Assembly (NCBI GenBank): GCA_965656385.1 | Contig: CBFHKM010000004.1 | Coordinates: 1 to 34,604, forward strand | DNA: 34,604 nt | Direction of reading: 5' to 3' | Origin: Oceaniferula sp. | GTDB lineage: Bacteria; Verrucomicrobiota; Verrucomicrobiia; Verrucomicrobiales; Akkermansiaceae | Shown here: one piece after another, positions 1 through 34,604 of the stretch | How the letters are laid out: every line of letters begins with the position of its first letter | Position numbering within the stretch: position 1 is the stretch's first letter | Position numbers and translations under genes: made by a program | The notes under the pieces: generated by a model | Database searches by the model: none | What the model saw: the letters and a program-made list of their open reading frames with translations, nothing else | What the model was told of the DNA's origin: nothing

Positions 1-157
1 TAGATAGGGTGCCTATATGGCTGTAGTGACAGATCTTTATGTGATCAAAAAATATTTGAGACAAGTATGTGACAAAAAGGCGTTTAATTAGTTGTAGATG
101 AGGCTAAAAAAGACACTAATCATAGCATCTTTTATATACCCATCACACTATACCATC

Positions 158-625
158 ATGAAAATAACTTCATCTCATTTTACAGTTTTATATGCCTTTA
201 AAAAAACCAAAATGCTTCGTGCTGGTTTTACCTTGTTGGAAATGGTCATCGTTCTTGGCATCATCGCTATGATTATGGGAGGGGCTATTTTTGTGATGAA
301 AAACATATCAGACAGTGGGGCTATTACGGTAGTTGATGGGGATTTTGCTTCCATTGATAATGCATTACAGGCCTACCGTAATAATGCAGGAAACTTTCCA
401 TCAGGGCAACAGGGGCTTGCGGCATTAGTAGATAAGCCGACTTCATCACCGCGACCACGCAGGTGGATTCAGATTATGGATCAGGTGCCCAAGGACCCAT
501 GGGGTAATGACTATGTTTACAAGTATCCAGGATCTAGGGAGCGTTCTCGTCCTGAATTGATTTGTTATGGCAAAGACGGCCTAGAAGGCACCGAGGATGA
601 TATGTCCAGTCAGGATCCGCGTTAA
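158..625 (+). CDS. gspG: Type II secretion major pseudopilin GspG
   Basis: Prepilin motif G|FTLLEMVIV, hydrophobic helix, and GspG C-terminal signature (P..DPWGNDYVY...G.DG.EGTEDD). Start uncertain (98, 158 or 212). Confidence 0.92.
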   Translation: MKITSSHFTVLYAFKKTKMLRAGFTLLEMVIVLGIIAMIMGGAIFVMKNISDSGAITVVDGDFASIDNALQAYRNNAGNFPSGQQGLAALVDKPTSSPRPRRWIQIMDQVPKDPWGNDYVYKYPGSRERSRPELICYGKDGLEGTEDDMSSQDPR

Positions 626-627
626 AT

Positions 628-1203
628 ATGCAGCTCGTTAAAAGACGCATACCAAATCGACGGCTAGGTGGTTTCACCTTGCTTGAGATTGTGTTTGTGC
701 TGTCGATGGTCGCTATCTTGGTGACGTGGATGACGATGAGTATTGCTACTGTTGAGTCTGAACAAAAATTACGTGAAGCAGCTGATCGTATTGAATTGTT
801 GGCCAAGCGTGGCCTGAACATCGCTGTTATACAACAGCGACCTTATGAGCTCATAATCACAGCAAAGACGGTTTCTCTGAAACCCAAACATGTGAGTATT
901 TCTGATGATTTCGAAGGCGTTGAAGTTAGCGATTTAGGTGATGATGAAAATAATAGAAGCTTTGATGACATCACGGCAAGTGAGGCTATGGCGGCTGATG
1001 TTTCATATGAAATTAAACGTTGGCGCTCAGATGAATGGCAGACCCTGGAGAAAAATCAGCAAATTGTGATTAGTCTCAGCCCACGTGGGTTAATTGAACC
1101 AATCTCGATTCGTTGTAGTATTGGAAAGAGTTGGATAACACATGAGTTACATCCGCTTACTGCCAGTATCCGTGATGAAGAGATGAGTATCGAAAAAGAA
1201 TAA
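628..1203 (+). CDS. gspH: Minor pseudopilin, GspH-like
   Basis: G|FTLLEIVFV N-methylation motif; directly follows gspG; identity assigned from gene order. Confidence 0.7.
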   Translation: MQLVKRRIPNRRLGGFTLLEIVFVLSMVAILVTWMTMSIATVESEQKLREAADRIELLAKRGLNIAVIQQRPYELIITAKTVSLKPKHVSISDDFEGVEVSDLGDDENNRSFDDITASEAMAADVSYEIKRWRSDEWQTLEKNQQIVISLSPRGLIEPISIRCSIGKSWITHELHPLTASIRDEEMSIEKE

Positions 1204-1205
1204 AG

Positions 1206-1667
1206 ATGAGAGGCTCAAGGCAACAGGTTCTAAGAAGGGCTAGCAAGGTGAATACCTGCAATGGCTTTGTGCTGCTTGAGATTATTATAGCGCTGGGGCT
1301 TTTTGCCGCGGTCGCTGTCTCCCTGGTCAAGGCGCTGCATATGACAAGTAAGACGGCGGTGATGATCCAAGATGGCATGCGTGTTGACAGAGTTTTACGA
1401 AGTGCAATGACAGAGGCTTTGGCTAATCCTTACCTTGAGGAGGGGGCTGAAAAAGTAAATATTACGGAGCTGACCGGTGATGATAGATCATTTTTCTCTG
1501 GTGAAATCGAAACGATTATTGAGCCTGTCGAGCTGGAAAATGAAGACGGGCAGTTGCTGCAAAACATGTACCGAATTGCGGTGGTTTTTTATTGGCGTGG
1601 TGGAGATGGTGAGTGGCAATCGCAAAGTGCTGAGACTTGGAGGTATGGCAGTTTATATAGGCCATAA
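1206..1667 (+). CDS. gspI: Minor pseudopilin, GspI-like
   Basis: G|FVLLEIIIAL motif; short pilin in third position of the cluster. Confidence 0.65.
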   Translation: MRGSRQQVLRRASKVNTCNGFVLLEIIIALGLFAAVAVSLVKALHMTSKTAVMIQDGMRVDRVLRSAMTEALANPYLEEGAEKVNITELTGDDRSFFSGEIETIIEPVELENEDGQLLQNMYRIAVVFYWRGGDGEWQSQSAETWRYGSLYRP

Positions 1668-1681
1668 ATATTTTCTAATCC

Positions 1682-2506
1682 ATGAATAGAAACACGCAGT
1701 ATCAGAAGCTAAAACGCAGCAGGGGGTTTACCTTGCTGGAGATAGTGATTGCGCTAGGTCTCATGGGTATGCTGGTGGGGATGATCTTTCGTGTCGCGAG
1801 GACCTCAGTGCAGTTGAGCCAAATGGTGGTGGAGCAGCAGCAGGTGACGATGGAAAGAAATGCATTTTTCAACCTACTAAAACAACAGTTTGAGAATATG
1901 CCCGGTAACGCAATCCTAAGACTGGAGAGTAATGATTCTCGCAATGGTAGTGTGTCTCGTTCGATATTTTCTCTGATTTTTCAAAATGTGCCTATGTCTT
2001 TTGATTGGGGGGAGACCCCAATGACGGCAGAGGCAGTAGAGCTGACCACCGTAGTCCAGAGAGACGGTTTTGTTGATGTTATTTTGAAGTTCTATGAAGA
2101 TGAAATTCTTCAGGAGTCAAATGCCAGGGGGGATAATGATTTAGAACCTTTTGCTGAAATTACCCTGCTCGAGAATTTATGGATGTGTGACTGTGAGGTG
2201 GTGGACGGTAATTCAATGGAGCAATTTACTGAGTGGGATAACAACAATAAGTTGCCCTTGCAGGTGAAGTTCTATTGCCGCTTTGAACCAACGTCTGATA
2301 TCATACAGCAGACATTCTGGGTGGTTCCAAAACAAAATCCTGAAGTGTTTTTTCGTGAGGTGATGCAGCAAAACGTGGTGCAGCCTCAGACGAATGCAGG
2401 GTTGGGAAATTCAAGTGGGGTGATTGAGCTTAATAACCAAAACAAACAAAAGCCAGTCACGCCAATATCTGAGGGTCGTAGTCAACAGCAGCCAGCAGGG
2501 AGGTAG
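1682..2506 (+). CDS. gspJ: Minor pseudopilin, GspJ-like
   Basis: RG|FTLLEIVIAL motif; size and position just before gspK. Confidence 0.7.
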   Translation: MNRNTQYQKLKRSRGFTLLEIVIALGLMGMLVGMIFRVARTSVQLSQMVVEQQQVTMERNAFFNLLKQQFENMPGNAILRLESNDSRNGSVSRSIFSLIFQNVPMSFDWGETPMTAEAVELTTVVQRDGFVDVILKFYEDEILQESNARGDNDLEPFAEITLLENLWMCDCEVVDGNSMEQFTEWDNNNKLPLQVKFYCRFEPTSDIIQQTFWVVPKQNPEVFFREVMQQNVVQPQTNAGLGNSSGVIELNNQNKQKPVTPISEGRSQQQPAGR

Positions 2507-2524
2507 GTAGTAAAATATGAGGAC

Positions 2525-3508
2525 ATGAATAATCGATTAAAACATGGGGCTTTGGCCGATCCACAGAACGTATGGAGTAGTGGTTATTCAACCAAGCCCC
2601 GCCATGGCAGCGCTCTCGTCGCTGTGTTTTGGATTATGGCAGTTTTATCGCTCGCTGTATTTGCCGCAGTAAAGGTTGTCTACCATGATGCTGATGCGTC
2701 TACTTCGCAAATTCATGGTTTTGACGCGATGCTTGCTGCTGAACGAGGAATAGCTGTTGCTGTGAATCCTGCGACTCAAAAAACTGAGCCTCTTTTGAGC
2801 TGGGATAATCCTGAGCAGGGAATTTCTTATCGTGCTCGCATTGAGGCAGAGGCGGCTAGATTCAATATTAATGTCATTCTCATGCGTAAGGATAAGCAAC
2901 TGCTCACCGATATTTTTACCGATTGGGGGATGGACCTGCTTGATGCCCAAATGCTCGTGGATAATCTAGTTGATTGGATTGATCCGGGGGATCTTACAGA
3001 GCTCAATGGTGCTGAGATTGACTGGTATGAGGAGCAAGGTCGCCCTAATCACCCCTTCAATAGACCTTTTTATAATCTCAATGAGATGCGCTTGGTAAAA
3101 GATATCAATCTACTGGAAGAGGTAAAGCCTGATTGGCAGAGCTGGTTCACCCTATGGAGTAATGGTAAATTAGATATTCATGAGGCTAGTGCAGAATTCA
3201 TTGCTGCCGCTGCAGAGGTGTCGATTGATGATGCGTCAAATTTGGTTGAATATGTGCTTGGGCCAGACCAAGAGAGGAATACTGAAGACGATCAGCGTTT
3301 TCAGAATTTGACTGAAGCGCTCAGTTTGATAGGAGTTTCTGACGTGCAGCAACAAGTAGTTTCGCCCAGATTGACCGTCAAAGATACTACGACACGTATT
3401 GTCAGTGACGGCAGAGCTGGCTCAGTGAAAAGAAGAGTCACCCTGATCTTAAAAAGCCGCACGGGTCAGCCAGTTATTTTAGACCGAAAGGAAGAGATCA
3501 TTCCTTAA
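2525..3508 (+). CDS. gspK: Type II secretion pseudopilin GspK
   Basis: G|SALVAVFW atypical prepilin lacking E5; RFNIN, DWID.GD...GAE..WY and PF..L.EMRLV motifs typical of GspK. Confidence 0.88.
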   Translation: MNNRLKHGALADPQNVWSSGYSTKPRHGSALVAVFWIMAVLSLAVFAAVKVVYHDADASTSQIHGFDAMLAAERGIAVAVNPATQKTEPLLSWDNPEQGISYRARIEAEAARFNINVILMRKDKQLLTDIFTDWGMDLLDAQMLVDNLVDWIDPGDLTELNGAEIDWYEEQGRPNHPFNRPFYNLNEMRLVKDINLLEEVKPDWQSWFTLWSNGKLDIHEASAEFIAAAAEVSIDDASNLVEYVLGPDQERNTEDDQRFQNLTEALSLIGVSDVQQQVVSPRLTVKDTTTRIVSDGRAGSVKRRVTLILKSRTGQPVILDRKEEIIP

Positions 3509-3536
3509 TTTTGGGTTATAGAAATCACGACATCAT

Positions 3537-4781
3537 ATGAGTAACAAAAAAAACACCCACTTATTGATACCTGGCCCAGAAGGTTGGGAAGTATGGACGG
3601 GTGGTGTTGATAGCTCATTCCAGCTGTCTCTAGAAAATGGACCGTTACTGGTTTCTGAGATAATGGATATACCATCTGCCAATCTTGTAATGGGTTTTCC
3701 AGTGCGTGAAGCACTGGCAGTTCCCTTTAAAGTCCAAACTAGCGATGACGCGATGTTTGATGACTTGGCATCAATGCATTTGGAAAAGTCAGGAATTCGG
3801 CCCGAGGAAAATGCGGGTAAGTTGACTGATTGTTTCTCTGTGGACCAAAGTGATGGTCAGTCAACCTTGTTAGCCGTTGTCTTATCAGCGCCAAAGCTCG
3901 GAGATTTGCCCTCACCTACGCCGAGTGCGTTTGATATTTCAGCACGTTTTTTTCCTATGGCTGAGAATGCCATTACGCTCTGGCGTGAGTTAGGCCGCTG
4001 GGTGTTTGCTGTGAGTAGTCAAGGCAAGCTGACGTATTTCCAATCTCTTTCCGGCGAGAGGCTCAACGGTGAAACCATTCGTGATGTTTACTTGGCCCTG
4101 ACTCAATTGGGGTTGCAGGGGGTGAATCTTGAGTTGAGTAAAGCTGTTGTGTGGATCTCGGGTTCACCATCAGACCCTAATAATGACGAGGTCAAAGCAT
4201 TTGGCAGCCAGTTGGGTGCCGAGGTGAGTGTGGCGACTAAACCAGCTCCGTTAATGCCTAGGTCCATCAGTAAACTTATTCCTGCTGATGCTCGTAGTGA
4301 AAAACGGGTGAAAGAAAAAAAGCAAAAGCGAAACATTCTGATTTCGGTCACCTTGGTTCTCTATCTCGGATTTGCTGCTTATTTTGGTTATCATTATGTA
4401 GAATTAACCCGTTCTATCGATGAGCAGGATAGGAAGATAAGAGACGTGAGGACCAATCACGCCGAAATCGCTCTATTTAACGCCGATTGGCAGCAGTTGG
4501 CGGCAGTGGTGGAAAGTCAGAATTGGCCGATTCAGTTACTCTACAGAACGGCCACGATTATTCCTCCATCACAAGATCTGCGGTTTAAGGTTTTTGAGGC
4601 TAGTCGCGAGCGTATCGTGATTCGTGGAGAATCTTCTGAGCTCAAGACGACCAGTAGTTATTCCGAGAAAATAAGGCGTGCGCTTAAAGATTATGAATGG
4701 TCGTTGCCCCCAGCGGAAGATGATCGCAAGACAGATCGTTGGAAATTTAATTACGAAGGTAAGTTGAAAGGGGGCATGTAA
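3537..4781 (+). CDS. gspL: GspL/PilM-PilN-like inner-membrane platform protein
   Basis: Cytoplasmic N-domain, single TM (NILISVTLVLYLGFAAYFGY), coiled coil, PilN-like C-domain; follows gspK. Confidence 0.6.
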   Translation: MSNKKNTHLLIPGPEGWEVWTGGVDSSFQLSLENGPLLVSEIMDIPSANLVMGFPVREALAVPFKVQTSDDAMFDDLASMHLEKSGIRPEENAGKLTDCFSVDQSDGQSTLLAVVLSAPKLGDLPSPTPSAFDISARFFPMAENAITLWRELGRWVFAVSSQGKLTYFQSLSGERLNGETIRDVYLALTQLGLQGVNLELSKAVVWISGSPSDPNNDEVKAFGSQLGAEVSVATKPAPLMPRSISKLIPADARSEKRVKEKKQKRNILISVTLVLYLGFAAYFGYHYVELTRSIDEQDRKIRDVRTNHAEIALFNADWQQLAAVVESQNWPIQLLYRTATIIPPSQDLRFKVFEASRERIVIRGESSELKTTSSYSEKIRRALKDYEWSLPPAEDDRKTDRWKFNYEGKLKGGM

Positions 4782-4783
4782 TC

Positions 4784-5338
4784 ATGAATTCACGAGAGAA
4801 AAATCTTATTTTGCTGCTTTTTGGTGTGGCTTTCATGGTCATCAATATTTTCTTGTTTACGTCTTTTAATGCCGCGATGCAAAAAAAGCGAAGTCAGCTG
4901 GATATTGGCGCCAAGAAACTGAACTTGATGGAGCAAGATTTAGCCATGTGGGAGTCGAAGGCTGACGACGTTGAATGGCTGGCAAATAACCAGCCTGTAA
5001 TAGGTGTGCATGCAAATATTGGAGCCGATCTTGCGGCATTTACTGAAGAGGCTGCTAATCGTCATGGCGTAGCTCTGTCGAAGCGGCCCAGTCCGCAGCG
5101 TGCCGACACAGAAGAAGCTGGTGCCTATCGCAGCGCACTGGTCAAGGTGACTGCCAATGCAATGGATGAGCAACTCTATAAGTGGCTCACTGATTTACAG
5201 AACCCAGATCTCAGTCGATCAGTCACCTTTGTGCGAATTAGCCCCCAACGTGACGATCCTACGCGTATTGATTGTGAACTTGAAATTACGCAATGGTTTC
5301 GTCCTGAAAGAGAGGATGAGCCAATTCTGAACGAGTAA
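4784..5338 (+). CDS. gspM: GspM/PilO-like platform protein
   Basis: MNSREKNLILLL N-terminus typical of GspM, TM, coiled coil, then a ferredoxin-like pattern (L.KWL.DLQ). Confidence 0.65.
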   Translation: MNSREKNLILLLFGVAFMVINIFLFTSFNAAMQKKRSQLDIGAKKLNLMEQDLAMWESKADDVEWLANNQPVIGVHANIGADLAAFTEEAANRHGVALSKRPSPQRADTEEAGAYRSALVKVTANAMDEQLYKWLTDLQNPDLSRSVTFVRISPQRDDPTRIDCELEITQWFRPEREDEPILNE

Positions 5339-5436
5339 GGGGGCGATTCTCTGATTTTTTGGAGTGATCTACACATTAAACAAACAATTTACTGACAATC
5401 AGGCGTTATTTCAGTTATACATTCTTCAGTCATTCC

Positions 5437-6006
5437 ATGCGTAACACATTATCTATCCTATGTCTTATGACAGTCCTTATGGGATTGATGTTTGTCGATG
5501 TGTCATTCGCGACGCCTCCTCGCAAACCAAGCGCATCCCAATTTAGTGTTTTAGTGTCACGATCGCCTTTCACCATTCGGGCGTCGTCGAGTGTATCCCG
5601 AGTAACATCTCCACTGGAGAAGGATTGGATGCTTGGTAGTATCCGCCCCAATACCGACGGTAAAGGTTGGGCAGTTACTTTGATTAACAAAAAAGATCGA
5701 AAAAATCGGGTGCGGTTTTTACCCGGATTTTCTGCAGACGGCTTTGAATTACTGGAGGTGGATCAAAATATGGCTGACCCAAAGGCTTCGAAAGTGCGGG
5801 TTCGTCAAGGATCTCAAACCGCTTGGATTTCATATGATGAGAACCTTATTAAGGTGAGGTCATCGGCATCAGGGCAGACCAAGTCCAGCCGAGTGAAACA
5901 GGCTGGTTCGAATAAGCCCAGGATTGTTCAGCCTGCAGCTCCCAGCAAAGGCGGTGTTGTTCGTCCAGTACGAAAGCGATACACTTCAAAAGAGAATAAG
6001 CCTTAA
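5437..6006 (+). CDS. Hypothetical membrane-anchored/secreted protein in GspC position
   Basis: N-terminal hydrophobic segment, RSPF motif then beta-rich domain, basic low-complexity tail; immediately upstream of the secretin. Confidence 0.5.
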   Translation: MRNTLSILCLMTVLMGLMFVDVSFATPPRKPSASQFSVLVSRSPFTIRASSSVSRVTSPLEKDWMLGSIRPNTDGKGWAVTLINKKDRKNRVRFLPGFSADGFELLEVDQNMADPKASKVRVRQGSQTAWISYDENLIKVRSSASGQTKSSRVKQAGSNKPRIVQPAAPSKGGVVRPVRKRYTSKENKP

Positions 6007-6029
6007 GCGATTTTAAACCAACGTTATCT

Positions 6030-8435
6030 ATGAAGATTTTTTTATCCATTCTTACCAGTATTGCCTTTTCGGTTACCGGGCATACTCAAGTTGCGGATGA
6101 TGGTGCTCCCAATGCAGTGGGTAAAGCTCAGCCCCAGGTGGGGAAACCTGAACAAGCATCGGCTAACAAAGGTATTCCAGTTGCCCCAGTGGCTCCAGTG
6201 GTGCCAGCCGGAGCGGCTCAGCCGATAGGGCAGCAAGGGCCTAAACCAGCATCAGCACGCAGGATCATCCCCAAAATAGATGCGAACAGTGGGCCTATGG
6301 CAATGGCCGCAAAAAAAGGAGAGATCATCGATGGAAGCAATTGGGATGATCAAGATGTCGCAGACGAGTATTCTAAATATACCGGCCAACGTGTGCTGCT
6401 TAGTTCCGCGACACAGGATCTTGAAATTAGGTTTTTTCAGCGTGGGCCTCTCACTAATGAGCAGGCGGCTAGTTTACTTGTCAAAGTCCTTGGCATGGAG
6501 GGTTATGTATTCGTTCCTAGTGGTGTCAATGAGGTGAAGCTGTTGCCAAAGGCACAGGGTAGTGGAGCCAACGGCCCTGCTGAACTTGAAGATATCATCG
6601 ATGATGCGAGTAAAATCCCGGAGGGGGACGATTACATCTCGTATTTCATGAAGTTGAATTTCATCAAGCCTGAGGAGGCAGTGAGGACATTCACTCAAAG
6701 TATCCATGGTTTGGGGCCTGGCGCGAAAATCGCGGCTGTGCCAAATGCTTCCGCCATACTCATTACGGGCAAATCAACTTTTGTTCGTAAGCTCATTAAT
6801 CAACAAAGATACATTGATGTTCCTACAGGCAATGTTGCTACCGCATGGGTGCAGCTAAAGTATGCTGATTCTGAGGATATTGCAGCAACGCTCAATGAAA
6901 TCATGAATGCTCAACAGCAGAGTGATACGACAGCGGGGGTGACCAAAGTAGGAGCGGCTAAGCCCAAAGTAGATGCACCAAGTCCATCAGTTGGTGTTCC
7001 CGTATCAGCAGCTGGTGAAGAGATTCCAGTTCAAATTGTTCCTGATCCACGACTGAATAAGATCTTCCTCATGGGGAGGCCTGTTGATATTGTCTTTGTT
7101 GAGGGGCTTGTGCGTCAGTTTGATGCCCCACCTAATCGAAATTCATTCTACAAGAGGAAGTTGCGCTTTATCATAGCCAGTGACTTTTTGCAAATAGCAG
7201 CTGATGCGCTGGAGGCACACAATGGCTCTGGTAATGAGACCCCTAACCGTCAGGGCAACGCCCGTCAAAACCAGTCACGTAACCAGTCTGGTCGGTCGTC
7301 CAATGGTAGTGATCGAGGTAATTCACGCACCGGTAATGTTGAGTCGGTCGAGGAATTTAATGTTAGTGATGTGCCCGAGTCTATTGTGGTTGGTAAAACT
7401 TTCATTGTTGCTGATAACTTGGCAAACAGCATCTTGGTTCAAGGAACTCCAGAAAGTGTGCGTATTGTGACTGAACTGGTTGACAAACTGGATGGGCGAC
7501 CTCAACAGGTCATGATTTCTACTGTATTTGGCGAAGCGTCGCTAGGCAACGGCACGGACATTGGTGTAAGTCTCGGGGCTATTGCACGAGGGGGAGATAG
7601 AGATGCCGCAGGCTCTACTGGTGGCGGTGGACCCTTGCCTGCATTCGCAGAGTTGCTCTCGAACGTGGGTTTAAATACGGCGGTGGCTGATGACTTTGCT
7701 AGAGGCTTGAATATCTATGGTAGAATCAATGATTTCACTGGCGTGATTCGAGCCCTTGAAAGTAGTTCAGACTTTAAAATTTTATCAAGGCCAACGGTTT
7801 ACACGGCTAACAATCGAAAAGCTGTAATCTCTTCGGGAAGTAGTATCGCTGTTCCGACCAATCAATTTAATAGTGGAACGACAGGGCAAAGCACAAACAT
7901 TGAATATAGAGATGTGTTGCTTCGGTTTGAGGTAGTTCCACTCATTAATTCGGAAGATGAGGTGACACTGCGTATTTCGCTGATCAATGATACAGTCGGT
8001 GAGGATCAGACGATTGGAGACCTCACAGTGCCGACTATTGGCACGGAGACCGTGACAACGACGGTGACGGTGAAAAATAACACTACTGTAGTTATCGGGG
8101 GCTTGGTTACCGAGGTTGAGCGTAATTCTAAGAGTGGTGTCCCTGTGTTAAGTAGAATCCCAGGTATTGGGAGGCTCTTTAGTCGAACTCGAAAAAGTGT
8201 AGAGCGCCGTGAGCTTTTGGTTTTCATTCAGCCCAAGATTGTTGGTGGTCATACCAGCCAACTAGATGTCCAAGAAGATATGGAGCGGCGTTACGATGTT
8301 GCCCCAGCGGCGCGAGAGTTTGCCGATGGTGTGCTTCCGCCCAAACCTGTTGAAAGAAAGGATTCAAAATCGCCCAAAAAGTCGATTCCGTCGGCATCTA
8401 AACGCCCAGACATTAAGTATCCTACAAGAAGGTAA
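6030..8435 (+). CDS. gspD: Type II secretion secretin GspD
   Basis: Signal peptide, repeated N-domains (LKYADSEDIAATL, DPRLNKIFLMG) and secretin domain (QVMISTV, ILSRPTVYTANNRKAVI, GVPVLSRIPGIGRLF, ELLVFIQPKIV). Confidence 0.93.
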   Translation: MKIFLSILTSIAFSVTGHTQVADDGAPNAVGKAQPQVGKPEQASANKGIPVAPVAPVVPAGAAQPIGQQGPKPASARRIIPKIDANSGPMAMAAKKGEIIDGSNWDDQDVADEYSKYTGQRVLLSSATQDLEIRFFQRGPLTNEQAASLLVKVLGMEGYVFVPSGVNEVKLLPKAQGSGANGPAELEDIIDDASKIPEGDDYISYFMKLNFIKPEEAVRTFTQSIHGLGPGAKIAAVPNASAILITGKSTFVRKLINQQRYIDVPTGNVATAWVQLKYADSEDIAATLNEIMNAQQQSDTTAGVTKVGAAKPKVDAPSPSVGVPVSAAGEEIPVQIVPDPRLNKIFLMGRPVDIVFVEGLVRQFDAPPNRNSFYKRKLRFIIASDFLQIAADALEAHNGSGNETPNRQGNARQNQSRNQSGRSSNGSDRGNSRTGNVESVEEFNVSDVPESIVVGKTFIVADNLANSILVQGTPESVRIVTELVDKLDGRPQQVMISTVFGEASLGNGTDIGVSLGAIARGGDRDAAGSTGGGGPLPAFAELLSNVGLNTAVADDFARGLNIYGRINDFTGVIRALESSSDFKILSRPTVYTANNRKAVISSGSSIAVPTNQFNSGTTGQSTNIEYRDVLLRFEVVPLINSEDEVTLRISLINDTVGEDQTIGDLTVPTIGTETVTTTVTVKNNTTVVIGGLVTEVERNSKSGVPVLSRIPGIGRLFSRTRKSVERRELLVFIQPKIVGGHTSQLDVQEDMERRYDVAPAAREFADGVLPPKPVERKDSKSPKKSIPSASKRPDIKYPTRR

Positions 8436-8527
8436 GGTTCTTTATTGCTGTCATTTGTATGCGTTATGAACCAGAGCTTTCTCAATTAAACATAGGTGGT
8501 ATATAAAAATGGTATCAACCTAAACGG

Positions 8528-9904
8528 ATGATGAATCGTGTAGCAGTTATTAATGTTGTCGGTCTGACACAGGGCTTGATCAGTGATAAAACACCAGCAA
8601 TCAAGGCATTTGCTGATAAATGTCAGCTGAGCTCTTTTCCGCCTTCTTTCCCTGCGGTAACTTGCACTGCCCAATCAACCTATTTGACCGGAACTGAAGT
8701 TGGAGAGCACGGCATTGTCGGTAATGGATGGTATGATCGTGAGTTTGCTGAAGTAAGGTTTTGGAAACAAAGTAACCATCAGGTTCACGGGGAAAAAATT
8801 TGGGACCAGATCAAGAGTAATCATTCGGATGCTAAATGTGCCAATATGTTTTGGTGGTACAATATGTATTCAAGTGCTGATTTTACTGCCACGCCACGCC
8901 CAATGTATCCTGCAGACGGCAGGAAGGTTTTTGATATTCACACCCAGCCTATGAATATGCGGGAGAGCATGAAAGCCGATTTAGGAGATTTTCCATTTCC
9001 TGCTTTCTGGGGGCCTGCTGCAGGTATTCGATCATCTCAGTGGATTGCTGAGTCTGCAAAGTGGATTGAAGCGGCTGAGCAGCCGACTCTGAATCTCGTT
9101 TATCTGCCTCATCTGGACTATTGCTTGCAGAAGTATGGGCCGGGGGCTCAGGAGGTTGAGCCTGAATTACAGGCAATTGATCAAGTAGTGGGAGACTTGA
9201 TTGCCTTCTATGAAGAACGCGAGATCGAGGTTGTGGTGTTATCGGAGTACGGTATATCTGAAGTTAATCGTGTGGTTCACTTGAATAGAGAGTTTCGCAA
9301 GAGGGGTTGGATTCAAGTGAAGGATGAGCTAGGCCTGGAGACTCTTGATTGTGGAGCTTGTCGTGTGTTTGCTGTTGCTGATCATCAGGTAGCTCATATT
9401 TACATCAATGACGAAACGATTCGTGACGAGGTGGTTGAGCTATTGCATGGCTTGGACGGGGTGGAAGAAGTCAGGGTTCCCAGCGACATATGGGGGCTTG
9501 GTGTCGCAGCAGAGAGAGCAGGAGACTTGATTGCAGTTTCTGCAAGTGATGCATGGTTTACTTATTATTATTGGGAGGATGATGAGAAGGCTCCTGATTT
9601 TGCGCGGTGTGTCGATATTCATCGCAAACCTGGATACGATCCCGTGGAATTATTTATCAATCCTGAATTGGCTTTCCCAAAAGCAAAAATTGCATCTTTT
9701 TTACTCAAGAAAAAACTAGGTTTACGTGCATTGTTGGATGTGATCCCACTCGATGCTAGTCTCATAAAGGGATCTCATGGTAGAGATCGGGTTCCGGTGG
9801 CGGAGCAGCCTGTATTCATTGCTAACACGGTGACTGTATCTTCAGTATCGGAGGTCAATCAGGCGATACGCACCATGGTTGGCAGTGACGAAAGCGATAT
9901 TTAA
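8528..9904 (+). CDS. eboF: Alkaline phosphatase superfamily nucleotide pyrophosphatase/phosphodiesterase, EboF-like
   Basis: VVGLT, FPAVTCTAQSTYLTG (Thr nucleophile), HGIVGNGWY, YLPHLDY, LSEYG, DIHRKPGYDP, GSHG. Confidence 0.8.
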   Translation: MMNRVAVINVVGLTQGLISDKTPAIKAFADKCQLSSFPPSFPAVTCTAQSTYLTGTEVGEHGIVGNGWYDREFAEVRFWKQSNHQVHGEKIWDQIKSNHSDAKCANMFWWYNMYSSADFTATPRPMYPADGRKVFDIHTQPMNMRESMKADLGDFPFPAFWGPAAGIRSSQWIAESAKWIEAAEQPTLNLVYLPHLDYCLQKYGPGAQEVEPELQAIDQVVGDLIAFYEEREIEVVVLSEYGISEVNRVVHLNREFRKRGWIQVKDELGLETLDCGACRVFAVADHQVAHIYINDETIRDEVVELLHGLDGVEEVRVPSDIWGLGVAAERAGDLIAVSASDAWFTYYYWEDDEKAPDFARCVDIHRKPGYDPVELFINPELAFPKAKIASFLLKKKLGLRALLDVIPLDASLIKGSHGRDRVPVAEQPVFIANTVTVSSVSEVNQAIRTMVGSDESDI

Positions 9905-9949
9905 ATTATTTACAGACAATCATTTGTCTCACTGGCATTATACAAATGA

Positions 9950-10483
9950 ATGGTTAAATCTTCAGATATGCATTCCAGAGCATGGAAACGCTGGCTTAGA
10001 GAGCACAGCTCACGCTTGTATATCTATGCACGTCAGAGAAGTCAGAGCCGGCAAGATGCTGAGGATATTATTCAAGATGGTCTTATTCGGCTTTGGGGCT
10101 ATCAAGAAGAACGGGGCAATGTGCCCCCAGATCTACCGTTAGCTTATTCGGTGCTGCGCTTTGTGGCAATGGACCATCATAAAAAAGCGGGGCGAAAAAA
10201 GCGAAAGGAGGAGGCCGTTATTTATCTGCATGACCAAGAGGACTACTGGCTTGATACTAATGCGGAAAACGATGATGAGGCCCTCATGCTCAGGCAGGCT
10301 GTTGAAAAGCTCGGCGAAAAGCTTAGAGAAGTGGTCACATTGAAAATATGGGGAGGTTTAACCTTCGGCCAAATTGCGGAAGCGATGTCGATTTCACCCA
10401 ATACAGCAGCATCAAGATATCGCTATGCGCTGGAACAATTAGAACGAAAATTAGAAACTCTTAAGCAAGAACGTCTAGGTTAA
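9950..10483 (+). CDS. ECF-type RNA polymerase sigma-70 factor
   Basis: Region 2 (DAEDIIQDGLIRLW) and region 4 HTH (REVVTLKIWGGLTFGQIAEAMSISPNTAASRYRYA). Confidence 0.92.
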   Translation: MVKSSDMHSRAWKRWLREHSSRLYIYARQRSQSRQDAEDIIQDGLIRLWGYQEERGNVPPDLPLAYSVLRFVAMDHHKKAGRKKRKEEAVIYLHDQEDYWLDTNAENDDEALMLRQAVEKLGEKLREVVTLKIWGGLTFGQIAEAMSISPNTAASRYRYALEQLERKLETLKQERLG

Positions 10484-10484
10484 T

Positions 10485-11501
10485 ATGTCTGATATACAAT
10501 CAATAGAAAATAAGCTTTCGGAGCTGATCCCCTCATCTGTGAGCCAGCAGGGCTTGAACCAAATGGACGTCGTCATAGATCGGCTATCTCAAGAAGGGGG
10601 GGCTAACGATTTTGATGATGCATGTGATGGGCATGCTGTCGATTCTGCGGTGAGCTGGTATCATTTAAGTCAATGGCGTATCGCTGCAGTATTAGCTTTA
10701 ATGGTGGTTAGTTCGGTTAGTTTAGCAACTAAGATAGGATTGTTAGAGGTTTCTCTCAGGCCGTTGTCAGCAGTGCCAGCTAAGGTCGCTCCAGTTAAAC
10801 AACCGAAGGCGCCACAAATTACCAAGGCTGTGGTTAGCTCAATCAAGATGGGCAGAGATTCCCTTGAGCAGAGCAAGGACTCGAAAGAGGTAAATGAAAT
10901 CGAGCTCACCGAGCATGGAATGGTTGTCGAGAAATTAGATGAAGCTCATTATGCCGACTTACCTGAGGTTCGACAAGGTAGTGGACTCTTACTCAAGGAA
11001 CTCGACCAAGCGGGAGCCGCTGAGGCTGCTGGTTTGGAACCACTGGACATTATCAGTAAGGTCGATGATCAATGGGTCGTTAATGGTCAGCAGCTCAATA
11101 CTTTGTTATCAATGCCACACAATAAAGGTCAAGTTTCTGTGACATATTACAGAGACGGAAAAAAGAAAGATGCCGTCATGTTTGTGGAGAGTGTGACTGC
11201 GAATGTACACAGGGCGTATGATAGAGATTTGTCAGCCTCCATCGGCGACGGTAAGAGCACGGCGACGCTCTCTTTCAGAGAAGGTAAGCCATGGCTCCGT
11301 GTTGAATCCGCCAAGGGTGTTGAAACATACAATGGCTATATCAGTAAGGATGAGGATATTGCCAAAGTGCCGACTGTTTGGCGTGATAGTATCAGCATAC
11401 TTAAGGATTCTATTAAAAAATCATCAGAAAATCGCCAAAGATACAGGCAGCGATATGTTCCCAAGGCTAAGAATGGTTTTGCCGACAGCTTCAAACAATG
11501 A
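10485..11501 (+). CDS. Membrane-anchored PDZ-domain protein, probable anti-sigma factor
   Basis: 1 nt after the ECF sigma stop; short cytoplasmic N-terminus, TM (WRIAAVLALMVV), PDZ pattern (GLLLKEL...AAEAAGLEPLDIISKVDD...VTYYRDGK). Confidence 0.7.
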   Translation: MSDIQSIENKLSELIPSSVSQQGLNQMDVVIDRLSQEGGANDFDDACDGHAVDSAVSWYHLSQWRIAAVLALMVVSSVSLATKIGLLEVSLRPLSAVPAKVAPVKQPKAPQITKAVVSSIKMGRDSLEQSKDSKEVNEIELTEHGMVVEKLDEAHYADLPEVRQGSGLLLKELDQAGAAEAAGLEPLDIISKVDDQWVVNGQQLNTLLSMPHNKGQVSVTYYRDGKKKDAVMFVESVTANVHRAYDRDLSASIGDGKSTATLSFREGKPWLRVESAKGVETYNGYISKDEDIAKVPTVWRDSISILKDSIKKSSENRQRYRQRYVPKAKNGFADSFKQ

Positions 11502-11600
11502 TTCTAGAAGCATAGTTAGCATTTGTGATGAGCGTTAGTTGAGTGCGGATGGTGCAAGAATTAGGTTGCTATTTGTCGATCCATTTTTAATGGTGGGGGC

Positions 11601-13433
11601 ATGCACCCAGATGTAGCGAAGCTTGTTGAGGCGGGACGTATCCCGCAGCCCGTTGGCGAAAGATTATCTGAAATTTCACCAGGAAATTTCTGTACACATA
11701 AGAATTGGGGAGCTGGCAAGGTGAAGAGCTGGGATTTGTCTCGAGCTAAGGTAGTTATTGATTTTGAAAAGCAGCCAGATCAAGAGATGGCGCTGCAGTT
11801 TGCGATTCAAAAAACTGAGCCGCTTGACGCTGAGCATTTCAGTGCACGCAAGCTTGAAAACATTGATGAATTGAGAGACCTGGTCAAAAATGATCCTGCT
11901 GAATTAGTAAAGCGCACACTTGTCAGTCATGGTGGTAGCATGATGTTAGACCAGCTCGATCGGGAGTTGAGCGGCAGTGTGGTTCCAACCGAAGAATATA
12001 AGAAGTGGTGGGACAAGGCGAAAAAGGCAATGCGTGAAAGCCACGTTTTCTCAGTTCCAAGTAAACGCACAGACCCACTTGTATTACGTGCGGAGTCAGC
12101 AAGCCCAGCGGCAATGTTGATTGCTGATTTCACCGATACTCGTGATCCCAAGGCGAAGGTTAAAGCGCTTGAAAATATCCGCAAAAATCTTTCTGTATTC
12201 AAAGAAGACGATTCTCCGTTAGTCACCTTGATTGAGGATATCAACAGCTTTTGTTCAAAGGGACGTAAACTTCACCTAACTCTGGTCCTTGAGTTTCTCG
12301 TAGCTCGTGATGAGATCATTGATCAGTTTGACAGTATTGACTTAGCTGACAGTGATTTGCGCCTTGCTGATGTTCTGACAACAGAGGAAGAGCGTTTGGT
12401 TGAAAATTTGAAAGGCCGATCTGCAGCCACACAACGTAGTATTTTCCAGAGTTTTCCAGATGCATTTGGAGATACATGGGTCGAAAAACTTCTTGCTGTT
12501 TTTGATGCTGTCGGCTCCCGGGGAGTAACCGAAATTGCTAAATACCTGCAGGAAAGTGGTGCAGACGAGCAATTTGAAGACCACTTGAAGAAAGCAATTG
12601 CTAATCGTAGCCTTGGTCCAGACGCTTTGATTTGGATTTGTCGAGAGCGAGAGAAATCAGCGGCAGTTGTGTTTTCTTTTGAGACCGGCAACTCAATTCT
12701 TAATCTTCTAGACAGAGATCATGTATCCGATGGGCCAAGCAAGAGCGCAAGACTGCGCACCTTATTGATGAACGATAAGACGCTGATTGCAGATTTGCTC
12801 ACAGATGCTGAGGAGGCAGAGGCGAGGCAGTTTGGCCGCAAGTTATACAACAGTCCAGTTTTCACAGACCTAGACCGTAAGTCTCTGATGGCCCGGGTAA
12901 TCAAGGCATGTCCAGCAACTCAAGACTTAGTGACTGGCGAGTTCGAGAAAAAAGTGGAGGGTGTGATCTCCTCACACAAAAGCATCGAAAAACGCAAAAA
13001 GGATCTTGATGAAGTTATCAAAGTCAAAATTCCTGAAAACACTAAAGAAATCGCAGTTGCTAGATCTTATGGCGACCTTCGTGAGAATTTCGAATTCAAA
13101 GCAGCCAAGCAAATGCAGGCTGTCTTGATGCGCCGAAAGTCTCAGCTTGAGAAAGAGTTGGTGCATGTGCAGGCAACTGATTTTAAAAATGCAGATACAT
13201 CACAAGTTAATATAGGCACGGTAGCCAAACTTGAGGATGATAATGGTAATGCTGTCACCTACACCATACTTGGTGCATGGGACTCGATTCCAGAGGACAA
13301 CATAGTTTCATACCTATCTGACATAGGGATGACCTTAGTAGGAGCAAAAGAGGGGGATCGTCTCGAAGTGCGTGATATGGAAACAGAGAAAAATCGCTTT
13401 CTAACCATTAAAAGTATCACTCCATACTGCTAA
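11601..13433 (+). CDS. greA: Transcription elongation factor GreA with long N-terminal extension
   Basis: C-terminal Gre domain (IPENTKEIAVARSYGDLRENFEFKAAK, VNIGT, YTILGAWDS, SYLS); ~450-aa extension as in PVC/chlamydial GreA. Confidence 0.88.
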   Translation: MHPDVAKLVEAGRIPQPVGERLSEISPGNFCTHKNWGAGKVKSWDLSRAKVVIDFEKQPDQEMALQFAIQKTEPLDAEHFSARKLENIDELRDLVKNDPAELVKRTLVSHGGSMMLDQLDRELSGSVVPTEEYKKWWDKAKKAMRESHVFSVPSKRTDPLVLRAESASPAAMLIADFTDTRDPKAKVKALENIRKNLSVFKEDDSPLVTLIEDINSFCSKGRKLHLTLVLEFLVARDEIIDQFDSIDLADSDLRLADVLTTEEERLVENLKGRSAATQRSIFQSFPDAFGDTWVEKLLAVFDAVGSRGVTEIAKYLQESGADEQFEDHLKKAIANRSLGPDALIWICREREKSAAVVFSFETGNSILNLLDRDHVSDGPSKSARLRTLLMNDKTLIADLLTDAEEAEARQFGRKLYNSPVFTDLDRKSLMARVIKACPATQDLVTGEFEKKVEGVISSHKSIEKRKKDLDEVIKVKIPENTKEIAVARSYGDLRENFEFKAAKQMQAVLMRRKSQLEKELVHVQATDFKNADTSQVNIGTVAKLEDDNGNAVTYTILGAWDSIPEDNIVSYLSDIGMTLVGAKEGDRLEVRDMETEKNRFLTIKSITPYC

Positions 13434-14744
<1,311 letters not shown>

Positions 14745-14782
14745 CCAGCAGAGCATTCTACGTATATTGCCCAATACATTTC

Positions 14783-14815
14783 AGACCTTCGCTTGAATAG
14801 GCGAAGGTCTTTTTT
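14783..14815 (+). terminator. Rho-independent terminator after eno
   Basis: AGACCTTCGC / GCGAAGGTCT 10-bp stem followed by a T-run. Confidence 0.9.
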
Positions 14816-14856
14816 GTAATGATATGTAGCGTGAAATAGTGGGTAGGCTGTCGTAA

Positions 14857-15306
14857 TTAAAAGCCGATCATTGCTACGATTTCATCACGCGTGTATATCG
14901 ATGGGTCTTCGGCAGCAGCATTGAGACTTTCTTCGATGATGAAATCGTTAAGCGTTGCTGTGGCTGAGCTTTCTGAAATTGTGTCGAATGGTTGATTGGT
15001 AGTGTGAGAAGAGCCGACTGAATCGTTACTTATTGATTCCTGATTCGGCCAAACTAAAAAGGCGGTGACGATTACTAAGCCCAAACAAACAGCTTTAGTA
15101 ACTTGTTGTGTTGTGAAGAGGGATTTGAAGCGATGGCCAAGGGTAGGTGAAGCAACAGCTTGAAGTCGAGCTGCTCTGAGCGTATTGCGTGCAAAAAAGG
15201 CACTAGGCTCTTTGGTGGTTGCTCTTTCCAGTAGCTGCCACAGAGGATCTTGGTGCTCATCTGGAGATACTGCATCATCTTTATGTTCTGAAGGCATGGA
15301 AGGCAT
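14857..15306 (-). CDS. Hypothetical single-pass membrane protein
   Basis: DPLWQLL...EPSAFFARNTLRAAR N-terminal helix, then TM. Start moved to 15306 (or 15297) to remove the overlap with queE. Confidence 0.65.
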   Translation of the reverse strand: MPSMPSEHKDDAVSPDEHQDPLWQLLERATTKEPSAFFARNTLRAARLQAVASPTLGHRFKSLFTTQQVTKAVCLGLVIVTAFLVWPNQESISNDSVGSSHTTNQPFDTISESSATATLNDFIIEESLNAAAEDPSIYTRDEIVAMIGF

Positions 15307-15361
15307 TATGTAGTTTAAACCGCTGCAGTGGCGAGTAGTTGCATCTAATTTATGAAAAAAA

Positions 15362-16138
15362 TCAAACCCCGCGCTTACTACCCCAGAGCTGAATGTGAAG
15401 CCGGTCGCTGAAGCGCAATCCTTGATCACGGCATATTTCAGCAAGCCAAGTGCGCCGATGCATAAGAGTGGCGTCATCTCTTCCCTCTGGCATTAAAAGA
15501 ACTCGGTTCTGAGGCAGGTGGTGATCTGCGATGAGCTGATTTACCTCAGCCAGATCGGCTTCTGAGGAAATGACGAATTTGAACCAAGCTTTCTTAGATC
15601 CGACAAAATGAGCTAGTGATTGACCGTTGATGCGTGAGCTTGAAGTATTTCCTGAATTAGCCAACTTAGGTGATACATTATATTGGTGAATCATGGCATC
15701 TAGTCTCATGCTTGGAGCTAGTGTGCCATTGGTTTCCACTTCAAATCGATAGTCGGAATTTATATTCGTTAGATGCTCAATGACAGATTGCCACGCCGTA
15801 TCTTGAAGAAGCGGCTCACCACCAGTAATGATGATGTTGTGACAGGGTAGGGCAGCTATTTTTTCAGCCACTTCACGGGTATCTAGCTCGATAAGGTAAT
15901 CTTTTTTTTTGAATTTTTGGTAATTTGAATCTGAGTCCTTTTCGTGTTTCCAAGGTGTGTTTTCCCAATTCCACGTATAATCTGTATCACACCACACGCA
16001 GTGCAGGTTACATAGTGAGGCTCTGACGAAAATAGATGGCACGCCCATGCTAATTCCTTCGCCTTGAATACTGTGGAATATCTCAGCCTGACCGTCCAGG
16101 CAGGCTAGTTTGATTGTATTCTGGGATATTGTTTCCAT
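15362..16138 (-). CDS. queE: 7-carboxy-7-deazaguanine synthase (radical SAM)
   Basis: EIFHSIQGEG, CNLHCVWCDT (CxxxCxxC), ITGGEPLLQ, VETNGT, VSPKL, RLHIQLWG. Likely start at METISQ. Confidence 0.92.
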   Translation of the reverse strand: METISQNTIKLACLDGQAEIFHSIQGEGISMGVPSIFVRASLCNLHCVWCDTDYTWNWENTPWKHEKDSDSNYQKFKKKDYLIELDTREVAEKIAALPCHNIIITGGEPLLQDTAWQSVIEHLTNINSDYRFEVETNGTLAPSMRLDAMIHQYNVSPKLANSGNTSSSRINGQSLAHFVGSKKAWFKFVISSEADLAEVNQLIADHHLPQNRVLLMPEGRDDATLMHRRTWLAEICRDQGLRFSDRLHIQLWGSKRGV

Positions 16139-16236
16139 TTGGCGTGGTAGGGTGGTCGATGTGTGTAGCTGACAGGCTTGAATGCGTGTGATGACAATGC
16201 GTGATGCTAGATCTATTCTAATGAGGGGCAAGTAAT

Positions 16237-16265
16237 TTGATAGCCCTTCAGTGCTCGCTTATGCT
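16237..16265 (+). promoter_or_regulatory. Putative sigma-70 promoter
   Basis: TTGATA-17 nt-TATGCT ending 11 nt before the ATG at 16277. Confidence 0.5.
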
Positions 16266-16276
16266 ATGAAAAGGGC

Positions 16277-16804
16277 ATGAGCATTATAACGCGCAGAGGG
16301 GATGATGGCCAAACCGATCTTATGTATGGTGGTCGTATATCCAAGGTTTCGGCCGAGGTAGTCGCATGTGGTACAGTGGATGAGTTAACCTCGTCACTGG
16401 GCTTGGTGCGTGTTTCTGGTGTTTCTGAGGAAATATCTGGTCAGATTGATACTATTCAAGGGCACCTGGTAGCTCTGATGGGTTTGCTGTCGGTGCCCGC
16501 AGTCAATCGTGACAAGTATTTGGCTGATGGTTATCCTACCGTTGATCAAGCGGATGTCGACTGGCTTGAGTCTGTTGCTGTAGATATGCCAACAGAATTT
16601 ACTGGATGGGCTAGGCCTGGTGCCAGTGGCCACGTTGGAGCGGCACATATGGATGTTGCTCGCACGGTATGCAGGCGTGCTGAGCTTTCGGCTTGGGCAC
16701 TTGGAGGCGAGAGCCCAGTCCTGGCTTGTCGTTATCTAAACCGGTTGTCAGATATTCTCTGGCTATGGGCGCGGAAGCTTGAGGGTGAAGATGGTGCAAA
16801 TTAG
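16277..16804 (+). CDS. pduO: PduO-type ATP:cob(I)alamin adenosyltransferase
   Basis: SIITRRGDDGQT, GTVDEL.S.LG, ARTVCRRAE, YLNRLSD.LW.WAR. Confidence 0.9.
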   Translation: MSIITRRGDDGQTDLMYGGRISKVSAEVVACGTVDELTSSLGLVRVSGVSEEISGQIDTIQGHLVALMGLLSVPAVNRDKYLADGYPTVDQADVDWLESVAVDMPTEFTGWARPGASGHVGAAHMDVARTVCRRAELSAWALGGESPVLACRYLNRLSDILWLWARKLEGEDGAN

Positions 16805-16816
16805 CTCTTGGGCGGG

Positions 16817-18112
16817 TTAGTTCGTCGTAGGGGTCATCACATAGAGGCCTTGAGTTACATCATAGGCGTCATCAGCATCCATGGTCTTGAAGTTGTGTCC
16901 CGCTCCCCAAGAGTCGGTGAAGACGATTTTATTTTCCACTATATTGTATCCATGAATTATTCTCATGTGACCACCAGATGTTTGCGGGTTTATCCTAGGG
17001 TTCTCGGGCTTCAGGCCAAGTTGCATAGACCAAAGTAGGGGGATACCCTTTTTAATATTGGTGGTGATAAATTTGTCATAGGATCTACGAGGTATTTCTT
17101 TACCGACATACTTGTCGTCTTTGAGCTCTACCATTTTGCCCTGGTGCGATACGGCTAAGCATTTGAATCTCGTTTTAAACAAGTAGTCGATGCGCCCCAG
17201 TTGCTGATTAATGTAGAGGCTGTTTGTGCCTTTGTCGGGGTCTGATTGAGCAAGTTGAGCAAGTTGGTGCATGTCACATGCAATACCGTAATATTCGAAG
17301 AGGCGCTGAGCGGATGCGACTACGCAATACCCTTTGTTTCCCTGATCGACCATGGGGAGTCCTGAGATGGATACGTAACCATCATTTTCTCGCACGTTGG
17401 CGGCTAACCGTGATTTTCGCACAGTCGCTTGAGATCTCTCCTTGAGGGCGGCTTCATAGATCCCTTTAGCGTCTTTTCTCGCGAGTCGCATTCGAATAAA
17501 TTCCTTTGTTTTGGGGTTGTTGTGGTCTTCAACGTCAGGATTGCATAGCAGAACAGCCTTACCCCGCGCAGATGACCAAGTGTAGCCATCTGTCATAATA
17601 CCTTTTCTGATGTTGCCTTTGCGCTTACGGGGGCGAGTTTGTAGCTGTATACCGAGATGTTTCCCGGTTTCAACAAAACGTCGAGTAAACTCAGTATCGC
17701 TGATCTCGCCACCATCGCCGCGGTTGAAAAGAGATATGGTCACGCCGAGGAACTTGCCGTTATCAAAATCAACGATGAGCTCATCCAACGGAATGTTCCC
17801 GTCAAGAATGGTCAGGTTGACTGTGATGTTAGCTGCCGGGGAACGCTTGAAGATTGCACGATTCTTGCTTTCGCTGAGCCATTGGAAATAGGGGTTATTG
17901 TTAAATTGCTTGTTATTGAACTCCTTTTCGAGATCTTCAGGGGTGATTTTGTATGCACCAGGAAGATTGACAAGAGAGTCAAGATTCGCTGAGAGTTCAA
18001 ATCTCTGAGCATCTGCAGACACTGCTAGAAACAAAATAGATATGATGCATACACCTGAGCTTATGCGACGGCGCAATATGTCGTATAGCTTGATGTGGAT
18101 TTGAGTTTTCAT
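16817..18112 (-). CDS. Secreted protein with C-terminal papain-fold (C39-like) cysteine peptidase domain
   Basis: Signal-like N-terminus; DQGNKGYCVVAS (Gln/Cys), GGHMRIIHGY (His), TDSWG (Asp). Confidence 0.72.
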   Translation of the reverse strand: MKTQIHIKLYDILRRRISSGVCIISILFLAVSADAQRFELSANLDSLVNLPGAYKITPEDLEKEFNNKQFNNNPYFQWLSESKNRAIFKRSPAANITVNLTILDGNIPLDELIVDFDNGKFLGVTISLFNRGDGGEISDTEFTRRFVETGKHLGIQLQTRPRKRKGNIRKGIMTDGYTWSSARGKAVLLCNPDVEDHNNPKTKEFIRMRLARKDAKGIYEAALKERSQATVRKSRLAANVRENDGYVSISGLPMVDQGNKGYCVVASAQRLFEYYGIACDMHQLAQLAQSDPDKGTNSLYINQQLGRIDYLFKTRFKCLAVSHQGKMVELKDDKYVGKEIPRRSYDKFITTNIKKGIPLLWSMQLGLKPENPRINPQTSGGHMRIIHGYNIVENKIVFTDSWGAGHNFKTMDADDAYDVTQGLYVMTPTTN

Positions 18113-18145
18113 TTTGTATTACACCTGGTCTGGCATCTTGATTTT

Positions 18146-19696
18146 CTACTCTCTAGACAAAGCAGGGATGCCTCTTTTCAGTAATTCGGCATCGACAGTA
18201 TCGGATAATTTAGCGTCGAGATAAATTGTTATGGGAGGGCCTTTCGCAAATTCAATAGTATGTAGACCATCTGCTCCTGCTTGCTTGAATGCATTAATTA
18301 GTGAGGAAATATCGGCAACAGTGTGTCCGTTTACTTTATTAATGATGAAGTTACGTAAACGCTCGTAGCCTGTTGTGGCAGGGGTAGGAATGACAGCACT
18401 GAGAAACACAATTTTGTTGCGATCTTGTTCGTAATCTTCAGGAGTCATCATGATATCTAAAAGATTAAGTGGCGCTTTGCTCTGCCATTCTTTACCGAAT
18501 GCTTTTAGGTATGTTGCTGTAAGTTCTTGAAAAATGAGGCCACCTTTCAGCAAGTAGAGCGGAGCTTGATCATAACTGTATCGGGTAACAAGTGGCTCCT
18601 CTGGTCGGGTTAGGGTGGCGGTTATCTGCTTCTGTTCACCGTCACGCAAAATAGTCAGATCTACGATGTCACCTTGCTTAAGTGAACCTCTGATGAGGTG
18701 GCTCCAGTAAAGCTGCCCATATTGATCGTCACTATAATAACCTCGTCGTCCAATGGCTTTGTCGTTGATGTTGATGATAACATCACCTTTTTTGAGACCC
18801 GCTTTTTGTGCCGCGCTATCTTTGCGGATTTTCGTTATGTATAGGCCACCCAGATCGTCTGAGAGTTTCAGCCAATCTCGAAAGCTCGGATCAACGGTAC
18901 TGGTAATACCGATGCCTAGGGAGGGAAATCCAACGTAATCACCGTCTGAGGTGTCAGCAATGAAGGCCTGAACGATTTCGGGGGCGATGATGTCGACAAT
19001 TTGATCCTTGGAATCGTAACTACTTAATAAACCAAGTAGCTTGCCGTTACGAATGACTGGAACGGTAAAGCTGTTCGAGGCGCTCTGCATAGAGCCTTTT
19101 GCTTCATAAGTGAGAAAGAAATGACCATTAGCAAAGCTTGAGACAATATCAACGCTCTGAATGACTGCATCGGTTACGATGGGCATGCCATTGTCCTCAA
19201 GTTGCCACACGTCGACTCGGTCGCCAATCTTTGCGGAAGAACCAAGACTAAGTGGCTTGAGGTCTTTAAAAAAAGAATCGGCATCACCATTGTCTGGCTC
19301 AAGCAGAGCGAGGTTGGCCTCGTAGTCGATCGCCACAACCTTTGCAGGAATTATGCGAGTGTTATCAGCATTTTCCAATTCTATGTAAGTTGCATCAGCT
19401 GCCATTTCAGCGGTTGTGAGAACACGGTTACCTGACAATACGGCCCCCAGAGCTCTTCGCTTCTTGGGTGCTGATTTGTCCCAGGGCTGAGATGCGCTCC
19501 AGACTTGGATGGTAGAATTGATTCGAACCAGAGATTGCCTAATCGCAGATTTTTCTGAACTTTCTTTTTCAACACTCGATTGTAGCTTCGACTCATGTGA
19601 GCTTTGTTTCTCGTGGCAAGAATCCTCGTCGTAGCAGCTCGTTAAAACAAAGAGGAGCGATGAACAGAGGGCGTAAAAGCTGTATTTTTGATTCAT
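18146..19696 (-). CDS. Deg/HtrA-family trypsin+PDZ protein, probably catalytically inactive lipoprotein
   Basis: Lipobox-like VLTSC; collinear with the neighbouring protease, but LTTAEM replaces LTNAHV, EANLALL replaces DCDLALL and ASNSFTVP replaces PGNSGGP. Confidence 0.78.
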   Translation of the reverse strand: MNQKYSFYALCSSLLFVLTSCYDEDSCHEKQSSHESKLQSSVEKESSEKSAIRQSLVRINSTIQVWSASQPWDKSAPKKRRALGAVLSGNRVLTTAEMAADATYIELENADNTRIIPAKVVAIDYEANLALLEPDNGDADSFFKDLKPLSLGSSAKIGDRVDVWQLEDNGMPIVTDAVIQSVDIVSSFANGHFFLTYEAKGSMQSASNSFTVPVIRNGKLLGLLSSYDSKDQIVDIIAPEIVQAFIADTSDGDYVGFPSLGIGITSTVDPSFRDWLKLSDDLGGLYITKIRKDSAAQKAGLKKGDVIININDKAIGRRGYYSDDQYGQLYWSHLIRGSLKQGDIVDLTILRDGEQKQITATLTRPEEPLVTRYSYDQAPLYLLKGGLIFQELTATYLKAFGKEWQSKAPLNLLDIMMTPEDYEQDRNKIVFLSAVIPTPATTGYERLRNFIINKVNGHTVADISSLINAFKQAGADGLHTIEFAKGPPITIYLDAKLSDTVDAELLKRGIPALSRE

Positions 19697-19719
19697 AACA
19701 ATAAGGTAAATATGTAAGT

Positions 19720-21243
19720 TTAATGGTCGAGGTTAGCTGGACTGGTGATGCCGTAGCTGCTTTGGGTGCGTTGGCTCGCCTCCTCCGCAGTGTTGCCAGG
19801 AATAATGATGGGTCTCTCGATCCCTTCACAGCGAATGACAAAGAATTCAGGAAGCTCTTCTGGGTGGAGTAGATCGTGAGCATGCTCGAGAGAGCTAACC
19901 TTGACTCCATTGATCGATTTGATGGCTTTGCCAACGTGCCCATTAAGATGTGTGTTGATGGGATCACTTAATACACGAGTTAGTATAACGATGTCTTTAC
20001 GCTCTTTGAATATAGCCTCATCAAGATAGTGACTGAATAAACGCCTTACTCTAGTGTTGGTTAGGTTTTGTGCGGAATATAGGTTGCGATCTAGCGGCTG
20101 AATTACGAGGCCTGCGAAAGTTGTGTAACGCGGTTTGACATCATATTGAACAGCATACATTTGACTTGGCGGAAATGGCTTCAAAGTGCACGTGACATCC
20201 ATAGATTTTCCATCACGGATTACACTCAGAGTTACTTTATCTCCTGAAAATTTTCTCTCCACAATTTCATTCATGTTTACTTTTTCACCATCAATGAGAA
20301 TGTTTCCGGCGGCATCAACATCGTTGCGATTGATCGCTGTGAGGATATCATTTTTTTGCAGCACACCATCGCAAGGCCCATCTGGCGTGACGGCAGCAAC
20401 TAACACGCCAGGTGAAGTTGGGCTGAGTCCGAACTTCTTTTGCATCGCGGGATTAAACATCGGAAAATCAGAGATGCCTAAATCCACATATTTGTCATAG
20501 CTGCCATCTTTAATATCTGTGAGGAAACGTCTTACCACAGGTGTTGGAATCATGTAGCCTGTGTTGTCTGCTGAACGAAGACCTTGGAAGGCAACGCCGA
20601 CTACTTTGCCATCTTGTAATACTGGGCCTCCAGAGTTCCCTGGGTTGATGGCTGCATCAATTTGCACCACAAGGTGCTGGTCCGATCTAGAGTGGCTATA
20701 GGTATTGAAGTCGATGCGGGATACCACTCCGCGTGTCACTGAAATACGGTTGCCTCCCACAGGATAACCAATGACACGAACCTGGCTTTCAAGCTTAGGC
20801 ACGCCTCCTATCTGGAAGTGATGCAAGCCTGCGAAGGGGGTGAAGTCATCAACTTCGAGTAGAGCAAGGTCGCAGTCGTGCGCAATGTGGAGAATCTTGG
20901 CTGGGTGTTTTCGTGCTGCACCATGCATCGTAATTAACAGGCGGCGCGCGTTAGAAACCACGTGGGCATTGGTTAAAAATAAATTGGGCCCGATCAGAAA
21001 GCCTGTGCCGATGCCGCCACTGAAGCGCCCGGCTTTCCATGGCTCGCGGTAGTTTGGAACTTGTGTTGCTACCTCTATTCGAACAACGGACCTGTATGTT
21101 TCTTGAGGCAGGGACCCTGTGGAACTTGGCTGGAGAGGAGCGAGAGGATTGCTGGCTGTCTGTTGGGCGCCGGCAGTCTGCAGAGTTAATAAAAGGAGAA
21201 AGGCCATTTTCAAAGGCAAGGATCTCATCAATGTATTTATCAT
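19720..21243 (-). CDS. Deg/HtrA-family serine protease (trypsin + PDZ, plant Deg2/Deg9-like architecture)
   Basis: Signal peptide; intact triad motifs LTNAHVV, DCDLALL, QIDAAINPGNSGGP; SVTRGVVSRID; PDZ-like C-terminal half. Confidence 0.92.
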   Translation of the reverse strand: MINTLMRSLPLKMAFLLLLTLQTAGAQQTASNPLAPLQPSSTGSLPQETYRSVVRIEVATQVPNYREPWKAGRFSGGIGTGFLIGPNLFLTNAHVVSNARRLLITMHGAARKHPAKILHIAHDCDLALLEVDDFTPFAGLHHFQIGGVPKLESQVRVIGYPVGGNRISVTRGVVSRIDFNTYSHSRSDQHLVVQIDAAINPGNSGGPVLQDGKVVGVAFQGLRSADNTGYMIPTPVVRRFLTDIKDGSYDKYVDLGISDFPMFNPAMQKKFGLSPTSPGVLVAAVTPDGPCDGVLQKNDILTAINRNDVDAAGNILIDGEKVNMNEIVERKFSGDKVTLSVIRDGKSMDVTCTLKPFPPSQMYAVQYDVKPRYTTFAGLVIQPLDRNLYSAQNLTNTRVRRLFSHYLDEAIFKERKDIVILTRVLSDPINTHLNGHVGKAIKSINGVKVSSLEHAHDLLHPEELPEFFVIRCEGIERPIIIPGNTAEEASQRTQSSYGITSPANLDH

Positions 21244-21336
21244 AGATGTAATCTAAGCTTATTTTGCATGATGGAAAGCGGTAATCGAGGTGGCTAGATA
21301 TTTATATCGTCATTGATAGTCTTTGTTAAGGGGTCG

Positions 21337-21366
21337 TTGACAGGTTTTGACCTGAGACGCTACTCT
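21337..21366 (+). promoter_or_regulatory. Putative sigma-70 promoter (leaderless arrangement)
   Basis: TTGACA-18 nt-TACTCT ending 5 nt before the ATG at 21372. Confidence 0.55.
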
Positions 21367-21371
21367 ATGTC

Positions 21372-22433
21372 ATGTCAACGCACGTCGATAGAGGTTCCTC
21401 AGCGGAACAACTAGCCATAACATTGGCCGGTTCTCATTGGTGTATTGTTTCTCCCCAGTGTTTTACGGAGGCATGTTTCTCAGTGCCAGCGGTTCGTGCC
21501 TTACGTCATCATTCGGCTGAGGCTAGTATCGCTATTTTATGCCCGAGGTCCCAAGTGACGTTATGGCAGTATGGGCTCGATGAACTTATTTCTATCATCG
21601 AGTATGAGCAGTGTGCGTCAGCAAAGACGATTGCTACTCTGCTTGAGGGGTCTTCGGTTCAGTTTGATTCGGCGATTCTGTGGGAAGCTGGCAATGCAGC
21701 TAAAGCAACGACTAAACTCGGCAAAACAGGTATTGGTCAGCGTGTGGGATATTCAGTAGACGAGCTTAAGCCATTCCTCACTGATATGGCAGAGCTTGAT
21801 TCGCAACCGGGACCAATTCAACATCGAGTGAGGTATTACCTTGGCTTAGTCAATCAACTTGGGATCGATGCTTTTGTAAGATCAAGTTTTAAAAAACCAT
21901 CTCTGCCGACTGTGGATAAACAGCTTGAGATTTCGATTGCGCCGTTCTCTGAATATGGAAGTTCGTATCAATGGCCTCTGGCGCGCTTCTATGAGGTTGT
22001 CGCAGCGATTGAAGCTCGTTACAAAGGCGTATCTTGGATGCTATACGATAGGGGCTCAAAGGGAGGGGCGAAAAATTCTGAGCTTATCAAAGAGCTTATG
22101 AAGAAGGATAACTTCACCCTCTTTGATCATTCTCATAGAGACGTGTTTTCTTCATTAGCGCAATCGAGTGCTCTGCTTGCTTGCGATGGCGAGTTGGCAC
22201 ATGTGGCGGCTCATGTTGGGCTGCCCGCTACGGTTATTTTTGGGCCAAATGCACCAGAATGGAAGAGGCCACTGGGTAAACAAAGTGATGTGGTCAGGGA
22301 GCATGTGGCATGCAGTCCCTGCTTTGACCCAAAATGTCCCCTAGACTTGCGATGTCAACGCGAGGTGAGTGTAGCCGCCGTCGTTAATAGTCTCGAGCAT
22401 GTAATTGCTCAACGGAACAGCCAAACAGGCTGA
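21372..22433 (+). CDS. Glycosyltransferase family 9 (heptosyltransferase-like)
   Basis: PAVRALR, HRVRYYL, IAPFSEYGSSYQWP, AHVAAHVGLPATVIFGP, CSPCFDPKCPLDLRC. Confidence 0.82.
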   Translation: MSTHVDRGSSAEQLAITLAGSHWCIVSPQCFTEACFSVPAVRALRHHSAEASIAILCPRSQVTLWQYGLDELISIIEYEQCASAKTIATLLEGSSVQFDSAILWEAGNAAKATTKLGKTGIGQRVGYSVDELKPFLTDMAELDSQPGPIQHRVRYYLGLVNQLGIDAFVRSSFKKPSLPTVDKQLEISIAPFSEYGSSYQWPLARFYEVVAAIEARYKGVSWMLYDRGSKGGAKNSELIKELMKKDNFTLFDHSHRDVFSSLAQSSALLACDGELAHVAAHVGLPATVIFGPNAPEWKRPLGKQSDVVREHVACSPCFDPKCPLDLRCQREVSVAAVVNSLEHVIAQRNSQTG

Positions 22434-22459
22434 TTGCGATAGATGCCAACCAATGGCAA

Positions 22460-24049
22460 TTAATCCTCGAGCTGAATCCTCGGGAACACGGGCTTAGGTT
22501 TGGAAAGCTCTTGGCCAATGGGTAAGATGCCCCAGCGGAGATCGGACAACGAAAGCTTGTTGAGATGATCAGCATTGAGTTGTGCTTGAATGCGCTCACA
22601 TGCAGATGGGATAATCGGCTTTAACAAGACACTTGCCTGCGCGACAGCCTCGACCATGTGGGCGAGTACGGTGCGTAGCTGGTCAGCCTTGCTTTCATCC
22701 TTAGCTATTTCCCATGGCTTGTGGTGCTCTGCGTAGACATTGGTTCCTGAGATGAACTCGATCAATGCTTCGAGCGCAAAAGAAATTTCGTAGCGATCCA
22801 TGTGATGGCGATATTTCTCCAGCAGCGTATCTAGGGAGGCTCGGAGTTGCTGGCTGGTTTCGTCATCATACTCTGATGCTATAGTCTTACCTCCGCAGTA
22901 TCGCTTGGTCATATTCAACGCTCGATTGCAGAGGTTGCCCAGATTGTTTGCCAGTTCTGTATTGAAAAGCATGACTAAACGATCGATGTCGTAATCTGAG
23001 TCGCGACCAGTGTGAATATCGCGAACGAGGTAGTAGCGAATAGCGTCCTGCCCGAAGGTATCTACAAGGGCAACTGGATCGACAACATTGCCGAGCGACT
23101 TGGACATCTTTTCGGACCCTGCCCCTGCGCTACCGTCATCCGCCTTCTTTTTGATGTTCCACCAGCCGTGACACAGCAGAGAGGGGATTTGCTGATCATT
23201 GAAGCCTATAGCGTGCAGCATGCACATCCAATAGATCGAGTGAGAGGGGACAAGAATATCTTTTCCAATGATGTGGATGCTGGCAGGCCAAAGCTGATCA
23301 AAATCTGGAAGATTGCTATCTGTAGACTTGTTGTAGCCAGCGAATGAAATGTAGTTGATGAGGGCGTCAAACCATACAAAAGTGACAAAATCGGAATCAA
23401 AGGGTAGCTCTATGCCCCAACGTAGACGCTCTTTGGGGCGAGAAATACATAGGTCAGTATCTGCTGAGCGCTCGATGGCATTGATGACATCAGCCTTGCG
23501 AAAGTGAGGGATGACAAAGTCATCTTCAGTTTCAACCAGGTTTTTAAGCCATGGAACATGCTCGCTTAGTTTGAAATAGTAATTTTCTTCATCACGCTCT
23601 TCGACTTCGCCCCATTCTTTGCCCCATTCACCATTCTCATCGCGCTCTTTGTCGGTTAGGAACTGCTCCTGGCGTATGGAATAGTGCCCAGTGTAACGTT
23701 TCTTGTATATTTGTCCTTGGTCGTAAAGGTCCTGAAGTATGCTCTGCACACATCTTTTGTGCTCGGGGTTGGTTGTCTCGGCCCAGCCGTCATACTCTAA
23801 ACCTAGCTTGTCCCAGGCATTAACAAACCCCTTGGTGACACGCTTGACATAAGTGGCAGGATTAACTCCGTCTTTTTCAGCCGTCTGCTGCACCTTCTGG
23901 CCGTGCTGGTCAACACCCGTAAGGAAATAAACATCTTCGCCACGCAAGCGCTGGTAACGTGCGATCACGTCAGCAAGCACTTTCTCATAAGCGTGACCGA
24001 TATGAGGTGCACCATTGGTGTAATCGATGGCTGTTGTCAGGTAGAACAT
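22460..24049 (-). CDS. metG: Methionine--tRNA ligase (short form)
   Basis: FYLTTAIDYTNGAPHIGHAYE, TGVDQHGQK, VWFDALINY, IGKDI, KMSKSLGNV. Confidence 0.97.
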   Translation of the reverse strand: MFYLTTAIDYTNGAPHIGHAYEKVLADVIARYQRLRGEDVYFLTGVDQHGQKVQQTAEKDGVNPATYVKRVTKGFVNAWDKLGLEYDGWAETTNPEHKRCVQSILQDLYDQGQIYKKRYTGHYSIRQEQFLTDKERDENGEWGKEWGEVEERDEENYYFKLSEHVPWLKNLVETEDDFVIPHFRKADVINAIERSADTDLCISRPKERLRWGIELPFDSDFVTFVWFDALINYISFAGYNKSTDSNLPDFDQLWPASIHIIGKDILVPSHSIYWMCMLHAIGFNDQQIPSLLCHGWWNIKKKADDGSAGAGSEKMSKSLGNVVDPVALVDTFGQDAIRYYLVRDIHTGRDSDYDIDRLVMLFNTELANNLGNLCNRALNMTKRYCGGKTIASEYDDETSQQLRASLDTLLEKYRHHMDRYEISFALEALIEFISGTNVYAEHHKPWEIAKDESKADQLRTVLAHMVEAVAQASVLLKPIIPSACERIQAQLNADHLNKLSLSDLRWGILPIGQELSKPKPVFPRIQLED

Positions 24050-24086
24050 GACAGGGACAATTTGATACTATAAAGAGTGGGGGAAC

Positions 24087-25844
24087 CTATTGCTCATCAA
24101 CAGCAAGGCCTTTGACGTCGGCCTCGTCGTATTGCTGGCTGAGCCAATTGAGGAAGGCAATTAACATCATTTGATTCTGGCTGTTGTTAACCGCAGATTC
24201 GATGCGTTGTTTGCTTTCTTCAGTATCTGATATTTCTCGACTTATCAGCTTGAAGAATAGTGAGCGATCGTTTTCGTCGATTGTTTCTGAGATATCTCCA
24301 ACGTTAAGCCCGCTGGCTTTTTGATGGAGAAGTCGAAAGCTGGGGTCCTTACTTTGGGTTTCACGATTGCTGAGTCCGAAGGGCCCCAGAGGGAGTGCTT
24401 CCAGACCCTGTTCTGACAGGGCATCATCAAAGCTTTTTCCGGCCTCTACCAAATCTTTGGTGGTATTGCGGGCTGCAAGTGCAGCTTCCTTCACTTTCTT
24501 AGATCCGTTTTCTGAGACAAGCTGAGCGCGTGCTTTGGCTCTTGCAGCGTCATAACCTAGCAGTGCTGGCTCGACATTCTCCTCTAGGGTGAAGATGATC
24601 CATCCGTGCTCGCCAACTGGAAGCGCGTCTGAGACGAGATCGTAAGCGTCATCTGATGAGGTGCTATGTCCAAAGATAAAGTCTGCGATCGTTTTGCCGC
24701 GATTGAAGTTTCCACGAAGGTTCAGTGAAGACAGCTCTTTGGGAATGCTGGAGCGTTCAAAGAGACCTGTTTTTTGGAGTTTGTAGTCACGTTTAGCAAG
24801 AATAGCCTCAAGGTCGAGAGGTCTTTTTTCTTCTTCACTGTCATAAATTTCTTGTGAGATTTGGTCGATCTCTTTTTGGATGTCGCGCGCTGCTTTGGTT
24901 CTATCCGCTGCTAATTTGGCCTTTACCTGAGCTTCTGCACTCAAACGTGCTTTCTCGGCATCAGCATGAGCCTGCTTCTGCTCATCGGTAGCGTTTTCAG
25001 GAAGCGCGGTTGGTTTTGAATCAACTTGTGTTTCAGGGGGCAAAGTCAGGAGTATGTAATTAATACGACGCTGCTCCTGAGTTTTGTAAGCATCTTGGTG
25101 TACGTCCCAATAAGCCTTAATCTCTTCTTCACTGGGATTTTCTTTTTCAACGTAATCATCACGGTCGAAAATAACGCGAGCAATGGCAACATTTTGCATT
25201 TGTGCTTCGAGAAGATCTTGCGCTGCTTGACGTGGTGCAATGAGACCGCCACCCACGATTTGAATGATCTTGTTGAGACAGAGGCTTTCATGAACGACTT
25301 CTCGAAGATTCTTTTCGGTCATGCCCAACCTGCCGAGGCGCTTTTCGATGAAGCTAGCATACTTGGTGTTGTCAAACTTGCCTTCTGTTGCAAAACCAGA
25401 TGACGACATGATGGCTTTGTTGATTTCTTCGTCGCTAGCACTGACCCCCATGCTCTGCATTGCTTGCTGAATAATGATTCGATTGCTGATAAAGCGATTA
25501 AAGTCTTCGGCTTTAAGGTTACGCCCCATTGTTACATAGTAATTGGGATATCCATATTGCATCAATTGCATAGCCTGTTGCATTTGTGCAGCGTCAGGGA
25601 CGATGAGGAAATTGACGTAAGCATGAAGCCCCGCTTCTGAGGCGAGTTTCAGAGTGCTGTCACCCATCTTGCGGTATTCTTGTTGGTCGAGTATGCGGCC
25701 ATTGGCTTCCAGTATCGTCGGGCCCGAGCCCATGCCGCCACCGCCACTACCCGAGATGTCGTTCATTGTGAATAAAAAACCTGCAGCAAGCAGGATGAAG
25801 ACGACGGCCATTAAGCCGGTGTATTTACGCATGTTCTCAATCAT
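24087..25844 (-). CDS. SurA-N/PpiD-like membrane-anchored periplasmic chaperone
   Basis: MIENMRK+TM start typical of PpiD, helical SurA-like domain (GVSASDEEI), PSEEEIKAYWD..Q..YKTQEQRRINYI, degenerate parvulin-like segments. Confidence 0.75.
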   Translation of the reverse strand: MIENMRKYTGLMAVVFILLAAGFLFTMNDISGSGGGGMGSGPTILEANGRILDQQEYRKMGDSTLKLASEAGLHAYVNFLIVPDAAQMQQAMQLMQYGYPNYYVTMGRNLKAEDFNRFISNRIIIQQAMQSMGVSASDEEINKAIMSSSGFATEGKFDNTKYASFIEKRLGRLGMTEKNLREVVHESLCLNKIIQIVGGGLIAPRQAAQDLLEAQMQNVAIARVIFDRDDYVEKENPSEEEIKAYWDVHQDAYKTQEQRRINYILLTLPPETQVDSKPTALPENATDEQKQAHADAEKARLSAEAQVKAKLAADRTKAARDIQKEIDQISQEIYDSEEEKRPLDLEAILAKRDYKLQKTGLFERSSIPKELSSLNLRGNFNRGKTIADFIFGHSTSSDDAYDLVSDALPVGEHGWIIFTLEENVEPALLGYDAARAKARAQLVSENGSKKVKEAALAARNTTKDLVEAGKSFDDALSEQGLEALPLGPFGLSNRETQSKDPSFRLLHQKASGLNVGDISETIDENDRSLFFKLISREISDTEESKQRIESAVNNSQNQMMLIAFLNWLSQQYDEADVKGLAVDEQ

Positions 25845-25972
25845 TATGGGAAATATGAAATGTGTTGATGATCTGCCTTTGCAGAACGCTCGGGAACTTA
25901 GGGAGAGATTGGGACAGTAGCAATACTAAAGCCTCGATTTTACTGGCAAAAATATAATTTACTCTTGCCGGT

Positions 25973-26010
25973 AAAAAGAAGAGCCCCAGTAAGAAATCTT
26001 ACTGGGGCTC
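25973..26010 (-). terminator. Strong Rho-independent terminator facing the minus strand
   Basis: GAGCCCCAGTAAGA/TCTTACTGGGGCTC perfect inverted repeat followed on the minus strand by TTCTTTTT. Confidence 0.85.
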
Positions 26011-26065
26011 AAGATGGATCCTCTCAGGTCATGGTCGTTTTGCGAACAATCACTTTGAGGCATAG

Positions 26066-26107
26066 ACTATGAATGAACTATGAATAAACTGAAAATGAAC
26101 TATGAAT
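26066..26107. repeat. Three copies of ACTATGAAT (ATTCATAGT on minus)
   Basis: Copies at 26066-26074, 26077-26085 and 26099-26107; the last two extend to ATGAACTATGAAT. Confidence 0.85.
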
Positions 26108-26276
26108 TATAGAATCAACCATCTTTGTGTTGGAGGGAATAAACAGTATTACCGTGCTTCCAAGATAGGTAGACTACTAACTCCCGTATCTGTTCAAAAT
26201 TAATGTAATATTTCTTAGGCGAGGGGTGACATAGTTATGACTTGCTTGTCTGCTGGAACGAGAGGAAATTTCATCC

Positions 26277-26591
26277 ATGAAATTTACCAACGTAACCGCA
26301 GACGCAAAGGCGAATGTTTATTTTGATGGCAAGGTGGTCTCGCACGGAGTCACCCTAGAGGACGGATCAACCAAGACCTTTGGCTTAATCTTCCCTGGCA
26401 AATATCACTTTGATACTAATTTGGCCGAACGCATGGAAATTACTGATGGTGATTGTGCGGTCAGCCTTGACGGCATTGAGGGCAGCGACAGCTTTGCTGC
26501 AGGCGATCATTTTGACGTGGAGGCCAAGTCAGGCTTCAGTATTGAGGTGGCAGAGGGTATTTGCCAGTATGTTTGTTCTTTTATTGACTAA
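26277..26591 (+). CDS. ppnP: Pyrimidine/purine nucleoside phosphorylase
   Basis: ANVYFDGKVVS, TFGLIFPGKYHFDT..AERMEI, F.VEAKSGF, YVCSF; 104-aa cupin. Confidence 0.92.
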   Translation: MKFTNVTADAKANVYFDGKVVSHGVTLEDGSTKTFGLIFPGKYHFDTNLAERMEITDGDCAVSLDGIEGSDSFAAGDHFDVEAKSGFSIEVAEGICQYVCSFID

Positions 26592-27735
26592 AAACCCAGC
26601 GGTATTCACGGGCGATTTGCTCGTCGATAGCTATTTTGAGCTCACTGGGAAGAACGCCCCAAGTGTAAGTCTCTATCTCAAAGTGGGAGCAAAAACCAGG
26701 ATTCGCCTTTAGGTATTCAATGGCGTCAACAGCATGTCCCTGAGTCGAGCTAAGCGGGGCTGCTGGCTCAGCATAAAGGGGGATATGGAAGTGTATGCGT
26801 GCCCTGCTTGGTGAGGCGAATGTGAAATCTGGAGACTGATGAGAGCTTATGAAGTCTGGGAGGTCTTTGAATCGGGTTAGTTGCTTGGTTGCATCTGAGA
26901 CAATGACTTGGTGTAAGTAGGTGGGCTCATCGAAGGCTGTGATTGCTTTGATAGCATTTTCAGAGTGGGGATCAAATTCCAGTGCGGAGGAGAGGTGAAC
27001 CTTAGAGATGCGCAGCCCAGCTGCTCGAAGGGCGTCGAGTGAATTGATGCAGCTGTCAAATTCAAGCGCGAAATGGCAGGTGTCATAGTTGATTCCGATT
27101 CGGCGTTTGATGAGCTCGGAGTCATTTACGCTTTGGAGCAACATGTTAAAGAAACGAAGTGTTTCTTCGGTGTTTTCGAAATGGCCGAGAGGTTCTGGCT
27201 CTAACCCTAAATGCAAATCTCGTTTGTGCTTGATCGAGAGTTTTTCTATGTGCTCAGCACAGGCCTCAAGATTTTTGAAGATCGCGTTTTCGTCAGCGTG
27301 AAAATCTTTGAATGAACCGGGTAGTGTAGATACGGAGCCATCTATGCCTTCGGGGACAAGTTGGGCGATTATGCTGAACAGGTCCTTGGTGTAATTGAGG
27401 CGTTCCTCACTGGACCAATCAGGCTGATAAACTTTTTCCTTTACCCTTGTGCCGTGAAATGACCCATAGGGGAACCCATTGATGGTAAATACGTAGCACT
27501 TTTCAGCTTGTAGCCATGATTTAAACTCAGCCAGGTGACTGCCATGCAGCAGCTCAGATGCTGCGCGAGCCGATAATCGTAGTCCGATTGCATAGTCAGA
27601 GCCGGCAGGGCAGACCTGGTCTCTCACTTTGAGTGTATGTTTTTTGAGCACCTGCAGTGTCTCCTCCCAGCTTTCTGCTGGGTGAATATTGGTGCAATAG
27701 GCTAGATGAGCCTCAGGAAGATTGGCTGTTTTCAC
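26581..27735 (-). CDS. eboE: Metabolite traffic protein EboE (xylose-isomerase-like TIM barrel)
   Basis: HLAYCTNIHPAE, GLRLS, TINGFPYGSFH...VKEKVYQPDW, LEPEP, YDTCHFA, EPTYLHQ, RIHFHIP, EIETYTW. Confidence 0.9.
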   Translation of the reverse strand: MKTANLPEAHLAYCTNIHPAESWEETLQVLKKHTLKVRDQVCPAGSDYAIGLRLSARAASELLHGSHLAEFKSWLQAEKCYVFTINGFPYGSFHGTRVKEKVYQPDWSSEERLNYTKDLFSIIAQLVPEGIDGSVSTLPGSFKDFHADENAIFKNLEACAEHIEKLSIKHKRDLHLGLEPEPLGHFENTEETLRFFNMLLQSVNDSELIKRRIGINYDTCHFALEFDSCINSLDALRAAGLRISKVHLSSALEFDPHSENAIKAITAFDEPTYLHQVIVSDATKQLTRFKDLPDFISSHQSPDFTFASPSRARIHFHIPLYAEPAAPLSSTQGHAVDAIEYLKANPGFCSHFEIETYTWGVLPSELKIAIDEQIAREYRWVFSQ

Positions 27736-27986
27736 AGGGACTCTACGTTGCGAAGGTCGAGGATCTTCACGATATTGGCAAAAGGATCCTTAAAAAAGAA
27801 AAGGGCGTGGCGGCCAAGAATTTTGACTTCAATAATTCTACCAAGAGGGTCAGTGAATCGATAGTTTCCCACAATTTCTGGGTTAGACTGCAGCCGATCA
27901 AGAAAGGATTGAACAGGCCCTTGTTGGGCTAACTTTTTGATGTAATCAGCAACGTGATTATGAAGGTAAACCAGAGTGTCAGTCAT
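27732..27986 (-). CDS. Small protein with RelE/ParE toxin-like pattern
   Basis: 84 aa; beta-helix-helix (RLQSNP) then three strands ending VKILDL; overlaps the upstream small ORF by 8 nt. Confidence 0.5.
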   Translation of the reverse strand: MTDTLVYLHNHVADYIKKLAQQGPVQSFLDRLQSNPEIVGNYRFTDPLGRIIEVKILGRHALFFFKDPFANIVKILDLRNVESL

Positions 27987-28185
27987 TGTCGCGAGCTTCT
28001 TTGAGGCTTTTTAAGGTTTGCCAGTTTTCTGGATCAGAGTCTTCAACACGCTTGTGGAGGGCGGGCATCACCAGGCTGTTGCGTTTGAGGCGCTCAACCA
28101 GGAGGAAGCCAGCCATGTGGTCTTGGTCTTCGGGGGGGAGCTTGCGCAGACACTCCTTCAATTGATCAAGTTCTGATACGTCCAT
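27979..28185 (-). CDS. Small protein, putative addiction-module antitoxin
   Basis: 68 aa helical (KLPPEDQDHMAGFL...WQTLKSLKE), directly upstream of the toxin-like ORF. Confidence 0.45.
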   Translation of the reverse strand: MDVSELDQLKECLRKLPPEDQDHMAGFLLVERLKRNSLVMPALHKRVEDSDPENWQTLKSLKEARDND

Positions 28186-28188
28186 GAC

Positions 28189-28986
28189 TTAGAGCGTGAA
28201 ATTAGGGGATTGGCTAAGGAACTTGACGGGGTTCTCATAGACTACTTGGTGGATCGTCTCACGAGAATGTTGTCGTTTTTTCATTTCTTGCATGCATTTG
28301 GCAACAGCCAAGGGATCTGAGACGCCCCAGTCACATGCAGAGTTCATCCAGATGTTTTCCATGCCGAAATTCTCAAGGATGTCGACTGCTCTGGACAGTG
28401 TGCACTTCGATTCGGGATAGAGCGTCATGCCTGCCCAGAAGCCTTGGTCGAGGACCATGCCGGCGGTATGTTCCTCAACGTGGTCTATAATGACCTTGCT
28501 GGGGTCGACTTGAGCATTCTTGAGAGCATCAATAATGAGGCGGGTGCCTTTAAGCTTATCCTCAAGATGTGGTGTGTGAATGAGGATGGGAAGATCGTGT
28601 TGCTGAGCGATGGCGACATGTTCTTCAAAAATAGTGAGCTCGCTGGTAGTGTTTTTATTGAGGCCGATCTCGCCAATGCCCAATACTGTGGGCTGATCGA
28701 GAAATTCTGGGATGATAGCCATTACCTCGCGAGCAAAGCCGGAATCTTCAGCTTCCTTGGGGTTGATGCACAACCAGCAAAAATGTTTAATGCCGAACTT
28801 AGCCGCGCGTTTCGGCTCATAATCAGTGAGTTGTCGGTAGTAATCGTGAAACCCTTGGGCTGAGCTGCGATCAAAACCAGCCCAAAAAGCCGGCTCGCAA
28901 ATGGCCTCACAGCCAGCAATGGCCATGGCTTGGTAATCATCCGTGGTGCGGCTCACCATGTGAGCATGTGGTTCGATATAAGACAT
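28189..28986 (-). CDS. eboB: TatD-family metallohydrolase, EboB-like
   Basis: EPHAHMVSRTTDDY, EPAFW, INPKEA, IGEIG, IHTPH..K, IDH, NSACDWGVSDPL. Confidence 0.85.
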   Translation of the reverse strand: MSYIEPHAHMVSRTTDDYQAMAIAGCEAICEPAFWAGFDRSSAQGFHDYYRQLTDYEPKRAAKFGIKHFCWLCINPKEAEDSGFAREVMAIIPEFLDQPTVLGIGEIGLNKNTTSELTIFEEHVAIAQQHDLPILIHTPHLEDKLKGTRLIIDALKNAQVDPSKVIIDHVEEHTAGMVLDQGFWAGMTLYPESKCTLSRAVDILENFGMENIWMNSACDWGVSDPLAVAKCMQEMKKRQHSRETIHQVVYENPVKFLSQSPNFTL

Positions 28987-29006
28987 CGGTAAGGAGTGAT
29001 TGAGGT

Positions 29007-29285
29007 TTAGTTGCTGGCTGTTTTGCGTGGTGCGCCAAAGGCTCCTTGGATGATGGCCTTTGGTATGGGCTCTTTACTCTGATCCGAGAGGGTATTGAGG
29101 ACAGCTTGTGCTCGTGACTGTTCGCCGGGTTTCAGCATGGCGTCTAATGCTTCATGAAAGCCATCGAAACGGTAATCGGTATCGCCATCAAAACGATCTA
29201 TGCGGTCCAAAAAGGCAGCGATATCAATTAATTTACATCGTGCATCCATGAAGTAGAGGTCAAGAATATCTTGTTTGCTAGGCAT
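29007..29285 (-). CDS. Hypothetical small protein heading the eboB operon
   Basis: 92-aa helical ORF (LDLYFMDARCKLIDIAAFLDRIDR), 20 nt upstream of eboB on the same strand. Confidence 0.75.
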   Translation of the reverse strand: MPSKQDILDLYFMDARCKLIDIAAFLDRIDRFDGDTDYRFDGFHEALDAMLKPGEQSRAQAVLNTLSDQSKEPIPKAIIQGAFGAPRKTASN

Positions 29286-29368
29286 TAGATAACGCTAATC
29301 TATATTTACTAAATTCCAAACGCCAAATTCAGTTTCCAAATTTAAATTTTCAAGATAAGAACGTTTCC

Positions 29369-29701
29369 ATGCAGGATAGTAACGAACGAGATTTGGGTTC
29401 TCAGCCATTGGATCGAATGATGGATGAGTGGGGGATGGGGAACCATGATATGGTAGAGGTTTCCACTGAGCAACTGACGCACAAGCAGGTACAGAAGGCA
29501 AGAAAGGGACGCCGCCTGACCCTGAAGATGATGCAGAAGGTGACGCGGGCGTTTAACGTGGCGATCTGGCATCGGCTCAATGACGAGCAGAAGGAAGGTT
29601 ATTACGAGTATATGCACCGTGACCTTTTTAATTATGCCAAGGGGTATGATGAGAAGTGGTTGGATCCCAACCAAACATTGCAGCAAGCACTGCAAAGCTA
29701 A
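29369..29701 (+). CDS. Hypothetical protein, possible HTH DNA-binding
   Basis: 110 aa; LTHKQVQKARKGRRLTLKMMQKVTRAFN resembles an XRE-like HTH. Confidence 0.65.
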   Translation: MQDSNERDLGSQPLDRMMDEWGMGNHDMVEVSTEQLTHKQVQKARKGRRLTLKMMQKVTRAFNVAIWHRLNDEQKEGYYEYMHRDLFNYAKGYDEKWLDPNQTLQQALQS

Positions 29702-29718
29702 TGTCACTCCTCTTATCA

Positions 29719-29773
29719 CCCCATGACAGCCCCTCCGAATACCTCACCCAAAAAGCAAATTTCTAGCAGTCAG
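29719..29773. repeat. 55-bp direct repeat, copy 1
   Basis: 51/55 identical to 30917-30971. Confidence 0.92.
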
Positions 29774-29799
29774 AGACCCCATCATTCGCAAAAAACCAG

Positions 29800-30867
29800 C
29801 TACCAGACTTTCTTAGGATATTGCTTTTTCCAAGCTTCAATAAATGCCTGATCGGGCTCACTGAGGTTCGAAATCGTCATCGTGAATCTTCTCCCGTCTT
29901 CTCGGATGATAGTGACCTTGGTGCCAGTAATGGAAACGAGCTTGGCCTCGATCTGCTGTCCTTTAGTATTCGTAAACTCGCGAAATTTCTCATCGGAACC
30001 ATCTGCATCAGGCGCACTCTCTCCAGCTTTTGAATGCTGATCAAAAAAATCGAAAACCTCGGCAATCATTGATGGGTTCGCATGGATGGAGCTGCCATGA
30101 TTGCCATCTTTAATCTCCTTGTAGAGGTGAGTAATCCCTTCAGCCTTCAGCTTGTCAACTACACTGCGAATGCCAGCTACTGGAATGAGCCTGTCCTTGT
30201 CTCCAGTGACGATCATAATGGGAATCTTATTTTTTTTGAGAACGCCCAACTTATCTCGTCCTAACATGATTGCAGGAGCCAAGGGTGCCAACCCTGCCCA
30301 CAGCTCAGGAAATTTAGTTCCCAGATGGACTGTTCCACCACCACCCATGGAATGCCCCATCAAATACATTCGGCTCTCATTGATACTGAAATCATCACGA
30401 ACAATCTTGATGACATTCAGCACATCTTTTTCACTCAACTCGCCAAGATTTTCGGGATCACTGGGATTTGGCCGAATGAAACCTCTTCCTTTCCCAGACG
30501 CGCCATACCAACCACGGCTGTTGTACCCGTGTGGAGCCACCACCATGTATCCGCGCTTCTCAGCCTCAGGAATAATTCCAGCATATTGAATCACTTCCTG
30601 AGGTGTACTTCCCAGTCCGTGGAGCAGGACAATCAGTGGAGTTTTGGCCGTTTTCTTATAGCTCCGGGGAACATATAGCGCATACTTAACTTCCTCATTT
30701 GCGGCCTTAAAATCGTAGGTCCGTTCTTGATACCCTTTCTTGACCGATACTTCTCCTTGGAGCGGGGACAGCGCCCCCAGAGCCAACACACCCAGAATCG
30801 ATAAAAGGCTGCCCAAAAATCGCTTTTGGTAGGAAAATGCTCTTTGCGAGGGCTCGACATTATTCAT
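29800..30867 (-). CDS. Secreted alpha/beta-hydrolase (esterase/peptidase-like) with C-terminal SHD1-like domain
   Basis: Signal/TM, PLIVLLHGLG, GHSMGG nucleophile elbow, GDKD, GNH; tail REFTNTKGQQIEAKLV...REDGRRF..ISNLSEPDQAFI. Confidence 0.87.
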   Translation of the reverse strand: MNNVEPSQRAFSYQKRFLGSLLSILGVLALGALSPLQGEVSVKKGYQERTYDFKAANEEVKYALYVPRSYKKTAKTPLIVLLHGLGSTPQEVIQYAGIIPEAEKRGYMVVAPHGYNSRGWYGASGKGRGFIRPNPSDPENLGELSEKDVLNVIKIVRDDFSINESRMYLMGHSMGGGGTVHLGTKFPELWAGLAPLAPAIMLGRDKLGVLKKNKIPIMIVTGDKDRLIPVAGIRSVVDKLKAEGITHLYKEIKDGNHGSSIHANPSMIAEVFDFFDQHSKAGESAPDADGSDEKFREFTNTKGQQIEAKLVSITGTKVTIIREDGRRFTMTISNLSEPDQAFIEAWKKQYPKKVW

Positions 30868-30916
30868 AAGGGAGAAAGGCTCAAATTTTGGCTGCGTGTT
30901 GTCAACCCCCTATCTT

Positions 30917-30971
30917 CCCCATGACAGCCCTTCCGATCACCTCACCCAAAAAGCAAATTCCTAGCAGTCAG
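30917..30971. repeat. 55-bp direct repeat, copy 2
   Basis: 51/55 identical to 29719-29773. Confidence 0.92.
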
Positions 30972-31102
30972 TCATTATAAGGTGGGCGATGGTTGATCTG
31001 GCGGTTGACTGATGTCAATCTGCGCTACCGAAGGTTATTGCAAGAAGCAGGGTTAAATCTGCTATTCCCTTCGTGTTCAAGATGGGATACACAGGCTGTG
31101 GA

Positions 31103-32167
31103 ATGAATGTTGATTTTCTAATCATTGGCCAGGGCCTAGCCGGTAGCACGCTTGCTGTCGAATTACTCAAGCGTGGGCACTCTGTTCTGGTAGTGGATCG
31201 GCAAGATGGTACGGGCTCGACGAGGATTGCTGCTGGCTTGATAACTCCACTGACAGGTAAGGGGATGAACCCAGCATGGCGACAGCAGCATTATTTGCCG
31301 AAAGCGGTCACATTTTATCATGCTTTAGAAAAAGAAAGTGGTCGCAAGCTCTATCACTCAACACCTGTGGTGCGTGTGTTCGCCTCTGAGAAAGAACGTG
31401 ACAAGTGGAGGGGGAAGAAAGATGAGCTTGGCCACTGGGCGCATGAGCTGCCAGAGATCGAAGGGCCTTTTCAACACGAATTCGGTGGTGTCGAAATGCC
31501 TGACGGCGCATGGCTTGATACTTTGGCTTTTTTGCATGTAGTGAAGGATAAGTTGATCGATGCGAGCGCTTGGCGCGAGGCAGCCTTTGCTGAGGAAGAT
31601 GTTTCATTTATTGGTGGTAAGGTCCATTGGCAAGACGTGGTCGCAGAGAAGGTGATCCTGTGCCAAGGTGCCTACGGCTTGAAGGGAGTGGATGATTATC
31701 AAGGTTGGTTTTCACATATTAACCACCGCAGTGCAAAAGGTGAAATTTTGAACGTTTGGATTGATGAGCTTGATGAGGCAAGGCGTTACCACTGCAATGG
31801 CTGGTTGGCTCCCCGAGAGGGAGGTATGTGGAAGGCAGGTGCGAATTATGACTGGAAGCATATGAATGCGATACCAACAGAGGAGGGTAAGTTAGAGGTG
31901 ATTGAAAAATTAAACACATGGGTCAATCTAAGTGGCGGCAAGGACGTTCCCATGGAGGTAATTGGCCACGAGGCAGGGATCAGGCCGATCGTAAGAAACA
32001 GCATGCCAGTGGTCGGTTTCCACCCTGAGATGGCAGAGGTGGGTTTTTTCAACGGTTTAGGATCGAAAGGATCGTTGATGGCACCTGCTGTGGCTGAACA
32101 TTTTGCCGCGCACTTGAGTGGCGAATGTGATCTCGATGATGAACTGAAATTAGTCCAGCCAGGTTGA
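31103..32167 (+). CDS. FAD-dependent oxidoreductase (DAO/glycine oxidase/MnmC oxidase-like)
   Basis: DFLIIGQGLAG Rossmann motif, TRIAAGLITP, AKGEIL, AGIRP, PVVG, NGLGSKG...AP. Confidence 0.88.
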   Translation: MNVDFLIIGQGLAGSTLAVELLKRGHSVLVVDRQDGTGSTRIAAGLITPLTGKGMNPAWRQQHYLPKAVTFYHALEKESGRKLYHSTPVVRVFASEKERDKWRGKKDELGHWAHELPEIEGPFQHEFGGVEMPDGAWLDTLAFLHVVKDKLIDASAWREAAFAEEDVSFIGGKVHWQDVVAEKVILCQGAYGLKGVDDYQGWFSHINHRSAKGEILNVWIDELDEARRYHCNGWLAPREGGMWKAGANYDWKHMNAIPTEEGKLEVIEKLNTWVNLSGGKDVPMEVIGHEAGIRPIVRNSMPVVGFHPEMAEVGFFNGLGSKGSLMAPAVAEHFAAHLSGECDLDDELKLVQPG

Positions 32168-32203
32168 GGGCTTTGACTCGCCAAAAAGCAGAATGGCTGT
32201 GGT

Positions 32204-32806
32204 ATGATTGAAGAGAAAAGCACATCAGCAAGCTTGCTGGTTCAAGCTCATGAGTTGGTTGCTGGGGTTTTGCTGGCAGGCGATACGGCAGTGGACGCAA
32301 CAATAGGTAATGGGCATGACACCCTGTTTTTAACCAGATGTGTTGGCGTTTCTGGTATGGTCTATGGCTTTGATGTTCAGCAGGCAGCTTTGATTAACTC
32401 GCGTGAGAGACTTGAAGCGGACAAGGTAGATGGTGGTTGTTATCAGCTGATCTGTGAGAGCCATGCTGATATGGAGCATTATGTGGTAGGCCCGGCAAAG
32501 GCGGTGATGTTTAATCTCGGCTATTTGCCGGGTGGGGATAAGACGAAGATTACGCATGCAGATTCAACTTCAGCTGCATTATTGGCGGCGGCAGGTTTAA
32601 TAGCCTGTGGCGGGATGTTAACGGTGATGTGCTATCCGGGTCACGATGGTGGTGATGACGAGGCACGCATGGTGACTGAATTCATCAATGAGCTTGATGG
32701 TGAGCAATGGGTGAAGGTGCGTTACAACCGCGTGCAGGCAAAGCACTGGTCTCCTTATCTCTGGACTTTGAGACGAAGATCCTCAGATGAAAGTTCGGCT
32801 GGGTGA
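32204..32806 (+). CDS. mnmM: Class I SAM methyltransferase, YtqB/MnmM family
   Basis: VDATIGNGHDT, VYGFDVQ..A, SHA, FNLGYLPGGDK, CYPGHDGG.DE. Confidence 0.8.
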   Translation: MIEEKSTSASLLVQAHELVAGVLLAGDTAVDATIGNGHDTLFLTRCVGVSGMVYGFDVQQAALINSRERLEADKVDGGCYQLICESHADMEHYVVGPAKAVMFNLGYLPGGDKTKITHADSTSAALLAAAGLIACGGMLTVMCYPGHDGGDDEARMVTEFINELDGEQWVKVRYNRVQAKHWSPYLWTLRRRSSDESSAG

Positions 32807-32839
32807 AAAAACGGCCAGACCTCGATGGAGGGCTGGCCG
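32806..32839 (-). terminator. Rho-independent terminator for the minus-strand selenoprotein candidate
   Basis: CGGCCAG..CTC-loop-GAG..CTGGCCG hairpin followed on the minus strand by TTTTTT; begins 24 nt after the TAG at 32864-32866. Confidence 0.75.
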
Positions 32840-32863
32840 CAAATGATTAAGTAAATAGTTTAT

Positions 32864-33448
32864 CTAGAAAGGTTTGCCCACAAGAGGCCTGCTTGCTTGG
32901 ATATTCATTTTGAATGGAGCAATTGCTTTGGCAACACTGTCTTGGTCGAGATCACCAGCCTTGTTAAGGTGGAGGGTGATACCTCGGTTGACGTAAGCTG
33001 CTGCAATATTGTCAAGTTGTTCTAAAGCCACACGGGCTTTTTCGTTGGTGTCCGCTCATCCGGTTCCAGTAACAGCCAACACATAGCCAGCTTCAGGAAT
33101 CACGATTTCGTCTTTCTTGAACGAGACAAGTTTTAGCGACTTTCTATTCAGTGACTGCTCAACTTTGGCTTTGTCGAGATCCTGCCCGTCCTTCATGACG
33201 ACAGTAGCTCGCAAACCTGAAAGTAGAATTTTGCTGACGCCACTTTGTGTTTTCAGAGCCAAACTGGCTCTGCTGGAAACGCCTCATCCCTTGCCGCTGA
33301 CTTGGACAAGGTAGACGCTTGCGGTGTTGGTAATGGCATCGGCCGCTGCTGCCTCGGCAACATTGGCATGCACAGTAGCCAACATGGGTAGCGCCGCTAA
33401 CCCGAGAGCAGCAGCACATGCAGTTGTTTTTCGTATGCTAGTTTTCAT
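32864..33448 (-). CDS. Putative secreted selenoprotein with two HMA-like repeats (Sec at codons 55 and 131), 194 aa
   Basis: One frame from ATG 33448 to TAG 32864, broken only by TGA at 33284-33286 and 33056-33058. Contexts YLVQVSGKG-U-GVS and YVLAVTGTG-U-ADT; signal peptide; hairpin 3' of each TGA; terminator after the TAG. Confidence 0.8.
33024..33040 (-). promoter_or_regulatory. SECIS-like hairpin 2
   Basis: AAAGCC-CGUGU-GGCUUU; stem starts after a 15-nt spacer following UGA2. Confidence 0.68.
33254..33272 (-). promoter_or_regulatory. SECIS-like hairpin 1
   Basis: CAGAGCC-AGUUU-GGCUCUG; stem starts after an 11-nt spacer following UGA1; GU in the apical loop. Confidence 0.75.
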
Positions 33449-33612
33449 AGTAGGATCATTGGATGAATGCTCAACCTGTGGGCATTCGAGATAAAAATAA
33501 TATTAGTTAAATTACGTATGTTTTCTGATTCTGCAAGTGGAGAAGTCATAATTCAGAGTTACACATTTTAATAATACGAGCGGGAGCTGTATAAACCTTG
33601 CAAAAAAATGAT

Positions 33613-34071
33613 CTAGTTTACTTCAATGATCATATTAATTTCGACAGATACATTGAGAGGAAGGGATGCTGCGCCAAGGGCTGTTCGTGAATGTATTCCT
33701 TTGTCACCGAAGATTGCGATAAGCAGGTCGGAACAACCATTGATAACGGCAGGGTGCTGGTAGAAATCAGGCTCAGAGTTAACAAAGCCACCTATACTGA
33801 CAATTTGTTCGACCCGGTCTAAGTTGCCGATTTCTTCTTTTACTACAGCGAGTCGATTGAGCGTAATTAGACGAGCTGCCTCTTGAGCTGTTTCAAGAGA
33901 GGTGTCAGTCGGAACTTTGCCCATGTAGGTTTCCTCGTCGAGTGGGGGGATACCTCCAGAAAGGTAAAGCAAATTACCTGAGCGAACACAGTTTACATAG
34001 GATCCTGCTGGCGCAGGGACGACAGGAAGACTGTAGCCAAGCTCTTGGATTTTGGATTCGATGAGGGACAC
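33613..34071 (-). CDS. RidA/YjgF/YER057c/UK114 family protein
   Basis: LP.VPAPAGSYV, GNLLYLSG, GFVNS.PDF..HP.VINGCSDL..IFGDKG.HSRTALG..SLPLNVSVEI; GTG start. Confidence 0.92.
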   Translation of the reverse strand: MSLIESKIQELGYSLPVVPAPAGSYVNCVRSGNLLYLSGGIPPLDEETYMGKVPTDTSLETAQEAARLITLNRLAVVKEEIGNLDRVEQIVSIGGFVNSEPDFYQHPAVINGCSDLLIAIFGDKGIHSRTALGAASLPLNVSVEINMIIEVN

Positions 34072-34085
34072 GGCTCTGGCTTGTG

Positions 34086-34604
34086 TTAAGAATGATGTTG
34101 AAGTGCTGCAGCAATGAATCCAGAGAAGATAGGATGTGGGTGATTAGGTCTCGATTGGAATTCGGGGTGGAATTGAGCACCAATGAAAAAAGGGTGATCG
34201 CTGATCTCTACGATTTCAACGAGGCCTTCGGGCTCGGAAACAGCACTGATTTTGAGACCTGCGGCTTCAATCTGCTGGCGGTAAGCAGGATTGAACTCAT
34301 AGCGGTGTCGGTGGCGCTCGCTGATGATGTCTTTCCCGTAGAGTTGGTGGGCTACGGTATTGGGTAGGATTTTTGAATCACTGGCACCCAGGCGCATGGT
34401 TGCTCCCATGTCTTCAACACCTTGCTGTTCCTCTTGCAAGGAAATCACTGGGTGCGGGCTTTCTTTGTCAAATTCGGTTGAGTTAGCCGCTTGCAGGTCA
34501 CAAGCGTTTCTAGCGAACTCAATGGTGGCGATTTGCATGCCTAAGCAGATGCCAAAGTAGGGAATCTTTTGCTCTCGGGCATATTTAGCCGTAAGTATTT
34601 TCCC
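34086..34604 (-). CDS. pyrG: CTP synthase, 3' part (glutamine amidotransferase domain; truncated by window edge)
   Basis: Frame open to the window end: PYFGICLGMQ, GATMRLG, ERHRHRYEFN, QFHPEF.SRP..PHP.F.GFI.AA. Confidence 0.97.
   Translation of the reverse strand, partial: GKILTAKYAREQKIPYFGICLGMQIATIEFARNACDLQAANSTEFDKESPHPVISLQEEQQGVEDMGATMRLGASDSKILPNTVAHQLYGKDIISERHRHRYEFNPAYRQQIEAAGLKISAVSEPEGLVEIVEISDHPFFIGAQFHPEFQSRPNHPHPIFSGFIAAALQHHS

Follow-up and report, generated by a model that had tools for sequence, protein, structure and literature searches.

What is encoded on the minus strand near the end of the 34,604-nt stretch of Oceaniferula sp. DNA analysed here (hereafter the window), where the predicted open reading frames break up into fragments? 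A preliminary description had proposed that these fragments belong to a single gene for a secreted protein with tandem HMA-like repeats, with two in-frame UGA codons read as selenocysteine (Sec). Re-translation matched this read-through exactly, including both TGAs in their GGA-TGA-G context, and the list of table-11 ORFs (at least 80 aa) does not contain the gene as a whole. The alignment of the two repeats, in which the TGAs had been placed at equivalent positions, is weak, at 25% across 57 aa (pairwise E 5e-4), but brings the TGAs into register. The presence of one gene whose codons 55 and 131 are TGA is confirmed (Table 1); split by annotation software at its two UGAs, it very likely codes for a single exported protein made of two HMA domains. 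From motifs on the ORF list, we take the upstream flanking gene to be a RidA-like ORF and the convergent one to encode a methyltransferase-like protein, and positions 98-8435 of the window to hold an ordinary type II secretion-like cluster (pilin-type G/H/I/J/K proteins and a secretin). The terminator-like hairpin behind the gene was absent from the output of a stricter terminator scan, a promoter scan gave two sites versus 1.2 expected by chance, and an Rfam search returned no matches at E<=1.

Table 1. Features of the two-UGA gene and its surroundings, in window coordinates.
Feature	Position	Strand	Remarks
Full coding sequence, 194 aa with both TGAs as Sec	32864..33448	(-)	194 codons; start ATG at 33448; terminal TAG 32866-32864
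Predicted signal peptide, residues ~1-28	33365..33448	(-)	basic N-terminus, hydrophobic core, V-H-A cleavage-type motif; by eye
Predicted HMA-fold domain 1, residues ~42-116	33101..33325	(-)	loop G-x-G-U-G
TGA codon 55, putative Sec	33286-33284	(-)	context GGA-TGA-G
bSECIS-type hairpin 1	33254..33272	(-)	+12..+30 after UGA, 8-bp stem, G-U-U loop, -11.6 kcal/mol
Ser77-Gly78, beta2-beta3 turn	33215..33220	(-)	in 66/66 members
Predicted HMA-fold domain 2, residues ~120-188	32885..33091	(-)	loop G-x-G-U-A-x-T-N
TGA codon 131, putative Sec	33058-33056	(-)	context GGA-TGA-G; gap-free alignment to first Cys of CopA GMTCAAC
bSECIS-type hairpin 2	33024..33040	(-)	+16..+32, 6-bp stem, C-G-U-G-U loop, -5.2 kcal/mol
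Terminator-like hairpin, then U run	32806..32840	(-)	just past stop; z -5.1, 0/200 shuffles fold equally well

The gene matched 74 of 201 genomes in a survey of the bacterial family Akkermansiaceae, and 72 of these carry a full-length copy with exactly two TGAs, the remaining two being a frameshift-split copy (one TGA per piece) and a copy ended by a contig edge. All 72 full-length genomic copies have TGA, never TGG, at both sites. Chance nonsense mutations, judged unlikely in the preliminary description, do not account for a full-length two-TGA gene kept in so many genomes, and coding conservation holds on both sides of both TGAs, in the same 72 of 74 genomes as well as in the homolog alignment. 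In four genera the gene belongs to the near-core set (20/22, 23/23, 18/22, and 8/9), the closest named records are from Akkermansiaceae including Oceaniferula, Roseibacillus, and Rubritalea, and its cultured carriers include Oceaniferula spumae, Roseibacillus persicicus, and Rubritalea spongiae. An order-wide draw recovered the two-TGA gene in 17 of 301 genomes, six of the 17 coming from three other families, together with three further matches without internal stop, two of which were fetched and are ordinary single CxxC HMA proteins. The gene family was absent from a phylum-wide draw of 400 other genomes, in which the single other match is a P-type ATPase. One member (L070:3881-4456) lies on a contig titled Thermodesulfobacteriota, yet its sequence and neighbours are very like the Rubritalea copies; the mismatch is probably a label or binning issue.

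The machinery on which the proposed Sec reading depends is in place: the source genome (G000) encodes selA, selB, selD, and tRNA-Sec, each over its curated cut-off, and selD itself contains a TGA. Within the Akkermansiaceae survey, all 74 gene-bearing genomes have a selA match (73 over cut-off), the gene is found in none of the 101 genomes without one, and 26 selA-matching genomes lack the gene; because these genomes are kin from five genera, this co-occurrence serves as a consistency check and not as a statistic. UGA is otherwise a normal stop in G000, which encodes RF2, ends 320 of 1427 long ORFs with TGA, has 1.4% TGG among its codons, and carries tRNA-Sec as its sole tRNA with a UCA anticodon. 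These features speak against a code in which UGA means Trp (code 4), as is reported for two Verrucomicrobiota ciliate endosymbionts in the accessible text of a recent study (PMC13462651). That there would be no selenoprotein here, with either Trp at the UGAs or a pseudogene, draws on the database, where most full-length matches have W at both sites: a search of cluster representatives gave 35 matches, and among the 16 longest, 14 show W at the aligned sites, whereas P0026 has Cys at both and P0017 has Cys at site 2. Yet P0057 is identical to the frame of locus L056 if each TGA is translated as W, even a TGA that precedes the start, and the ten database matches that we looked up (nine of them W forms) lie on contigs of only 0.7-3.3 kb; because of this identity and of the short contigs, the W forms are best explained as gene calls with TGA translated as W. 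With TGA, never TGG, in the 72 full-length copies, we consider both versions of this alternative ruled out for practical purposes, leaving them a vanishingly small probability.

The preliminary description had looked to homologs with TGA or Cys at residues 55 and 131, and Cys does occur there in distant relatives. It is aligned to the UGA sites in P0026, P0042-44, and P0061; identity to the window protein is 28-31% for the Cys forms (P0026, P0039-44, P0061). Both sites are TGC in the single Cys-form locus recovered (L078), which comes from a high-GC organism. In a tree of 33 rows, which is unrooted and does not show the direction of change, four double-Cys forms occupy one long separate branch (100/100), and P0017 is placed inside the Sec forms.

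An adjacent 3' SECIS element had been expected for each UGA, and a covarying hairpin of the bSECIS type indeed follows each. In the accessible part of a 2026 selenoprotein catalogue, the bSECIS model is given a loop of 3-9 nt with G in its first two positions at 16-37 nt from the UGA, a stem of at least 4 bp, and an energy threshold of <= -7.5 kcal/mol (PMC13188914). The loops at our two sites lie at 19 nt (hairpin 1) and 21 nt (hairpin 2) from the UGA, each contains G, and both hairpins agree with the loop, distance, and stem values of the model. By our own calculation over the first 48 nt, the energies are -13.4 kcal/mol for site 1 and -6.9 for site 2, so that hairpin 2 is weak against the published -7.5. 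On energy alone neither region folds better than its shuffles (z -1.1 for site 1, +1.6 for site 2). In 39 sequences (29 of 30 survey loci, L048 having been dropped for a mis-picked start, and 10 of 24 named-record loci), the four core stem pairs are intact in 153 of 156 cells for hairpin 1 and 156 of 156 for hairpin 2, versus 10-83 and 39-117 cells, respectively, when the same pairing is slid along the alignment. Two-sided changes are seen in the stems (A-U/G-C, 18/17 and 18/20; C-G/U-A), and the four most conserved synonymous third positions among 60 codon columns scored all lie inside the two hairpins. In a larger set of 66 members (29 survey loci and 37 of 40 further loci, after one frameshifted, one truncated, and one mis-extracted sequence were dropped), a relaxed test found a G-loop hairpin in 63 and 64 of the 66 at the two sites, versus 1077 of 8658 control codon positions (12.4%). 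The conserved K-A-R-V-A-L peptide encoded here largely reflects this RNA constraint and is therefore not to be read as a catalytic motif. Machinery, TGA conservation, hairpins, and Cys homologs all agree, and on such sequence evidence it is very probable that both UGAs would be read as Sec, by SelB-dependent insertion.

Which kind of protein carries these residues? The layout of the leader is common to the homologs, all inspected members starting in a signal-like manner, and a crude lipobox pattern fits 8 of 66 members; judging from these sequences, export is highly probable. AlphaFold2 returned two beta-alpha-beta-beta-alpha-beta domains (mean pLDDT 82, pTM 0.71; residues 1-39 unconfident, pLDDT <50), and the model of a Cys form has the same two-domain fold. 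Structurally, the ZntA N-domain matches best (70 residues at an rmsd of 1.8 A, Z 10.1), with Ccc2a, ATP7B, and CsoZ next in rank; domain 1 matched the Pikm-1 HMA (Z 8.6), and in the searches with two models every match listed aligned to a single domain at a time. In the alignment of the family profile with the tandem HMA of Bacillus subtilis CopA (E 2.9e-10), U131 falls on the first Cys. PF00403 gave no match for the window protein (P0001) and weak matches for 13 of 27 homologs, and an Atlas search with a Cys form gave only leads below 0.9, to HMA-labelled clusters. Based on these models and matches, two HMA domains of beta-alpha-beta-beta-alpha-beta topology are very likely, in line with the fold and the first-Cys position that had been proposed for the Sec residues. 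However, the description had placed the UGAs in the complete HMA motif V-x-G-M-x-C-x-x-C, and only half of this stands: the first-Cys placement holds, whereas neither Cys nor Sec is found at +3 in any of the 66 members, in either domain, so that there is no CxxC two-ligand site. The second HMA Cys being absent from both domains, the protein is not a selenium version of that site. The consensus of the 66 members reads G-x-G-U-G at site 1 and G-x-[GT]-U-[AS]-x-T-N at site 2, where Thr occupies +3 in 55/66 (U-x-x-T) and Asn +4 in 52/66; the Sec residues of the two domains are spaced by 76-78 residues, and in 60/66 members the mature part is without any other Cys. From HMA topology, the invariant Ser77-Gly78 turn presumably lies beside the first Sec.

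No model of NCBIfam 20.0 reaches its cut-off with the window protein, which bears out the impression that it does not belong to a recognised named family. The UxxU metal-binding (seleno)protein NF041115 is likewise of HMA type with two Sec, and all 27 members give a weak match to it (best E 6.6e-7); yet it is a single domain of 74 positions with both Sec in one UxxU, whereas the window protein has a leader and two domains with one Sec each. Membership was rejected, the window protein having no UxxU and scoring 16 bits versus a cut-off of 95. With MerP, CopZ, Atx1, and the CopA tandem HMA (PF00403; 1p6t, 2rml, 1mwz) it has in common the fold, the loop position, and the first ligand, and with MerP also the predicted export, but it lacks the second Cys, has Sec for Cys, and stands alone without mer or cop partners; nor does its predicted domain arrangement superpose on the CopA tandem (rmsd 14.6 A). 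As a stand-alone gene product below the NCBIfam cut-offs, it was not assigned to MerP either. Sec in a heavy-metal context is likewise found in the MerT/CopZ fusion-like (NF045683), cation-transporting ATPase (UxxC), and mercuric transport (C/SxxU) selenoproteins, but these are membrane transporters, whereas the window protein has no membrane domain beyond its leader. Another double selenoprotein, the metal-binding MbdU (NF045648), is said to go back to Haft and Tolstoy in 2025. It too has two Sec and a proposed metal-binding role, but its motif is listed as CU in the accessible part of the catalogue (PMC13188914), and the 27 members did not match it at E<=0.1 among the matches listed. That catalogue of 2026 comprises 119 selenoprotein families, HMA-related ones included, and an exported HMA tandem with one Sec per domain is absent from its Table 1 (PMC13188914). 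No description of a double-Sec tandem-HMA family was found in the literature covered, with the BSepDB family table and Haft and Tolstoy 2025 outside this scope; the accessible portions of the Haft and Gwadz preprint, BSepDB, deep-Sep, and SelCysML gave no mention of HMA or Verrucomicrobia, and the corresponding text of the Actinomarina preprint mentions neither HMA nor heavy metal. The double-Sec tandem-HMA family is real and apparently uncatalogued, a variant among HMA selenoproteins whose function we infer.

Further candidate selenoproteins were observed in the same genome. A secreted single-domain MerP/CopZ-like paralog (G000:C56:6490-6864 (+); L076:1483-1821) carries G-M-T-U-G-V-G-C (UxxxC) and a SECIS-like hairpin; it stays below all NCBIfam cut-offs, and 58 of 201 genomes contain a match, usually with a single TGA and in some cases as adjacent pairs. 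A candidate uncatalogued selenoprotein of 229 aa with a leader and G-G-U-Q (G000:C5:17258-17944 (-); L133:1259-1945) has a G-U-U-loop hairpin after its TGA, lies in a gene run that ends at selB, and has no NCBIfam match. Of 101 family genomes, 92 contain a homolog of it; among ten loci, five have an aligned TGA and the same hairpin, one has neither TGA nor Cys, and four were not parsed. Two more genes with in-frame TGA encode an MsrA with a leader (G000:C140:3159-4010 (+)), whose TGA occupies the catalytic position, and a DsbD-like protein (G000:C32:13944-16259 (-)), whose thioredoxin domain has U-x-x-C; the two likely form an exported seleno-redox chain. Finally, a small contig (G000:C198:764-2950) holds an array of 12 tRNAs with the eukaryote-type anticodons AGC, AAG, AAT, AAC, AGG, and AGA, which may stem from a contaminant or be a phage/mobile tRNA array.

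What, then, might two lone Sec residues do on an exported HMA tandem? Our preferred reading, of which we are about half convinced, is a periplasmic soft-metal binder or hand-over protein working with lone selenolates. The single exposed selenolate of each domain is predicted to bind Cu+, Ag+, or Hg2+/CH3Hg+ outside the cytoplasmic membrane. Since the first ligand of CxxC alone appears to be retained, in a glycine-rich loop where helix 1 begins, the metal would be held by one selenolate and a second ligand from elsewhere, be it the other domain, a second copy of the protein, a small thiol, or the UxxxC single-HMA selenoprotein of the same genome, which could supply the partner site. In this role, the protein would buffer the metal in the periplasm or hand it over, outside any mer operon. 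According to work on Atx1/Ccc2, as reportedly described, the first, exposed Cys is the ligand that bridges during metal transfer, and selenolate binds soft metals strongly. The metal role is favoured by the HMA ancestry, by the retained, exposed first ligand together with this affinity, by the occurrence of the secreted MerP/CopZ-like paralog in the same genomes, and by the one Cys-form locus (L078:1089-2351 (-) and 2574-3173 (+)), in which the Cys form lies divergently beside what we take, from its motif, to be a CobW/COG0523-like GTPase; an adjoining ORF at this one locus is presumably an FAD-dependent oxidoreductase-like one, again judging from its motif. More tentatively, the two selenolates may meet, within a chain or in a dimer, as an Se-M-Se clamp or as a diselenide switch, which we regard as unlikely.

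Against the metal role stand the missing second Cys at +3 and the U-x-x-T of site 2, a pattern listed for redox selenoproteins; moreover, having a fold in common does not establish a function. Neighbours are conserved only within genera, and no conserved metal-resistance neighbour was found among the 94 loci examined; the gene stands alone, in G000 (92% complete) MerT gave no match and nothing reached the MerA cut-off, and no tie to mercury resistance emerged. Resistance genes are expected to be patchy in distribution, and the near-core distribution therefore counts against metal resistance. Possible metal links are confined to what we take to be a permease with a C-E-C motif at six loci (L060:2497-3546 (-), L039, L041, L042, L047, L072) and an azurin-like gene at seven (e.g., L100:5120-5611 (+)), both genus-limited, and presumably a flavin disulfide reductase-like neighbour at one locus (L159:661-2142 (-)). 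The main rival, which seems to us somewhat unlikely, is a periplasmic redox selenoprotein on an HMA scaffold, whose lone Sec would be oxidised by peroxide, sulfane sulfur, a partner disulfide, or into a diselenide, and re-reduced by the DsbD-like selenoprotein. The prevalent Thr at +3 and Asn at +4 of site 2 suit it, as the accessible part of the catalogue lists UxxT/UxxS motifs for GPX-like, OsmC-like, and arsenate-reductase selenoproteins (PMC13188914), and so do the near-core status of the gene and the leader-bearing MsrA and DsbD-like protein, each with an in-frame TGA, of the same genome. Cys is found at +4 of site 2 in P0009, P0015, and P0016, and in place of Ser77 in two Cys-form homologs, as a resolving residue would be; these extra Cys are equally possible as metal ligands, however, the closest relatives in sequence and fold are all metal-binding HMA domains, and no redox partner is a conserved neighbour among the 94 loci. 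A carrier or store of selenium or sulfur, in which the lone Sec would carry a persulfide or perselenide or bank selenium outside the cell, appears quite improbable: a single chalcogen residue in a Gly-rich loop where a helix begins may recall single-Cys sulfur carriers, and the Verrucomicrobiales copies almost always have Sec, but Cys-only homologs exist, no Se-metabolism gene is a conserved neighbour (94 loci), and two Sec per 194 aa make a poor store.

Whichever function applies, this is a Sec family that is present in public protein sets only as fragments or as Trp-misread proteins, and marine Akkermansiaceae keep a set of exported selenoproteins. If true, an Se-M-Se clamp or diselenide switch would join two half-HMA sites into an extracytoplasmic metal site of a new kind, and marine Verrucomicrobiales would possess a near-core trait for capturing Cu, Ag, or Hg/methylmercury at seawater concentrations. 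An HMA domain that keeps the first ligand only, as Sec, offers a natural test of why selenium is used over sulfur and of how a one-ligand HMA works, for which the natural Cys forms provide a ready control.
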